Virus record (IMG/VR): IMGVR_UViG_3300027159_000392
Source of the DNA: an uncultured virus (IMG/VR IMGVR_UViG_3300027159_000392)
Taxonomy: Duplodnaviria > Heunggongvirae > Uroviricota > Caudoviricetes
Length of the DNA: 64,000 nucleotides
Direction: 5' to 3' (one strand)
How positions within the stretch are numbered: position 1 is the stretch's first letter; the number at the start of each line of letters is the position of its first letter. Positions 1 to 64,000 of this stretch are shown here, in pieces. The notes below the pieces were generated by a model. It saw only the letters and a list, made by a program, of their open reading frames with translations, had not been told where the DNA came from and did no database searches. The position numbers were made by a program, and so were the translations under genes.

Positions 1-1
1 A

Positions 2-1525
2 TTCACTGTCAACATAACAGACAATACAGCACCAACAATTACGTTTAGTAATGTAAGTGCAAATCAGAATACTAATAAAGCTGTACCAGGTAACAACCTA
101 GTATCAGTTTCATTTAGTGATGCAGAGGGCAATGGAATAGATCATAATTCATTTGTCTTCGATGATCAAGGAAATAACGTATCAGCAACTAAATCTGGTG
201 ATACGTACTTAATAAGGGCAACCTCAGCATTAGCAGCAGGTAACTACACCGTAGGAATTACCATAGCTGATGCAGAAGGGTTTGCTTCTCGCACATCTAC
301 TCATACATTTAGTATTTCACAAGCAGTAGTTGGTACTTTAACTACCAATGGAACGTTTAGAATTATTGAATCAGCTCTAGATGGTGACGAGATTAAAATA
401 ACTTCAAATGGTAGAACGGGAACTCAAGCAGATGTCGGAGTTACGTACTCACCTTCCTACGGTAGCCAAGCTGTTTCGTCATTTACTTCAAGTAATGCAA
501 GCATAACGGTAAATTCATCTGGTAACCTTACCGTAGGTACAAACCTAAGCGGTTCATCTACATCAGCAGGCGATAATATAACATCTAATATTACTTTCCA
601 AGATCAATATAACAATATTGGCTCAGGAAGTGTTACGGTATTAGTTGTAGCAAATAGTAGCCCTTCTGTAACAGTAAGTGAACAAGGAAGTTTAGAATCA
701 GATAACATAGCAAATGGAGTACTATGCGCTTCAGTATCAATTTCAGATACAGAATCAGATTATCCAATAACATTAGCTTTATCAGGTACTAATGCTTCCG
801 ATTTTACAGTAACATCTAACAATTCCAATGGAACATCATGGGATATAGATGCAAATAGTGCCTTAGCAGCTGGTACATATACATTTACAGTAACTGCTAC
901 AGATGCCTTTGGTAAAACAGGGACAGATACAGCTTCAATAGTAATTGCACAATCAGCAGATTATGGATTAGTATACGTTTATACTTCTACATACGGTTCA
1001 GATGCAGGTTTTGGAGCTAATTATTTAGGAGTAATGGGCGGTAGTACAGTCAATAGTGATGTACCACCAGAAGTTACTGCTTATACAGCAAATACATCAT
1101 CACCATTCTATAAATTTAAGAGTGGAGATGTAGGAAGTACTTCTATTAGTTTAGCAGGCGGTCAAACAGCCACTTTACAGACTAGTGGATCAGGTTCAGA
1201 CTTAGATAGTGTATTATCAGCATTAGGAACGATAAGCGCTAACACTACTGGACAAGTAATTATAGTTTACCCTTCTGGTTCCGATATGACAGTACCAACA
1301 ACGATTCAAGAATCGTTTAATAGTACAGCAGGAGGAGCAGTACCATGTATGGATGTAGATGGTAATGGATTCGGAATAGAATCAGGAGTATTACATTCTG
1401 TTACTTTAGACTCAGCACATCTGGGATATAGTGAATGGTTTGTATTTGGGAGAAAATCACAGAACGCAATAGCTTCTGGCTTTAAAATGAGGCTAGTAGC
1501 AGCAAACGGTAGTTTACCGACATAA
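2..1525 (+). CDS. Large virion protein with cadherin/Ig-like repeats (5'-truncated at the window edge)
   Basis: The 1034..1525 ORF frame reads open back to position 2 (FTVNITDNTAPTITFSNV...SFSDAEG...). It has N-x-x-P, D-x-E and YTFTVTATDAFG patterns typical of cadherin-like/Ig-like beta domains and is Ser/Thr-rich. Confidence 0.7.
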   Translation, partial: FTVNITDNTAPTITFSNVSANQNTNKAVPGNNLVSVSFSDAEGNGIDHNSFVFDDQGNNVSATKSGDTYLIRATSALAAGNYTVGITIADAEGFASRTSTHTFSISQAVVGTLTTNGTFRIIESALDGDEIKITSNGRTGTQADVGVTYSPSYGSQAVSSFTSSNASITVNSSGNLTVGTNLSGSSTSAGDNITSNITFQDQYNNIGSGSVTVLVVANSSPSVTVSEQGSLESDNIANGVLCASVSISDTESDYPITLALSGTNASDFTVTSNNSNGTSWDIDANSALAAGTYTFTVTATDAFGKTGTDTASIVIAQSADYGLVYVYTSTYGSDAGFGANYLGVMGGSTVNSDVPPEVTAYTANTSSPFYKFKSGDVGSTSISLAGGQTATLQTSGSGSDLDSVLSALGTISANTTGQVIIVYPSGSDMTVPTTIQESFNSTAGGAVPCMDVDGNGFGIESGVLHSVTLDSAHLGYSEWFVFGRKSQNAIASGFKMRLVAANGSLPT

Positions 1526-1539
1526 AAGAAGATAGATAG

Positions 1540-2346
1540 ATGCCATTATTTAGTTCGAAATTAGAGTTAACATCAGCAGCCTCAGGATCAGGGGTAGCCT
1601 TAGCAGACGTACAATTTATTCGTGGTGCTTTTAGGACTGTTGCTGATACTGGCGAACTAAACAATATACCTGTATCACAAATTGCTGATAAACAAATAGT
1701 TTGGGTTGAAGCTGAATCATCAACTTATCAAGCAACTGTTACTTTAGCAGATTATGTTAATACATTTACTGATTCTGTAGCATGGAGTTCTTTCACTGGA
1801 TTTGGATCTGGTGGAGGTGGAGCATCTAACATAGGAGAGTTAACAGACGTATCAACCGGTTCATTAAGTAATGGACAAATATTACAGTATAACTCCTCAA
1901 ATCAAAAATGGGAAGCAAGTAGTGTTTCCGGAACAGGAGACATCTCTGCAGTATTTGCAGGAGATGGATTAACAGGTGGAGGTTCTGCCGGTTCGGTATC
2001 TTTAGATGTAGATCCTGGGCTAGGTATGCAACTAACGACTGACGGTATCTCTTTAGATACAGGGTCAGGTCATTTTATTAACGCAATAAATGCATTAGCA
2101 GATACAGGAATTTTCCAACAAACAGGATCTGTATTCTCAGCTAATGAAGATTTTGAAATAACAGGCTCTTTAACTATTGATTGGAGCTCAACTGGAAAAC
2201 CTTTAAGTATAACATCAGGTTCACTTGAAGTATTTTCGGTAAGTAATAACGGAGTATTGAATTTAATATCCCAATCTAATACACCAACCGCACAGGAAGG
2301 CAGTATTTATTTTGGAAACGATAAAAACCTCTACCTTGGAGTATAA
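1540..2346 (+). CDS. Putative virion/tail-fibre-associated protein
   Basis: Gly/Ser-rich, with fibre-like segments (IGELTDV...NGQILQYN...KW; GDISAVFAGDGLTGGG). Lies among structural genes. Confidence 0.6.
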   Translation: MPLFSSKLELTSAASGSGVALADVQFIRGAFRTVADTGELNNIPVSQIADKQIVWVEAESSTYQATVTLADYVNTFTDSVAWSSFTGFGSGGGGASNIGELTDVSTGSLSNGQILQYNSSNQKWEASSVSGTGDISAVFAGDGLTGGGSAGSVSLDVDPGLGMQLTTDGISLDTGSGHFINAINALADTGIFQQTGSVFSANEDFEITGSLTIDWSSTGKPLSITSGSLEVFSVSNNGVLNLISQSNTPTAQEGSIYFGNDKNLYLGV

Positions 2347-2415
2347 CATAGGACTATTTATTAATATAACAACTCAAAATGAGTTAAAACTAAAAACACA
2401 ATTTAAATAATTATT

Positions 2416-3759
2416 ATGGCAACATGGAAAAAGGTCATTGTCTCGGGAAGTGGTGTGTCCCAACTATCGAATGACGCTAATTTTTTAGCAACAAACGGAG
2501 ACGGTTCAAGTTTGACCAACTTAACATTCGCAAACATTACAGGTAGAAACGAAGGTATTGAAGATATCGTCGGAGCTATGGTAGATGGCGGAACAGAAAC
2601 AAACATCACAGTCACCTATGATGACACAACAGGAAAATTAAACTTCGTAGCTAACGCTGGAGACGTAACTGGCGTAACAGCTGGTACAGGTCTTACAGGC
2701 GGTGGAGCTTCAGGAGACTTAACAGTTAATGTAGTCGGTGGAGACGGTATTACAGCCAACGCCGATGAATTAGAAGTCACAGTAGATGGTTCGTCTATTG
2801 AATTATCTGCAACAGACGGTACTGGAGCAGTTAGAGTTAAAGCAGGAGGTATTGCTAACTCTCATTTAGCAGATTCAGCAGTAGGTACTGATGAAATAGC
2901 AGCTGATGCAGTAAACGGAGACAAGATCGCTGACAACTCAATTAATAGTGAGCATTTTGTAGATGGTGCTATCGATACAGCACACATTGGAGATGATCAA
3001 GTAACAGCAGCTAAATTAGCTAATACAGCAGTAACAGCTGGATCTTACGGTAGTACTACAGCAGTACCAACTTTTACAGTTGATGATCAAGGACGTATTA
3101 CAGCAGCAAGTACAGCAGCAATTGCAACTTCATTTACAGTTGGAGCAGATGTAGGTAATGACGATGTTGTAGCAGGTGGTCAGAAATTAACTTTCGAAGG
3201 AGGATTAGGTGTTACTACTACAGTATCTGATAATAAAGTAGCAATTGATATCGCAAACGGAATCGTTTCAGCTTCAGCATTTACTTCACCTTCTCAAGGT
3301 ACAGTAAGAGCTACTATAAATGGAGTTAATGGTGGTGATATCGATACAGGATTACAATCAGCAGATAGTCCTACATTTGCAGGATTAACTATCAACGGAA
3401 ATCAAGTTGTAACTGGAGACTTAACAGTACAAGGTACTACAACAACTCTAAGTACGACTAACACAGCAATTAAAGATAAATTTATACTTCTTAACTCAGG
3501 ATCAGCTAATCCAGATCAAGGTGGTATTATTATCGATGAAGGTTCAGGAACAGGTCACGGACTTATATATGACGAAGGCGACGGAAGATTTGGTATTAAC
3601 CAAAGTGTATCTTCAACAGCAACTTCAGCTAACTCAGAAGCTTATGTAGCTTTAGTAGTAGATCAAGATAATGTAGCACATGACATTACTGACGCAGAAT
3701 ATCACAAGAGAGGTAACATGAAAGTTGACTCTTCAGATGATATCTTTATATATGTGTAA
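2416..3759 (+). CDS. Putative tail fibre/virion protein (WKKVIVSGS family)
   Basis: GDVTGVTAGTGLTGGG and 10-aa VTAAKLA-type fibre repeats. C-terminal domain shared with 3858..4994. Confidence 0.65.
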   Translation: MATWKKVIVSGSGVSQLSNDANFLATNGDGSSLTNLTFANITGRNEGIEDIVGAMVDGGTETNITVTYDDTTGKLNFVANAGDVTGVTAGTGLTGGGASGDLTVNVVGGDGITANADELEVTVDGSSIELSATDGTGAVRVKAGGIANSHLADSAVGTDEIAADAVNGDKIADNSINSEHFVDGAIDTAHIGDDQVTAAKLANTAVTAGSYGSTTAVPTFTVDDQGRITAASTAAIATSFTVGADVGNDDVVAGGQKLTFEGGLGVTTTVSDNKVAIDIANGIVSASAFTSPSQGTVRATINGVNGGDIDTGLQSADSPTFAGLTINGNQVVTGDLTVQGTTTTLSTTNTAIKDKFILLNSGSANPDQGGIIIDEGSGTGHGLIYDEGDGRFGINQSVSSTATSANSEAYVALVVDQDNVAHDITDAEYHKRGNMKVDSSDDIFIYV

Positions 3760-3780
3760 ATAAAACAAATAATAATTATT

Positions 3781-3815
3781 GGCTAATGGGGAGTCTCACC
3801 GCTCCCCTACATGCC
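3781..3815 (+). terminator. GC-rich hairpin (terminator or leader structure)
   Basis: GGGGAG-tctcaccg-CTCCCC core stem with outer GGC/GCC, followed by CTTTAATTT, in an AT-rich intergenic gap. Confidence 0.45.
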
Positions 3816-3857
3816 CTTTAATTTAGTTACAGTTATTACAAAATAAAACAATATAAA

Positions 3858-4994
3858 ATGACCTGGAAAAAAGTAATTGTCAGCGGATCATCGCCCGAAT
3901 TAAATTCTATAGTAGTAGATAATAATGTAGCAGCCTCTTCATTTAGTGGAGCTGGAGCTAACATAACTGGCGTTATTCATAACTCTGGAGAAATCGCTTC
4001 TGATATTTCCGGTTCTTTTACTTCCCTATCTGGTTCTATTGCATCTAGATTTGACGGATTAACCTCAGATTATACTGAATTATCAAATGTTCCTAACGGA
4101 ATAATATCTTCGTCAACTCAAGTTGAAGCTACACTAAATAATAATAGTGTTGATTTTGGATCAGGAACAGTAACAGCAACAGCTTTTGTAGGAGACGGTT
4201 CTAATATTTCTAACATTACAGTTGATCAATCAGCTACCGTTATTAATACTTTTACAAATCAGACAACAGTAGCAGTTACTCACAACTTCGAGTCCAAAAA
4301 TATTGTAGCAACGGTATACGATGGCAATGATGCCATGATGATACCTGCTAGCGTAGTCACTACAAGTGATAACGTATTAACAGTTACCTTTAGCGACCCT
4401 ACAAGTGGTAGAGTGATAGTAGGTAAAGGTGGTCATATTGTATCTGGATCTATTCCTTATGCAAACATAATTAACAGACCTACTTTCTTATCATCATCAG
4501 CACAGATTAGCTATACAGAAGTACAGAACATACCTTCCGGTATTATTTCATCTTCAGCTCAAATAGATGCAAATTTATTTAACATCGATGGATTAGTATC
4601 TTCGTCTGCTCAATTAGGCTTAGGTACAACTAACAATGTAGAATTTGCAGACTTAACTTTAACTGGAGATCTTGTAGTACAAGGCACAACAACATCAGTA
4701 CAAACAGCAAACCTATTAGTAGAAGATAAATTTATCCTACTTAACTCTGGTTCAGCAAATCCAGACGTAGGAGGTTTAGTAATTGATGAAGGAAGCGGAG
4801 AAGGTCATGCTTACGTATTTGATGGTTCAAGATTTGGATACGTAGAATCATTAGCACAAAATGCAACAACAGCTACTCCATCAGCATTCGCTTCAGCAGT
4901 AGTAGATATAGATGCAGGACATGCAGACATTTCAGAATATCAAAAAAATGGTAATATCAAAATAGACAGTGGAACAATTTTCATCTATTCTTAA
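3858..4994 (+). CDS. Putative virion protein, paralog of 2416..3759
   Basis: N-terminus MTWKKVIVSGS; C-terminal DKFILLNSGSANPD.GG..IDEGSG.GH domain shared with 2416..3759; SSSAQ repeats. Confidence 0.65.
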   Translation: MTWKKVIVSGSSPELNSIVVDNNVAASSFSGAGANITGVIHNSGEIASDISGSFTSLSGSIASRFDGLTSDYTELSNVPNGIISSSTQVEATLNNNSVDFGSGTVTATAFVGDGSNISNITVDQSATVINTFTNQTTVAVTHNFESKNIVATVYDGNDAMMIPASVVTTSDNVLTVTFSDPTSGRVIVGKGGHIVSGSIPYANIINRPTFLSSSAQISYTEVQNIPSGIISSSAQIDANLFNIDGLVSSSAQLGLGTTNNVEFADLTLTGDLVVQGTTTSVQTANLLVEDKFILLNSGSANPDVGGLVIDEGSGEGHAYVFDGSRFGYVESLAQNATTATPSAFASAVVDIDAGHADISEYQKNGNIKIDSGTIFIYS

Positions 4995-5010
4995 GAAGTT
5001 ATTTAAAAAA

Positions 5011-5214
5011 ATGGCGTTTATAAATAAAGGTAAAATATTGACAGGAAAAGCAGCTAAAGATAAGATGCAAAAAGACGAGGCTGTTAATACTGATCTCACA
5101 CAACAGGAAATACAATTCATACTCACTAAACTTAGACAAGCTAATTTTAAAGGAGCAGAGTTTGAACTATTCTATGTAGTATTTTCTAAACTTTCCAATT
5201 TACTTAAAAAGTAG
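5011..5214 (+). CDS. Small hypothetical protein
   Basis: ATG at 5011 (MAFINKGKIL...) follows an A-rich leader and avoids overlap with the upstream gene, so it is preferred over 4969. Confidence 0.6.
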   Translation: MAFINKGKILTGKAAKDKMQKDEAVNTDLTQQEIQFILTKLRQANFKGAEFELFYVVFSKLSNLLKK

Positions 5215-5255
5215 TTGCTTATTTAACTTTTTTTACCGATATTTATATTTAAAGC

Positions 5256-5306
5256 TATTATAGGCCTTAATAGGAAGTGGGCTCGAAAGAGTTACCAACC
5301 GTAATA
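5256..5306 (+). ncRNA. Candidate structured leader RNA (three-way junction with GAAA tetraloop)
   Basis: P1 5256-5264/5299-5306; P2 CCT-taat-AGG; P3 GG+GCTC-GAAA-GAGT+CC. GC-rich island ending 8 nt before ATG 5315. Confidence 0.5.
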
Positions 5307-5314
5307 TAAGTAAC

Positions 5315-5644
5315 ATGCCAAATTGGAAAAAACTAATAACTAGCGGTTCTGACGCTAACCTAAATTCTCTTACTGTAATAGGTACAGTCGCTGCTAACGC
5401 TTTTAGTGGAGACGGTTCTTCTTTAAGCAATTTAAGCATACCATCAACCTTCACTAAATCTGTAGTTGGAGGTTCCCTTTCATATAATATAGATCATAAT
5501 TTATCCGAGCCATATCCTATAGTACAGGTATATGATGCTAACGGATATCAGGTTATCCCAAAAGATATAATATCAATCAGTTCTTCTAGAACCAGAGTAC
5601 TATTTTCTGATGAATTTAGTGGAACGGTTGTTGTAAAAAAGTAG
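5315..5644 (+). CDS. Small virion protein (WKKLITSGS family)
   Basis: MPNWKKLITSGS N-terminus; HNL..YP.VQVYD module also seen in 3858..4994. Confidence 0.6.
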   Translation: MPNWKKLITSGSDANLNSLTVIGTVAANAFSGDGSSLSNLSIPSTFTKSVVGGSLSYNIDHNLSEPYPIVQVYDANGYQVIPKDIISISSSRTRVLFSDEFSGTVVVKK

Positions 5645-5681
5645 ATATTTATAAATAAGATAACTCAAATAAAATAAAGTA

Positions 5682-8600
5682 ATGAGAATAGATAGTCCTA
5701 AAGTATCAAATTTAACCTTCCAATCCGGATCAGGAGTCTCTGACTCGGCATTTACAGGTTCATTTTCTGGTTCATTCACAGGAGTCGGTAATTTTACCGG
5801 CTTAACAGCAGACAGTGTAGAGTATGCAAACATACTAAATAGACCAAACGGATTAGTTTCCGGTTCATCTGCACAAGCAAGAGCACAAATCGGATCAGTA
5901 ATCGGTACAGACGTACAGGCTTATCACGAAAACTTAAATGACATATCAAATTTAAATCCTACTGACAGTACATTCATTGTTGGAGCAGGATCTTCATTTG
6001 TTTTAGAGAGCGGAAATACAGTTAGAACTTCCCTTGGACTAGGAAGCTTAGCAGTATTGAATACTGACGCTACGTTATCTAGCGTAAACCTTTCAAGTAA
6101 CTCAACATATAGTTTCCCTAACCTTACTAATCTACCTACTATATTCTCAGGGTCAGATCAAGTTACCGGTTTAGCAAACGACCAACTAACAAACTCTTCT
6201 ATATCAATAGATGGTTCAGCCATCTCATTAGGAGGTTCAGTAACGACTTTACAATTAGGATCAACCAATACTACTGCACTCGCAGGAAATACTAGAACTA
6301 TTAGTTCTACAGAAATTGGTAATATCTCAGACAACAACGATAAGGTAACTAACGTTACAACAAATTTAAGTATTACAGGCACAACTGGAGCTAGAACAAT
6401 AGTTTCTTCAGATGGTACTGATGCTGTTATTCCAATCGCTACAACAAGCGTATCGGGTGTAATGTCTAAAGCAATATTTGACGAACACGTTCTTAACAAC
6501 GCTAAAGAAACGGATGTTAATCACAACGTAACTACAAATTTATCTATAACTGGTACAACAGGTGCTAGAACAATTGTTTCATCTGACGGTACTAATGCTG
6601 TTATTCCAATCGCTACAACAAGTGCATCTGGTCTTTTATCACCAGGTTTATTCGATGAAATTGATGCAAACACCGCAAAAGTATCTAACGTAACTACTAA
6701 CTTATCTAAAACAGTAAGTGGAACTGGATTCTCAATTAATTCCTCAGACGGTACTAATGTAGCATTAACTTTAGCTACTACAGATAACTGGGGTATTATG
6801 TCAGACGAAATGTTTGATAAATTAGACGGTATTGAAACAGGTGCAACAGCAGATCAAGATTTAACTTCATATCAATTAAAACCTTCAGAAGGAGCTTTTG
6901 CTAACGGTGATAAAACTAAGTTAGACGGTATTGAAACAGGTGCAACAGCAGATCAAGATTTAAGTTCATACCAAGTTCAGCCAAGTGAAGGTGCTTTTGT
7001 TAATGGTGATAAAACTAAATTAGATAATATAGAAGCAGGAGCAACTGCAGATCAGGATTTAAGTTCTTACCAGGTACAACCTTCAGAAGGAGCTTTTGCT
7101 AATGGAGACAAAACTAAATTAGATGGTATAGAAGCTAATGCAACAGCAGATCAATCTAATGCAGAAATCGTTGCAGCAGTAGTAGCATCAACAAGTATAT
7201 CTAATAGTAATAAAGGAACTATAAGAAGTAATATAGGAGTAGATGCAGCTGGTACTGATAACTCAACAGATGTATCCTTAGGAGGTTCATTAGACTATGT
7301 AACATTATCAGGACAGGTTCTTACTAGAAATGCAATTAACTTATCAACTGATGTAACAGGTACCTTACCGGTATCTAATATGGCAGCTACAGCATTAACA
7401 ACTGTACAGACAGCAGCCAATCAAACAGCTCATTTAGCATTAACAGCACAAGAAGGTGACGTTGTTGTTAGATCTGATGAGAATAAAACATATATGCATA
7501 ACGGTGGTACTGCTGGAACTATGGCAGACTATACGTTATTAGCAACTCCAACCGATGCTGTAACAAGCGTTAACGGTGGTACAGGTGTTGTTACTGTAAC
7601 AGAGAACGTTACAACAAATTTAGGTATAACTGGTACAACAGGTGCTAGAACAATTACATCTTCAGACGGTACTAACGCAGTAATACCAGTAGCTACAGAT
7701 AGTGTTTCTGGTGTAATGTCAGCAACCGATCATACTAAACTAACAGGTATTGAAGCTAATGCAACAGCAGATCAAGATCTTAGTGCATACCAATTACAAC
7801 CAAGTGAAGGTGCTTTCGTTAACGGTGATAAGACTAAGTTAGATAATATAGAAGCAGGAGCAACCGGAGATCAAGATTTAAGTTCTTATCAAGTTCAACC
7901 AAGTGAAGGAGCTTTTGGTAACGGTGATAAGACTAAGTTAGATGGAATTGAAGAGAATGCAACTGCAGATCAAACAGCAGCAGATATTAGAACCTTAGTA
8001 GGTACAGGTAACAGTAACTTTGTACCAGCAGCTGGTTCAGCAGGAACCTTCTTAGCTCATGACGGTGTATACAGAACTCCATCTTATACTACAAACACAG
8101 ATACAAATACAAACCAACTTACTACTTGGAGTTTAAGAGATGATGATAATGATGATGTAACAATCGGTCAAGGCAAGTTTATTAAGTTTGTAGCAGCAAC
8201 AGGTACATTAGGAACAAACACAACAGGAACTGGAACATCTGCAAGTCCTTACATAGTAACTATCACATCACCAGATACTACAACCAATACACAATTAAGT
8301 GACGCAGAAGTTAGAGCAGCAGTTGAGGCAGCAGATGATTCAAATGTATTTACAGATGCAGACCATGGTAAATTAGATGGTATTGAAGAGAATGCAACTG
8401 CAGATCAAGATTTAAGTGGATACTTAACAACTTCCGGTAAAGCAGCAGATTCTGAAAAGCTTGATGGTGTTGACAGTACATCGTTCCTAAGAAGTGATCA
8501 AGCAGATACGTTTTCTGGTATGTTAACAGGAACTGCTATCGTAAGGACTGGAGCAGGAGTATCGCCAAATGAATCAAATGCTTCACTAAATCCTAACGGT

Positions 8601-9239
8601 ATAATAACAGCTCAGTCAACAAACATGGCTCTGATAGAAATCGATTCATCAAATGATCGACTTCGTGTATTTACTGGTGGTACTGGAGCAGGAACTTTAA
8701 ACTTCCCAACTACTGGGAATACTAGCTATGCTTGGACACTTCCTCTAGCAGAGGGTACTATAGCATTAACCAGTGACATAACCGGAACAAACTCAGGAAC
8801 AAACACAGGAGATCAATCAAGAGGAAGTTTATCTATTGATACAGACGACAATGTACAGTTTAACGCTTTAGGTATAGGAACAGGAGCGTCTTCTACAGCA
8901 GGTGAGATTAGAGCAGCAGGAGATATTACAGCATACTATTCTTCTGATGAAAGATTAAAAGAAAACTTTGCACCACTAACAGGGGCTTTAGATAAAGTAA
9001 ATGCAATCGGAGGATACGAATTTGATTGGAAAGACGGAATCGAAGACGTTGTTAGTAAGACAGGACATGATATTGGAGTAAAAGCACAAGAGCTGCAAGT
9101 ACAGTATCCAGAACTAGTTCATGAAAGAGATAATGGATACTTAGCAGTTGATTATATTAAATTAAATGCAGTACTAATAGAAGCAGTAAAAGAATTATCT
9201 GCTAAAGTAGATAAGTTAGAAAATAAATGCAACTGTTAA
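5682..9239 (+). CDS. Long tail fibre with C-terminal peptidase S74 intramolecular chaperone
   Basis: C-terminal YYSSDERLKEN...GYEFDW...IGVKAQEL...YLAVDYIKL...EAVKEL coiled coil; internal 33-aa and about 40-aa repeats. Confidence 0.85.
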   Translation: MRIDSPKVSNLTFQSGSGVSDSAFTGSFSGSFTGVGNFTGLTADSVEYANILNRPNGLVSGSSAQARAQIGSVIGTDVQAYHENLNDISNLNPTDSTFIVGAGSSFVLESGNTVRTSLGLGSLAVLNTDATLSSVNLSSNSTYSFPNLTNLPTIFSGSDQVTGLANDQLTNSSISIDGSAISLGGSVTTLQLGSTNTTALAGNTRTISSTEIGNISDNNDKVTNVTTNLSITGTTGARTIVSSDGTDAVIPIATTSVSGVMSKAIFDEHVLNNAKETDVNHNVTTNLSITGTTGARTIVSSDGTNAVIPIATTSASGLLSPGLFDEIDANTAKVSNVTTNLSKTVSGTGFSINSSDGTNVALTLATTDNWGIMSDEMFDKLDGIETGATADQDLTSYQLKPSEGAFANGDKTKLDGIETGATADQDLSSYQVQPSEGAFVNGDKTKLDNIEAGATADQDLSSYQVQPSEGAFANGDKTKLDGIEANATADQSNAEIVAAVVASTSISNSNKGTIRSNIGVDAAGTDNSTDVSLGGSLDYVTLSGQVLTRNAINLSTDVTGTLPVSNMAATALTTVQTAANQTAHLALTAQEGDVVVRSDENKTYMHNGGTAGTMADYTLLATPTDAVTSVNGGTGVVTVTENVTTNLGITGTTGARTITSSDGTNAVIPVATDSVSGVMSATDHTKLTGIEANATADQDLSAYQLQPSEGAFVNGDKTKLDNIEAGATGDQDLSSYQVQPSEGAFGNGDKTKLDGIEENATADQTAADIRTLVGTGNSNFVPAAGSAGTFLAHDGVYRTPSYTTNTDTNTNQLTTWSLRDDDNDDVTIGQGKFIKFVAATGTLGTNTTGTGTSASPYIVTITSPDTTTNTQLSDAEVRAAVEAADDSNVFTDADHGKLDGIEENATADQDLSGYLTTSGKAADSEKLDGVDSTSFLRSDQADTFSGMLTGTAIVRTGAGVSPNESNASLNPNGIITAQSTNMALIEIDSSNDRLRVFTGGTGAGTLNFPTTGNTSYAWTLPLAEGTIALTSDITGTNSGTNTGDQSRGSLSIDTDDNVQFNALGIGTGASSTAGEIRAAGDITAYYSSDERLKENFAPLTGALDKVNAIGGYEFDWKDGIEDVVSKTGHDIGVKAQELQVQYPELVHERDNGYLAVDYIKLNAVLIEAVKELSAKVDKLENKCNC
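6351..8415 (+). repeat. Two interleaved repeat families within the tail fibre
   Basis: 33-aa unit KLDGIE.GATADQDLSSYQ.QPSEGAF.NGDKT (99-nt period, e.g. near-identical DNA at about 6822 and 6921). NVTTNL.ITGTTGARTI.SSDGT.AVIP module at about 6351, 6525 and 7605, with a variant at about 6687. Confidence 0.9.
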
Positions 9240-9252
9240 AATAAATAAAAGA

Positions 9253-9801
9253 ATGGGTTTTAGATTAAATATAGATCTCGAAACGGGATCCGGTCCAACA
9301 CAAGAAGCATATGTTAGAATTGATAACTACCGCTTCAATAAAGTAACTAGTGAGTTAGTATTAACTACTACGACTTGGTTAAATATAGATAAAGCTCATG
9401 CGTTCAATAGAAAGTATTTAGATGAGCCCTTAAAAAATGCTGAAGGATTAGTTCCTGCAGATGTTTTATACTACGATTCACCTGAGAGTGAAGGTGTTGA
9501 AGTTAGTATACCAATTCTATTTAAAGCTTCATTAGCTGAGATAGAAGAGATAGAATTTCCTACTTATGAACAGAAGGAAGTTATAGAGCAAATTCCTTAT
9601 GTAAGTTTCGACTCTAACGGAGACGAAGTAACAAAGTACAGGGATGAGCTAGTAGTAAAAGAAGTAAAAACAGGTTCTTATAAAGAGAAAAAAGAAGTAA
9701 TAAATACTCAGGTCCTAAATAATTTATATGAATATGCATATGGAATTATTAAAAATAAGTTGTCAGAATTGTTTCCTATAGATAAAATAGAAAAAATATA
9801 A
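9253..9801 (+). CDS. Hypothetical protein (possible fibre assembly/chaperone)
   Basis: 182-aa ORF directly after the fibre gene; no motif recognised. Confidence 0.55.
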   Translation: MGFRLNIDLETGSGPTQEAYVRIDNYRFNKVTSELVLTTTTWLNIDKAHAFNRKYLDEPLKNAEGLVPADVLYYDSPESEGVEVSIPILFKASLAEIEEIEFPTYEQKEVIEQIPYVSFDSNGDEVTKYRDELVVKEVKTGSYKEKKEVINTQVLNNLYEYAYGIIKNKLSELFPIDKIEKI

Positions 9802-9805
9802 TAAG

Positions 9806-10285
9806 ATGGCAGTATACAACTATGCAAGTAATTTACCCGTATCATTTAATTCATTTGATGCCTGGTCTAATGCATATAGCAGCAACAGCAATATAAGCTT
9901 AACGACTGTTATGACAGGATTAGAACCAGCAGATACTGCTCCACACTCAGTATCTGAACTTCGAGGAAATAAATTTCTATACGGAAACGTAGTATCTGAA
10001 ACAGGAGGAACAGTTGCTGTAACTGCAGGATATTCTCAAGCAGCTTTTACTACACATACGTTACTAAACGTTAACTATAATACTATATCATCTGTTACTT
10101 TAACTGCAACAGCTACATACCCTTATACATTCCATTCTTTTAGAGATGCTTCAGAAGGAGGAGGAACTGCATTAAGTACTACCGGAGCAGGTACTACAAC
10201 AGGTACTATATCCCTAACATCTTCTGCACATGATAGCGTTACTACTTTCTACGCTTACTTTACAACTACACACGTATCACCATAA
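9806..10285 (+). CDS. Putative virion protein
   Basis: Thr/Ser-rich; VTLTATATYPYTF segment resembles 55193..55732 (LTLTATVNYPYEF). Confidence 0.55.
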   Translation: MAVYNYASNLPVSFNSFDAWSNAYSSNSNISLTTVMTGLEPADTAPHSVSELRGNKFLYGNVVSETGGTVAVTAGYSQAAFTTHTLLNVNYNTISSVTLTATATYPYTFHSFRDASEGGGTALSTTGAGTTTGTISLTSSAHDSVTTFYAYFTTTHVSP

Positions 10286-10307
10286 AAATAACTAAAAAGG
10301 TTTTAAT

Positions 10308-11168
10308 TTGAAAATAATATGGGTTTATGAAAACATAAATAAACAGAGAGAAGATTACAGTAAGTTTAACACCTTACTAATGCTGGCCTCAGTAAGTTTA
10401 TGGAAACGAAATCATCCTGAAGATGATACATGGTTATATTGTGATGAATTAACTCATTCACTCATAACAGAACTTGGAGTTCAATCTCTATACGATAATA
10501 TAGAAATCATTGACTTCAACGACAGACCTATTGATAAGACTAATTTCTGGGCTAGTTCTAAACTTCAAGTATTAGCTTTACAGACTGAACCAGTTATTAT
10601 AATGGACTGCGACACGTTAGTATTCAAGCCTTTCAAACACAACATAGTAAAAGATCAAGTTTTATTTTCTAATAGAGAATTCGGTAGAGGTTATTACCCT
10701 ACTTCACTTGATCCTTTAATTAGAGGACTATCTTATAAGCCAAGATGGAAAACTGAGTCTGTTAACGTCTCTTTCTTATATCTTCCAGATCCAGTATTTA
10801 CTCAAGAATACGCAAACTTAAGTCTTAAGTTAATGGAAGAATTTACTGTTTTAAAAGCACCTAATTCTAGGTACTTAATATTTGCAGAACAGCTACTCTT
10901 AAAACACTTACTAGTAAAAAATAAAGTAGAACATAGAGCTGTAATCTCTACAGAATGGGACTGCAATAATTGGAAATGGAGCAATGTTAACTCAGACGGT
11001 ATATGGACTATTGAAGATTCATGGCAATGGTTTAGACATTATGGTCCATTAAAAAAATGGTATAAAACTAATTCTCCTGACCATCCCTACGATGTAGAAA
11101 TAGAAATGTTGCGTAATTGCATTAATTTTCATAAATTTATAGATCTAAGCAGTTTAACAAAGAAATGA
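10308..11168 (+). CDS. GT-A-like glycosyltransferase (DUF6734-like)
   Basis: TTG start; LYCD, FWASSKL, IIMDCD (DxD) and FAEQ motifs. Confidence 0.55.
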   Translation: MKIIWVYENINKQREDYSKFNTLLMLASVSLWKRNHPEDDTWLYCDELTHSLITELGVQSLYDNIEIIDFNDRPIDKTNFWASSKLQVLALQTEPVIIMDCDTLVFKPFKHNIVKDQVLFSNREFGRGYYPTSLDPLIRGLSYKPRWKTESVNVSFLYLPDPVFTQEYANLSLKLMEEFTVLKAPNSRYLIFAEQLLLKHLLVKNKVEHRAVISTEWDCNNWKWSNVNSDGIWTIEDSWQWFRHYGPLKKWYKTNSPDHPYDVEIEMLRNCINFHKFIDLSSLTKK

Positions 11169-11935
11169 GTATAGTAGATAAAAATTTTGTATTTGATAAA
11201 ATTACCAACAATCAAGTTTATAAACAAGATCAGAACGGTAAAATTATTATAGAACATGATGCTGTAAAGTATAGATGGACCCACGGTGCTACAGACTATC
11301 ACTTAGGAGATGGGTTACTTATTTATGCTATGATTCAAAATATGAGAGCTAAGAACTGCGTATGTTTAGGTTCTGGTGCTGGATTTATTCCCCGTATAAT
11401 GACTCAAGCAAGAATAGATTTACATGAGCAAGGCATTTTCGAAGGTAAACCAGACTTTAGTTGGGGAGATATTGGAGCTACATTTATTGTAGATGCTGCC
11501 AACGGCATTGGAGGAGAAGTAGATTGGTTAAAAGAAGACTCTTTCTTAAGAAAAATATTTCACCCTAGAATAGTTAACGATACAACAGAAAAAGCTTATT
11601 ATGATTTTTTTGTCAAAGAGGATATTAAGATAGATTACCTTCATATCGACGCAGGACATTCATATGAGAATGTTAAACAAGACTTTACCTTATACAGTAA
11701 ACTTTTAAACCCTAATGGTATTATATCAATTCACGATACAGATATAAGATACGCTAATAAACACATCGTTACTAAGGATGTATCTGATCTAAACAATCAT
11801 GAAGAGTTTGCAAACGGACCTTCTAAGTTTATAAGTGAAATATCTGATGAATGGCAAAGATTCGACTTTCATAACCATGGGATATTAAATACAAAACCAA
11901 GTTCAACCGGATTAACAATTTTTAGACGTGCTTAA
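11165..11935 (+). CDS. Class I SAM-dependent methyltransferase (Methyltransf_24-like)
   Basis: CLGSGAG; IDYLHIDAGHSYENVKQD; LNPNGIISIHD. Confidence 0.8.
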   Translation: MSIVDKNFVFDKITNNQVYKQDQNGKIIIEHDAVKYRWTHGATDYHLGDGLLIYAMIQNMRAKNCVCLGSGAGFIPRIMTQARIDLHEQGIFEGKPDFSWGDIGATFIVDAANGIGGEVDWLKEDSFLRKIFHPRIVNDTTEKAYYDFFVKEDIKIDYLHIDAGHSYENVKQDFTLYSKLLNPNGIISIHDTDIRYANKHIVTKDVSDLNNHEEFANGPSKFISEISDEWQRFDFHNHGILNTKPSSTGLTIFRRA

Positions 11936-12767
11936 TTTAGTTACAGTAGTAGGAAAAAATACTCATATGCTTCCGCATATGTTAAAGCATTACGAAAATG
12001 TCATAGACAAAGCATATGTAGTTGTCTACAGACATTCAGATGATGACGGGATTCTAGAAGAAATCCAAGCACTAGGAATCGAACCATATTTAGTTGTAAC
12101 AGAAGCTAAATACAATTGGGAAAGAGTTACTGAATTATATAACTACGTTAAAAGTCAACGACCAAATGACTGGTGGATTGTATCAGATGATGATGAATTA
12201 CAGGTATACCCTGAACCTATAGAAGACATCATCGAGCAATGTGAGAGAAAAGGATATGACTTTGTTACAGGAGGGTTCATAGATAGAATAGGTATAGATG
12301 GTACTTTTCCTAAAGTAACAGCAGACACTAATATTCACGAAGCATTTCCTTTAGCAGGATTCTTTAGATACCCTATGTCAAAAGCCTGTCCTAATAAATG
12401 TACATTAATGAAAGGTTATCAAGAAGTTACTCCCGGGCAACATTACGCTTCATTTAATGACGGTACTAATAGCTGGGGATCTAGCCACCCAAGAAGAATG
12501 CCAGTAGAAGAAGTATTCACTCAGGTTCATCACTTTAAATGGGATAGTACATGTTTAACTAGAATGTTAGAAGTTGCTGAAATAAAAAAAGATTACGCAT
12601 TCTCTAAGGAGTACAGTAAAATGTATAGAGCTATTGCAAGAACAGATTGGAAAATAGATATAACTAAACCCGAATATTTAGTTGCTAATTTAAAAGAAAA
12701 TTCGTATATTGAATATAAAGACTACCCACACTGGGATGAATTACGTAAATTAATAATAACAATATGA
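11928..12767 (+). CDS. Glycosyltransferase family 2-like
   Basis: GTG start; LPHMLKHY, WWIVSDDDEL (DxD), GQH, VHHFKW. Confidence 0.7.
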   Translation: MLNLVTVVGKNTHMLPHMLKHYENVIDKAYVVVYRHSDDDGILEEIQALGIEPYLVVTEAKYNWERVTELYNYVKSQRPNDWWIVSDDDELQVYPEPIEDIIEQCERKGYDFVTGGFIDRIGIDGTFPKVTADTNIHEAFPLAGFFRYPMSKACPNKCTLMKGYQEVTPGQHYASFNDGTNSWGSSHPRRMPVEEVFTQVHHFKWDSTCLTRMLEVAEIKKDYAFSKEYSKMYRAIARTDWKIDITKPEYLVANLKENSYIEYKDYPHWDELRKLIITI

Positions 12768-12970
12768 GTGCAAAAATCGACAAAGAAGTATTAGAAGCTG
12801 AAAAAGTTCTAATCGAAGAAAGAAAAACTAAAGCGTTAGAGAAGATCGCTGTATCATTAGATGCTCTAACTGTATGGTTTGAAGAAATCGACAAAGAAGA
12901 CTGGGACGGAAGAATACAGTTTTACTTATCAGAATGGCATAATAATCTAACTGAAGGCAAGGACAAATAA
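12764..12970 (+). CDS. Small hypothetical protein
   Basis: 68-aa ORF translationally coupled on both sides. Confidence 0.55.
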   Translation: MSAKIDKEVLEAEKVLIEERKTKALEKIAVSLDALTVWFEEIDKEDWDGRIQFYLSEWHNNLTEGKDK

Positions 12971-14370
12971 TGGCAGTACATAAACTCGGAGTAATTGTAC
13001 CTTACAGAGACAGGTACGATCATCTCTTGAAGTTTAAAATGCTTATCCAAGCTAAGTTATATGGAGCAAAAATTCCTTATGAACTAATAGTAGTAGAGCA
13101 AGACGATAGTCAATCTTTCAATAGAGGTAAACTTTTAAACATAGGATTTCAAGAGGCAGAAAAACTAGGATGTGATTATGTCGTATTTCACGACGTAGAT
13201 ATGTTACCTAAGAAAGTGGACTATTCTTACGCTGATCACCCTGTACATTTAGCTACACAAGATATACCGTTTGAGGAATACTTTGGAGGCATAACAATGT
13301 TTCCAGTAGAAGACTTTAAAAAGATAAATGGTTTTTCTAATAGGTATTGGGGATGGGGATTTGAAGATGATGACTTACTGCATAGATGTAGACTTAAAGG
13401 AATTAAGCTAGACGAGCTTCCTCTAAATGATGCTGGCCCTAACACAGCAGCTTTAAAATTAAACGGAGTTAGTTCTTATGTTGAAGTTCCTAATAGGATT
13501 AGAACCAGAGGTGATTTTTCTATACATATTTCATTAGAACCTAAAGGTTATACATTAGACTCTAATAAGAGAGAAGATAAGTACGTAGCCTTTGGCATAC
13601 CAGGTTTTGACTTTAATATAATGTATACGAGTTTTAGGAGATTTGCTGTTGAGTTTTTTGATAGCAAAAAGAACCACCATTTTATATACTCTAATATAGT
13701 ACCTAATGTCAAGACTACGTTAACTTTTGTATATAATAAAGAGAAAAACACTGCTTCATTATACCAAAATGCTAAACACATAGGTACGGAGGTATTAAAA
13801 AATCCTATGAGACTATACGATAAAGCAGGTAAAGCTTATATAGGATGTACAGACCCAGATAGAGAAGAAGATAATAACTTTTTCAAAGGGTATATTAATA
13901 CCTATGCTGTATGGAATAAAGCATTAACGTATGAAGAAATAGTTACTGTTCAAAACAACAAATACTTTGGATTAGCAGATAACTTTGAAAGCTACCAAAG
14001 TGCTGGTAATTTAGTATCATATGGAGACGCTAAATTTATAAAAGAGTATAAGTTAATCGATATAGCTAAGCTAGAGGAGCATAGTCAAATAGTAGACTGT
14101 GAAGTTGTTCAATACGACTTACCTAAACATAGAGTACTTAAAGTACCATTCAGAAGAACTAGTGATTACAAGACCTTAGATCACGAGGATAATGGATTCT
14201 TGACAACAGGATGGAAAGACATTACAACCAGGTATAATCAGTTAAAGTTCATGAATGAAGTTATGTACGGATCTACTACTTTAGAACAAGATGGCTTAAC
14301 TACATTAAAATATAGGATACTATCTAACTCAAATGTTAGAAATATAACCCAATTAACAGTTAAATTATGA
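12970..14370 (+). CDS. GT7 beta-1,4-galactosyltransferase-like protein with inserted LamG/ConA-like domain
   Basis: VPYRDR, FNRGKLLNIG, FHDVD, YFGG, NGFSNRYWGWGFEDDD; then LKLNGVSSYVEVP...IG...FFKGYI...VWNKALT; C-terminal DGLTTLKY. Confidence 0.85.
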   Translation: MAVHKLGVIVPYRDRYDHLLKFKMLIQAKLYGAKIPYELIVVEQDDSQSFNRGKLLNIGFQEAEKLGCDYVVFHDVDMLPKKVDYSYADHPVHLATQDIPFEEYFGGITMFPVEDFKKINGFSNRYWGWGFEDDDLLHRCRLKGIKLDELPLNDAGPNTAALKLNGVSSYVEVPNRIRTRGDFSIHISLEPKGYTLDSNKREDKYVAFGIPGFDFNIMYTSFRRFAVEFFDSKKNHHFIYSNIVPNVKTTLTFVYNKEKNTASLYQNAKHIGTEVLKNPMRLYDKAGKAYIGCTDPDREEDNNFFKGYINTYAVWNKALTYEEIVTVQNNKYFGLADNFESYQSAGNLVSYGDAKFIKEYKLIDIAKLEEHSQIVDCEVVQYDLPKHRVLKVPFRRTSDYKTLDHEDNGFLTTGWKDITTRYNQLKFMNEVMYGSTTLEQDGLTTLKYRILSNSNVRNITQLTVKL

Positions 14371-15782
14371 AATTAGGAGTATGTGTACCTTATCGTAATA
14401 GAGAAATGCACCTTAACGAGTTTATACCTAAAGTAGGTAAGTACTTAAAAGAGCAAAATATCGATTTTCAAATGTACTTTTGTCATCAAGTAGATGATAA
14501 ATTATTCAATAGAGGAGCAACTAAAAACATTGCTGCTAAACATGCTTTCGAAGAAGGATGTACACATATTGTATGGCATGATATAGATATGATACCTGAA
14601 AAAGGCGGTGGTGCAGACTACTCCTTTCCAGAAGATGGTCCTAGGCACATTGCTACACAGATATCACAAATGAACTACGGTCTTAAATACCATGAGTATT
14701 TTGGTGGAGCTGTAGTATTTTCAAAAGAACAAGTAGAAGCCACTAATGGATATTCTAATGAATATTGGGATTGGGGAATGGAAGACGATGATCTATTTTG
14801 GAGATGTAATAAAGAAGGTCTAACTAATAACACATATATTCAAGAATCTCTCACCTCTCAACCCTATAAGAGGTTTAATGGAGATAATTCATTTATCAAA
14901 GTACCGTTTACTAAACCTATGAGATCCCTAAACTCTAGATCACACACAGTTTCGGTATTAATGAGAGCTAGACAGCAACCTGATAAGAACCCTATATTCT
15001 TGATCGGTAGTAACGAAAGAAAATATGTTGAATACCCAGTTATAAGGGTTAAAGGATATGATTACGGTATTGGATTTAATAATTCTAGAGCCATTTCGTT
15101 AACGTATTGGAACAACTTTCATCAACATAACTATATGTGGGTAAAAAGATACGATGAACAATGGACTTGGGTGACTGCTGTATTTGATTCGATGGATAGA
15201 AAATCACACTTCTACCTTAATGGCTCAGAAGTAGATACTAGAGGAGGATTCGGTTCTCAATCACCATTAGAGTTTCAAGGTAGATTAAAGAACTACGGTT
15301 CAGAGCCATGGTATATCGGTACATCACCTTCAGAACCGGATGATAGTACTATAAAATTCTTCAAAGGAGATATTGCTAAGGTGTTTGCGTGGAAAAGAGC
15401 TTTAACACCTAAAGAGGTGAGTAACTTAGAGACTACTATACCTAAAGACGAGTTAACTATTGATATAGATTTTAAAAATCCTCAAACTGAGTTTCAAGAG
15501 TATATGACTGAAACAAAAGTAGAGGACATTAAAATACCAAACTCAATATTACCTTATAGATCTGACGGTAGATTTAGATGTTTACCTCACAAAGATGAAG
15601 GAATCGTTAACGGAAAGTTCGCAAAAGGAGAAACAACAGCAAGAAACGAGCGTAGATATGTACTTCAAATGCAACAAGATGAAATCGATTATAAATTAGA
15701 TGGAATAAACTCACTTAAATATGAACTAGTAGGTGAAGACATACTAACACCTTGGGCTAAAATGATCAATATAAAACTATGA
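14367..15782 (+). CDS. Second GT7 galactosyltransferase-like protein with LamG/ConA-like insertion
   Basis: VPYRNR, FNRG, WHDID, YFGG, NGYSNEYWDWGMEDDD; FNGDNSFIKVP...W..VTAVFD...FYLNG...FKGDIAKV.AW.RALT; DGINSLKY. Confidence 0.85.
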   Translation: MKLGVCVPYRNREMHLNEFIPKVGKYLKEQNIDFQMYFCHQVDDKLFNRGATKNIAAKHAFEEGCTHIVWHDIDMIPEKGGGADYSFPEDGPRHIATQISQMNYGLKYHEYFGGAVVFSKEQVEATNGYSNEYWDWGMEDDDLFWRCNKEGLTNNTYIQESLTSQPYKRFNGDNSFIKVPFTKPMRSLNSRSHTVSVLMRARQQPDKNPIFLIGSNERKYVEYPVIRVKGYDYGIGFNNSRAISLTYWNNFHQHNYMWVKRYDEQWTWVTAVFDSMDRKSHFYLNGSEVDTRGGFGSQSPLEFQGRLKNYGSEPWYIGTSPSEPDDSTIKFFKGDIAKVFAWKRALTPKEVSNLETTIPKDELTIDIDFKNPQTEFQEYMTETKVEDIKIPNSILPYRSDGRFRCLPHKDEGIVNGKFAKGETTARNERRYVLQMQQDEIDYKLDGINSLKYELVGEDILTPWAKMINIKL

Positions 15783-17152
15783 CATCAGAAGAAGTAAAAG
15801 GGAAGTTAGATAAAGTAGGCTGTGGTATGTGTCTTGCAAAATGGACACAATCTACTATCCACCTGTCTATGGGTATGACTCATTCTTGCCATCACCCTTC
15901 TCCTCATAAAATAAAAGAAGCAGAAATAAAACGTAATCCAACAGCTCTTCACAATACTAAATTTAAAAAATTTAAGAGGAAAGAGATGCTTGAAGGTAAA
16001 AGACCTGAAGAGTGTAATTACTGTTGGAACGTAGAAGATAACTCTAACTCATTTTCAGATAGAGTATTTAAATCTTCAGAGCCTTGGTCTATCAAAAGTT
16101 ATGATGATATCGTTAAGGCTAACTGGAGAGATGATTTTAATCCTCGCTACGTAGAGGTATCTTTTTCAAATACATGTAATTTTAAATGTGCTTACTGTGG
16201 TCCACAATTCTCATCTAAATGGGTTGATGAAATTGAGAAGCATGGAGCATATCCAACTTCTACCAAATTTAACGGTATAGAACAATTAAGAGCGAAAGGT
16301 GAAATGCCGTATAAGCACTCCGAGCATAATCCTTACGTAGATGCATTTTGGAAATGGTGGCCAGATTTATACAGAGATCTACATACATTCAGAATAACTG
16401 GAGGAGAGCCTCTACTTGCGAAGGATACCTTTAAGGTATTAGACTATATAATCGAACAAGAAGAACCTAACACAGAGTTAGCTCTATCAATTAATACTAA
16501 TCTTGGAGTACCCGATGCTTTAATTGATAAGTTTATTGAAAAAGCAAAAGTCATATGTGAAAACGATAAGGTAAAAGAATTAGTAGTATTTACATCTGTC
16601 GAAGCTACTAAGTCACAAGCTGAATATACTAGGTATGGACTGGATTATGATAAATTCTGGGTAAATGTAGAAAAGATACTTACTGAATTACCTAAAGTAA
16701 CGATTAATGTTATGGCTACTTTTAATGCTTTATCTGTTTTTACTTACGGAGAGTTAGTAGATAAGATATTTGAGATTAAAAAGAAGTACCACAATGGTCA
16801 GAGATACAGTATTTCAGCTATTCAACTAGATACTTCGTACTTAAGGTGGCCTAATCACCTTTCAGTTCGTATATTGGAAGAAGAGCATAAGGAACTTATA
16901 CTCGAAGCTGCAAAGAAAGCTTTATACTATGGTCAGAAAGAGTTTAGTCACGAGGCATATGGTTTTACAAATGTTGAGATACAAAAGATAAAGCGAATAT
17001 ACGATTATTCGAAAGCTCATAGTGCTCTTTACGATAAAGAAAAGAATAGAGAAGACTTTGTAATATTTGTTGATGAATTAGATAAGAGAAGAGGAACTAA
17101 TTTCTTAGAGACTTTTCCTAAATTAGATAAAATGTATGCTAAATATAAGTAG
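15779..17152 (+). CDS. Radical SAM protein with N-terminal twitch/SPASM-like Cys cluster
   Basis: CNFKCAYC, ITGGEP; N-terminal CLAKW...CHH...CNYCW. Confidence 0.85.
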   Translation: MTSEEVKGKLDKVGCGMCLAKWTQSTIHLSMGMTHSCHHPSPHKIKEAEIKRNPTALHNTKFKKFKRKEMLEGKRPEECNYCWNVEDNSNSFSDRVFKSSEPWSIKSYDDIVKANWRDDFNPRYVEVSFSNTCNFKCAYCGPQFSSKWVDEIEKHGAYPTSTKFNGIEQLRAKGEMPYKHSEHNPYVDAFWKWWPDLYRDLHTFRITGGEPLLAKDTFKVLDYIIEQEEPNTELALSINTNLGVPDALIDKFIEKAKVICENDKVKELVVFTSVEATKSQAEYTRYGLDYDKFWVNVEKILTELPKVTINVMATFNALSVFTYGELVDKIFEIKKKYHNGQRYSISAIQLDTSYLRWPNHLSVRILEEEHKELILEAAKKALYYGQKEFSHEAYGFTNVEIQKIKRIYDYSKAHSALYDKEKNREDFVIFVDELDKRRGTNFLETFPKLDKMYAKYK

Positions 17153-17723
17153 TGGTAATCCATGGGTCTTTTGGCCAAGTCATATATGTGATACCTTTCC
17201 AGAATATCCTGCAAATAAAGTACTTACTGGGTTGAATCCTTTTGAAGTATATGTAGATATGAAAATCAAGAAGGTAGAAGGTATTATAGGAACTCTTTTT
17301 ACATTGCTTCCTCACTATACAGCAATCGATATATACGAAGGTAGGTTACTGTTTACGATGATGAATGAGGATAAGAAAACAGAGTACTGGGATTTACCTT
17401 TTGCCGTATTTGACGATGTAAGGTTAAAAATTACATGGAAGCACATTCCAAACCAAAGTTTTACGGTATTTATTAATAGTAGAGAGGTACACAAGGTTGA
17501 TTTGACTGAAAAGGCATTTGCAACTGAAATGGATCCTCATATAATATTTGGGGCAGGAAACTTCCCTAAAAATGGATATAATTTAAACTATACTGATATA
17601 GAGTTGTACGAATTTAAGGTTACGCAAGAAGATAAGTTACTTTGCCATCACACCTTTGAAGAGTATATATACGATAAATCAGTTGATTTAACTGGAGATT
17701 GTAACTTTATGAATAAAATATAA
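17136..17723 (+). CDS. Hypothetical protein, possibly a LamG-like beta-sandwich
   Basis: Beta-rich; ends D.SVDLTG..N; coupled to both radical SAM genes. Confidence 0.45.
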   Translation: MLNISSGNPWVFWPSHICDTFPEYPANKVLTGLNPFEVYVDMKIKKVEGIIGTLFTLLPHYTAIDIYEGRLLFTMMNEDKKTEYWDLPFAVFDDVRLKITWKHIPNQSFTVFINSREVHKVDLTEKAFATEMDPHIIFGAGNFPKNGYNLNYTDIELYEFKVTQEDKLLCHHTFEEYIYDKSVDLTGDCNFMNKI

Positions 17724-19246
17724 TGGCAGATCAGAACTTAGTAAAATGGAGAACAGAACATTTAGATTCTGTTAGTGAAAGTTTTTGTGCTGCAAAATGG
17801 TACAATGCATCTTTACATTTAGGACATGGGTTTACTAACTCCTGTCACCTACCTTTACCTCATCCAATAGATTTAGAAGAGATTAAAACTAATCCTTCAG
17901 CATTACATAATACTGCTTTCAAAAAGAAGATACGTAAAATGATGCTTGAAGGTGTTAGACCAGCAGAGTGTTCATATTGTTGGAAAGTAGAAGATATAGG
18001 AAACGACTCAATAGGAGATAGAGTTTTTAAGAGTAGAATATACTCTGATGAAGATATAGCTGAACTAGCTGAACTGCCATGGGATTATGACATACCTTTA
18101 AAGACCGTAGAAGTATCTTTTGATAGAACTTGTAACTTTGCTTGTTCGTATTGTAATACTGGGTACTCAACTACATGGGCTAAGGACATAGAAGAAAACG
18201 GTCCTTATCAGAAATTTAAAACAACATCAGCAGGAGCATATCATTCAGATGGTTCATGGGCAGATATCTTTGGTAAGAATAATAAAGATAATCCATATGT
18301 AGATGCATTTATAGAATGGTGGCCAACACTTGCTCCTGGCTTGCAGGAACTTAGAGTAACCGGTGGAGAACCTTCTGCATCGTTTAACTTCTGGAAGTTT
18401 TTAGAGACTATGCAGAAAACACCTGCACCTAATCTTAGACTAGCTGTTAACTCTAATCTTGGAGTACATGATAAGTTAATTAATAAGTTAATTGATATGT
18501 CTAATACACTCCCTATTAAAGAGTTTGATTTATATACTTCTTGTGAAGCATTTGGTATACAAGCAGAATATATTAGAGATGGGTTAGTATGGGATGTATG
18601 GAGAAATAATCTAGTTAAAGTAATAGAAGAAGGAAACTTCAGACAAGTAATTTGTATGATGACTATCAACTCATTATGTCTATATTCTATAACTGAATTT
18701 ATGGATGATATGTTCGTACTTAAGGAAAAATACGGTATGAATAACCCAGGTATTGATTTGAACATACTTAGATGGCCAGCATTTATGTCGCCATTAAACT
18801 TACCAGATAGTGAAAAAAAGAAACTACATAAAAAATTAGCTGATTGGTACGAAATTAAAAAAGATCATCCATTGATGATGGATCATGAAAAAGCTCAAAT
18901 CGAAAGATTAATAGACTATATTGATGTAGTAGAGCAAGGTCATGTAGAAACAGAAGAAGATAAAGAAAAACATTATCATGATTTTAAATCTTTTTATGAA
19001 CAATATGATAAAAGAAAAGGACATGACATTAGGGAAGCTTTCCCCGACTTAGTTGAATGGTACGACACTATAGAAGTAGATCAATCAATACCTGATGTTA
19101 AAGTAAACGACGGTAGGATTACTCACTTCGAATCAGGAGAATATAAACCAGATATAGGAAAGAAAAAACAACAAACATTACCACCTGCAATAGCAGAGAG
19201 AAATAAAAAAAGCAAAGGGAAAGTAAAATGGCAAAAGATCCTATAA
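17723..19246 (+). CDS. Radical SAM protein, paralog of 15779..17152
   Basis: CNFACSYC, VTGGEP; CAAKW...CHL...CSYCW; shared NP.ALHNT.FKK motif. Confidence 0.85.
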   Translation: MADQNLVKWRTEHLDSVSESFCAAKWYNASLHLGHGFTNSCHLPLPHPIDLEEIKTNPSALHNTAFKKKIRKMMLEGVRPAECSYCWKVEDIGNDSIGDRVFKSRIYSDEDIAELAELPWDYDIPLKTVEVSFDRTCNFACSYCNTGYSTTWAKDIEENGPYQKFKTTSAGAYHSDGSWADIFGKNNKDNPYVDAFIEWWPTLAPGLQELRVTGGEPSASFNFWKFLETMQKTPAPNLRLAVNSNLGVHDKLINKLIDMSNTLPIKEFDLYTSCEAFGIQAEYIRDGLVWDVWRNNLVKVIEEGNFRQVICMMTINSLCLYSITEFMDDMFVLKEKYGMNNPGIDLNILRWPAFMSPLNLPDSEKKKLHKKLADWYEIKKDHPLMMDHEKAQIERLIDYIDVVEQGHVETEEDKEKHYHDFKSFYEQYDKRKGHDIREAFPDLVEWYDTIEVDQSIPDVKVNDGRITHFESGEYKPDIGKKKQQTLPPAIAERNKKSKGKVKWQKIL

Positions 19247-20277
19247 ATAGAAGGTATATTAGAGTTAAAGAACCATGGGGTGGTGGACACACACCTTATG
19301 ATACAGGATTCGGCAATAGGTTACTACACTGGGATGCCTGTTATGTTTTAGAGAACGCTTCTACTACAGACCATTTCTTACAACTAGAACACAAGTATTG
19401 GCATGAAACCGAGTACTTAGAATTCCCAGCAGAAAAAATTTATAAATTAGAAGGTGATGACGATGAAGTAACTGATTGGTTAGCTAATTACGATTTCAAT
19501 TACGATACTAAAGAGATTACTAAATTGCCGGTAATAGGCAACGAAGAAGTGGATAAGTTTCTGAACACTTCTGATTACATAGACTACGATCTTCCAGAAA
19601 ATAGATATGTTGTGGATTTTGATTGGTCCTGTATCGATAAGATTTTAGCTAGAGCAGATGAGAAAGAAATTCCTACTGGACTTCACCGTGTAAAAATTAA
19701 AGACCACCAACTAAGATCTGCTATCAGACAAATAGCTACAGGGTGTGTAGGTCTTCATATAAGAAGAGGAAACGGAGTATACAAAACAAATAAAAATTAT
19801 AAAGAACTTCCTGATAGTGTTAGAGATAATATTCAATATACACAAGTAGATGATACAATTTACAAGTACTGGGAAGATAGCAAATACGCAGCTTTAATAA
19901 AAGAAATACTAGAACAAACACCAAATCAAAAGTTTTATATTAGTTGTGACTTATTAGAAAAGGAATATATACATCTTAAAACAAAATTTAATGCAAGAAT
20001 ATATACAAGAAGAGATGTAATTAATTCACTACCTTCTTACTTAACAAAGAATGTAAACTTAGAAGATGTTGAGTGCTCTAAAAGAATTGCACTAGAAAGC
20101 GTAATAGATATGATGTGTTTAGCTAACTCTAATTTTATAGTTGGTGCCCCACATTCAACATGGTTATCATCAATTCAGAGAATGAGACCAGTACCTTATA
20201 ATTTTATAAACGAAGGTAAAGATAGAATATTGAGAGAGTATGTAAAGTCATTAAACACTTATTCGACATTAGTATGA
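19228..20277 (+). CDS. Fucosyltransferase-like glycosyltransferase (GT11/GT23 NodZ-like)
   Basis: GFGNRL, VGLHIRRG, FYISCD, DM..LA.S.FIVG...STW. Confidence 0.7.
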   Translation: MAKDPINRRYIRVKEPWGGGHTPYDTGFGNRLLHWDACYVLENASTTDHFLQLEHKYWHETEYLEFPAEKIYKLEGDDDEVTDWLANYDFNYDTKEITKLPVIGNEEVDKFLNTSDYIDYDLPENRYVVDFDWSCIDKILARADEKEIPTGLHRVKIKDHQLRSAIRQIATGCVGLHIRRGNGVYKTNKNYKELPDSVRDNIQYTQVDDTIYKYWEDSKYAALIKEILEQTPNQKFYISCDLLEKEYIHLKTKFNARIYTRRDVINSLPSYLTKNVNLEDVECSKRIALESVIDMMCLANSNFIVGAPHSTWLSSIQRMRPVPYNFINEGKDRILREYVKSLNTYSTLV

Positions 20278-20870
20278 GTTTTGGATTAGTAGGAACATTT
20301 GAGAAACAAGTTGCTGAGTTCTATGGAGCTGATTACGGTGTAGCAGTAGACTGTTGTACACACGGATTAGAATTGGCTTTGAGATATACAAAGGCAGAAG
20401 AAATCTTAGTTCCTTATCATACTTATCTATCCGTACCTATGTTAGCAGATAAGCTAAATATTAAACGTACATTTATTCACGATGAATGGGAAGATTATTA
20501 CTATATTACAAATAATATTATAGATTCAGCCGTTTATTGGAAAAAAAATTCGTATATTAAAGGTACGTTCATGGTACTTTCTTTTCAATTCCAAAAGCAT
20601 TTAAGTTTAGGAAGAGGAGGTATGATACTAACAGACAATAGGGAGGCATCTCATAAATTAAGATGCATGACTTATGACGGTAGAGACAATTCAAACGGTC
20701 CATGGGCCCAACAAGATATAGAAGAAATAGGATATCATTATTATATGACTCCTGAGGTAGCAACTCAAGGATTGCATTCTTTAAACGATGCAGTAGCTAA
20801 GGTACCAAAGAAGTGGTCATATAAAAATTACCCTAATCTAAATAGTTTTAAAGTATTTAAGAATGGTTAA
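20274..20870 (+). CDS. Short DegT/DnrJ/StrS-family PLP aminotransferase
   Basis: FE..VAEFYG...VAVDCCTHGLELAL; IIDSA; SFQFQKHL..GRGGMILTD; GYHYYM. Only 198 aa. Confidence 0.8.
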   Translation: MSFGLVGTFEKQVAEFYGADYGVAVDCCTHGLELALRYTKAEEILVPYHTYLSVPMLADKLNIKRTFIHDEWEDYYYITNNIIDSAVYWKKNSYIKGTFMVLSFQFQKHLSLGRGGMILTDNREASHKLRCMTYDGRDNSNGPWAQQDIEEIGYHYYMTPEVATQGLHSLNDAVAKVPKKWSYKNYPNLNSFKVFKNG

Positions 20871-21873
20871 CGTAAAAAACGAATACGGTAAATTAAAAGA
20901 AGTAATAGTCGGTAGAGTAGATAATGCAAACCAACCATTTCACGGTACTGACTTACATGCTATTAATTATGCAGATAAGAACTCAATACCTTCATCAGAA
21001 AGAGGTTTATTTGATCCTCAAGTGTATGAAGAGTCTGTTGAAGACCTAGATTTATTAGCAAAAGCATTAGAAGATTTCGGAGCGAAAGTTCACCGACCTA
21101 ATTTGCTAGATACGAAAAAAACTGTGTCTAACGGCTATTGGGAAACAGATCAATACTATACATTCTGCCCTAGAGATACTATGACAGTCATTGGAGATAC
21201 CCTTATAGAATCACCTATGACGTTAAGATCTAGACAGTTTGAGAACGATGCATATAGAGAGCTGTTTATTGATTATATGGACAAAGGAACCAAATGGGTT
21301 TGCGCTCCTAAACCGAGATTGACTGATGATTCGTATCAAAGAGATGACTTAGATAAATTAACATTAACTGAAGTAGAACCTGTATTCGATGCAGCTAATA
21401 TTCTCAGACATAATGACGATATTCTTTACTTAAATTCTAATACAGGAAACAAGAAAGGGTATACTTGGTTAAAGAATATTCTAGGAGATAAATATAAGGT
21501 CCACTTCTTAGAAAATATGTATTCGTATTCTCATATTGATTCTACGATTGCTATTCTTAGAGACGGTCTGGCACTTGTAAATCCGTCAAGAATAAACGAA
21601 AGTAATATGCCAGAACTCTTTAAAGGTTGGGATATTATATATTCTCCTCCGATGGTAGATATTGGATATAAAGGAGTATTAAGAGCATCTGAATGGGTAG
21701 GTATAAATCTAATCTCATTAGACGAGAATACAGTATGTGTGGATAATAGACAAACAGAATTAATTAACGAACTAAAAAAATATAACATAGAAGCATTAGA
21801 CTTAAAGATTAGACACTCTAGAACATTAGGAGGTTCTTTTCACTGTTGTACTGCTGATATGGTAAGAGACTAA
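20863..21873 (+). CDS. Amidinotransferase (glycine/inosamine-phosphate amidinotransferase family)
   Basis: NEYGKLKEVIVGR, CPRD, FDAAN, HIDST and LGGSFHCCT.D catalytic motifs. Confidence 0.9.
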   Translation: MVNVKNEYGKLKEVIVGRVDNANQPFHGTDLHAINYADKNSIPSSERGLFDPQVYEESVEDLDLLAKALEDFGAKVHRPNLLDTKKTVSNGYWETDQYYTFCPRDTMTVIGDTLIESPMTLRSRQFENDAYRELFIDYMDKGTKWVCAPKPRLTDDSYQRDDLDKLTLTEVEPVFDAANILRHNDDILYLNSNTGNKKGYTWLKNILGDKYKVHFLENMYSYSHIDSTIAILRDGLALVNPSRINESNMPELFKGWDIIYSPPMVDIGYKGVLRASEWVGINLISLDENTVCVDNRQTELINELKKYNIEALDLKIRHSRTLGGSFHCCTADMVRD

Positions 21874-21875
21874 TT

Positions 21876-22781
21876 ATGAAATTTACATTAATAGGCGGCG
21901 CAGGATTTATTGGAAGTCAACTAATGACTTATCTGCCACAATTTGGACACGAAGTAAAAGTTATTGATAACTTAACATATGGGCAAAACTTTGGTTACCC
22001 TGATGAAGTGAAGTTAATTAATGACGATGTAAAGAATATAGGTAGATATGAGACTGAACTTAATGAAGCAGATTACGTTTTCTATATGGCATCACCTAGG
22101 TTAAATGAAATAAATGACTTAGAAGAACCATTACCTCATCTTGCAGGATTAAAAACAACCCTTGATATTTGCCAAAACAACAATACTCAGGTAATTTTCT
22201 TTAGTAGCTGTTCTGTTTACGGCTACAGAAAGAATATGGTTAATGAATTATCTACTACTAAAGTAACCTCTTTGTACTCTAAGCTAAAAATAGATTCTGA
22301 AAATCTACTTAAAAAATACGATGAAGATAGGTTTAAAATAGTTAGACTATCAACTTTATTTGGCACATCAGGAGTAGGTAGAAATGATTTACTTGTTAAT
22401 AACTTTGTTAAGGATGTGTTATTTAGCCAATACTTAGAAGTATATGATCCAGAAGCATGGAGACCTAATATCAATATACATACTCTCTGCGGGGTACTAA
22501 AAGAACTTGCAGAAAAAAATGCTTTCCAAAGTATATTAAATATTGGGTATAATATTTTGAATACCACTAAACAGGAATTAATACTTAAAATGGTAACGAG
22601 AAATAAATTAGATTTTACTGTTAAGTATTACTCTCCTGATGATAGTAGGAGCTACAAAGTAGACTTTAGTAAAATGGAAGAGCTGATTGATTTAGAACCT
22701 ATACAATATGTAGACGGAATAGACCAATTAGTAAGTACTTTCAGAGAGGTTATAATAGAACAAAACCAAGACAATGAGTAA
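21876..22781 (+). CDS. NAD-dependent epimerase/dehydratase (extended SDR)
   Basis: GGAGFIG, SSCSVYG, YSKLK. Confidence 0.85.
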   Translation: MKFTLIGGAGFIGSQLMTYLPQFGHEVKVIDNLTYGQNFGYPDEVKLINDDVKNIGRYETELNEADYVFYMASPRLNEINDLEEPLPHLAGLKTTLDICQNNNTQVIFFSSCSVYGYRKNMVNELSTTKVTSLYSKLKIDSENLLKKYDEDRFKIVRLSTLFGTSGVGRNDLLVNNFVKDVLFSQYLEVYDPEAWRPNINIHTLCGVLKELAEKNAFQSILNIGYNILNTTKQELILKMVTRNKLDFTVKYYSPDDSRSYKVDFSKMEELIDLEPIQYVDGIDQLVSTFREVIIEQNQDNE

Positions 22782-23793
22782 AGAAACTATACTAATTACA
22801 GGTGTTGCAGGACTACTAGGAAGTAGGTTAGCTGAATACTACAGAAAAAACTACCCAGATACCAAAATAGTGGGTATAGATAATTTATCAGGAGGATTTA
22901 GAGAGAACGTTCACAAGGATACTATCTTTTATGAGACTGATTTAGTGAGTGAAAACATCCAAGGTATCTTTTCAGCACATCAGCCGGATTATGTTTACCA
23001 TTTTGCTGCATATGCCGCAGAAGGTCTCTCCCCTTTTATAAGAACATATAATTATAATAACAATGTTGTTGCTACTGCAAAGATAGTTAATGAATGTATA
23101 AGAGCTAACGTAAAGAGGTTAGTATTTACGTCTTCTATGGCAGTATACGGTCACGGTTGGGAAGGTAAAAGACCTTTTGATGAAGGAGATATTCCTAAAC
23201 CTATAGACCCGTATGGAATTGCAAAATACGCCTGTGAGATGGATATTCAAGTTGCTGGAGAACAGCACGGATTAGACTGGTGTATTATTAGACCTCATAA
23301 TGTCTACGGTATAGGGCAGAACATATGGGATAAATATAGGAACGTTCTCGGTATCTGGATGTATCAATACATGAATGGACAAGCAATGACAATATTTGGA
23401 GATGGAACTCAGACTAGAGCATTTAGTAATATTGAAGACTGTTTAGAACCTCTATATAAAGCTTCTAAGATAAAAGAAGCATCAAAACAGATTATTAACT
23501 TAGGTGGAATTAAATTTCACAGTATTAACGAATCTAATGCTATTCTTAGAGATGTTATTAAAAACGGTAAAGTTGAGCATGTAGAAGGAAGACATGAAGT
23601 TAAAGATGCTTATCCAACCTGGGCAAAGTCACAGGAGATATTAGGATACGAATATACCGTAGAGTTAAACGAAGGTTTAAGTGAAATGTGGGATTGGGCA
23701 CAACAGCAACCAAAAAGAAAAAGATTCTTTTGGGAAAATTATGAATTAGATAAAGGACTATATAGTTTCTGGAAAGATGAACCTAGTATTTGA
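22774..23793 (+). CDS. NAD-dependent epimerase/dehydratase
   Basis: TGVAGLLG, HFAA, SSMAVYG, YGIAK, GDGTQTRAF. Confidence 0.9.
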   Translation: MSKETILITGVAGLLGSRLAEYYRKNYPDTKIVGIDNLSGGFRENVHKDTIFYETDLVSENIQGIFSAHQPDYVYHFAAYAAEGLSPFIRTYNYNNNVVATAKIVNECIRANVKRLVFTSSMAVYGHGWEGKRPFDEGDIPKPIDPYGIAKYACEMDIQVAGEQHGLDWCIIRPHNVYGIGQNIWDKYRNVLGIWMYQYMNGQAMTIFGDGTQTRAFSNIEDCLEPLYKASKIKEASKQIINLGGIKFHSINESNAILRDVIKNGKVEHVEGRHEVKDAYPTWAKSQEILGYEYTVELNEGLSEMWDWAQQQPKRKRFFWENYELDKGLYSFWKDEPSI

Positions 23794-25120
23794 AAATTTA
23801 GAAACATCTCTTAACCTAGCAGGTGAAGATAAAAATGGCAATGAAAGAATTTGCTTGTCTCCGTATGCTAATAGGTTAAATATACTGAAGACAGAACACA
23901 GAAGCCTTCATGAAAAGAGAACTGAAGATTGGATATTTTTCCAATCAGGAGAAGATAAGATAAAATGGAATATTAATACATACTCTGTAGAAGATGTAGT
24001 TAAAGACCCTAGCATTAAATATATTATCCCAGTAGGAGTTCATGAATCTCCTCTAACTTGGGCAGGATACGCAGGAAAATATAGCACTATATTTGATCTA
24101 GTTAGCGATACATACCTTAAGCATTTACGAGAAGGAAGAGCATACATATTATTTGATAATACTCTTGAGGGCTACCATACTGATTGGCTATTTGATTTCT
24201 TTTACGATGAAGCGGTTAGATTAAGTATTGATCCGAGTAACATAATACTTACAACAGGAAATGCTCAACTAGAACAGAGAGCTGAAGAGTGGGAAAAAAA
24301 GACAGGTAAAAAATGTATTCAGACACTTGGGTATACACATTTTGAATTTGATGTATACCTTAACATAGACCACTATAATAGGAAAGGTCAAAATATTCCT
24401 ACTTATGAAGACCACCTTAAATATAAAGATAACAATCCACTATTAATTAAACCTTATAACTTCCTAAACCGTAAACCTAGGAAGCATAGAATAGCACTTT
24501 TTAATAAACTATTTCATGCAGGGTTACTTCCTGATGGATTAATAAGTATGAACCCCTGGAATGATGAAGTACTTCACGAAGCTGTAGACATAGACGGCTG
24601 GTCTCCTGAAGTACAGCAGTTAGAACATTCACATCAGTTTACCCCAATGCGTTGGGATGGAACAGACAACTTAGCTAACCCTGGAGATAAGATTGCAAGA
24701 CTAAATGAAAAGTCAATGTTAAATTCATGGTGTACTATAGTTAGTGAAGCTCAATTTGACGATTCTCAACAGTCTGTATTTTTATCAGAAAAAGTATTTA
24801 AACCTATAGCATGTAGTCATCCATTTCAAATATTAGGAGCTAAAGGTTCATTGAAAGAACTAAAAAAACTAGGTTACCTTACTTTTGATAATTTATTTGA
24901 TGAATCTTATGATGAGTTAGATAATATAGAAAGATTAGATGCTATAGTAGAAAACATTAACTCTTTAGCTGATAATAACGAATGGCATAATCATTTTCGC
25001 TGGATGAAATCTAGATTGAAATATAATAGAAACGTTTTAACATTTAATGCTCTTTTTAAACCTCCAAAAGGATTTCACAAATTTAATAGATTATGCAATA
25101 CAGCATCAGAAAAAGTTTAA
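23777..25120 (+). CDS. Uncharacterised GT-B-like protein, paralog 1 of 3
   Basis: FLNRKPRKHR; IVSE; FLSEKVFKPI..HPF.ILG..G.L..L...GY.TFD..FDESYD. Confidence 0.55.
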   Translation: MNLVFENLETSLNLAGEDKNGNERICLSPYANRLNILKTEHRSLHEKRTEDWIFFQSGEDKIKWNINTYSVEDVVKDPSIKYIIPVGVHESPLTWAGYAGKYSTIFDLVSDTYLKHLREGRAYILFDNTLEGYHTDWLFDFFYDEAVRLSIDPSNIILTTGNAQLEQRAEEWEKKTGKKCIQTLGYTHFEFDVYLNIDHYNRKGQNIPTYEDHLKYKDNNPLLIKPYNFLNRKPRKHRIALFNKLFHAGLLPDGLISMNPWNDEVLHEAVDIDGWSPEVQQLEHSHQFTPMRWDGTDNLANPGDKIARLNEKSMLNSWCTIVSEAQFDDSQQSVFLSEKVFKPIACSHPFQILGAKGSLKELKKLGYLTFDNLFDESYDELDNIERLDAIVENINSLADNNEWHNHFRWMKSRLKYNRNVLTFNALFKPPKGFHKFNRLCNTASEKV

Positions 25121-26040
25121 AAGTAAATAAAGACTCTAAGTTAATTATAGCTTTAGGAGATTCTTTTGTCGAAGGTCAAGGAGCTGTATCGAAAGAGACA
25201 TGGGAGAAATATGATTGGTCAGAATCTAAAATGACTATGATTAATCCTATGTCTGATGAATTTAATTCCTTAAGAGAAGAGGAACATAATAATGCTTTCG
25301 TTAATGTATTATGTAAAAAACATTTTCCTGATTATACTCCTATTAACTTAGGATATAGAGGTAACGGAAACAGAGCAACAGTAAAAGCTCTAACCACTCT
25401 TCATCCAGACTTAAACTTAGGAGTAGCAAAAGAAAAAATAGTAATATTCTTCGTAGGTCAAATGGTTAGGTTTGACTTTTTTAATAAAGGTCTGAACAAT
25501 AGTCATAACTATTTTCATACAATATGGCCAACTATAACTGATAGCGAAGAAATTGGTCTACAGAACTTATGGAGTGGATATGCTACTGAAGTATACTCAC
25601 CTGTAACTGAAGCTTTAGAAGTTATTTCAAACATTGTCGAAGTACAAAACTGGTGCAAACTTAATAATGCAAAGTTGCTTTTAGTTAATTCTTTTACTCA
25701 TGCTTTTGAAAGAGAAAAACTTATAGACGCTCTTACAGACTTTACACCAGGCTTTAAAGACGAAGATGGACTCATTGTAAACTTAGTAGACACGATAGAT
25801 TGGAGCAACTTAGCTATGCTACCAAAAGGAAGAAAGCAAATGGTAGATGTACTATTAGATAGGGAAAATAGACATGATTTAGCAGGAAATGATCACCTAT
25901 GGTACTTCTGGCCTAGAGAACTTAAAAACTTTACTCCTAAAGGGCTAATGACACCTTGTTCTCATCCATCACCTAAAGGTCATCAACTCATAGCTAAAGT
26001 ATTAGCAAAAGTAATTAAAGGAAAGAAGTATGAGCAATAA
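25093..26040 (+). CDS. SGNH/GDSL-like hydrolase or acyltransferase
   Basis: ALGDSF, NLGYRGNGN, HPSPKGH. Confidence 0.7.
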   Translation: MQYSIRKSLKVNKDSKLIIALGDSFVEGQGAVSKETWEKYDWSESKMTMINPMSDEFNSLREEEHNNAFVNVLCKKHFPDYTPINLGYRGNGNRATVKALTTLHPDLNLGVAKEKIVIFFVGQMVRFDFFNKGLNNSHNYFHTIWPTITDSEEIGLQNLWSGYATEVYSPVTEALEVISNIVEVQNWCKLNNAKLLLVNSFTHAFEREKLIDALTDFTPGFKDEDGLIVNLVDTIDWSNLAMLPKGRKQMVDVLLDRENRHDLAGNDHLWYFWPRELKNFTPKGLMTPCSHPSPKGHQLIAKVLAKVIKGKKYEQ

Positions 26041-27403
26041 GATTGAAAATAGTTACCTACCTATACCTGATACCTGGGACGGATTGGACTGGCTGCAGAT
26101 TAACCTCAGTGAAGAAGGTTATGATTCTATTTTTGCTGGCCCTAGACCTAACGGTACTTCAAAGACTTGGTATAAAAAAGAAACAGGTACTTTTCACTAC
26201 CCTTATAACTTAGGCATCTGGAATTTTTTTGGAGAAACAGGAGAGTGGTTTGATGCTGAAAAATTAGAACTACAGCATCGTCCTCATATTATAGATCCGA
26301 ATCACTGTTTTTATAAAAGTAAAGATAAACTATCAGGCGCTAATCATTTATATATTATAACTGTTTTTAATCCTCAATTCTTTGAATTAAATAGAGAATT
26401 AGGATTTAGTTTAATCGATCAACAATATCAAAATGATATAAGAAACGGTGATGCTGCAGTTGTACTATTTTACCCATGGGAAGGTTATTCCGGAATGGAA
26501 GGAAATGACGATTTTAAAATAGCAGAAGAATGGAGGAAAAAAGCTCATTTTCCTAAAGGATCAGTTCACTTCTTTACTGGAAACTTAGAAGCAGACGGAC
26601 ACGATGATATTAAAAACTCAGGAATAAAAGTACACCCTTATAATACTTTTGATAATTGGAACGCAGATAAATTTGAGGAGCCATTAATTGATTTTATTCC
26701 TAACGATAATAAATTTTTATACCTTAGTTATAATAGAAATCCTAGAGGACCTAGAATTTATTTAGGAGCTAAGTTAATTGAATATAACTTACTCGATAAA
26801 GGTTTAGTTAGTTTAGGTAAACCAGATTGGTGGACTCCAAATAATGTATTAAGAGCAGATGGTATCCGAGATCAAGAGTATGCAAAGCTAAATAAACAAC
26901 TGCCGATAGAGATTGGTAAAAAATTATTCTTTAACCTAGCCTGTAATATAGATTTACAAGATTTTCAATCAACCTTTTGTTCTATAATTACTGAAACTTT
27001 AGTAGAGAACAAAACACTATTCATATCAGAAAAAACATGGAAAGCTATACAAGTAGGACACCCGTTCTTTCTTTTAGGAAACCCAGGTACTCTAAATTAC
27101 TTAAGAAATAGAGGATATAAGACCTTTGATCGATGGTGGGATGAAAGTTACGACCATGTAACGGAATACAGATTAAGAGTAGAAATGATTCTTAAAGAAG
27201 TAGATAGATTTAGCAAAAAAAGTAAAGAAGAGCTGATAGAGATAAGAAAAGAAATGCATGAAGTGTTAGAGTTCAACAAACAACTTCATTATAGAAATAT
27301 GATTCAGAAGTGGGGATACGGAACAAGCGAAAAACCAGAACAAGTCTTAAGAGAACTTTGGGGAATATACGATAAACTAGGCAATGGAAAAGATATTATG
27401 TAG
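26030..27403 (+). CDS. Uncharacterised GT-B-like protein, paralog 2 of 3
   Basis: YLSYNRNPRGPR; SIITET; FISEKTWKAI..GHPF; GYKTFDRWWDESYD. Confidence 0.55.
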   Translation: MSNKIENSYLPIPDTWDGLDWLQINLSEEGYDSIFAGPRPNGTSKTWYKKETGTFHYPYNLGIWNFFGETGEWFDAEKLELQHRPHIIDPNHCFYKSKDKLSGANHLYIITVFNPQFFELNRELGFSLIDQQYQNDIRNGDAAVVLFYPWEGYSGMEGNDDFKIAEEWRKKAHFPKGSVHFFTGNLEADGHDDIKNSGIKVHPYNTFDNWNADKFEEPLIDFIPNDNKFLYLSYNRNPRGPRIYLGAKLIEYNLLDKGLVSLGKPDWWTPNNVLRADGIRDQEYAKLNKQLPIEIGKKLFFNLACNIDLQDFQSTFCSIITETLVENKTLFISEKTWKAIQVGHPFFLLGNPGTLNYLRNRGYKTFDRWWDESYDHVTEYRLRVEMILKEVDRFSKKSKEELIEIRKEMHEVLEFNKQLHYRNMIQKWGYGTSEKPEQVLRELWGIYDKLGNGKDIM

Positions 27404-28715
27404 TAGAGAGCCCTACGACAGTATAATAGGGCACAATAGACCAAACGGCACTTCTAGAACTTGGAATATGCAAGAAGGTGGGAAAATACCCACTCTACTT
27501 CATACTCTTACACCTGATGTAATTAATGCATACATAGAGGATCCAAGTAAGTATAACGATCATCACTATTCTCTTTCATTCCATGAAGATTATGAGGACG
27601 TAGAAATAGAAGACATAGGTGACAATAAACACATCTACATAATTAGAGTTTATAATCATAATTTTTTTAGATTAAACTTAGATACCGGTTTTTCTTGTAT
27701 ATCTAAACTTGTATTAGAGGACATTAAGATAGGTAAGTGTGCCTTAATTATTGAATGTACAACAGAAGGGAAGTATACTAGAACTGCAAACACTGAACTA
27801 GATATAATTGAAAGATGGAGAATCAAAGCTGAGCTACCTGATTATAGCGTAAGCGTAATACACGGTAATTTAATATGTGATACATATGTTAAGGCTAACA
27901 ACCTGAAAATAAATGCATACGGTTGCAGCTCATTCGAAACATTTTTCAATCCACCTGAGGAGTATATAGTCGATGAAGAAAAAATTGTACCTTTTGATGC
28001 TAAAATTAGTAATCCTCAAAAATATTTCTTATCTTACAACAGACAGCCACGTAACCATAGACTTCTTTTTGGATACCTAATGTGGCAAGAAAGAATAATA
28101 AACAAAGGATTGATAAGTTTAAGTTTCCCAAAAAACAGATTAAGATACTCAGACATTTATACAGGTAATGTAATAAACGAAAATTCGTTTAATAAATTTA
28201 GAAGCGAAGGAGAAAGAAGTATTGATATCTCAACTGTAGATAATTTAGCAACAAACTTTACTTTATCAAATTATGAAAGTACATTCCTATCAGTAGTTTC
28301 AGAAACTGTTATGGACCCTGGATGTATATTTTTCTCAGAAAAAATATGGAAACCTATTAGTGTTGGGCATCCTTTTATAATAATGGGTTCACCGTTTTCT
28401 TTAGAGAAACTCAAAGATATGGGATATATGACTTATGATTCTTTATGGGACGAATCTTATGATAAGATAGTTTCTGAAGCTGATAGAGTTATTGCTATTA
28501 CCAGGTTACTAAAAAGCATTACATTAAAATCAGATGATGAACTTAATGAACTTAAGTTAAAGTCTATTCCTATTGCTATACATAATAAGAGAGTATTTAG
28601 AGAGTATATCTCTAAAGAATACAAAGGTAAAGAGAATCTTCATGGAGTTATTCTACCTATTACTAACATTACAAAAAAAATATACGACAACTTAGGGTAC
28701 TCTAAAGACATATGA
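27384..28715 (+). CDS. Uncharacterised GT-B-like protein, paralog 3 of 3
   Basis: FLSYNRQPRNHR; SVVSET; FFSEKIWKPI..GHPF; GYMTYDSLWDESYD; RPNGTS.TW shared with paralog 2. Confidence 0.55.
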   Translation: MEKILCSREPYDSIIGHNRPNGTSRTWNMQEGGKIPTLLHTLTPDVINAYIEDPSKYNDHHYSLSFHEDYEDVEIEDIGDNKHIYIIRVYNHNFFRLNLDTGFSCISKLVLEDIKIGKCALIIECTTEGKYTRTANTELDIIERWRIKAELPDYSVSVIHGNLICDTYVKANNLKINAYGCSSFETFFNPPEEYIVDEEKIVPFDAKISNPQKYFLSYNRQPRNHRLLFGYLMWQERIINKGLISLSFPKNRLRYSDIYTGNVINENSFNKFRSEGERSIDISTVDNLATNFTLSNYESTFLSVVSETVMDPGCIFFSEKIWKPISVGHPFIIMGSPFSLEKLKDMGYMTYDSLWDESYDKIVSEADRVIAITRLLKSITLKSDDELNELKLKSIPIAIHNKRVFREYISKEYKGKENLHGVILPITNITKKIYDNLGYSKDI

Positions 28716-30610
28716 AAAACTTATACTTAATACAAGTAGCGGATAAATATGGTCCTAATAGCTTTTTACCGGTAGCTATTAGCTATCAATGGATGTATGC
28801 TAGTACAAGTAAAGCAGTAAAAGAAAACTTTGAAGTAGCAGACGTATTAATAGAAAAGAAAAATCCACATACATATGTAGATTCTTTAGAAAAAGAACCT
28901 CACGTAGTAATGTTAAGTTCCTATGTCTGGAATTGGGAATATAATAAAGTACTCGCTAAATTAATTAAAGATAAATACCCAGATTGTCTTACTATTACCG
29001 GTGGACCAAATGTAGATAAAAGAGATAAAGAATTCTTTGAAAAGTATCCTATGTTTGATATCGCAGTAATGGGAGAAGGAGAACAGGCTTCAAAAGAAAT
29101 CCTCAGAAGATATTTGAAAGGAGAATCATATGATGATATCCCTCATGTATTTCCTAAAGGCGGTACTTTATGTCCCCTTCCACAAAGGGCAGATAACTTA
29201 AATTTAATTCCCTCACCGATCCTAACAGGTTTTTATGACTGGATTATGGAAAGAGTTGAAAAGGAACATGGTCCTCAAATGTGGCAAGTTACTTACGAAA
29301 CACTTCGAGGTTGTCCCTATAGATGTACTTTTTGTGATATTGGAGATTTATATTGGCAAAAGATTAAAACCTTTGAAATGCCTAGAGTCGAGAAAGAGAT
29401 CGATTGGATGTCTGATAGAAAAATAGAATACGTTGCAGTATGTGACTCTAATTGGGGATTAATGCCAAGAGATGTAGATATAACTAAGTACGTAATAAAA
29501 AAGAAACTCGAAAATGGGTACCCTAAATTCTGGGACGTAACATGGGCTAAAGCTAACTCAGATCGGATATACGAAATAGCAATGTTAGATAAAGAAGCAG
29601 GAACTAGACTCTTTAAAGGAGTTACTTTTGCTATGCAGTCTTTACATCAAGAAACATTAGATGCTTCTAGAAGATTAAACCTTAAATATGATGCTGCTTT
29701 TGAATACTTAGAAAAATACAGAAAAGAAGATATACCTACCTACTCTGAACTAATATGGCCAATGCCAGAAGAAACCTACAGTTCATTAAAAGATGGTATT
29801 CAAAGATTAATTGATTTAGGGCAAAAAGACTTCTTGATGGTACACCCCTTAGTATTAACATTTAATGCTGAAATGGGTCAACCAGAGTATATAGAAAAAC
29901 ACGGACTTCAATTTAGAGACGTCCCGTTAGATACTTTTTACTTAAGTGTAGATGATTTAGAAGACTATATAGTTGAAAAGACCTGGGGTGTTATTGGAAC
30001 TAATGCAGCGAATCCGATTGAAGTATATAGAGGTCATTTATTAGCTCACCTTCTCATAGTCATGTACTATTACGGTTGGGGACATTATCTCTTAGAGTAT
30101 CTAAACTCGAAATACGAATATAAACACATAGACGTTATAGAGAAAATGTTAGAGTACTTTATGGATACAGACACACTTATCGGTAGAGAGTTGCAAGAGA
30201 CGGTAGATTCATTAACTGCAGTTTTTGATAGACAAGAGTTTTGGGGTAGACAGGTATTAGGTGATGATGATGTATTCTGGGAATATAAAGGAGCAACGAG
30301 TATAGTGTTTTATAAGAATATAGACTTACTTAAATCAGAACTCAACAAATTCTGTACAGATAAACTAAAAATAGATGCAACAGATGCTATTGAGTTAAAT
30401 ATTGATATGTGTCATACTAATGATAGAGTATACCCATTTACTAGAACATATAAACTTGACTCAGTAAAACATGCTTTAGGAGTTGAAGAGGAAACACTTA
30501 CATTAGATCATTACGATAAGGAAGAGATGACAGATAAAGAGTTCTTCCACTTAGCCTACCATTATCAAAGAAAGAATAGATACTGGAGGTGTAACATTAA
30601 CCGCGCTTAA
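28712..30610 (+). CDS. Cobalamin-binding radical SAM protein
   Basis: N-terminal SSYVWN...ITGGP...GEGE B12-binding pattern; ET.RGCPYRCTFC; DSNWG. Confidence 0.85.
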   Translation: MKNLYLIQVADKYGPNSFLPVAISYQWMYASTSKAVKENFEVADVLIEKKNPHTYVDSLEKEPHVVMLSSYVWNWEYNKVLAKLIKDKYPDCLTITGGPNVDKRDKEFFEKYPMFDIAVMGEGEQASKEILRRYLKGESYDDIPHVFPKGGTLCPLPQRADNLNLIPSPILTGFYDWIMERVEKEHGPQMWQVTYETLRGCPYRCTFCDIGDLYWQKIKTFEMPRVEKEIDWMSDRKIEYVAVCDSNWGLMPRDVDITKYVIKKKLENGYPKFWDVTWAKANSDRIYEIAMLDKEAGTRLFKGVTFAMQSLHQETLDASRRLNLKYDAAFEYLEKYRKEDIPTYSELIWPMPEETYSSLKDGIQRLIDLGQKDFLMVHPLVLTFNAEMGQPEYIEKHGLQFRDVPLDTFYLSVDDLEDYIVEKTWGVIGTNAANPIEVYRGHLLAHLLIVMYYYGWGHYLLEYLNSKYEYKHIDVIEKMLEYFMDTDTLIGRELQETVDSLTAVFDRQEFWGRQVLGDDDVFWEYKGATSIVFYKNIDLLKSELNKFCTDKLKIDATDAIELNIDMCHTNDRVYPFTRTYKLDSVKHALGVEEETLTLDHYDKEEMTDKEFFHLAYHYQRKNRYWRCNINRA

Positions 30611-30612
30611 AG

Positions 30613-30641
30613 TTGCTTTTTAGCTATTTATATCATATATT
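30613..30641 (+). promoter_or_regulatory. TTG-N20-TATATT promoter with embedded TATTTATA
   Basis: TTG at 30613, TATATT at 30636, TATTTATA at 30625. Confidence 0.6.
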
Positions 30642-30666
30642 GTTATAACAGATTAATACAGTTTCA

Positions 30667-31836
30667 ATGAAAATAGGATTTATAGGAGTTGGCAAACTCG
30701 GTAAAGAATCAGCCGAAGTCATGGCTGAAAAACATGACGTAATAGGTTACGATATTAATACAGTATCCCCTGAAAATTTTAAAATGGTACCTTCGATTAA
30801 AGACGCATGTCAAGATCGACAACTTATCTTTATTGCTGTACCAACACCTCATCACCCAGACTATGACGGTAGGTACCCTACAGCACATTTACCTAATAAA
30901 GATTTTAACTACCAAATAGTTAAAGACGTACTTACAGAAGTAAATAAACACGTTAACAGGGAACAACTAGTAGTACTTATATCTACAGTTTTACCAGGTA
31001 CAATACGAAGAGATTTTATAGATTTAATTCCTAATGGTAGGTTTATCTATAACCCATACTTAATTGCTATGGGAACAGTAAAATGGGATATGGTTAACCC
31101 TGAAATGATTATTATTGGAACAGAAGACGGTTCTACAACAGGAGATGCTAAATTACTTTTAGATTTCTATCATACATTTATTACCGAAGGTACTAGATAT
31201 GAAATAGGTACTTGGGATGAAGCAGAAGGAATAAAAATATTCTACAATACATTTATATCTACTAAAGTAGCTTTAGTTAATATGATACAAGATGTAGCTG
31301 AAAAATCAGGTAATATTAATGTAGATGTAATAACAGGCGCACTCGAAAGATCTACACAAAGGATATTAGGTCCTTCCTATATGAAAGCAGGAATGGGAGA
31401 TGGAGGAGGTTGCCATCCTAGAGACAATATTGCACTAAGGTATATGGCAGAAAACTTAGACATAGGATATGACTTATTCGATGCTATTATGAATGCTAGA
31501 GAAAAACAAGCAAAGAATCTAGCTGATAAACTAGTAACCTTAGCAAAGAATGCTCAGTTACCAATTATAATTTTAGGTAAAGCATACAAACCAGATGTTG
31601 ACTATGAAGATGGCTCTACATCAATACTTACAGGTCATTTCTGTGCTGAACAAGGTATTGTACCAGAATATGATCAACCAGTACCCTACAAAGCGGTGTA
31701 CCTATTAGGACATATGGGCAAGCATCATGATTATGAATTCCCCGAAGGGTCTATAGTATTAGATCCATGGAGATCATATACTGCTAAAGATGAATCAATA
31801 GAGGTGGTGCACTATGGCAATACAAGATTACAATAA
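30667..31836 (+). CDS. UDP-glucose/GDP-mannose dehydrogenase family
   Basis: IGFIGVGKLG, FIAVPTP, STVLPGT, AEGIKIFYNTF, GGGCHPRD, LGKAYKP. Confidence 0.9.
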   Translation: MKIGFIGVGKLGKESAEVMAEKHDVIGYDINTVSPENFKMVPSIKDACQDRQLIFIAVPTPHHPDYDGRYPTAHLPNKDFNYQIVKDVLTEVNKHVNREQLVVLISTVLPGTIRRDFIDLIPNGRFIYNPYLIAMGTVKWDMVNPEMIIIGTEDGSTTGDAKLLLDFYHTFITEGTRYEIGTWDEAEGIKIFYNTFISTKVALVNMIQDVAEKSGNINVDVITGALERSTQRILGPSYMKAGMGDGGGCHPRDNIALRYMAENLDIGYDLFDAIMNAREKQAKNLADKLVTLAKNAQLPIIILGKAYKPDVDYEDGSTSILTGHFCAEQGIVPEYDQPVPYKAVYLLGHMGKHHDYEFPEGSIVLDPWRSYTAKDESIEVVHYGNTRLQ

Positions 31837-32767
31837 GAAAAGACTGTTCATTGTCGGATGTAGTTACTCTAAATATGCTTATCCTACATATGCAGATATT
31901 CTAGGAGCAGACTTTGATGAAACAATTAATGCAGCAGCTTCAGGCGCAGGAAACACATATATCTTTAATACTGCTGTTCACTTACTAAGCAAATACGAGT
32001 TTACTGAGAACGATACTGTGATAGTTCAATGGTCAGGTATAACTAGATGGGACCATATTCACGGACATGACATATACTTTAGAACTCCAGGTACTTTAGA
32101 ATACCAAGAAGATATTCCTCTTAAAGTTGTCGATAAATACTTTAATTTAGTTGCCGAAGCATATAAACTTATTAATTATGTAAGAGCAGTAAAAGATGTT
32201 AGCAGGCACCTTAAATGTAAGTTTGCTACCTTTAATATGTTAGACCCTTGGATTTCTCTTTTTTACGGAGAACCATACTCAACTAGCTTCTTTAATAAAG
32301 ATATAGACTATATAAAAGAATATTATCCATTTGAAAAACTAAAAGAAGCTTTTAATAAAGCAAAAGCATTGTCAAGTGTAGAAGAATTTATATGGGGAGT
32401 ACCTATGGAACGTCCTCACTACTATTATGAAGGTCCTGGAAAGAGACAAGACGAAACACATCCTTCTACAACACAACATTTAGCATTCGCAAAGTATTTA
32501 GATAAAGAGTTAAATTTAAATGGAACTAATTTATACACAGAACAGATGAGTAAATACCTCAAAGACATTGAAGATGTATTTTGCGAACCTGATCTAGATT
32601 TTGATAAATTAGCAAAAAATGAAAAACCCCAATATCGTTTATTTGGTTACGGGTCTAGCTGGAATAAAAACAAACACCTTCAATTACCTTACAAAAATTA
32701 CCCTTCTAAGATATTCAATAAAGGGTACCAAGCGTATGACAATGACATGAAAACATGGAAGCAGTAA
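31814..32767 (+). CDS. SGNH-like hydrolase or acyltransferase
   Basis: VGCSYS, NAAASGAGN, VQWSGITR, DETHPS..QH. Confidence 0.65.
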   Translation: MAIQDYNKKRLFIVGCSYSKYAYPTYADILGADFDETINAAASGAGNTYIFNTAVHLLSKYEFTENDTVIVQWSGITRWDHIHGHDIYFRTPGTLEYQEDIPLKVVDKYFNLVAEAYKLINYVRAVKDVSRHLKCKFATFNMLDPWISLFYGEPYSTSFFNKDIDYIKEYYPFEKLKEAFNKAKALSSVEEFIWGVPMERPHYYYEGPGKRQDETHPSTTQHLAFAKYLDKELNLNGTNLYTEQMSKYLKDIEDVFCEPDLDFDKLAKNEKPQYRLFGYGSSWNKNKHLQLPYKNYPSKIFNKGYQAYDNDMKTWKQ

Positions 32768-33390
32768 TTATCTCAGGTTACTTAAAAGATCTGTCCGATA
32801 ATATAATTCCATTTATTAAAGGTAATGACTTATATGTTCATACCTGGAATGATAGAGATAATACAAGATGGTTAAATAAACTTGAAAGATATAGGAAGTA
32901 TACTAATAAGATGATATGTTATGTAGATCCTCCTAAGTACGAAAAAAAGCTTTATTCTTATTTTTATTCAACTTATAGAGCGTTAGATCTTATACCTAAT
33001 ATAGATATATACGACAAGATAGTAAAATTTAAACCTAACTTGATAGGAGATAAGATTGAATTTAAAGGTGATACACAGAAATACTTTAATAAAGCTAAAC
33101 TAGCTACGAGACCTTTATTAAAAGACTACAACAGAGAAGACTGTTTATATGGCTCAGTATACTATAAGAATATAGATGAAAGATTATTTTCTGGTCATTC
33201 GTTGGCTTTTAAAAAAAACTTTCTTATATTAAATGATATAGAGGCGTCTATGTATAAACTAGATAACACGTTAGAACAGAAGTACGGAAAAGAATACGAA
33301 GGAAGTATATTTTGGACTGAGTGGTTTAGTAATAATAAAACGCCAATAATAGTAGATACAGATTTAATCATACCTAATAATAAAATGTAA
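32755..33390 (+). CDS. Hypothetical protein (possible glycan-related enzyme)
   Basis: AVIISG...DLYVHTW N-terminus; last gene of the modification block. Confidence 0.5.
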   Translation: MEAVIISGYLKDLSDNIIPFIKGNDLYVHTWNDRDNTRWLNKLERYRKYTNKMICYVDPPKYEKKLYSYFYSTYRALDLIPNIDIYDKIVKFKPNLIGDKIEFKGDTQKYFNKAKLATRPLLKDYNREDCLYGSVYYKNIDERLFSGHSLAFKKNFLILNDIEASMYKLDNTLEQKYGKEYEGSIFWTEWFSNNKTPIIVDTDLIIPNNKM

Positions 33391-33644
33391 TGGCAAAAAA
33401 AACTAAATTAGCACAAGAAGAAATTCAAGCACTTGAAAACATTAAAACAAAAAATATAGCTATCGTCGAAGAATTCGGGAGAATAGGTATAATTAATTTA
33501 GATATAGAAGCTAGACAAGAAAGAGCAGAAGACTTCTTAGCTAAGTTAAGAAATGAAGAAGTTAACTTATCAAAATCACTAGAAGAAAAGTACGGAAAAG
33601 GTACAGTAAATCTAGAAACTGGAGAGTTTAACTCCCTTAAGTAA
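33390..33644 (+). CDS. Small coiled-coil hypothetical protein
   Basis: 84 aa, ends LEEKYGKGTVNLETGEF. Confidence 0.6.
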   Translation: MAKKTKLAQEEIQALENIKTKNIAIVEEFGRIGIINLDIEARQERAEDFLAKLRNEEVNLSKSLEEKYGKGTVNLETGEFNSLK

Positions 33645-33790
33645 AAACTTTTTTAACTTACATTTTTATCTTAGTAGGTTTTCAACTTTCTTTTCCTATT
33701 TATAAATGTTAATATCATACGAACAGGCAGATCTGTTTTCGATTTACTAACGATATTTATAAGAGAACGAATAATCTAATTTAAGATACA

Positions 33791-35533
33791 ATGGCAGAAT
33801 CATTAATCTCCCCAGGGGTACTATCAAGAGAGCAAGATAGATCTTTTATTGCTCCCGCTCCATTAGAAGCTGGTGCAGCTTTTATAGGGCCAACAGTAAT
33901 CGGACCAGTAGAAGAACCAACAGTGGTTACTTCATACGGTAGCTACCAAAGCAAATTTGGTGTTACTTTCGAGTCTGGTTCTAACAAATACGAATTTTTA
34001 ACCTCACTAGCAGTTAAGTCCTACTTTGAGCAAGGAGGTAACTCAGCATTGATTACTAGAGTAGTAAACGGTTCCTTCACTGGAGCTTCTAACTCTACAA
34101 TCGCTTCAGCAGATGCAGGTACAGCGCCATTCACTATCCAAACTTTAGGAAAAGGAGCTATACTTAATAACTCTACAGGAGCAGGAGATGCAGGAGCACA
34201 AAATAGCGACGGGTCACTAGTTGACGGAAGCGCAGAAAATATTAGATGGGAAATCGGTAACGTTGACGCAAAGAACGGTACATTCTCATTATTGATCAGA
34301 AGAGGAGATGATAATTTAAGTCAAAAGACAGTACTTGAATCATTCAACGATCTTAGTTTAGATCCTAATTCAGAAGGATACGTTGCTAAAATTATTGGAG
34401 ATCAGTATAAGTCTAAATCAGTAGATGGTGGACAGACTTATATCTCTACAAAAGGATCATATGTAAACAGATCTAACTACATTAGAGTAGCATCTGTAGA
34501 CAGACAAACACTTAATTACTTAGCTAACGATGGAGTTTCAGTAAGAACAGCAGCATACACTGGTTCTTTACCGGTAGCATCTTCTGGATCTTTCCACGGA
34601 GCAGCAGGTAATTTATATCAGTCAACTGAACCTAACAAACATTTCTCAGAAATTTCAGCTGGAAATACACAAGGTTTAGAAGCAGCAGATTATTCGGATG
34701 CTATTTCAATTTTAACTAACCAAGACGAATACGTTTTCAATATCGTTTCTGCTCCAGGATTAATTTATTCATTCGGAGATCATAAAACTCAATTAGATGC
34801 AGTTATTTCATTAGCATCTAATAGAGGAGACAATATTGCAGTAGTAGATTTATCTTCATATGGAACTTCAGTATCTAATGCAGCAGGAAATGCAGCATCA
34901 GTTAATAGTTCTTATGCAGCTACTTACTGGCCTTGGCTACAAATGCAGTCTTCAACTGGCAAGTTAGAGTTCGTTCCTGCCTCAGTTGTAATTCCAGGTG
35001 TATATACATTCACTGACGGAGCTGCAGCACCATGGTTTGCACCAGCTGGTTTAACTAGAGGTGGAATATCAGATGTAATTCAAGCAGAAAGAAAATTAAC
35101 TAGATCTCAAAGAGATACATTATATAGTGCTAATGTTAACCCAATCGCTACATTCCCAGGAAGTGGAATATCAGTATTCGGTCAAAAGACATTACAGAAG
35201 AAAAAATCAGCACTAGATAGAGTAAATGTTAGAAGACTATTAATTGACCTTAAGAAATTCTTAGGAGATCAAGCTAAATCATTAGTATTCGAACAAAATA
35301 CAATTGCAACAAGAAATACATTCTTGTCTAACGTTAATCCTTACTTAGAATCAGTGGTACAGAGACAAGGTCTTTATGCTTACAGAGTAGTAATGGACGA
35401 CACGAATAACACCGCAGACGTAATTGACAGAAACCAATTGGTAGGGCAGATATTTATTCAGCCTGCAAAAACAGCGGAATTCATTACACTTGATTTCGTA
35501 ATCTTACCAACAGGTGCAACATTAGGTGAATAA
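33791..35533 (+). CDS. Contractile tail sheath protein (gp18-like)
   Basis: SPGV..REQD.S, YAATYWPW, PWFAPAG..RG, VNPIATFPG.G..VFGQKT, DRVNVRRL, FEQN, I.PAKTAEFI. Confidence 0.95.
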   Translation: MAESLISPGVLSREQDRSFIAPAPLEAGAAFIGPTVIGPVEEPTVVTSYGSYQSKFGVTFESGSNKYEFLTSLAVKSYFEQGGNSALITRVVNGSFTGASNSTIASADAGTAPFTIQTLGKGAILNNSTGAGDAGAQNSDGSLVDGSAENIRWEIGNVDAKNGTFSLLIRRGDDNLSQKTVLESFNDLSLDPNSEGYVAKIIGDQYKSKSVDGGQTYISTKGSYVNRSNYIRVASVDRQTLNYLANDGVSVRTAAYTGSLPVASSGSFHGAAGNLYQSTEPNKHFSEISAGNTQGLEAADYSDAISILTNQDEYVFNIVSAPGLIYSFGDHKTQLDAVISLASNRGDNIAVVDLSSYGTSVSNAAGNAASVNSSYAATYWPWLQMQSSTGKLEFVPASVVIPGVYTFTDGAAAPWFAPAGLTRGGISDVIQAERKLTRSQRDTLYSANVNPIATFPGSGISVFGQKTLQKKKSALDRVNVRRLLIDLKKFLGDQAKSLVFEQNTIATRNTFLSNVNPYLESVVQRQGLYAYRVVMDDTNNTADVIDRNQLVGQIFIQPAKTAEFITLDFVILPTGATLGE

Positions 35534-35571
35534 ATTTAAAAGTTGAATATTTATAATAAAGATAACATAAA

Positions 35572-36057
35572 ATGGCAGTATTAGATCCTAACGAAATAAT
35601 GTTCAGAGCTTTCGAACCGAAAGTCCAAAACAGATTTATCATGTATATTGATGCAATTCCATCATTCATGATAAAAAACGTCAAAGCACCTACGTTTACA
35701 GACAACGTAGTAAAGCTAGACCATATAAATTCATACAGAAAAATTAGAGGAAAGAGAGAATGGGCAGAGATGACTATGACTCTATACGATCCGATAACTC
35801 CAAGTGGAGCACAAGCCGTAATGGAATGGGCAAGACTAGGATACGAATCAGTAACTGGTAGAGCTGGATATTCAGATTTCTACAAAAAAGATTTAACTCT
35901 TAACGTATTAGGTCCTGTAGGGGACGTAATTGGAGAATGGATCATTAAAGGTGCATTCGTTACAAACGGAGACTTTGGTCAATTTGACTGGTCTTCTGAT
36001 GCAGTAGTTGATTTAGGAATTACAATCAACATGGATTACTGTATATTGAATTACTAG
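35572..36057 (+). CDS. Tail tube protein (gp19-like)
   Basis: Follows the sheath; FEPK..NRF, W..MT.TLYD, GY..FYKKD, W.IKGAF. Confidence 0.9.
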   Translation: MAVLDPNEIMFRAFEPKVQNRFIMYIDAIPSFMIKNVKAPTFTDNVVKLDHINSYRKIRGKREWAEMTMTLYDPITPSGAQAVMEWARLGYESVTGRAGYSDFYKKDLTLNVLGPVGDVIGEWIIKGAFVTNGDFGQFDWSSDAVVDLGITINMDYCILNY

Positions 36058-36084
36058 GAATAAAATACTTTATTATATATTAAG

Positions 36085-36109
36085 AAGCCCCCTTGTGGGG
36101 CTTTTTTTT
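36085..36109 (+). terminator. Rho-independent terminator after the tail tube gene
   Basis: AAGCCCC-cttgt-GGGGCTT followed by a T run. Confidence 0.85.
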
Positions 36110-36180
36110 AGTTTATAGTTGTTTCTAAAAGTTTATATTCGTATATTTATATATAAACTAGTTCTAATTATTAATAATTT

Positions 36181-36945
36181 ATGGAAAATCAAGTAAAAAA
36201 GGCAGAAAAGCCTAAATTTCAAATCCCTACCGAACAGGTAGACATTCCATCTAAAGGTAAGTTATACCCATCCGATCACCCTCTGGCCAGTGGTAAAGTC
36301 GAAATGAAGTATATGACTGCCAAAGAGGAAGATATCTTAACGAATCAAAACTACATTGAAAAAGGAGTAGTAATTGATAAGTTATTACAATCACTAATCG
36401 TATCAGATTTCAACTACAACGATTTACTTATTGGAGACAAAAATGCAATTATGGTTGCAGCACGTATATTATCTTACGGTAAAGATTACGATATTCAATA
36501 TAACGGTAAAGATATTACAGTTGATTTAACTGAAATCAAAGATAAAGAGTTAGATTTCGATAGTCTTGAACAAGGACAGAGAGAGTTTACTTTTGGACTA
36601 CCTAAAAGTGGTAATGAAGTAACTTTTAAACTTCTTACTCATGGAGATGATAAAAACATTGACAGAGAAGTAGAAGGACTAAAGAAAATCAACAGAGAAA
36701 GTAGCGCTACACTATCAACTAGAATGAAGTACATTATTACTTCAGTAAATGGAGATAGAGAGGTATCTACAATAAGACAGTTTGTTGACCAAGGGCTATT
36801 AGCTCAAGATGCAAGAGCATTGAGAGAAGAATACGCAAGAGTACAACCAGATGTTGAATTTAAAGTCTACCATGTGGATGAAGACGGTGTTGGGGAGGAC
36901 ATCGACGTCCCTGTGACGATCAACTTTTTTTGGCCTGACGCCTAA
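36181..36945 (+). CDS. T4 gp26-like baseplate hub/tail assembly chaperone
   Basis: IPSKGKLYP, MTAKEEDIL, DLLIGD.NAIM.AARILSYG; sits between tube and tape measure genes; ends NFFWPDA. Confidence 0.75.
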   Translation: MENQVKKAEKPKFQIPTEQVDIPSKGKLYPSDHPLASGKVEMKYMTAKEEDILTNQNYIEKGVVIDKLLQSLIVSDFNYNDLLIGDKNAIMVAARILSYGKDYDIQYNGKDITVDLTEIKDKELDFDSLEQGQREFTFGLPKSGNEVTFKLLTHGDDKNIDREVEGLKKINRESSATLSTRMKYIITSVNGDREVSTIRQFVDQGLLAQDARALREEYARVQPDVEFKVYHVDEDGVGEDIDVPVTINFFWPDA

Positions 36946-37195
36946 CGCTGCTGCGGAAACGCGAAGCAGATTATTTCGGCAAATACACGACATAGTATTT
37001 CATGGTAAAGGTGGCTATGACTGGCATACTGTGTATAACATGCCGATATGGTTAAGAAGATTAACTTTCAACTATATTAACGAGTGGTATAAAGAGCAAA
37101 ACGAAGAAAACGAAAGCGCTCAACAACAAACCACAGATAATAGACCAAAAGGACCGGATATTTCTCCATCCTATAGCACAACGGCTTCTAAATAA
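36926..37195 (+). CDS. Unannotated +1-frame ORF (gp51-like), probably translated as a frameshift extension of 36181..36945
   Basis: FFGLTPNAAAETRSRLFRQIHDIVFHGKGGYDWHTVYNMPIWLRRLTFNYINEW...SK*. The frame opens after TGA 36914-36916 and overlaps a T7 run at 36925-36931; no ATG/GTG/TTG in its first ~35 codons. Confidence 0.7.
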   Translation, partial: FFGLTPNAAAETRSRLFRQIHDIVFHGKGGYDWHTVYNMPIWLRRLTFNYINEWYKEQNEENESAQQQTTDNRPKGPDISPSYSTTASK

Positions 37196-37207
37196 TTAGG
37201 AGCCTTT
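37183..37207 (+). terminator. Hairpin terminator at the end of the frameshifted ORF
   Basis: GGCTTCTAA-ataa-TTAGGAGCC (9 bp including one G-U) followed by TTT. Confidence 0.6.
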
Positions 37208-37233
37208 GCTATTTATATTAAACTCATAGGTAA

Positions 37234-40200
37234 ATGGCGGAAGAAAAAGATCCCCTACAAGGTAACGAAGGAGCTACACAAGCACGTATAGATCAATTAA
37301 AAATGATCAATAGGGAAGGAGCGCAAGCTAAAGCAGCTCTTGAAGGGTTAGCTGGTGCCTTTAAGAATCTTGGAGCAGCCGATGCTGTCTTCGCCGAACG
37401 CGCAGTTAAGTCTAGTAATGAGATAGCAGGACAAGTAAAAAACTTTAGTAAATCATATAAAGATAATATTGATCTTGCTAAAAAACTTTCTGGTTTTACT
37501 ACGAACCAGCTAAAAGATACAAAAACACGTAATGCTTTTGAAAAACAGGTACTCAAAGCTGAAGCAGAACAAGCATCAGTACAGGCACAAAAAGCCGAGC
37601 TAGCAGAAAGAGCAGAAGTACTCGGTCGAGAATTATACGCGAATGAGGTATCTCTTTTAGAACAGATTAAACAAGTTGTTTTAGCTGAAGAACAAGTTAT
37701 AGCTGCTAAACAACAACAAAAAGACATATCTAAAGATGCGGAGGCTCAACGAAAAACAGCTTCTGATGCAGCATTTGAATCTCAAAAGAAGAGTGAAGAC
37801 TTATCAAAGCAAATAGCTTTACTATCCAGCAAGGAAGGATTAAAAGCTTTTGAACAATCAAAAGGGGCAAAAGCAACACAAGGTGAGTTAGTTAAAATAA
37901 TAAATCAGAAAAAAGCACAGCTAGCTGCTGAACAAGATAATATAAAAGCTCAATCGGAGCAAATGGAAGCTGCTGAAAAAATGAAAACTGACGCTTCCAA
38001 CGTAGTAAAATCGGCAGAAGATAAGCTTAAGGTAGAAAAAGCAGTAGCAGAAGCATTAGAAGAACAGCAAGAAGACTTATCAGCTCAGGTAATTACCACT
38101 GATATGATGGTTGAAAACCTTAGCAAAGCAGCTCAAGAGATAGAAAATGGTTTAAACTATGCTCAAGGATTATCTACTGAAATAGAAAAAGTAAATAATG
38201 CCACTCCAAAATTTATAGAAGCATTTGAGAAATTTGGAGCTGCTGCATCTGGTATACCTATTATAGGTAGCGCAATTAGCTTCTTAACTGGTGGTATATC
38301 GGAGGCTTCTAAGAAGTTTAAAACACTAAAAGCAGAAGGAAAAGGAGCAGGAGAAGCGGTTAGAAAAGCTTTTGGAGGATTTGTATTTGCAGGACTTACA
38401 GCTGCATTAACAGCATTCATTTCTTTAGCAGTTGATGGAGCCAAAAAGTCTTCTGAAGCTGTAGTAACATTAAATAAGAGCGTTGCTGGATCGATGGTAA
38501 ATATGCAAGCTCAGATGAGTCGAGTTTCTGCAGCAGCCGGAAAATTTAGTGTACCTTTAAATGAAGCTGCCGCTACAATAGCAGGAATAAATGATTCTCT
38601 TGGTACGTCTTTAGACTTTACCAAAGAAACTACAGAACAAGCTATTAAGTTAGCAAATAAATACGGAGTATCTGTTGATGCCGTAGCTCATATAGTTAAA
38701 AATTCAGCAGCGAATAAAAAGACAATGACTGAGACTGTTGATGCAGTCACAGCAGGAGTAGCTAGGTTTAATGAGATGAATAACGTCTCTATAAGTACTA
38801 AAGCTATTTTTGAAGATATAGGTAAAGCCTCTGCCACAACTTTAAGAGGCATAGGGAAACAACCTGGAGCATTAGCAGCAGCCGCTGCAGCAGCAAGATC
38901 GTTAGGTATGTCAATGGAGGACATAAGAGCTGCATCTGAATCAACAACAGACTTCCAGAAAAGTTTAACTGATGAAATGACTACTGAGATGATGCTCGGT
39001 AAACAGTTAAACTTAAATAAATTAAGAGAAGCAGCTTTAACAGGAAATGTAACTACACAGGCCGAAGAAATGAAAAGGCTTGTTATGGAGAACCAAGGAA
39101 GAATTGGTAATAACGTAAAACTTCAAGAACAGTTTGCTGCTACATTAGGTATCACAAGAGACCAATATAATGATATTATAAAAAACGGTGAGGCCCTATC
39201 TACTTTAACTGAAAAATCAGGAGCAGCAGAAGAAGCAAACGGCAAAGCTAGAAAAATGTCTCAAGAAGATATTGCTAAATCTGTAGAAAAAACAACCGGC
39301 AAGTTAACTTCTTTAGGAGACAAAATTGCAAAGTTCCAAGAAAACATGGCTCTTGGAGCAAATAGTTTTGCCTCAGATATAATTGACGGTTTTGACGATG
39401 GATTCATGGCTGGTATGTCAAATATCGGGAGTATGATGTGGGATGAAATATCTAAAGCTTTTGAAGAAGGCTTTGACTATTTTAAATCTGGTTCAAACGT
39501 AGGAAGATTTTTAGGAGTTTTAGCAGTTGGAGGAGGAGCAGCAATAACATTTAAAGCTGCAAAAGGTGTTTTTAGCGGGATTAAAAGTTTCTTAGGACTA
39601 GGTTCTAATAAACCTACAGGTAGCGCAATGGATCCTATTCATACCGTAAGTGGAGGAATGAATGCCGGAGATCTTACCCAATCTTTAGGTAAAGCGGGGT
39701 TCTTTAAACAGGTAAAAACTTTATTTAAAAAGCCTCAAGTGTTCTTTAGAGCATTGAAAATGAAAGGTGGCTTCTTAGGTAAACAAATAGGTAGATTTGG
39801 AACGATGTTCTCTAAAATGAAACTTCCAAATCTTACTAAGATATTCTCTAAAATAAAATTACCTAATTTAGGTAACATTTTCTCTAAACTTAAATTTCCT
39901 TCAGGAGCAGCTAGTGGTATATTAAAAACCGTAGGGGGTAAGATATTAGCACCATTAGAATTAGCAATGGGTGCTTTTAAAGGTGTTAATCAAGTTAAAG
40001 ATTTAACTGCTGAACAAAAGAAAGAACAAGGTATCCGAGAGGATATGGGCGTAGTTGAAGCCGGCGTCTTAGGTGCTTTAACTGGAGGAGCTGAAAAAGG
40101 CTCGATGTTTAGTGAAAAATTAGGTATAGAGAAAGGCGGTGCAGGAGATGAAGCATTAGGTATTGCTTCTGCAGGTGCTAGAGGTGCAATGACAGGAGCA

Positions 40201-41268
40201 GCTATTGGTTCAGTTATTCCTGTGGTAGGTACAGCTGTAGGCGCAGCTGTTGGTGGAGCAATAGGGTTAATATCAGAAGGGTTTAAAGTATTCTCAGACC
40301 CTAATTCTACACTTAGAAAAGGAGTAAGCGAGTTTGCAACTGCTACTTGGGATAAAGCTAAGGAGATAGGTAATAAAGTTAAAGAAGGTGCCATTATGGT
40401 AGGCGCCAAAATTAAAGACTTTGCTGTAGGTGTTAAAGACAAAGCTGTTGAAGTAGCAGGTAGAATGAAAGACTTTGCGGTCGGAGTAAAAGATAAAGCA
40501 TTTGCATTTGCCTCATCTGTCGGAGAAGGTATATCTAACTTTGCAACTTCAGCAAAAGACAAAGCAGTCGAATTAGCCAGTGCAGTAGGTGAAGGTATAT
40601 CTAACTTTGCAACTTCAGCAAAAGAAAAGATTGGAGCATTTGCCAGTACTGTAGGTGCAGGAGTAGCTAATTTTGCTAGTACTGCTAGAGACAAAATCGC
40701 AGGTTTTGCTTCATCTATAGGAGAAGGCGCATCTAAAGTTGCTAGTAAGATAGGAGACTTCATATCAGAAAGTGGAGGTTTTGCAAATGCAGTCGGAGCA
40801 GCCGCTCGTGGATTAGCTTCTAAAGCTAAAGATATGCTAGGTAGTGCATGGAAAGGTGTTAAAAACTTTGTCGGAATGGGTGATAAAACTAAATCAGCAT
40901 CCCCAGAGATCAAACAGAAAGAAATTAAAAAGGTTACTGCACCGTTAATGCAAATGTCTAAAGATCAAGCTAAGACATTCACTACAGCTATTAATACTGC
41001 GATAGAAAAGAGTACTAAAGGTACTGTTAAAGCGATGGATAGTTTAGGAGATGTATTAGAAAATCCTTTAGGAGAAAATGCAAAAGCAGCAAACAACCAA
41101 TTAGTAGAGCTAAAGAAATTAAAAGAATCAAGTGATAAGCAACATTCAAAAGAATTACTAGAACTTAGAAATCAAACATTACTACTATATCAATACATAA
41201 AATCACCGCAGAAAAATATAATAAAAATGAACACTTTCAAAGTCGGTCAATCATTAACAAGAGTATAA
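37234..41268 (+). CDS. Tail tape measure protein
   Basis: 1344 aa, Ala/Gly/Lys-rich and helical; GKQLNLNKLREAAL.G; GAAIGSVIPVVGTAVGAAVGG; position after the chaperone gene. Confidence 0.85.
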   Translation: MAEEKDPLQGNEGATQARIDQLKMINREGAQAKAALEGLAGAFKNLGAADAVFAERAVKSSNEIAGQVKNFSKSYKDNIDLAKKLSGFTTNQLKDTKTRNAFEKQVLKAEAEQASVQAQKAELAERAEVLGRELYANEVSLLEQIKQVVLAEEQVIAAKQQQKDISKDAEAQRKTASDAAFESQKKSEDLSKQIALLSSKEGLKAFEQSKGAKATQGELVKIINQKKAQLAAEQDNIKAQSEQMEAAEKMKTDASNVVKSAEDKLKVEKAVAEALEEQQEDLSAQVITTDMMVENLSKAAQEIENGLNYAQGLSTEIEKVNNATPKFIEAFEKFGAAASGIPIIGSAISFLTGGISEASKKFKTLKAEGKGAGEAVRKAFGGFVFAGLTAALTAFISLAVDGAKKSSEAVVTLNKSVAGSMVNMQAQMSRVSAAAGKFSVPLNEAAATIAGINDSLGTSLDFTKETTEQAIKLANKYGVSVDAVAHIVKNSAANKKTMTETVDAVTAGVARFNEMNNVSISTKAIFEDIGKASATTLRGIGKQPGALAAAAAAARSLGMSMEDIRAASESTTDFQKSLTDEMTTEMMLGKQLNLNKLREAALTGNVTTQAEEMKRLVMENQGRIGNNVKLQEQFAATLGITRDQYNDIIKNGEALSTLTEKSGAAEEANGKARKMSQEDIAKSVEKTTGKLTSLGDKIAKFQENMALGANSFASDIIDGFDDGFMAGMSNIGSMMWDEISKAFEEGFDYFKSGSNVGRFLGVLAVGGGAAITFKAAKGVFSGIKSFLGLGSNKPTGSAMDPIHTVSGGMNAGDLTQSLGKAGFFKQVKTLFKKPQVFFRALKMKGGFLGKQIGRFGTMFSKMKLPNLTKIFSKIKLPNLGNIFSKLKFPSGAASGILKTVGGKILAPLELAMGAFKGVNQVKDLTAEQKKEQGIREDMGVVEAGVLGALTGGAEKGSMFSEKLGIEKGGAGDEALGIASAGARGAMTGAAIGSVIPVVGTAVGAAVGGAIGLISEGFKVFSDPNSTLRKGVSEFATATWDKAKEIGNKVKEGAIMVGAKIKDFAVGVKDKAVEVAGRMKDFAVGVKDKAFAFASSVGEGISNFATSAKDKAVELASAVGEGISNFATSAKEKIGAFASTVGAGVANFASTARDKIAGFASSIGEGASKVASKIGDFISESGGFANAVGAAARGLASKAKDMLGSAWKGVKNFVGMGDKTKSASPEIKQKEIKKVTAPLMQMSKDQAKTFTTAINTAIEKSTKGTVKAMDSLGDVLENPLGENAKAANNQLVELKKLKESSDKQHSKELLELRNQTLLLYQYIKSPQKNIIKMNTFKVGQSLTRV
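40525..40625 (+). repeat. Exact 35-nt direct repeat (66-nt period) in the 11/22-aa periodic part of the tape measure gene
   Basis: gaaggtatatctaactttgcaacttcagcaaaaga at 40525-40559 and 40591-40625. Confidence 0.9.
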
Positions 41269-41307
41269 ACTATTTATAAGTATATTAACAATTAAAACTA
41301 AACAACT

Positions 41308-41496
41308 ATGGCACTTATTGATTCATTAGCAACAACAACTTTAGGTCTTGGAGGAGCACAACCAGCATTAAGAGCAGGAGCATCCGCTGATACAACTAAA
41401 GTACATGTTGACGGAGGAAATATCGCTGCAGGTTCTTCAGCTATCGATTTAGATGGAGCAACACCAGCAAAGTACTTGGATAATCCTCCTACGTAA
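41308..41496 (+). CDS. Small putative virion protein
   Basis: 62 aa, preceded by TATTTATA at 41271; ends DLDGATP.KYLDNPP. Confidence 0.55.
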   Translation: MALIDSLATTTLGLGGAQPALRAGASADTTKVHVDGGNIAAGSSAIDLDGATPAKYLDNPPT

Positions 41497-41501
41497 TATT
41501 T

Positions 41502-42746
41502 ATGGCATTAACAGATCTAAAAACTGATCTAAAGTCTTTAAAATTTGAGAGCGGTTTAAATCGTAAACCTCTTATTGTAAAAGATATAGATAAAGAAGGC
41601 GGAAGAAATTCCGGCTTAGCTGTACAAGGTATCCTCGCTGCAAAGCGATTAGACGATACTATACGTATGGCTAAACTTGTTATTGCTAAACCCGGGATAA
41701 CCCACGTAGTAAAACAAGCCTTAACTGGATTTATTAGTGCTGTAGATAAAAAAGCATTATATAAAGGAACTGCCGCATTAGGTAAGGAACTTTTAGACGA
41801 AGGTAAAGACATACTTTTAACTGCTTTAACAAATATAGGACAAACACCTTTAAATGGTTTAGGTTTACATCTATATAAAGGAAGTAAAGAGTTTGGAGGA
41901 GTTGATGTTAGAGACTACATAAAAAGAACTTATACAAATGAGTATAATAGTAAAGCTGGAAAACGAATAATACAATCAGGTCATTCCAATGCACTTTCAG
42001 CAGGTATTAAAAAAAGTAAAAAGTTACCCTTATCTGAAACCGATTCCGATAAAGCTAAATATGGTAGAATAAACTATACAAGTGAAATAGGTAATTCTGT
42101 TAATACTGCAGATCCAATTAATGCTCTCAAAATTAGCAGAGGAGAATCAATACCTTCTGTTTTTGATGACCAAATGGATTTAATTCCTTTCGGATTTTCA
42201 GTATATGACCAAGAAACTCCTATTAATATTAGATTTAGAGCTTTCTTAGATAGCTTTTCAGATACCTTTACAGGTAATTGGAATAGTACAAGGTACTTAG
42301 GTAATCCTCAACAATTTAGAACATACGACGGATTTGATCGTCAACTTTCTATGGGATTCAAAATAGCTGCATTAACTAGAGAAGAGCTAATACCTATTTA
42401 CAGGAAACTTAATGTACTTGTATCTACTACAGCTCCTAATTATGACATCGATGGGTTATTTATGAGAGGTACTTGGTGTAAGATAACTGTTGGGGACTAC
42501 CTAAAACAGACTCCTTGTACTATATCATCTGTCGGTCTGAGTTGGCAGCAAGATTATCCTTGGGAGATAAAACAAGATAAAGACGAGGATGATGTTATGA
42601 TAGTACCTCACGTATTAGATGTTAATCTATCTGCTGTATTAGAACATAACTTTATCCCTCAAGCCGGTGTAATACCGTTTATAGGTGATCATACAAATAA
42701 AGACTTTATTAACTCAGAAGATGGGCAACCAGAAAGCGGCTTTTAA
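41502..42746 (+). CDS. Putative baseplate/tail-tube initiator protein
   Basis: C-terminal FRAFLDSFSD.F.GNW...Y.G......Y.GF.R.LS.GFKI pattern; position after the tape measure gene. Confidence 0.5.
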   Translation: MALTDLKTDLKSLKFESGLNRKPLIVKDIDKEGGRNSGLAVQGILAAKRLDDTIRMAKLVIAKPGITHVVKQALTGFISAVDKKALYKGTAALGKELLDEGKDILLTALTNIGQTPLNGLGLHLYKGSKEFGGVDVRDYIKRTYTNEYNSKAGKRIIQSGHSNALSAGIKKSKKLPLSETDSDKAKYGRINYTSEIGNSVNTADPINALKISRGESIPSVFDDQMDLIPFGFSVYDQETPINIRFRAFLDSFSDTFTGNWNSTRYLGNPQQFRTYDGFDRQLSMGFKIAALTREELIPIYRKLNVLVSTTAPNYDIDGLFMRGTWCKITVGDYLKQTPCTISSVGLSWQQDYPWEIKQDKDEDDVMIVPHVLDVNLSAVLEHNFIPQAGVIPFIGDHTNKDFINSEDGQPESGF

Positions 42747-42756
42747 TTAATCTCTA

Positions 42757-43062
42757 ATGAACAGATACACGACAATAGAACAATCTAAGACATCTGAAGG
42801 TACGAGATATATACAAAACTCTATTTACCCAGATATACCTGAAACTGTAGATGATATTTACGTTATTACTACTGTCGGAGATCGATATGATATATTAGCA
42901 AAACAATTTTATAGAGATGCATCACTATGGTGGATAATAGCTTCTGCTAATCCTATAAACACATCAGATTCTTTAGTACCAACCCCAGGAGAACAGTTAA
43001 GAATACCAGCAAATCCAAATGAGATTATATCAAAATATGAGCAGCTAAATAAAAAAAGATAA
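42757..43062 (+). CDS. LysM-like baseplate protein (tail X/gp53-like)
   Basis: GDRYDILAKQFYRDASLWWIIASAN...PGEQLRIP. Confidence 0.75.
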   Translation: MNRYTTIEQSKTSEGTRYIQNSIYPDIPETVDDIYVITTVGDRYDILAKQFYRDASLWWIIASANPINTSDSLVPTPGEQLRIPANPNEIISKYEQLNKKR

Positions 43063-43065
43063 GTT

Positions 43066-45216
43066 ATGTCAGATAGTGTTTTTAATAAAACCCCTATAAC
43101 AGGATTAACACCGGTTGACGGAACTGTTAGAGACCAGTTAAAAGTCAGAGGTGAACTACACGGTAAAACTTTTGAGGACCCAGATTTTACTCAACATTAC
43201 ATCCATACCAATTACGCTTTCATAAAAGTATCATCCGGTATAGATATAACTAAAAAATCCGATGCTGCAAAACAATACCAACTTTTAGGTGGAACTTTAG
43301 TCAGAACAAAAGGAGCAGACGATAAATTATCAGCAGGAAAAGCCCGTAAAGGTATTAACTTCAAAGGAGAAGACTTTGAAACTTCAGACAATGCATACAC
43401 ATTTCAAAAAGAGGGAATAGTACCTCAACCCGGTATTACTTCCTTTGATATTCAAACTCAAGGAGCAGAAGGTTTATTAAGAATGGTTGATTTAAATATT
43501 AAATGTTTCTCTGTGGAACATTTTAGTGTATTAGAAAAACTATATATGAGACCAGGGTTCAAACTTCTTTTTGAATGGGGACATTCAGTTTATGTTGACA
43601 ATAGCGGGGGTAAAGTATATACCCCAAAAACTATTTCAGATGATATTGTATTCGGCAAAGAAAAACCAATAGCTAAAATAAAAGAAGCAGGAGGACAGTT
43701 AATATATGACTCTCAACATAACTACGATTATATGATTGGGACTATAATGAACTATGAATGGGGGTATGACAATGGAGAGTACAATATAACTGTTCAAGCA
43801 TTGGGAATGGGAGGATTATCAGAAACCCAAGCTCGTATGTTTAAAGTAGGTACAGATAAAGATACAAATCCTGACGGCGAAGCAGATAAAGGACTAGAAT
43901 TTGATAATGCAGATAAATTAGAAGGTTCTTTTACTACCATATTAAAAACTATTACAGAAACAGCTGGTAGAGGAAGACAGTCAGAAGACAAACTAATCCC
44001 TATAAAAGCAGACCAAGAAAGAATAGATAAAGGTTTAAAGAAAAGAAAAGTCAAAAAATTTGTTGATGATATATGCTCACAGATTGGAGATGGATTTAAA
44101 TTAGAAGTATATAAATTAGATTTCAAGCAATCTGAAAATTTAAAATTTACTTATATTCCTTTTAGATTTATTTTTGGATGTATGAATTATTTTTTCTTAC
44201 CAAAGTACGAAGGAGAGAAAGATCCAGAAGGAAAGTTTTGTGTAAAAAGCGAAAGAAACCTATACGTAACATATGATGATCACTACAGCGTAGATCCTCA
44301 TGTATGTTTACTACCAGGACAGAGCGCTTCTACTCCTATAGAAACTGCTGCACTGAGTGGATTTAGAGATACATCAGCTTTTAAAGGGGACTTACTAGAT
44401 GTATGGATTAATACAGAATACGTATACAACGTAGCAAAAGATATCCAAAAAGATCCTGATGCTAAACCCACAATCGCTACTTTTTTAGATGTATTATTAC
44501 TTGGTCTTCGAACTGCAATGGGAGGTGTAAATGATTTTACTCTATATAACGATTTTTATTTAGATAAAGAATTAGGACCTACGTCAGTAAGAGACAGACA
44601 ATTACCAATAGATTCTTCTATAAAAGATCAAGAAACAATATTACAAGCTTTAGGAAAAAAGTCTTATGTTCAGTCATTTAGTTTTAACACAAGTATCGAT
44701 CAAGCTACTTTAAACGCAATGACTACTCAAGCTGTTCTTTCCGGAACAGATGCTGCTGAAAGCTTACATAGAGGAGTCTCAGCGTACAATAAAGGCATAA
44801 CAGATAGATTCGGAGAAGATAAACCGCTAGAAACAATAAGTGGACAAACTTCAGATGCACCAGCACAAAAGAAATCTGTTGAAGAACAGTATGATCAATT
44901 ATTCAGCAAAAAATCCTATATAAGGGATACGGTTGAAAAAATAAAATACGCAGCCTCTGATGACCAACAGATTAAAATATCAGAGAAACTACATAGCGAA
45001 GAGAAACACACCGGCTTCGCAATACCCGGCAATATCAGTTTAGTAATGAAAGGAATTGGAGGAGTAAAAATGCTTCAATTTTTTAAATTACCATATGATA
45101 ATTTACCTGATTCATATAAAGACGCAGAAGTAGTTTTTATGGTAACAAATATAAGCCACTCTATAGACGGAGGATCATGGATAACTAGCTTAGAAGCACA
45201 AGTACAGATAATATAA
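43066..45216 (+). CDS. Putative baseplate hub protein
   Basis: 716 aa after the LysM gene; PGITS, LYMRPG..L.FEWG, C-terminal FMVTNISHSI..GSW.T.L. Confidence 0.5.
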   Translation: MSDSVFNKTPITGLTPVDGTVRDQLKVRGELHGKTFEDPDFTQHYIHTNYAFIKVSSGIDITKKSDAAKQYQLLGGTLVRTKGADDKLSAGKARKGINFKGEDFETSDNAYTFQKEGIVPQPGITSFDIQTQGAEGLLRMVDLNIKCFSVEHFSVLEKLYMRPGFKLLFEWGHSVYVDNSGGKVYTPKTISDDIVFGKEKPIAKIKEAGGQLIYDSQHNYDYMIGTIMNYEWGYDNGEYNITVQALGMGGLSETQARMFKVGTDKDTNPDGEADKGLEFDNADKLEGSFTTILKTITETAGRGRQSEDKLIPIKADQERIDKGLKKRKVKKFVDDICSQIGDGFKLEVYKLDFKQSENLKFTYIPFRFIFGCMNYFFLPKYEGEKDPEGKFCVKSERNLYVTYDDHYSVDPHVCLLPGQSASTPIETAALSGFRDTSAFKGDLLDVWINTEYVYNVAKDIQKDPDAKPTIATFLDVLLLGLRTAMGGVNDFTLYNDFYLDKELGPTSVRDRQLPIDSSIKDQETILQALGKKSYVQSFSFNTSIDQATLNAMTTQAVLSGTDAAESLHRGVSAYNKGITDRFGEDKPLETISGQTSDAPAQKKSVEEQYDQLFSKKSYIRDTVEKIKYAASDDQQIKISEKLHSEEKHTGFAIPGNISLVMKGIGGVKMLQFFKLPYDNLPDSYKDAEVVFMVTNISHSIDGGSWITSLEAQVQII

Positions 45217-45749
45217 TGTTTTTACCAAAATCAAAATATAAAGGACCATTTACAGCAACAGGAGGAGATGAAGAACTTTTGGTCAAGTCTACTCTAAAGC
45301 CGTATAGAGGGGAATATATAATTACGTACAAGAATCAATACTTCAACGGTGCAACACCTCAAGAGGCTAAGTATGAGTTAATTCTTAAAAAAGTTCATTT
45401 AGAAAAAGAAGAGAATAAAAATAAACATATAGGACCGTTACAAGCATTTATTGAACCTAAAGAAGCAGATTATAAGAATAAATTTTTTACTCGACATTTT
45501 GCTAAAGATTTAAGGTCTGAAAGGATTATGGAAATCACTTCAGAAGAAGTTAACAGACTTAAAAAAATACCAGGAAGTATTACAGTATCTTTAGAATGGT
45601 ACTTAGAAGGTCCCTCAGAAAATACAGAATATAGAGGGTATATGTACCTTGGTGCTAAACATAGAAATGCTAAATCAGTAGCAGCAGCTACCAATACTAT
45701 TAAAGGTTTAGATAAGTATATCAAAGATTTAGGTAAATTCGTTAAGTAA
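45216..45749 (+). CDS. Hypothetical protein
   Basis: 177-aa ORF coupled to the hub gene. Confidence 0.55.
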   Translation: MFLPKSKYKGPFTATGGDEELLVKSTLKPYRGEYIITYKNQYFNGATPQEAKYELILKKVHLEKEENKNKHIGPLQAFIEPKEADYKNKFFTRHFAKDLRSERIMEITSEEVNRLKKIPGSITVSLEWYLEGPSENTEYRGYMYLGAKHRNAKSVAAATNTIKGLDKYIKDLGKFVK

Positions 45750-45752
45750 AAG

Positions 45753-45781
45753 TTGTCTCTTACCTTTTAAATGCTTATATT
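45753..45781 (+). promoter_or_regulatory. TTG-N20-TATATT promoter at the start of the replication module
   Basis: TTG at 45753, TATATT at 45776; the same spacing occurs at eight other sites. Confidence 0.65.
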
Positions 45782-45807
45782 TAAGTATAATTAAAGGTTA
45801 TACACAA

Positions 45808-47133
45808 GTGTTTTATATAGTAGAAGAAGAGAGTAAATTACAGTCAATAGAGAATCTAGTTAGATTAGGTTGCTACGTAAATGTAGTATCAACTAATGAC
45901 TTATACCATCCAAAGCTTACTTCATCAATAGCAGTCTACATAAGATTACTGAAATCCGATTACGGATACATCATTCCTATAGATCACCCAGAAGGATTAA
46001 ACGTAGATAAAGAACGGGTCTACCAACTTCTTCTGAAAGCAAACACACTGTATACATTAAATAAGAAAGAGCTGCTCTATCACTTTAATCTACAGGAAGC
46101 TATAGATATTTCATTGCTTTATGCTATGACAAAATACGATAAGTTAGAGTACACTAAAGAGAATAGCTCACTAAACTACTTTTATAATAAATTTCAGAAA
46201 CATAAAGAGGTAAATAAGTTAATTCCTATTTCTAAGCTTTACGAAGCTAATGAAAATATATATAAGCAAATTAAACCAGTATTGAATATTGCAATACCTA
46301 ATGGCTTTGATTTTTATAATAAAACTGCTACTAATGTTTTCTATTTACTAGAGCACGGAGGTTTAGGAGTATATTATGATGAGTTTAATAAAATATTTAC
46401 CCCTAGAAACCCACTATACAACACAGATAATAACACAGTACTAACTTCATACAATTTATACAATGCTACTTCTAGACCTACTAATGCTTTTAATTCTGTT
46501 AATTTTGCTGCTATACCTAAGACTCCCGAGCATAGAAAGACCTTTCGACCGACCGGTGATTACTTTGTTGAGTTTGATTTTGACGGTTATCATTTGCGCT
46601 TACTTTGTGAGCAAATTGGGTATAAACTTACCGAAGCATCAGCTCATAAGCAACTAGCTACCCAATACTTTAATAAAGAACATATAACAGAAGAAGAATA
46701 TGACCAAGCTAAACAAATTAACTTTCACGCAATTTATGGAAAGATACCAGAAAAGTATGCTTTCCTTGAAATCTTTACAAGAATTGATGATTATATCAAA
46801 GAGTTATGGAAACGATACAAAGATGACGGAGAAGTCCTGGCACCAATTAGTGGAAAGCCTTTCACAAGCTCGCTCAAGGGAATGAACCCACAGAAGTTAA
46901 TGAATTATGTTATGCAATCATTAGAAACTTCTAGAAATATTAATATACTTAAAGCAGTCTTTAAATACCTACAGGGTAAAAAATCTAAAGCTGTACTTTA
47001 TACATACGATTCAATTCTTTTCGACTTTTCTAAGGAAGACGGAAAGGACCTATTAAACGACTTAGAACAAATACTATCTGAAAACGGGAAATACCCAGTA
47101 AAATTCAAGTTCTCAAAGAATCTGGTTTTATGA
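45808..47133 (+). CDS. Atypical, short family A DNA polymerase-like protein
   Basis: GTG start; TSRP.N..N.VNFAAIPK; motif A EFDFDGYHLRLL; motif B AKQINFHAIYG; motif C YTYDSILFD. Confidence 0.75.
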   Translation: MFYIVEEESKLQSIENLVRLGCYVNVVSTNDLYHPKLTSSIAVYIRLLKSDYGYIIPIDHPEGLNVDKERVYQLLLKANTLYTLNKKELLYHFNLQEAIDISLLYAMTKYDKLEYTKENSSLNYFYNKFQKHKEVNKLIPISKLYEANENIYKQIKPVLNIAIPNGFDFYNKTATNVFYLLEHGGLGVYYDEFNKIFTPRNPLYNTDNNTVLTSYNLYNATSRPTNAFNSVNFAAIPKTPEHRKTFRPTGDYFVEFDFDGYHLRLLCEQIGYKLTEASAHKQLATQYFNKEHITEEEYDQAKQINFHAIYGKIPEKYAFLEIFTRIDDYIKELWKRYKDDGEVLAPISGKPFTSSLKGMNPQKLMNYVMQSLETSRNINILKAVFKYLQGKKSKAVLYTYDSILFDFSKEDGKDLLNDLEQILSENGKYPVKFKFSKNLVL

Positions 47134-47155
47134 TACTAACTTATATTTATATAAA

Positions 47156-47614
47156 ATGACAAATGTTACAGAGGAGCGTCAATTCGACTACGATATTGAC
47201 GAAATTAGTTTAAACGAAGATATGAGCAACAAATTATTTTGTACTTTTTCTACAGAAGGAGAATTAGAGAGCACATTAAAAGAAATACAGGAAAGGTATA
47301 AAATCATCTATAACAAGATCTTTGTCCTATATTCAAAAAGCCAGGATGAGTACATATGTACCTATAACGTCGACTACGGCAATGTGTCTACATTTCTAGA
47401 GAATACAATACTAGTACATAGAAAGAAAGAATCAAACACACTTTACACAATCAATGCACTGAATACTCTAGTTAAGGAGTTAAATGACGGAGTATTAGAT
47501 AAAAGTTTTAGAGTTAACTGGACGGATTACAGAAATTGCATACTGTTAACCAAAGGTCCAGAATTAAAAAGAGTAAATACCAAACTTTTTCGTATAATAG
47601 AGTTGGAGAACTAA
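47156..47614 (+). CDS. Hypothetical protein
   Basis: 152-aa ORF between the PolA-like and SSB genes. Confidence 0.6.
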   Translation: MTNVTEERQFDYDIDEISLNEDMSNKLFCTFSTEGELESTLKEIQERYKIIYNKIFVLYSKSQDEYICTYNVDYGNVSTFLENTILVHRKKESNTLYTINALNTLVKELNDGVLDKSFRVNWTDYRNCILLTKGPELKRVNTKLFRIIELEN

Positions 47615-47668
47615 AAATAAGTTCTTATATTGGTATATATAGAGTTATAAATTTAATAAATTAGTTAT

Positions 47669-48466
47669 ATGGACATCAATGCAATCAAGGCTAAACTATC
47701 TGCCTTAAACAACAACGGTCAGGAAAGAGAAAAAACTGACTATTCAAAAATCTTTTGGAAACCTGAACAAGGTAAACAGACTGTACGTATTGTACCGTCT
47801 CATTTCGATCCTACTTTTCCATTTAAGGAATTAAAATTCCACTATGGTATTGGTAAGTATCCAATGGTAGCTTTATCTAACTTCGGTAAACAAGATCCAA
47901 TTGAAGAGTTCGTAAAAGAACTTAGAAAAACAAATGATAAAGACAATTGGTCATTATCTGGTAAAATTAACCCTAAGACTAGAGTATTCGCTCCTGTAAT
48001 TGTAAGAGGAGAAGAAGACAAAGGAGTTAGACTATGGGGCTTCGGAGTTACTATCTATAAAGCGTTACTTGCTTTAGCCGAAGATGAAGACGTAGGAGAT
48101 TTTACAGACGTTATTAACGGATGGGATATGGTAGTTGAACAACAACCTGGAAATCCTTACCCTACTACTTCAGTAAGAATTAAACCTAAACAAACACCGT
48201 TATCTAATGATAATGTACAAGTAGATACGTGGTTGAAAGAACAACCTAATCCGGTCGAAGTACATACTCAGTATGATTACGACTTTATTAAGAAACAACT
48301 ACAAAACTACTTAAACCCAGGTTCAGTAGAGGAGAATGCTCCAGCTGCAGGATCTGAAACACCGCCAGAAAGCTCTAGTCCTCAAAAGACTGACTTTACT
48401 TTAGAAACAGCTACTGCTGGCAATAAAGATACAGTTAGTAAATTTGACGACCTATTTAACGAGTAA
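47669..48466 (+). CDS. Single-stranded DNA-binding protein (gp32-like)
   Basis: FWKP..GKQ.VRIVP, DPI.E, GVRLWGFG, D...GWD; acidic tail FDDLFNE. Confidence 0.8.
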   Translation: MDINAIKAKLSALNNNGQEREKTDYSKIFWKPEQGKQTVRIVPSHFDPTFPFKELKFHYGIGKYPMVALSNFGKQDPIEEFVKELRKTNDKDNWSLSGKINPKTRVFAPVIVRGEEDKGVRLWGFGVTIYKALLALAEDEDVGDFTDVINGWDMVVEQQPGNPYPTTSVRIKPKQTPLSNDNVQVDTWLKEQPNPVEVHTQYDYDFIKKQLQNYLNPGSVEENAPAAGSETPPESSSPQKTDFTLETATAGNKDTVSKFDDLFNE

Positions 48467-48471
48467 TATTT

Positions 48472-49542
48472 ATGGCAAAGAAAAAAGCAGTACAAGAAGC
48501 CGCATCTGCGGCAGTCAAGAAAGGGTTTAACTTAGGAAACTTTAAGAAAAAGAAAGGATTCTCAAATGCTTCTGTTAAATTCAAGGAACAGGGATGGATT
48601 CCACTGTCGAAAGCGTTCCAAGACATAACATCTCTACCCGGTATTCCAACCGGACATATAACTCTACTAAGAGGACACAGTGATACGGGCAAAACAACTG
48701 CCCTATTAGAAGCTGCAGTTAATGCCCAGAAAAAGGGCATACTGCCTGTGTTTATTATATCAGAGATGAAATGGTCATGGGATCACGCTAAAGAGATGGG
48801 ATTACAGATTGAAGAAATCAAAGACGCTAATGGTACAGTAGTAGATTATGAAGGTCACTTTTTATATGCTGACAGAGGTTCATTAAATACTATTGAAGAA
48901 GTAGCAGTTTATATGGCTGACCTAATGGACGAACAAGCGAAAGGTAACCTACCTTATGATATGTGCTTCTTCTGGGATTCTATCGGCTCTATACCTTGTG
49001 ATTTATCAGTTCGTTCTAATAAGAATAATAACGAATGGAATGCAGGGGCTATGTCTACTCAATTTGGTAATAATCTTAATCAAAAGATACTATTATCTAG
49101 AAAAGAGAACTCACCTTATACTAACACGTTAGTTGCTATTAATAAGGTATGGACTATGAAACCAGAACACCCTATGGGTCAACCTAAATTACAGAATAAA
49201 GGAGGAATGTCAATGTGGTATGATGCTACATTAGTTGTTACTTTTGGTAATATTACTAACCCGGGTACTTCTAAGATTAAAGCTGTAAAGAACGGACTTC
49301 AAGTAGAATTCGCTAAAAGAACTAATATTCAGATAGAGAAGAACCATATTGGAGGAGTGCAGTCTAGAGGTAGAGTTGTAATGACATCGCATGGATTTAT
49401 CGAAGACGATAAAAAAGCTATTGATAAGTATAGAGATGCTCATAAAGAACACTGGTTAAAACTAGTCGGTTCCGTAGACTTTGACCTGATCGAGGAAGGA
49501 GATTTAGAAGAAACACCAATCTCTCCTAACTTACTCGATTAA
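48472..49542 (+). CDS. RecA/UvsX-like recombinase
   Basis: GIPTGHITLLRGHSDTGKT (Walker A), FFWDSIG (Walker B), KGG. Confidence 0.85.
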   Translation: MAKKKAVQEAASAAVKKGFNLGNFKKKKGFSNASVKFKEQGWIPLSKAFQDITSLPGIPTGHITLLRGHSDTGKTTALLEAAVNAQKKGILPVFIISEMKWSWDHAKEMGLQIEEIKDANGTVVDYEGHFLYADRGSLNTIEEVAVYMADLMDEQAKGNLPYDMCFFWDSIGSIPCDLSVRSNKNNNEWNAGAMSTQFGNNLNQKILLSRKENSPYTNTLVAINKVWTMKPEHPMGQPKLQNKGGMSMWYDATLVVTFGNITNPGTSKIKAVKNGLQVEFAKRTNIQIEKNHIGGVQSRGRVVMTSHGFIEDDKKAIDKYRDAHKEHWLKLVGSVDFDLIEEGDLEETPISPNLLD

Positions 49543-50570
49543 TGGCATACGAAAATATACTCAACAATTTAAAAGAGACCCCACCCCGAGCGTTGAATGA
49601 CCATATCCTGGTCATAGATGCTATGAATATGCTTATTCGTAGTTTCTCATTGCTCAAAGCGATGAACCCATCAGGTCACCATGTAGGTGGCTTGGTAGGG
49701 TTTCTTCGTTCTTTAGGCTACGTAACTAGGATATTCGATCCTACTAGAGTTATGATAGTATGGGACGGTAAAGGAGGTTCAGCTAATAGAAAAAATATAG
49801 ATCCTAATTATAAAGCTCAGAGGGCAACATCTAGAATTACTCACTGGGGACTTTACGATAGTAAGGCTGAAGAAATGGAAGCTTTAATAGGGCAACTTTA
49901 TAGGACTCAAGATTATCTAGAATGCTTACCAGTACAGCAATTGCAGATGGAGAAGTTAGAAGCGGATGATATTATAGCATACATTGCAAAGAGAGCATCT
50001 ATGAGTGATGTTAAGAAATGTACTATTATTTCTTCTGATAAAGACTTCTTACAACTAGTAGACGATACAATCGAAGTGTATGCACCGGTTAAAAAGAAAA
50101 CCTTTACAGAGAGTAATATATTCGATGAACTTAAGGTATTACCAGAGAATTACAACGTAGTTAAAGCATTACTAGGAGACAATTCAGATAATTTAGCAGG
50201 AGTTAAAGGATTAGGTATAAAAACTATTATATCTGAATTTCCAGACCTGGTAAATAAGCCCGGAACTACTTTGGAGTACGTATATAATGTATGCGCTGCT
50301 AAATTAGAAGAGAAAAAGTTTAAAAAGATATTTCCTAAAATCATCACTGAGTGGGATAGAGTCGAAACAAACTATAAACTAATGGATCTAAATGTATCTG
50401 ACTTAGACGAGAAAGAAAAATCATTCGTAGTAGATACTATTAAGAGCCCTGTACCTGACTTGCAGACTGGAGCATTTCTTAGACTATTAGAAAAGGATAA
50501 AATTGAAGGTATTACTAAAAATACAGAAGGTTGGTTAGAGAATTTTAGAGGGTTAACAGTTAGGTCATGA
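49542..50570 (+). CDS. 5'-3' exonuclease/RNase H (FEN/PIN fold)
   Basis: VIDAMN, VWDG, YKAQR, EADD, SSDKDFLQL, LLGDNSDNLAGVKGLG.KT. Confidence 0.9.
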   Translation: MAYENILNNLKETPPRALNDHILVIDAMNMLIRSFSLLKAMNPSGHHVGGLVGFLRSLGYVTRIFDPTRVMIVWDGKGGSANRKNIDPNYKAQRATSRITHWGLYDSKAEEMEALIGQLYRTQDYLECLPVQQLQMEKLEADDIIAYIAKRASMSDVKKCTIISSDKDFLQLVDDTIEVYAPVKKKTFTESNIFDELKVLPENYNVVKALLGDNSDNLAGVKGLGIKTIISEFPDLVNKPGTTLEYVYNVCAAKLEEKKFKKIFPKIITEWDRVETNYKLMDLNVSDLDEKEKSFVVDTIKSPVPDLQTGAFLRLLEKDKIEGITKNTEGWLENFRGLTVRS

Positions 50571-50986
50571 AGAAAGCAATAATAGTCAGCGGATATTTCA
50601 ATCCCTTACATAAAGGACACTTAGAGTTATTTGATAAAGCTAAAGAAGCTGGTGACGCTTTAATAGTTATCGTTAATAATGATAAACAGAGGGAAATAAA
50701 AGGTTCATCGTTTTTTATGGATGAAGCAGAAAGAGTACAGATCATAAGAGCTCTTACAGTAGTAGATATGGCTTGGATTTCAGTGGACGAAGACAGTACT
50801 CAAAACGATACCTTAAAACTTATGTTCAGCAAGTTTCACGAAACGTATAAACTAGCATTTGCAAACGGAGGAGATCAAAATAATAGTACTATTCCAGAAA
50901 GAAAAATCTGTGAACAGTACGGTATAGAATTAATTGACGGATTAGGTGATAAAATTCAATCTAGTAGTTGGTTATTAAACAAATAA
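50567..50986 (+). CDS. Cytidylyltransferase-like nucleotidyltransferase (HxGH)
   Basis: SGYFNPLHKGH, VIVNND, FANGGD, KIQSSS. Confidence 0.85.
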   Translation: MKKAIIVSGYFNPLHKGHLELFDKAKEAGDALIVIVNNDKQREIKGSSFFMDEAERVQIIRALTVVDMAWISVDEDSTQNDTLKLMFSKFHETYKLAFANGGDQNNSTIPERKICEQYGIELIDGLGDKIQSSSWLLNK

Positions 50987-51018
50987 ATCATATATTAATT
51001 AAACAAACAAGGTTATAG

Positions 51019-52368
51019 ATGACATTAAAGAGCTTACAACAATACGGGAAGGGGTTCCAATTAAAAGTACTTGGATCATTACTTACAGACAAAAGTTTTC
51101 TACTTAACGTTAGAGACGTACTTCACGATTTTTATTTTGATGCAGATTCCCATAAATGGATAATTAACGAAATTGTTAAATATTTCGATAAGTATCATAC
51201 TAACATTACAATGGATGTACTTAAAGTAGAACTTCAGAAATTAGAAAACGAAGTACTTCAAGTAGCTCTTAAAGAAGAATTAAGAAACTCATACGAGGCT
51301 TCTCAAGATGATTTAGAGTATGTACAAGAAGAGTTTCAAACGTTCTGTAAGAATCAAGAAATGAAATCTGCAATACTTAACTCAGCCGACTTGCTTAAAG
51401 AACATGATTTTGATGGTATCAGAAACATGATTGAGAAAGCTATGAAAGCTGGTATGGATAAAAATATCGGACATGAATACAATAAAGACGTTGAAACTCG
51501 TTACAGAACTGACTATCGTCCTACTATTCCTAGTCCTTGGCCTATCCTTAATGATGGACTACAGGGAGGATTTGGACCTGGTGACTTGGCTATTATATTT
51601 GGTAATCCGGGAGGTGGTAAGTCTTGGACTTGTGTTGCTATGGCTGCTCATGCTGTTAAGATGGGCTATAAAGTCAACTATTATACTTTGGAACTCGGAG
51701 AAGATTACGTCGGTAAGAGATTTGACTGTTATTTTACAGGGCACTCTATTGATGAAGTTAATAACCACCGTAAAGAAGTTCAGACACACGTTGACGGCCT
51801 TAAAGGAGCGTTAATTGTTAAAGAGTATGCACCGAAATCAGCTTCAGTAGGTAGTATAAGATCACATATACAGAAGTGTGCTGATATGGATCATAAACCA
51901 GACCTAGTCATAATTGATTATGTTGATTACTTAAGAGCACCTTCTAGAGGTTCTAAGTTTGCTGAACGTAAAGATGAAATAGACGACGTATTTATTGCTA
52001 CTAAAGGATTAGCTAAAGAATTAAAGATACCAATCATTACACCTTCACAGGTAAACAGAATGGGAGCTAAAGATTCAGTAATCGAAGGTGATAAAGCAGC
52101 TGGTTCGTATGATAAGATGATGGTAGCAGATATTTGTTTATCTTTATCTAGGCAAAAAGAAGATAAGGTACTCGGTACCGGGAGAGTCCATGTTATGAAA
52201 AACAGATACGGTCAAGACGGAATGACCTATAATGTTAAAATGGATACGAATAATGGTCATATAGAGTTTGAAGGTAAAGTAGATCCTTCAGATTTAATTG
52301 AGCCAGGAGGAGATAGTAACTTCACAGTTGATAGAGCTACTGTAAATAAAATTTTTGATAAAATTTAA
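51019..52368 (+). CDS. DnaB-like replicative helicase (gp41-like)
   Basis: GNPGGGKS, YYTLE, IIDYVD, SQVNR, KNRYG. Confidence 0.9.
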   Translation: MTLKSLQQYGKGFQLKVLGSLLTDKSFLLNVRDVLHDFYFDADSHKWIINEIVKYFDKYHTNITMDVLKVELQKLENEVLQVALKEELRNSYEASQDDLEYVQEEFQTFCKNQEMKSAILNSADLLKEHDFDGIRNMIEKAMKAGMDKNIGHEYNKDVETRYRTDYRPTIPSPWPILNDGLQGGFGPGDLAIIFGNPGGGKSWTCVAMAAHAVKMGYKVNYYTLELGEDYVGKRFDCYFTGHSIDEVNNHRKEVQTHVDGLKGALIVKEYAPKSASVGSIRSHIQKCADMDHKPDLVIIDYVDYLRAPSRGSKFAERKDEIDDVFIATKGLAKELKIPIITPSQVNRMGAKDSVIEGDKAAGSYDKMMVADICLSLSRQKEDKVLGTGRVHVMKNRYGQDGMTYNVKMDTNNGHIEFEGKVDPSDLIEPGGDSNFTVDRATVNKIFDKI

Positions 52369-52411
52369 CTAATTTGGTGATGAATAGTAAATATATATTC
52401 TATTTATTACC

Positions 52412-52444
52412 ATGCCCGAAAGACATAGTCCGCCGGGTGTTTTT
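52412..52444 (+). promoter_or_regulatory. Structured leader/hairpin upstream of RNR beta
   Basis: ATGCCCG...CGGGTGT outer stem enclosing GAC-ata-GTC, followed by TTTT. Confidence 0.45.
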
Positions 52445-52475
52445 GTCTAACAATACCAATAATATATAAAGATAT

Positions 52476-53453
52476 ATGAGTTTACTAGAAGAAAGAGTTG
52501 TGTACAAGCCTTTTGAATACCCTAAAGCATACGATTACTGGTTAAAGCAACAACAAGCACACTGGCTTCATACTGAAGTACCAATGTCGCAAGATGTTAC
52601 TGACTGGAAATCTAACCTAAAAGCACATGAAAAAAATGTTGTAGGTGGGATACTTAAAGGATTTGCACAAACTGAGACTGTTGTTAATGACTATTGGTCA
52701 ACACTAGTCACTAAATGGTTTAGAAAACCGGAGATTATCATGATGGGAACGACTCTTGGGTCTAGTGAAACTATCCATGCAGAAGCTTACTCACTATTAA
52801 ATGAACAACTAGGTTTAGATAACTTTGCTGAGTTTATGGAGGATGAAGCTACAATGGCTAAGATTGAAAACCTTATGAATGTCAGAGATGGTCATAATGG
52901 AGAACCTAATTGGCACGATAGAGCTAAGTCTCTTGCAATTTTTTCCGCGTTTACGGAAGGTGTTAACTTATTTAGTTCCTTCGCAGTTCTTTTGTCGTTT
53001 AAGATGAGAAACAAACTTAAAGGAGTAGGGCAGATCGTTGAATGGTCTGTACGAGATGAGTCTCTACACTCTGAAGCAGGATGTTGGTTATTCAGGACAT
53101 TAATGAAGGAACATCCTGAGTTTAAAACTGATGCTTTAATACAGGATATTGAAGAAGCAGCAAAAAATGCTTTACAATTAGAGTTTGATTTTATTGATAA
53201 GATATTCGAAATGGGTGATTTAGAGAACCTAACTAAAAACGAATTAAAAAACTTTATTAAGCATAGAGTAAATACTAAGATGGCAGATTTAGGTCTTTCA
53301 CCTATAGTAGCATCAGAAGATATAGATAAAGGAGCATTGAAGACTATGAAATGGTTTGACGCAGTTATTGCAGGTAAACAACAAACAGATTTCTTTGCAA
53401 GTAGAGTTACAAATTATAGTAAAGGACATTTAGACTGGTCAGCAGCATTTTAA
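52476..53453 (+). CDS. nrdB: Ribonucleotide reductase class I beta subunit
   Basis: YKPFEYP, AHW...E, FAQTE, ETIHAEAY, EG..LFSSF, RDESLH, DFF..RVTNYSK. Confidence 0.95.
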   Translation: MSLLEERVVYKPFEYPKAYDYWLKQQQAHWLHTEVPMSQDVTDWKSNLKAHEKNVVGGILKGFAQTETVVNDYWSTLVTKWFRKPEIIMMGTTLGSSETIHAEAYSLLNEQLGLDNFAEFMEDEATMAKIENLMNVRDGHNGEPNWHDRAKSLAIFSAFTEGVNLFSSFAVLLSFKMRNKLKGVGQIVEWSVRDESLHSEAGCWLFRTLMKEHPEFKTDALIQDIEEAAKNALQLEFDFIDKIFEMGDLENLTKNELKNFIKHRVNTKMADLGLSPIVASEDIDKGALKTMKWFDAVIAGKQQTDFFASRVTNYSKGHLDWSAAF

Positions 53454-53463
53454 TATATAAGTT

Positions 53464-55179
53464 ATGAGCATAATAGTAGATACCAGCAATTGGGAAGCTG
53501 GAAAAGATTACCCAGAATGGATGAATGATGTTTCACTTGCAACTATCTCAAAAGGATATATGCTCCCGGGTGAAACACCAAAAAAAGCATATAGAAGAGT
53601 CGCTTCTACAATAGCTAAAAGATTAGACCGTCCGGATCTAGAGAATAAATTCTTTAGGTACATTTGGAAAGGATGGTTGAACTTAGCCTCTCCTGTACTT
53701 TCAAACACAGGAACTGACAGAGGATTACCAATCTCATGTTTCGGAATCGATACCCCCGACAGTATACGAGGAATTGGGTTAACCAATGCTGAACTCATGA
53801 GATTGACCTCTTTAGGTGGAGGAGTAGGAATCGGGCTTTCTAAGATAAGAGGAAGAGAAGAGAAAATAGGAGACGGTTCTATGGGAAGCTCTGAAGGAGT
53901 TGTGCCATGGGCTAAGATTTATGACTCAACTATTATTGCTACTAATCAAGGAGCAGTAAGAAGAGGAGCAGCCTCTGTTAATCTCGATATTAATCACCCA
54001 GATATAGAAGAATACCTGGAGATACGTAGACCTAAAGGAGACCCAAATAGACAGTGTCTAAACCTACATCAATGCGTTGTAGTGGATGATAACTTTATGC
54101 AAAAACTAGAGCATAGAGACGCTGATGCAATGGGATTATGGGTTAAAATACTAAAGTCTAGAGTGGAGACTGGAGAGCCTTATATCATGTATAAGGATAC
54201 AGTTAATAATGCTAATCCACCTGCATATAAAAAGAACAACCTGGATGTTAGTATGACTAATATCTGTTCTGAGATTACTTTACATACAGACGAAGAACAT
54301 AGTTTTATTTGCTGTCTTTCTTCTGTTAATTTAAGTAAATGGCACGAATGGAAAAATAGCGATTTAATTGAAACTTCAATTTATTTTCTAGACGGAGTAT
54401 TAGAAGAGTTCTTAGCTAAAACTTCTGGTAGAGATTCTTTAATTAGAGCTCATAGATCTGCTAAAAAAGGTAGAGCAATTGGATTAGGAGTTTTAGGATG
54501 GCATACACTACTACAAAACGAAAAGATTCCATTCACTTCTATTGCAGCAACATCACTTACTCACCAAATATTTTCGGATATTAGAACTAAAGCTGAAGCA
54601 GCTTCAAGACAATTAGCTATAGAGTATGGAGAACCAGTTTGGTGTAAAGGAACAGGAATGAGAAACACTCACGTAATGGCTATTGCTCCAACAGTATCAA
54701 ATAGTACAATAGCTGGAGGAGTATCTGCCGGCATTGAACCTGTACCAGCTAACGTATATACATTTAACTCTGCTAAAGGCACATTTATCAGAAAAAACCC
54801 TGCTTTAGAAACGTACCTTGCAGATAAAGGAGCTAATACTGAAGAAGTATGGGATCAGATCATGAAAGATAGAGGAAGCATCGCTAATCTACCTGAAGAT
54901 GTTATGCCAGCGGACGATAAACCAATATTTTTAACATTTGCAGAAATTAACCAATTAGCTTTGGTTGAACAAGCAGGTGCTAGACAGAAATATATTGATC
55001 AAACACAATCACTAAATTTAGCTTTTGATCCTACAGATTCACCTAAATTTATTAATGAAGTCCATCAAGCAGCATGGAGATTTGGAGTAAAAACACTATA
55101 TTATTTAAGAACAGATTCTGTGATTAATGGAGATATAGGTTCTAGAACATCTTTAGATTGCTTAAGTTGTGATGGCTAA
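53464..55179 (+). CDS. nrdA: Ribonucleotide reductase class I alpha subunit (no ATP cone)
   Basis: SPVLSN, GLPISCF, QG.VRRGA, TNICSEI, CCLSS.N, AIAPT.S, KTLYY.R, C-terminal CLSCDG. Confidence 0.95.
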   Translation: MSIIVDTSNWEAGKDYPEWMNDVSLATISKGYMLPGETPKKAYRRVASTIAKRLDRPDLENKFFRYIWKGWLNLASPVLSNTGTDRGLPISCFGIDTPDSIRGIGLTNAELMRLTSLGGGVGIGLSKIRGREEKIGDGSMGSSEGVVPWAKIYDSTIIATNQGAVRRGAASVNLDINHPDIEEYLEIRRPKGDPNRQCLNLHQCVVVDDNFMQKLEHRDADAMGLWVKILKSRVETGEPYIMYKDTVNNANPPAYKKNNLDVSMTNICSEITLHTDEEHSFICCLSSVNLSKWHEWKNSDLIETSIYFLDGVLEEFLAKTSGRDSLIRAHRSAKKGRAIGLGVLGWHTLLQNEKIPFTSIAATSLTHQIFSDIRTKAEAASRQLAIEYGEPVWCKGTGMRNTHVMAIAPTVSNSTIAGGVSAGIEPVPANVYTFNSAKGTFIRKNPALETYLADKGANTEEVWDQIMKDRGSIANLPEDVMPADDKPIFLTFAEINQLALVEQAGARQKYIDQTQSLNLAFDPTDSPKFINEVHQAAWRFGVKTLYYLRTDSVINGDIGSRTSLDCLSCDG

Positions 55180-55192
55180 CTATTTATAAGTA

Positions 55193-55732
55193 ATGAAAAC
55201 AGTTAAACTTCAAAATACGGTCAATTCTGCAGATATGCATGAATTAGAAATATACCACACTGCTATTACCGCTAGTAACTTACTTACTAGTAGTGTTTCA
55301 TCAAGTGGTATATTTACTGGAGTAGATTTATTTAAGGGACTACAATTTCAAGTAGAAGATGATATTAATCAGTTTTTTATCAAAAACCTTACCTTATGTA
55401 CAAATATAGGTTCAGGATCTCTAGGGGAAGCTACTAGTAATGTACGATTCTACGATGTATATCCTGGAGATTATAGTACCGTTAATGTGTTAGGAACAAT
55501 TGAAAGAACTTCTGCAATACCTACTACTAACAGACAGAACTTTGCTCTTCATCCGACACTGACCCTTACGGCAACTGTGAATTATCCTTACGAATTCTCC
55601 GCTTGGTACTCAAATGCCGCTTTTACAGGATCTGCTTTATCTAATAATAATCCTGTTACTATTTCTATCAATGATTTTGATGATACCACCACTTGGTATG
55701 TACAGACTCAACTGGGAGATAATTACTACTAA
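55193..55732 (+). CDS. Putative virion protein embedded in the replication module
   Basis: Has its own TATTTATA motif at 55181; Ser/Thr-rich; resembles 9806..10285. Confidence 0.5.
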   Translation: MKTVKLQNTVNSADMHELEIYHTAITASNLLTSSVSSSGIFTGVDLFKGLQFQVEDDINQFFIKNLTLCTNIGSGSLGEATSNVRFYDVYPGDYSTVNVLGTIERTSAIPTTNRQNFALHPTLTLTATVNYPYEFSAWYSNAAFTGSALSNNNPVTISINDFDDTTTWYVQTQLGDNYY

Positions 55733-55783
55733 AGTTGGTTTTACGAAAGGATTTTCGTATCTTATAATAAAACAAATAGTTAT

Positions 55784-55942
55784 ATGTCAAAAAACAGCGC
55801 AAAGCAAAGAATTACACAATTAAAAGAATGGTTAGTAACCTTTAAGAAAGGTGCTCCTGTACAAGAAGGTAAACGTACTTCTAAATTTTCTAAAGCAGAT
55901 CATTACAAAAAGAAAAATAGATATGGCAAAAAAAGCAATTAA
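55784..55942 (+). CDS. Small basic hypothetical protein (52 aa, not in ORF track)
   Basis: MSKNSAKQRITQLKEWL...YGKKSN*, directly after a TTG-N20-TATCTT promoter at 55735-55763. Confidence 0.55.
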   Translation: MSKNSAKQRITQLKEWLVTFKKGAPVQEGKRTSKFSKADHYKKKNRYGKKSN

Positions 55943-56186
55943 GTTTAGTGCTTCATGGTGCGGACCATGTAGATCTTACGCTCCGGTATGGAACAAGGTC
56001 AAAGAAGAAATCACAGACGGAGTAGAATACATTGAAGTAGATATTGATAGTGATACAAAAGGCTTAGCAGCTGAGTATCAAGTTAGATCTGTACCTACTA
56101 CAGTCATTATTCAAGAAAACGGAGATACATCGAAACATGTAGGACTTCAGACTTCACAAAACCTTAAAGAATTAATTTTATTTTAA
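55923..56186 (+). CDS. trxA: Thioredoxin
   Basis: KFSASWCGPC, VRSVPT; ATG at 55923 preferred over 55851. Confidence 0.9.
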   Translation: MAKKAIKFSASWCGPCRSYAPVWNKVKEEITDGVEYIEVDIDSDTKGLAAEYQVRSVPTTVIIQENGDTSKHVGLQTSQNLKELILF

Positions 56187-56187
56187 T

Positions 56188-56490
56188 ATGTTACGAAAAC
56201 CAGATTCAATACCCTCTACAGATACGATCGTAAAAGATCCTGTTATGGAACCATTTTTCATCTCTAAATCTGCTAGTGGTGGATTTACAGTTTATGAAAG
56301 AGTTATTAAAGGAGACAACGATACTCCTTACATTAAGACAGTCTCTTACCCAGGTAATTTTGGAGCAGCACTGAAAACAGTTGCAAGAGAATTACTTAAT
56401 GGAGACCCTAATAAAAAAGTATATTCATTAAAAGAATATGCAGACCGTTGGAAGACAATAGGAAATTCCTTATCTTCTATATTAGAATAA
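56188..56490 (+). CDS. Hypothetical protein
   Basis: 100-aa ORF. Confidence 0.55.
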   Translation: MLRKPDSIPSTDTIVKDPVMEPFFISKSASGGFTVYERVIKGDNDTPYIKTVSYPGNFGAALKTVARELLNGDPNKKVYSLKEYADRWKTIGNSLSSILE

Positions 56491-56520
56491 CGTTCGCCTA
56501 TACGTTTTTAATACCTGGCA
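56489..56520 (+). ncRNA. Candidate H-type pseudoknot in the queC leader
   Basis: Stem AACGT/ACGTT with loop TCGCCTAT; loop GCC can pair with GGC at 56517-56519. Confidence 0.35.
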
Positions 56521-56539
56521 ATTTTTAAATATAATTAAG

Positions 56540-57358
56540 ATGGCAAAAAATGTTGTTGTAAGTCTAAGCGGAGGGATGGACTCCTCTACATTATTACTCA
56601 GATGTTTAAAAGAGTACGATCAAGTAACTGCTATATCTTTTGATTACGGTCAGAAGCATAGAGTTGAGCTAGAAAGAGCACAATCATTAGTAAATTATAT
56701 TAATGAGACTTGCCCTTCTGATAACGAATGTTTCGGAGGTTGCAAGATTAACTATCAAGTTATTAAACTAGACGGTTTAGTTAACTTACTAAATTCAGCA
56801 CTAACTGAAGGAGGAGAAGATGTACCGGAAGGTCATTATGAAGAAGATAACATGAAAGCTACAGTAGTACCTAATAGGAACAAGATATTTGCTTCTTTAG
56901 TACAAGCAGTAGCATTATCAGCAGCTACATCTAATGGTAACGATACAGATATCGCATTAGGAATTCATGCTGGTGATCATGCAATCTATCCTGACTGTAG
57001 ACAAGAGTTTAGAGATGCTGACGATAATGCCTTTAGATTAGGTAATTGGGAAGCTGAGAAAGTAGGGTATTTTACTCCTTATTTAGATACAGATAAACTA
57101 GGAATCTTAAAAGATGGACAGAAACTCATTAAAGAATTGGAATTGGATTTTAACGAAGTATACAAAAGAACGAATACCTCGTACAAACCATATCCAAGTG
57201 GAAACTCTGACTACAAAAGCGCTTCATCAGTTGAACGTATTGAAGCATTCATTGATTTGGGTGTTAATGATCCCGTTCAATATGAAGACGAAACTGGACC
57301 AGTTGATTATGAAGTTGCGAAAACACATGTAGCAAAATTACTAGCAGAATATGCATAA
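56540..57358 (+). CDS. queC: 7-cyano-7-deazaguanine (preQ0) synthase
   Basis: VSLSGGMDSST, FDYGQKH..EL, TVVPNRN, GIHAGD..IYPDCR.EF. Confidence 0.92.
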   Translation: MAKNVVVSLSGGMDSSTLLLRCLKEYDQVTAISFDYGQKHRVELERAQSLVNYINETCPSDNECFGGCKINYQVIKLDGLVNLLNSALTEGGEDVPEGHYEEDNMKATVVPNRNKIFASLVQAVALSAATSNGNDTDIALGIHAGDHAIYPDCRQEFRDADDNAFRLGNWEAEKVGYFTPYLDTDKLGILKDGQKLIKELELDFNEVYKRTNTSYKPYPSGNSDYKSASSVERIEAFIDLGVNDPVQYEDETGPVDYEVAKTHVAKLLAEYA

Positions 57359-57497
57359 TCGAGACCAATCAACTAACGGGAATACCCAGTTAAATTCTGA
57401 AAGATCAAATGTCAATCAGAGAATAAGTAGATACGCTATGCTGGGTAATTCTAGGAAAGCTAAGTGGGACGGAGTAAGAAGAAACCGCACTATTTAG
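57351..57497 (+). CDS. Small hypothetical protein (48 aa, not in ORF track)
   Basis: MHNRDQSTNGNTQLNSER...KWDGVRRNRTI*, overlapping the queC stop. Confidence 0.4.
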   Translation: MHNRDQSTNGNTQLNSERSNVNQRISRYAMLGNSRKAKWDGVRRNRTI

Positions 57498-57503
57498 CAG
57501 GTA

Positions 57504-57577
57504 GGGGGATTAGCTCAGCTGGCTAGAGCGCCTGCCTTGCACGCAGGAGGTCATCGGTTCGACTCCGATATTCTCCA
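57504..57577 (+). tRNA. tRNA-Ala (TGC), CCA not encoded
   Basis: Acceptor GGGGGAT/ATTCTCC with G3:U70; D arm TAGCTCAGCTGGCTAGAGC; anticodon arm CCTGC-CTTGCAC-GCAGG; T arm ATCGG-TTCGACT-CCGAT. Confidence 0.97.
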
Positions 57578-57593
57578 CAATATATAATAAGGT

Positions 57594-58241
57594 ATGAGTA
57601 TACTTATAATTACAAATCCAAGATCAGGATCAACAGCATTATTGACTACCTTAGCTAGATGTATAGGGTATAGAGGAGTACATGAACCTTTAAATCCTAT
57701 TTTTAAGCATCCTCTATTCCTATCTCCTCCTCACTTAGATTACTCAGATATAGATTTTGATAATATAGGAAAAGACGATAAGTTGGTAGTAAAATGTATG
57801 ACTCACCAATACCCTGAGACAACTGATGCTTATAGCTATTTTCTTAATTTTGCAAAGCAGTTTAAACACGTTATAATTTTAAGCAGAAGAGATGTAAATG
57901 CACAAGCAATGAGCTATGCTATAGCACAAAAAAGATCTAAACTATCCGGAAAGAATGATTTTCAGACACAGTATAGTTCTGATTATAAAGTTTCTCAAGA
58001 AGAAATCGATGCTAAAATAAATTTTTACGTTAATGAAAAAACTAAAATAGAACTTTTATCGTTAGATTTAAATACTGATATTACTTGGTATGAAGATGTG
58101 TTCAGTTCTTATAGTTCAATAAGATTAAAACAACTTGGCGAAATAAGAGATATAAATGGATTTAATGAGAAACTTTACGTAGAACGTACTAATCCTAATA
58201 ATAGATTGAGAAAAGACACAAACAATAGAAGCATAATATGA
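57594..58241 (+). CDS. Sulfotransferase-like protein
   Basis: PAPS-binding loop ITNPRSGST.L; HEP.N; ILSRRD..AQA.S; WYED. Confidence 0.75.
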   Translation: MSILIITNPRSGSTALLTTLARCIGYRGVHEPLNPIFKHPLFLSPPHLDYSDIDFDNIGKDDKLVVKCMTHQYPETTDAYSYFLNFAKQFKHVIILSRRDVNAQAMSYAIAQKRSKLSGKNDFQTQYSSDYKVSQEEIDAKINFYVNEKTKIELLSLDLNTDITWYEDVFSSYSSIRLKQLGEIRDINGFNEKLYVERTNPNNRLRKDTNNRSII

Positions 58242-59896
58242 TACAATTAGGTATATCAGCATTTTACCATGATTCTGCAGCTTGTATAGTTGAAAATGGT
58301 AAAGTAATAGCAGCAGCAGAAGAAGAAAGATTTACTGAATTAAAGCACGATAGTTCGTTTCCTTTAAACGCTATTAAATACTGTTTAGAAAGCACTAATA
58401 CTAGTATAGATGATATTTCTGAAGTATGCTGGTACGAAGATCCTGCTTTAAAAAGAGATAGGGTAGAGAAGATATTTAGCAAACACCCATTACGTACCTT
58501 TTTTACTAAGAAAAGATTTAGAAAAGAGTTCGCAAAAAATAAACCTAAAAGGTTACTTTTTGATTTAGGGTATAAGGGTAAAATTAGCTATACCCCTCAT
58601 CATGAATCTCATGCTGCTTTTTCGTTCTTTACTTCCCCATATAAATCAGCAGATATACTAGTAGTAGACGGAGTAGGAGAATGGCAAACAGTATCTTTCT
58701 GGAAAGGTGAAGGAAAAGAACTAAAATTAAAACATTCTTATAAGTTTCCAAATTCACTAGGTATGTTTTATTCAACTATGACTGCATTTCTTGGGTTTAA
58801 ACCTAATGAAGGGGAATATAAAGTGATGGGATTAGCACCTTATGGTAACCCTGGAAAATATTTTGATTTACTTAAAAGCACGATAGAGTTAACAGGTTTT
58901 AAAGTAAACCAGAAGTTTTACACTTGGGAATATACAGATAAGATAATGTTTAATTCTAAGCTTGCAAAACTTTTAAACCTATCACCTAGACTTCCAGAAG
59001 AAGAGGTTACTCAAGATCATAAGGACTTAGCAGCTTCAATTCAAGCAGTGTATGAATATTTTTTCTTAGAGTTTGTACATAAAATGAAACTGATAGGTAA
59101 AAGCGATAATTTATGTTTAGGAGGAGGATGTGCTTATAACGGTGTTGCTAATTACAAAGCATATAAACACTATAATAATATACACATACCATTTGCCCCT
59201 TCTGATGCTGGTTCTGCAATAGGAGCATGTTTAAATAATTACAGAGGCCCGATTAAAGATAATGTTTCTCCTTACTTAGGTAATAGTTACACAAAAGAGG
59301 AATATCTAGACCAGATTTTAGCTAATTCAGACAAAGTAGATTTTATAGAATTTGCTGAAGAAAAACTAATGAATAGAGTTGCTAAATTACTGTACTCAGA
59401 TAAGATAGTAGCATGGTTCCAAGATAGAATGGAATTTGGCGCTAGAGCATTAGGTAATAGGAGTATTTTAGCTTCACCTTATAACCCTAAAATGCGTGAA
59501 AAGTTAAATTTAGTAATTAAAAAAAGAGAAGGTTTTAGACCTTTCGCTCCTTCTGTCATTGAAGAAGATACAACTAAATACTTTCTTACTAAAGACAAAA
59601 TACCGTATATGAACCAGGTAGTAAAGGTAAAGAATGGCTCTTTAAATAAATTTCCATCAGCTACTCATATAGATGGTACAGCAAGAGTACAGTCTGTTAG
59701 TAAGAAACAAAATGAAAGGTACTATTTATTGTTAGATGCTTTTAAGAGACTATCAGGACATGGAGTTCTACTGAATACCTCTTTTAACTTAAAAGACGAA
59801 ACAATAACAAGAACACCTAACCAAGCAATCAAAAGATTTCTCAACAGTGATATAGATTACTTGGTATTAGGAAATTATTTAGTATTAAAAAAATGA
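58238..59896 (+). CDS. O-carbamoyltransferase (NodU/CmcH/TobZ family)
   Basis: GISAFYHDSAA, EEERF, HH.SHAA, DGVGE, EYKVMGLAPYG, GGCAYN, DAG.AIG, EFGARALGNRS, FRPFAP, H.DGTARVQ, LLNTSFN. Confidence 0.95.
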   Translation: MIQLGISAFYHDSAACIVENGKVIAAAEEERFTELKHDSSFPLNAIKYCLESTNTSIDDISEVCWYEDPALKRDRVEKIFSKHPLRTFFTKKRFRKEFAKNKPKRLLFDLGYKGKISYTPHHESHAAFSFFTSPYKSADILVVDGVGEWQTVSFWKGEGKELKLKHSYKFPNSLGMFYSTMTAFLGFKPNEGEYKVMGLAPYGNPGKYFDLLKSTIELTGFKVNQKFYTWEYTDKIMFNSKLAKLLNLSPRLPEEEVTQDHKDLAASIQAVYEYFFLEFVHKMKLIGKSDNLCLGGGCAYNGVANYKAYKHYNNIHIPFAPSDAGSAIGACLNNYRGPIKDNVSPYLGNSYTKEEYLDQILANSDKVDFIEFAEEKLMNRVAKLLYSDKIVAWFQDRMEFGARALGNRSILASPYNPKMREKLNLVIKKREGFRPFAPSVIEEDTTKYFLTKDKIPYMNQVVKVKNGSLNKFPSATHIDGTARVQSVSKKQNERYYLLLDAFKRLSGHGVLLNTSFNLKDETITRTPNQAIKRFLNSDIDYLVLGNYLVLKK

Positions 59897-60009
59897 AAAT
59901 ATTCAACTACATAAAGAACTGGTATACTACCTATAAAAAGAATAAACTCTACAATAAGAAAATTAAGGAGTTGAAAAAAAGGGATCCGTTTAGTTATAAG
60001 AATTTCTAG
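59893..60009 (+). CDS. Small basic peptide coupled to the carbamoyltransferase (38 aa)
   Basis: ATGA overlap; MKIFNYIKNWY...KELKKRDPFSYKNF*. Confidence 0.55.
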   Translation: MKIFNYIKNWYTTYKKNKLYNKKIKELKKRDPFSYKNF

Positions 60010-60035
60010 TACTATTTATATAATATACTCTTACT

Positions 60036-61331
60036 ATGGCGAATTTCAAGGACACGAGAATAAATCAAACCTACCAACGACTTGTACAGGTAGACGGTGC
60101 AATCTTACAAGACGGTAAAGGAAATGTAATTTCCGGATCAATGGGAGACTTAACAATAAGTGGGTCTTTAAATATCATTGGTCATACCAATGTATCTGCT
60201 TCATTAAGCAGGTTAAATTCTTTTAGTTCTTCAATAGATGATATATATGCAACAGACGTTGATGTAACTGCAGTATCTTCTAGAGTAACTAGCTTAGAAA
60301 ACTTTTCTAGTTCTTTAGATGCTACATACGCTACAGATGAACAGCTCGATATAGTATCACAATCTCTTTCTTTAGAAACCGCTCAACTTTTAGACTTTAG
60401 TGCTTCGTTAGATGCTACATTTGCAACCGATGCTCAATTAACAACAGCAGTAGAAGCTCTTAATGCATCAACTAGTTCTTTAGCACATAAGAATGCAATA
60501 TCCGGTGCTTTTTCAATTACCTCAGCTTCTTTAGCTAGCCAAATTGCTTCCTTAGACTCTGAATATGCATCTGATATACAATTAACAAATTTATCATCTT
60601 CAGCAGCTAATACCTACTTGTCTAAAGCAGGAAAAATTATTCTTAGTAGTAGTGCACAGTTATTTGAGGTATGTGATCCTAGATACGGTTTTACTCCTTA
60701 TGATGCTAGATATGCTAATAGTGGTTCTTTTACAGAATTAAGCGCATCATTACAGACAGATTATGTATTAAGTAGTTCTTTTGCAGTCTTAAGCTCTTCC
60801 TTGCAATCTGATATTACTGCATTAAATAATTATACGGGTTCTGCCAATATTATTCTTCAAGACCATGAACTACAGAGGTATTTACATGGTGAAAGGTTAA
60901 CAAGTATAGAAACCTTTACTAGTTCAATACAAAGTACAGTAGACGGCTTATTGACTGATTATACCTCAGATGTTGAATTAACAAATTTTTCATCCTCAGC
61001 AGCTAATACGTATTTAACTAAACAGGGAAAAATTATTATAAGTAGTAGTGTGCAGTTATTTAGTATCTGTGATCCTAGATATGGCTTTACTCCTTATGAT
61101 GCTAGATATGCTAATATTAATAGTATAACAGGTTCCTTTGCTATAGAATCAAGCAGAATAGATTCATTAGAGACAGTAGTAAGCTCTTCAGCATTACTTA
61201 ATTTAACTCCTAGTGCAACTTTACCGACTAATGTAAATACCGGATCATTAGCAGTAACTGGAAGTACATTAGCTTTCTATGACGGAAATAACTGGAAAGT
61301 AGTAATTACAGGTTCAACTTTACCATTATAG
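60036..61331 (+). CDS. Ser-rich putative virion/fibre protein with a 52-aa internal duplication
   Basis: TATTTATA at 60013; FSSSLDATYATD repeats; 60564-60719 duplicated at 60960-61115 (...CDPRYGFTPYDARYAN); ends LAFYDG..W. Confidence 0.6.
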   Translation: MANFKDTRINQTYQRLVQVDGAILQDGKGNVISGSMGDLTISGSLNIIGHTNVSASLSRLNSFSSSIDDIYATDVDVTAVSSRVTSLENFSSSLDATYATDEQLDIVSQSLSLETAQLLDFSASLDATFATDAQLTTAVEALNASTSSLAHKNAISGAFSITSASLASQIASLDSEYASDIQLTNLSSSAANTYLSKAGKIILSSSAQLFEVCDPRYGFTPYDARYANSGSFTELSASLQTDYVLSSSFAVLSSSLQSDITALNNYTGSANIILQDHELQRYLHGERLTSIETFTSSIQSTVDGLLTDYTSDVELTNFSSSAANTYLTKQGKIIISSSVQLFSICDPRYGFTPYDARYANINSITGSFAIESSRIDSLETVVSSSALLNLTPSATLPTNVNTGSLAVTGSTLAFYDGNNWKVVITGSTLPL

Positions 61332-61333
61332 AG

Positions 61334-61362
61334 TTGCTTATGAAATAAAAAGTTCTTATATT
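61334..61362 (+). promoter_or_regulatory. TTG-N20-TATATT promoter of the queD-queE unit
   Basis: TTG at 61334, TATATT at 61357. Confidence 0.65.
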
Positions 61363-61378
61363 ATATATATATGACTAT

Positions 61379-61405
61379 AGTGTCGTAGTACCACTTTAAA
61401 AACAC
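61379..61405 (+). ncRNA. preQ1-I-like riboswitch aptamer (copy A)
   Basis: AGTG-TCGTAGTAC-CACT-TTAAAAACAC, 2 nt before ATG 61408, at the head of the unit containing queD and queE. Confidence 0.65.
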
Positions 61406-61407
61406 TT

Positions 61408-61647
61408 ATGAAAAAATTAGAAAAAAAGGTTATGCAAGAACTCTATAATAGAGAAGAAAGAGAGAATAATGCCTCTCTTGAGATCAATGGTCAGAAAGTA
61501 CCAGATCCAAAATTACACCAAACAATTTCATTTATTAAATCAGCTATCCGTATTTTAGGTTATGCTGCATTATGCTATAGTTTAGATTTAGCAGTAGGTT
61601 TACTTATATTAAGTGAAGGAATAGGAATTGTAGAAGAATTAGTTTAA
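61408..61647 (+). CDS. Small protein with hydrophobic C-terminal half
   Basis: ISFIKSAIRILGYAALCYSLDLAVGLLILSEGIGIVEELV. Confidence 0.6.
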   Translation: MKKLEKKVMQELYNREERENNASLEINGQKVPDPKLHQTISFIKSAIRILGYAALCYSLDLAVGLLILSEGIGIVEELV

Positions 61648-61657
61648 AAAATAAGTT

Positions 61658-62128
61658 ATGGGAAAATTTCAATCAACAAAAGTCTTTGACGGGTTTAGTA
61701 CTTGTTTTAGACAATGGAAAGCAGAAACTACTCACTGTAGATTCTTACATGGGTACGGAGTATCTTTTAAACTATGGTTTGAAGGAGAATTAGATGATAG
61801 GAACTGGGTATGGGACTTTGGAGGCATGAAAAGAGCTAAAGCTACGATAGACGGAATGTCTCCTAAAGCATGGATGGACTATATGTTTGATCATACGGTT
61901 ATAATTGCGGAAGATGATCCTCAACTTGCCGGGTACTTCAAAAAATTAGATAGAAACGGCACTATTCAGCTAAGAGTAATTGAAGCAGTAGGAGCAGAGA
62001 AATTTGCAGAGTACCTCTACAATAAAATTAATCCATTTTTGTTAGAAGAGACAGACGGCAGGGTAAAGCTAGCTAAAGTTGAATTTAGAGAACACGGTAA
62101 AAACACAGCATTATATGAGCCTAGGTAG
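61658..62128 (+). CDS. queD: 6-carboxy-5,6,7,8-tetrahydropterin synthase
   Basis: HCRFLHGY, WVWDFG, FDH, E..A, EFREH.KN.A.Y. Confidence 0.88.
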   Translation: MGKFQSTKVFDGFSTCFRQWKAETTHCRFLHGYGVSFKLWFEGELDDRNWVWDFGGMKRAKATIDGMSPKAWMDYMFDHTVIIAEDDPQLAGYFKKLDRNGTIQLRVIEAVGAEKFAEYLYNKINPFLLEETDGRVKLAKVEFREHGKNTALYEPR

Positions 62129-62894
62129 AATAGAAGATTACGATAAAAACTTACCGATCGTTGAAATATACACGGCAGTACAATCAGAAGGATCCAGAGC
62201 AGGTTATCCTACAGTGGTTATTAGGACTACTGGCTGTACTCATAGGTGTTATTTCGGAGAAGGTGGATGGTGTGATAGCTGGTATACTTCTATACATCCA
62301 GAAAAAGGAAAATACTCATTTAATGATATTATAAAAGCATATGACGATAATCCTCATATATCAGAAATGATGTTAACAGGAGGAAGTCCTTCTATGCATA
62401 AGAAACTAGTAAACGAATTAACACATTTAGCAAATGAAAGAAATATCTTCATTACTATGGAGAATGAAGGTAGCCATTTTCTACCTACTGATTATCCTAT
62501 TAATTTACTTTCAATCAGTCCGAAGTTCAGCAATTCGGTACCTGTACTCGGTGTCGAAACTCCTGAAGGAAAGATTACAGATGAGAAAATGATAAAGCAG
62601 CATAATAAGTTTAGACTTAATTACCCTGCTATAAAAGAAAGTATTGCATACCATTCAGACTACCATTTAAAGCCTGTATGGGACGGGAAAGACGAAGGAG
62701 CATTAGAAGAGATTATGGACTGTATAGAGCAATTGGATGCACCTAAGGATAAAGTATGGTTTATGCCTGCTGGGGATACTCGAGCAGCATTACAAAAGTC
62801 TTATCCAGTCATGTTTGATTGGGTTAGAGATAATGGATATAGATTAACCTGGAGACCGCATATTATTGCGTTTGAAGATCAAAGAGAAGTATAA
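62115..62894 (+). CDS. queE: 7-carboxy-7-deazaguanine synthase (radical SAM)
   Basis: EIY.AVQSEG..AG.PTV.IRT.GCTHRC...WCDS.YT, LTGG.P, ISPK, R.H; ATG at 62115 preferred. Confidence 0.9.
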
Positions 62895-63202
62895 TGAGTT
62901 TTATAATTGGATCACCTTGCGTTAGTACTTGCGATACAGCCTGTGTAGCAGTTTGCCCTGTAGACTGTATTCACGGTCCTATAGATATTACTGGAGCAGG
63001 AGCAGAAGTAGCAGGAATGTCCAAAGAAGACTTAATCGGTAAAAGCCTATACATAAACCCAGAAGAATGTATCGACTGTGGAGCTTGTGTTCCGGAATGC
63101 CCTGTAGAAGCAATTTTCGATAGTGAAGAAGAAGCAATCGAAGCAGGAGAAAAAGAGGCAGTTATTAACAACTATAAATTTTTCGGTTTAGATTATGAAT
63201 GA
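62894..63202 (+). CDS. Dicluster ferredoxin
   Basis: [17 protein letters not shown] and [17 protein letters not shown]; coupled to queE. Confidence 0.9.
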
Positions 63203-63368
63203 AAAAGAATTTGTACAGTGGTTAAAAGGATTCATAGAAGGAGTACACCACTATAATATTACTCCAGCTCAATTTGACCATTTAAAAGAGAAATTACAAT
63301 CAGTAGGTAATACCTCTATAGCAAACTATTCTACTGGCAACTGGGTAACGAATAATACATGGGAGTAA
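63195..63368 (+). CDS. Small hypothetical protein (57 aa, not in ORF track)
   Basis: [16 protein letters not shown]...NNTWE*; overlaps both neighbours. Confidence 0.6.
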
Positions 63369-63763
63369 AAAGAGTTTATTATAGTTGGGAGGATGTTTAT
63401 AAACTCCTCGATAACATACACGCACAAACAAAAGGAAAAATAGATTACGTAACAGGAATTCCTAGAGGAGGTACTATCTTAGCAATAATGTATTCACATC
63501 GTTTTGATATTCCTTACTTTGAATATAAAAGTAATCACTACCCTAGACTGTTAATTATAGATGATATAGCAGATAGTGGAGAGACAATATTAAAATGGAG
63601 AGAAGAAATGTTTAATCCTAAGTTTGCTACTCTACATTACAAAACATCCTCGAAAGCAAAACCAGAATATTTCGCAAAAGAGATACCTGATGATTACGGT
63701 TGGATTGTATACCCTTGGGAAAAAGAAACTTCCAAAACTATTCAAGATTATTTGGATGTTTAA
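63359..63763 (+). CDS. Type I phosphoribosyltransferase (xanthine-guanine PRT-like)
   Basis: GIPRGG, LLIIDDIADSGET (PRPP loop), WIVYPWE. Confidence 0.88.
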   Translation: MGVKRVYYSWEDVYKLLDNIHAQTKGKIDYVTGIPRGGTILAIMYSHRFDIPYFEYKSNHYPRLLIIDDIADSGETILKWREEMFNPKFATLHYKTSSKAKPEYFAKEIPDDYGWIVYPWEKETSKTIQDYLDV

Positions 63764-63780
63764 AATAAATTTCTTATCTT
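63752..63780 (+). promoter_or_regulatory. TTG-N20-TATCTT promoter of probable folE
   Basis: TTG at 63752, TATCTT at 63775. Confidence 0.65.
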
Positions 63781-63790
63781 TAATTAAGAA

Positions 63791-63818
63791 TGAGTCGTAG
63801 AACCTCAGTAAAAACAAA
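63791..63818 (+). ncRNA. preQ1-I-like riboswitch aptamer (copy B)
   Basis: TGAG-TCGTAGAAC-CTCA-GTAAAAACAAA, 9 nt before ATG 63828. Confidence 0.72.
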
Positions 63819-63827
63819 TTATATATT

Positions 63828-64000
63828 ATGCCTAAAAAGTTTATAGAAGGAACAGAATTAGTAAGAGCCGGATTCGCTAACGGTATTTCAACTCAACTAG
63901 CGGAAAAACAAAAGACAGAAGGACCAGAAGCTAGACTTACTGATCATGAAAAGCAAGTTATTATAAAAAGAGCATCAGAAGCATATGCAAACTTTTTAAC
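63828..64000 (+). CDS. folE: Probable GTP cyclohydrolase I N-terminus (truncated by the window end)
   Basis: MPKKFIEGTELVRAGFANG...LTDHEKQVIIKRASEAYANFL. The helix pattern resembles the FolE N-terminus and the context is queC/D/E; catalytic motifs lie outside the window. Confidence 0.55.
   Translation, partial: MPKKFIEGTELVRAGFANGISTQLAEKQKTEGPEARLTDHEKQVIIKRASEAYANFL

Follow-up and report, generated by a model that had tools for sequence, protein, structure and literature searches.

The closest described systems are the preQ1-I riboswitches, in particular type II, of the T. tengcongensis kind. In the accessible text of PMC11625349, type II is defined by the sequence AC before the 3′ strand of stem P1. 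The accessible part of PMC10622847 describes the C of L2 as the specificity base, with the A of L3 and the U of L1 reading the edge of the ligand. Type III, found before yhhQ in gamma-proteobacteria including E. coli, is characterised in the same partial texts (PMC10622847, PMC11625349) as a minimal class I aptamer for one ligand, with a tight, pyrimidine-rich loop, the AC specificity motif, UU after P1 and an AAGG tail.

Riboswitches carried by phage are called rare in the accessible text of a 2017 survey (PMC5473149), which gives two kinds and no others: glutamine aptamers, in two cyanophages, and c-di-GMP-I, in prophages of C. difficile. These are metabolite-sensing leaders, as we propose for the motif below, but neither senses the product of a phage DNA-modification pathway. 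The accessible text of a 2024 review of the preQ1 family (PMC11625349) does not contain the word 'phage'. Formyl-preQ1 replaces essentially all of the G in the DNA of phage immuto_2-6A (PMC10516641), and the terms 'riboswitch' and 'regulat' do not occur in the accessible text of that 2023 paper on the 7-deazaguanines of these phages. A search of main article texts returned no phage preQ1 or 7-deazaguanine riboswitch, and none that joined 'riboswitch' and 'DpdA'.

The DNA analysed here is a window of 64,000 nucleotides from the virus record IMGVR_UViG_3300027159_000392. It carries two copies of a motif that consists of a hairpin and an A-rich tail (Table 1). The consensus is a 4-bp stem P1, a loop U(C/U)G(N)AG(N)AC, an A-rich linker of about 7 nt, and then a C. 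A first-pass annotation had read both copies with these stems and loops, had placed TTG-N20-TATmTT boxes upstream of each, and had seen no Shine-Dalgarno sequence. All three readings hold: in particular, there is no Shine-Dalgarno-like purine run upstream of either ATG (61408 after copy A, 63828 after copy B). The promoter-like boxes probably match the Bacteroidota -33/-7 consensus. In most related phage leaders the arrangement GTTG...N19-21...TTATATT precedes the stem by 10–18 nt, and it is also kept in the folE leaders of relatives. At copy B, the -7-like box of the predicted promoter ends just 10 nt 5′ of P1.

Table 1. Features of the window that bear on the two motif copies.
Feature	Position	Strand	Basis or remark
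Copy A, aptamer-like motif	61379..61405	+	Read from sequence; R1 44.1 bits at 61375-61410
Copy A, parts	AGTG 61379-61382; loop TCGTAGTAC 61383-61391; CACT 61392-61395; tail TTAAAAACAC 61396-61405		C at 61403
Copy B, aptamer-like motif	63791..63818	+	Read from sequence; R1 44.3 bits at 63787-63822
Copy B, parts	TGAG 63791-63794; loop TCGTAGAAC 63795-63803; CTCA 63804-63807; tail GTAAAAACAAA 63808-63818		C at 63815
Promoter-like boxes before copy A	61334..61362	+	TTG 61334-61336, 20 nt, TATATT 61357-61362; read from sequence
Promoter-like boxes before copy B	63752..63780	+	TTG 63752-63754, 20 nt, TATCTT 63775-63780; read from sequence
queC	56540..57358	+	PF06508, 134.7 bits in virus record; phrog_1550 QueC-like
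79-aa ORF, first gene after copy A	61408..61647	+	Conserved small-protein family
queD (6-carboxytetrahydropterin synthase, PTPS family)	61658..62128	+	Pfam PF01242, E 1.6e-13
queE (radical SAM)	62115..62894	+	Weak Pfam Radical_SAM match; QueE in immuto and phiST annotation
4Fe-4S ferredoxin	62894..63202	+	Pfam Fer4 families
Phosphoribosyltransferase-domain protein	63359..63763	+	Pfam PF00156; phrog_8995
folE (GTP cyclohydrolase I), 5′ part, runs off window	63828..64000	+	PF01227

The genes next to the motif include those of the phage for 7-deazaguanine synthesis. The 79-aa ORF has no Pfam or PHROG match; its family has a variable N-terminus followed by a conserved PDPKLHQ..SF.KS.IRI..GY...SE.VGI.EELV. 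The queD gene is about 74% identical in DNA to the queD region of the immuto phage. For queE, gene calling listed a start at TTG 62079, while we read ATG 62115, which overlaps the end of queD, as the more likely one. FolE is complete in locus L293, with 237 residues (PF01227, E 2.4e-42). The queC gene has no copy of the motif, and R1, a covariance model of the motif, gives no match near it.

The first-pass annotation had argued from the lack of queF in the window that the ligand may be preQ0 or another deazaguanine. This argument fails, since QueF is encoded about 3.9 kb past the window end in the same virus record, and QueC lies inside the window (56540-57358). The record therefore contains both QueF and QueC, and the phage can make preQ1. 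In total it encodes FolE, QueD, QueE, QueC, QueF and a formyltransferase, the last adjoining a protein 74% identical to the DpdA of the immuto phage. QueC and QueF are both encoded by all five long motif-bearing contigs checked, which carry 2, 1, 2, 2 and 2 copies of the motif.

Within the window R1 matches in only two places, at 44.3 and 44.1 bits (both copies were included in the model by construction), and the next best match scores 13.7 bits. The two copies are also the only ones in the 156-kb virus record, and the loop sequence TCGTAGWAC occurs on the coding strand of all its 156,126 bases only at these two sites. The 9-mer on its own is without significance (2 occurrences against 0.47 expected, with 10 of 100 shuffles reaching 2), and it is conservation in other phages that sets the motif above chance.

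That conservation was seen in 80 viral loci retrieved by FolE protein similarity alone. R1 matches once in 57 of these, always on the sense strand and directly before the folE start, and nowhere else in their 119 kb at E ≤ 1. The loci comprise 56 distinct upstream regions, 38 of them with the loop, and 37 of these 38 have a fully complementary 4-bp stem, in 6 complementary versions; with shuffled stem partners the mean number complementary was 10.3 and the maximum 19. In immuto_2-6A, a Flavobacterium phage in culture, the ortholog of copy B lies before folE, and its stem is compensated (GGAG/CTCC). The motif is absent from 23 of the 80 loci, and in some of those the promoter persists but is followed by just a short, plain leader. 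Nor is there a copy ahead of queD in the immuto phage; the motif is thus dispensable.

A pattern scan of viral sequence gave at least 127 loci. Among the matches listed, a 4-bp stem is present in 77 rows, and in 76 of these an ATG follows within 25–33 nt; this ATG opens folE (27), queD (3), queE (3) or a member of the small ORF family found ahead of queD in the window (43), gene families being Pfam-verified on representatives only. One of the 77 listed rows, L013, looks like chance, and the 50 stemless rows listed are unrelated sequence. Among the matches listed, L080 and L110 are viral loci with a copy identical to copy A before the same small ORF family, and at least about 40 further loci have a near-identical one in that place. 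In L069/L091 and L105 the motif follows queD and precedes queE, and promoter-like boxes are missing there, which argues that it acts at the RNA level.

A search with R1 of 151 sampled Flavobacteriaceae genomes found nothing at E ≤ 0.1, with only about 45 candidates scored per genome; the positive control matched in 5 of 5 records. An exact-pattern genome scan likewise gave no stemmed match in any Flavobacteriia record. Relatives of the region, with 85–99% likeness, are present in four RNA-run assemblies. Two contigs start exactly at 61379 (X5) and at about 63787 (X8), and those of X1 and X6 extend upstream to 61332 and beyond. All 20 RNA runs, in which the share of sampled words is at most 0.09, are stored as contigs, which cannot show starts, and their libraries possibly contain DNA, so they are not informative on the transcript start.

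The stem covaries. In an alignment of 45 distinct rows from phage and bacteria, including both window copies, 98.9% of the P1 cells pair, and both sides change in three of the four pairs: the outer pair is AU in 16, UA in 11, CG in 8 and GC in 8 rows, the second GC in 36, CG in 8 and AU in 1, and the third UA in 30 and AU in 15. The closing G-C pair is invariant (45/45). The covariation score is 0.734, against at most 0.235 with slid partners. Loop and tail remain fixed while the stem pairs covary. Conservation and covariation in related leaders had both been put forward as checks on the riboswitch reading, and both came out in its favour.

These data bear on a reading in which the site works in DNA, either within a phage promoter or as an operator with a palindromic sequence. 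In its favour, the stem forms an inverted repeat, and in most leaders this lies 10–18 nt past promoter-like boxes. However, the half-sites vary yet stay complementary, the conserved parts are loop and tail, which are asymmetric, only the sense strand ever carries the motif, and it occurs promoter-free between queD and queE. We regard a DNA-level site as extremely improbable.

Folded in isolation, the P1 hairpins reach only -1.5 to -2 kcal/mol, and thermodynamic folding gave no signal (z-scores -0.46 to +1.45). So weak a P1 is what a fold that requires its ligand would look like. The minimum-energy fold of copy A is a competing hairpin within 61370-61387 that uses an upstream GAC kept in many small-ORF leaders. 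It was considered as an anti-aptamer and dropped, because it would form only 3 bp in other leaders.

As regards the pseudoknot, loop G6 with the tail C is the sole invariant candidate pair of P2, most instances having been selected by patterns that contain these bases. A table of every loop position against eight tail positions showed no covarying pair. Loop position 4 can pair with tail position 4 in 46 of 61 distinct phage instances, the tail being A-rich, and in the four instances where loop position 4 is changed the pairing is kept in one. The second pseudoknot pair of the first-pass annotation, a U-A in place of C-G, accordingly has no support from covariation. A pairing of loop CGU with the start codon AUG, noticed by eye, was rejected: A or G at loop position 4 would break it, and AUG cannot covary.

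The bases that mark type II are present throughout. The U after P1, the AC, and the A-run followed by C are kept in all 79 distinct instances (61 phage and 18 bacterial), most of which were retrieved or filtered by patterns requiring these bases; the independent support is therefore that of the 38 loop-bearing leaders retrieved by FolE similarity. All 38 of these, among the 56 distinct leaders, keep the AC before the 3′ strand of P1, which is also invariant in the alignment. The tail has an A-run of 4–8 followed by C in all instances, the retrieval patterns demanding these bases, and L3 is 7 nt long in 50 of 61 phage and 18 of 18 bacterial instances. With type II the motif shares the closing G-C pair of P1, the U after the 5′ strand, the AC, an L3 rich in A and, after it, a C that could form a pair with one G of the loop, a position adjoining a start codon, and an association with genes of the preQ1 pathway.

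There are also differences. In two natural examples, type II has a P1 of 4–5 G/C-rich pairs, whereas that of the phage motif has 4 bp and is A/U-rich. The type II loop is 10–12 nt long, against 9 nt here, and its tail is CAAGG, against CAC or CAA, so that no Shine-Dalgarno sequence is occluded in the phage leaders. Type II lies by tRNA queuosine genes and the phage motif by DNA-hypermodification genes. Type III would resemble the phage motif in its minimal size, tight loop, AC motif and single ligand, but the phage loop is purine-rich (UCGUAG.AC) and there is no AAGG.

No catalogued Rfam family fits the motif. A search with the preQ1 model RF00522 at relaxed thresholds, suggested earlier as a check, was negative: there was no match at either copy at the gathering score (cut-off 39 bits) over the window, nor at E ≤ 10 over 2.7 kb and 81-nt pieces. 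On pieces of this length an E of 10 is estimated as about 11–12 bits, and by this estimate the class I model scores the phage motif below about 12 bits. Its best matches in the whole virus record lie elsewhere (10.3 and 9.4 bits). The model also gives low scores to natural aptamers with a UCGCAG loop: in a Bacillota sample two of these fall below its own cut-off (L298, 37.5 bits; L299, 33 bits), with loops UCGCAGAACCAC and UCGCAGCCAC and a tail of an A-run and CAAGGAGG. The best R1 match in the 30-kb Bacillota set is the L298 aptamer itself (17.1 bits). Compared by sequence, the UCGCAG-loop aptamers are the closest natural relatives of the phage motif. The DUF805 RNA (RF03081) gave a weak local match to copy A through GUG...CAC and UUAAAAAC and was rejected, with 14.4 bits against a cut-off of 51.1, an E of 1.1 and the loop skipped; copy B has no match.

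The motif is also found in Proteobacteria. Of 71 loci in a genome scan, 49 carry CCUG/UCGUAGCAC/CAGG/U(U/A)AAAAACA, in Thalassospira, Vibrio, Marinomonas, Thaumasiovibrio, Leucothrix and others. It precedes queC in 34 and queD in 14, with one unresolved, making 48 of 49 before queC or queD (Pfam checked on 4). R1 scores these sites at 39–43 bits; RF00522 misses them, and its matches in four proteobacterial genomes lie elsewhere. The 9-nt loop, the 7-nt linker, the ACA(C) tail and the gene family context are the same as in phage. The P1, unlike that of phage, is G/C-rich, and the flanking sequence suggests a possible extra hairpin abutting the 5′ side. The gamma-proteobacterial leaders also differ in having a long expression platform with a hairpin that covers the Shine-Dalgarno sequence. 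When two folded leaders are combined, either the aptamer loop can pair with GUGCUGCA further downstream or a hairpin can form over the ribosome-binding site, which is how a riboswitch expression platform is laid out.

The proteobacterial leaders help to weigh two further readings. One is that hairpin and tail do not sense a metabolite but form an operator in the RNA, bound by a protein of phage or host that represses or activates translation. A short hairpin with a conserved loop beside a start codon is typical of such operators, the hairpin is unstable alone, and a conserved small protein with no assigned function comes first after the motif in 43 of the 77 stemmed rows among the matches listed. 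Against this, exactly this loop and tail are found in the queC/queD leaders of alpha- and gamma-proteobacteria, which have no phage protein in common; the folE copies and the intercistronic queE copies occur without an adjoining small ORF; and the conserved positions are exactly those of the type II preQ1-I ligand pocket. A protein operator therefore seems unlikely.

The other is a constitutive leader element, a translation enhancer or mRNA-stability hairpin that does not switch. Organisms of the Flavobacterium type initiate translation without a Shine-Dalgarno sequence, and an A-rich tail near the ATG could be of use for this alone, while 23 of the 80 FolE loci manage with no motif. But the motif is restricted to two sites in 156 kb, both in the deazaguanine pathway, a general enhancer would not keep to the genes folE, queD, queE and queC in phages and Proteobacteria alike, and a stability hairpin needs no invariant 9-nt loop. 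We consider this reading very improbable.

On the basis of these observations, we hypothesise that the motif is a candidate translational OFF switch of the preQ1-I kind, nearest to type II, that senses preQ1 or preQ0, and we regard this as probable. The original suggestion of preQ1-I-like leaders on the phage's 7-deazaguanine genes is supported at the level of sequence by the conservation, the covariation, the near-exclusive association with folE, queD, queE and queC, and the type II hallmarks. The two copies would lie in the 5′ leaders of two phage mRNAs, one for folE and the other for orf-queD-queE-ferredoxin-orf-PRTase, transcribed from the predicted promoters, and each would form a miniature aptamer with an H-type pseudoknot. 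Free preQ1, or its precursor preQ0, would stack between the closing G-C pair of P1 and the pair of loop G and tail C, and would be read by the C before the 3′ strand of P1, the U after its 5′ strand, and an A of the tail. Binding would hold the hairpin, otherwise very weak, together with the A-rich tail as a compact knot ending 4–12 nt upstream of the start codon. This would remove the unstructured A-rich stretch that is presumably used for ribosome loading on a Bacteroidota-type mRNA with no Shine-Dalgarno sequence, and with the loading region hidden, translation would fall. The outcome would be product feedback on FolE, the first step of the pathway, and on QueD and QueE, which would match the supply of base to its insertion into phage DNA by DpdA.

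The fold may be right and the ligand another: formylamino-methyl-7-deazaguanine, 7-carboxy-7-deazaguanine or guanine. The phage loop is one to three nt shorter than those of natural UCGCAG-loop aptamers, the motif is not recognised by RF00522, and a formyltransferase gene stands next to that of the DpdA homologue in the record; in the related immuto phage formyl-preQ1 is the base that ends up in the DNA, and the accessible text of the paper reporting this leaves undecided whether the free base or the DNA is formylated (PMC10516641), which weakens the case. Proteobacteria, ordinary organisms with the queuosine pathway, have this loop and tail ahead of queC and queD, and the motif retains U and A along with its specificity C. 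Such a change of ligand is in our view improbable. A wider proposal is that the motif represents the smallest preQ1-I branch yet (about 28 nt), adapted by phages to DNA hypermodification in place of tRNA queuosine and to mRNAs with no Shine-Dalgarno sequence, whose A-rich initiation region it would hide, with its ligand possibly shifted to preQ0 or formyl-preQ1, and that it is the first riboswitch to meter phage anti-restriction chemistry. Taken as a whole, we hold this to be rather doubtful.

The current Rfam model misses this whole branch of leaders, including those of queC and queD in marine Proteobacteria. If the motif binds a 7-deazaguanine base, these phages would be metering the supply of precursor for the wholesale replacement of G in their DNA. 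On the same condition, the phage leaders would offer a compact natural case of translation control by a riboswitch without a Shine-Dalgarno sequence, and the motif, with only 4 bp in its stem and 9 nt in its loop, would bring a very small aptamer into a family that serves as a model in work on RNA-ligand recognition and on drug targeting.

The two copies of the motif, each a small hairpin with an A-rich tail, were read at the positions where the first-pass annotation had placed them. The promoter-like boxes that it described (TTG-N20-TAT(A/C)TT) are present upstream of both, and no Shine-Dalgarno-like run is found at either start codon, that of the ORF behind copy A or that of folE, also as claimed. 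Bacteroidota mRNAs are generally without a Shine-Dalgarno sequence and favour unstructured A-rich upstream regions, and the Bacteroidota promoter type is TTG/TAnnTTTG. Copy A is followed, in order, by the 79-aa ORF, queD (PTPS), queE (radical SAM), a 4Fe-4S ferredoxin, a 57-aa ORF and a phosphoribosyltransferase. The product of folE, complete at 237 aa, matches GTP cyclohydrolase I. By itself the loop 9-mer is unremarkable in the window (2 occurrences versus 0.47 expected, with at least 2 in 10 of 100 shuffles); on the sense strand of the 156-kb virus record it occurs only in copies A and B.

Motif copies, queC and genes beyond folE in the virus record (L293, region of the record past the window end)
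Feature	Position	Sequence or content	Context
Copy A	61379-61405	AGTG/TCGTAGTAC/CACT/TTAAAAACAC	2 nt 5' of ATG 61408, 79-aa ORF
Copy B	63791-63818	TGAG/TCGTAGAAC/CTCA/GTAAAAACAAA	9 nt 5' of ATG 63828, folE
queC	56540-57358		inside window
Genes 3' of folE	past window end (L293)	cupin / mannose-6-phosphate-isomerase-like protein, MazG-like pyrophosphohydrolase, DpdA homologue, formyltransferase
Further genes	past window end (L293)	AAA_28 kinase-like, staphylococcal-nuclease-like protein, QueF, family A DNA polymerase, Hsp20, GroES, GroEL

By FolE protein similarity alone (70–100% identity), 80 viral loci were fetched, a choice in which the motif played no part. An alignment of 45 distinct rows (A2) was used to build R1, a covariance model for the motif. 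R1 matches 57 of the 80 loci, once each, on the sense strand and just 5' of the folE start, with no other match at E<=1 elsewhere in these loci (119 kb). The motif is thus conserved in orthologous leaders, as the proposal of preQ1-I-like riboswitches had implied. The loop is present in 38 of the 56 distinct upstream regions, and 37 of these 38 have four complementary stem pairs, drawn from six stem versions (GGAG/CTCC, TGAG/CTCA, TGTG/CACA, AGTG/CACT, GGTG/CACC and TAAG/CTTA). When the stem partners were shuffled (2000 trials), full stems numbered 10.3 on average and 19 at most. With the loop variants seen in this set, TTGAAGCAC, TCGGAGCAC and TCGAAGAAC, taken into account, the consensus of the loop is U(C/U)G(N)AG(N)AC. 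In the cultured Flavobacterium phage immuto_2-6A, a copy with a compensated stem precedes folE, and none precedes queD. The motif is missing at 23 of the 80 loci. Six relatives (L160, L162, L168, L184, L191 and L202) keep the promoter-like boxes before folE, followed by a short plain leader with no hairpin, so that some lineages have either lost the element or never acquired it.

The 4-bp stem, P1, is paired in 98.9% of cells of A2. Both sides change in three of the four pairs, the closing G-C pair being without variation, and the covariation score is 0.734, as against at most 0.235 for slid controls, which are 24–56% paired. The claim that the stems differ in sequence and still pair is supported, here as in the FolE set. 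The U-A pair proposed as the second pair of the pseudoknot fared less well, showing no covariation. In the candidate second helix, loop G6 and the tail C are the only bases without variation, and patterns that fix both served to choose most instances. P1 and the tail C are joined by a linker of 7 nt in 50 of 61 distinct phage instances. On their own the hairpins contribute just -1.5 to -2 kcal/mol, and the z-scores of folding do not stand out. For the copy A leader, the fold of lowest energy is a competing hairpin (61370-61387, -5.7 kcal/mol), in which an upstream UAUGAC pairs with GUCGUA of the stem-loop junction; its GAC is kept at that place in many small-ORF leaders, most of them limited to 3 bp. 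Among contigs of related phages from marine RNA libraries, one starts exactly at 61379, the first base of the copy A stem, another starts at about 63787, 4 nt 5' of the copy B stem, and others extend further upstream; transcript starts cannot be read from the ends of such contigs.

Scanned with a pattern, viral contigs gave at least 127 loci. Among the matches listed, 77 have the 4-bp stem, with an ATG 25–33 nt downstream in 76 of them. This ATG belongs to folE in 27 of the listed stemmed rows, to queD in 3, to queE in 3 and to the small-ORF family of the 79-aa ORF, which heads the queD operon, in 43; one stemmed row looks like chance, and the 50 stemless rows among the matches listed stand in unrelated sequence. 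Gene families were named by Pfam on representatives and by N-terminal likeness for the remainder. The percentage of pairing in these rows is circular because they were filtered on pairing, and the FolE set is the fair test. At L069/L091 and L105 the motif is intercistronic, with queD before it, queE after it and no promoter-like boxes, which places its action on the RNA. Four viral loci (L016, L022, L089 and L118) have the loop and A-run behind a 3-bp A/U stem (ATT/AAT), in a different context and with the ATG about 40 nt 3' of the loop; they are either diverged members or chance.

The 79-aa ORF (61408-61647) belongs to a conserved family of small proteins of 61–107 aa, without a Pfam or PHROG match. 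The N-terminus is variable, and a conserved C-terminal block is common to 20 aligned small ORFs. Residues P, K, H, Q, S, F, K, S, I and R are invariant in PD(P/A)K.HQ..SF.KS.IR, which is followed by a hydrophobic stretch with EELV at its end.

No Rfam 15 family reaches its gathering score on either copy. A search with the Rfam PreQ1 model (RF00522) at relaxed thresholds, which the first-pass annotation had suggested, was negative, because the model is absent at E<=10 on 2.7 kb and on 81-nt pieces around the copies and its best matches over the whole virus record (10.3 and 9.4 bits) lie away from the motif. A weak local match of DUF805 RNA to copy A (14.4 bits against a cut-off of 51.1) was rejected as a sign of membership.

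The RF00522 consensus has a 5-bp P1, a U and the loop, followed by AUAAAAAACUAAGG. Of 151 sampled Bacillota genomes, 6 contain matches to the model, at 9 sites in all. Two Bacillota sites with a UCGCAG...AC loop and an A-run-CAAGGAGG tail score 37.5 and 33 bits, under the Rfam cut-off, and among natural sequences they are the nearest relatives of the phage motif; the best R1 match in Bacillota loci is one of them, at 17.1 bits. Type II preQ1-I is defined by the AC before the 3' strand of P1 (PMC11625349). This C is the specificity base, the edge of the ligand being read by an adenine of L3 and a uridine of L1 (PMC10622847). The phage motif retains all of these features. Its differences from preQ1-I are an A/U-rich P1 of only 4 bp, a loop of 9 nt and the absence of a Shine-Dalgarno element from the tail.

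An exact-pattern scan of bacteria, with one genome per species, gave 71 loci (L214-L284). In 49 of these the element is CCUG/UCGUAGCAC/CAGG/U(U/A)AAAAACA, with the loop and tail of the phage motif, carried by marine Proteobacteria (Thalassospira, Vibrio, Marinomonas, Thaumasiovibrio, Leucothrix and others). The next gene in these proteobacterial loci is queC in 34 and queD in 14, with one left without assignment (Pfam confirmed for 4). Of the remaining loci, 20 fall short of four stem pairs, and 15 of these have just one; L247 and L248 are both phage-type copies (before the small ORF and folE) on one 5.9-kb contig binned as a Verrucomicrobiales MAG, which is probably a phage fragment in the wrong bin. 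RF00522 does not detect the proteobacterial queC/queD leaders; R1 gives one match per genome in four tested genomes (39–43 bits). This proteobacterial branch may already be catalogued. In the predicted minimum-energy fold of one gamma-proteobacterial leader the aptamer loop pairs with a downstream GUGCUGCA, and in that of another this stretch lies inside a hairpin over the ribosome-binding site. On these predictions the Vibrio and Marinomonas leaders could hold an expression platform, in which GUGCUGCA can either pair with the aptamer loop or form the RBS-covering hairpin. Inspection of the flanks by eye suggests a variable hairpin against the 5' side of the motif in bacterial loci (e.g. L226:1430-1530:-). 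A search of 151 sampled Flavobacteriaceae genomes with R1 gave no match; as few candidates were scored in each genome, this negative is weak.

The first-pass annotation had suggested preQ0 or another deazaguanine as the possible ligand because no queF is in the window. This is an effect of the window edge, since QueF is encoded further along the virus record. QueC and QueF are both present on all five long motif-bearing contigs checked, which have 2, 1, 2, 2 and 2 motif copies. The homologue of DpdA, the enzyme that inserts the modified base into phage DNA, is 267 aa long and 74% identical to that of immuto_2-6A, whose DNA has formyl-preQ1 in place of essentially all G (345,000 per million nucleotides; PMC10516641). 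Given the pathway genes, including QueC and QueF, and the formyl-preQ1 of immuto_2-6A, preQ1 or preQ0 is the most economical guess for the ligand; the end-product base is a bolder one. A tRNA gene (57504-57577; Rfam tRNA, 66.8 bits) lies about 150 nt 3' of queC.

In literature searches no phage riboswitch for preQ1 or another 7-deazaguanine came up, and a 2017 survey describes riboswitches in phages as rare, with just two kinds listed (PMC5473149). On the basis of sequence comparison, we consider that the motif is probably a 7-deazaguanine-sensing translational switch. With no ligand, the weak hairpin would be open and the A-rich leader accessible for ribosome loading. With ligand present, P1, the A-tract and the pair between loop G and tail C would close round the base, forming a knot that ends 4–12 nt 5' of the AUG, and initiation would fall.
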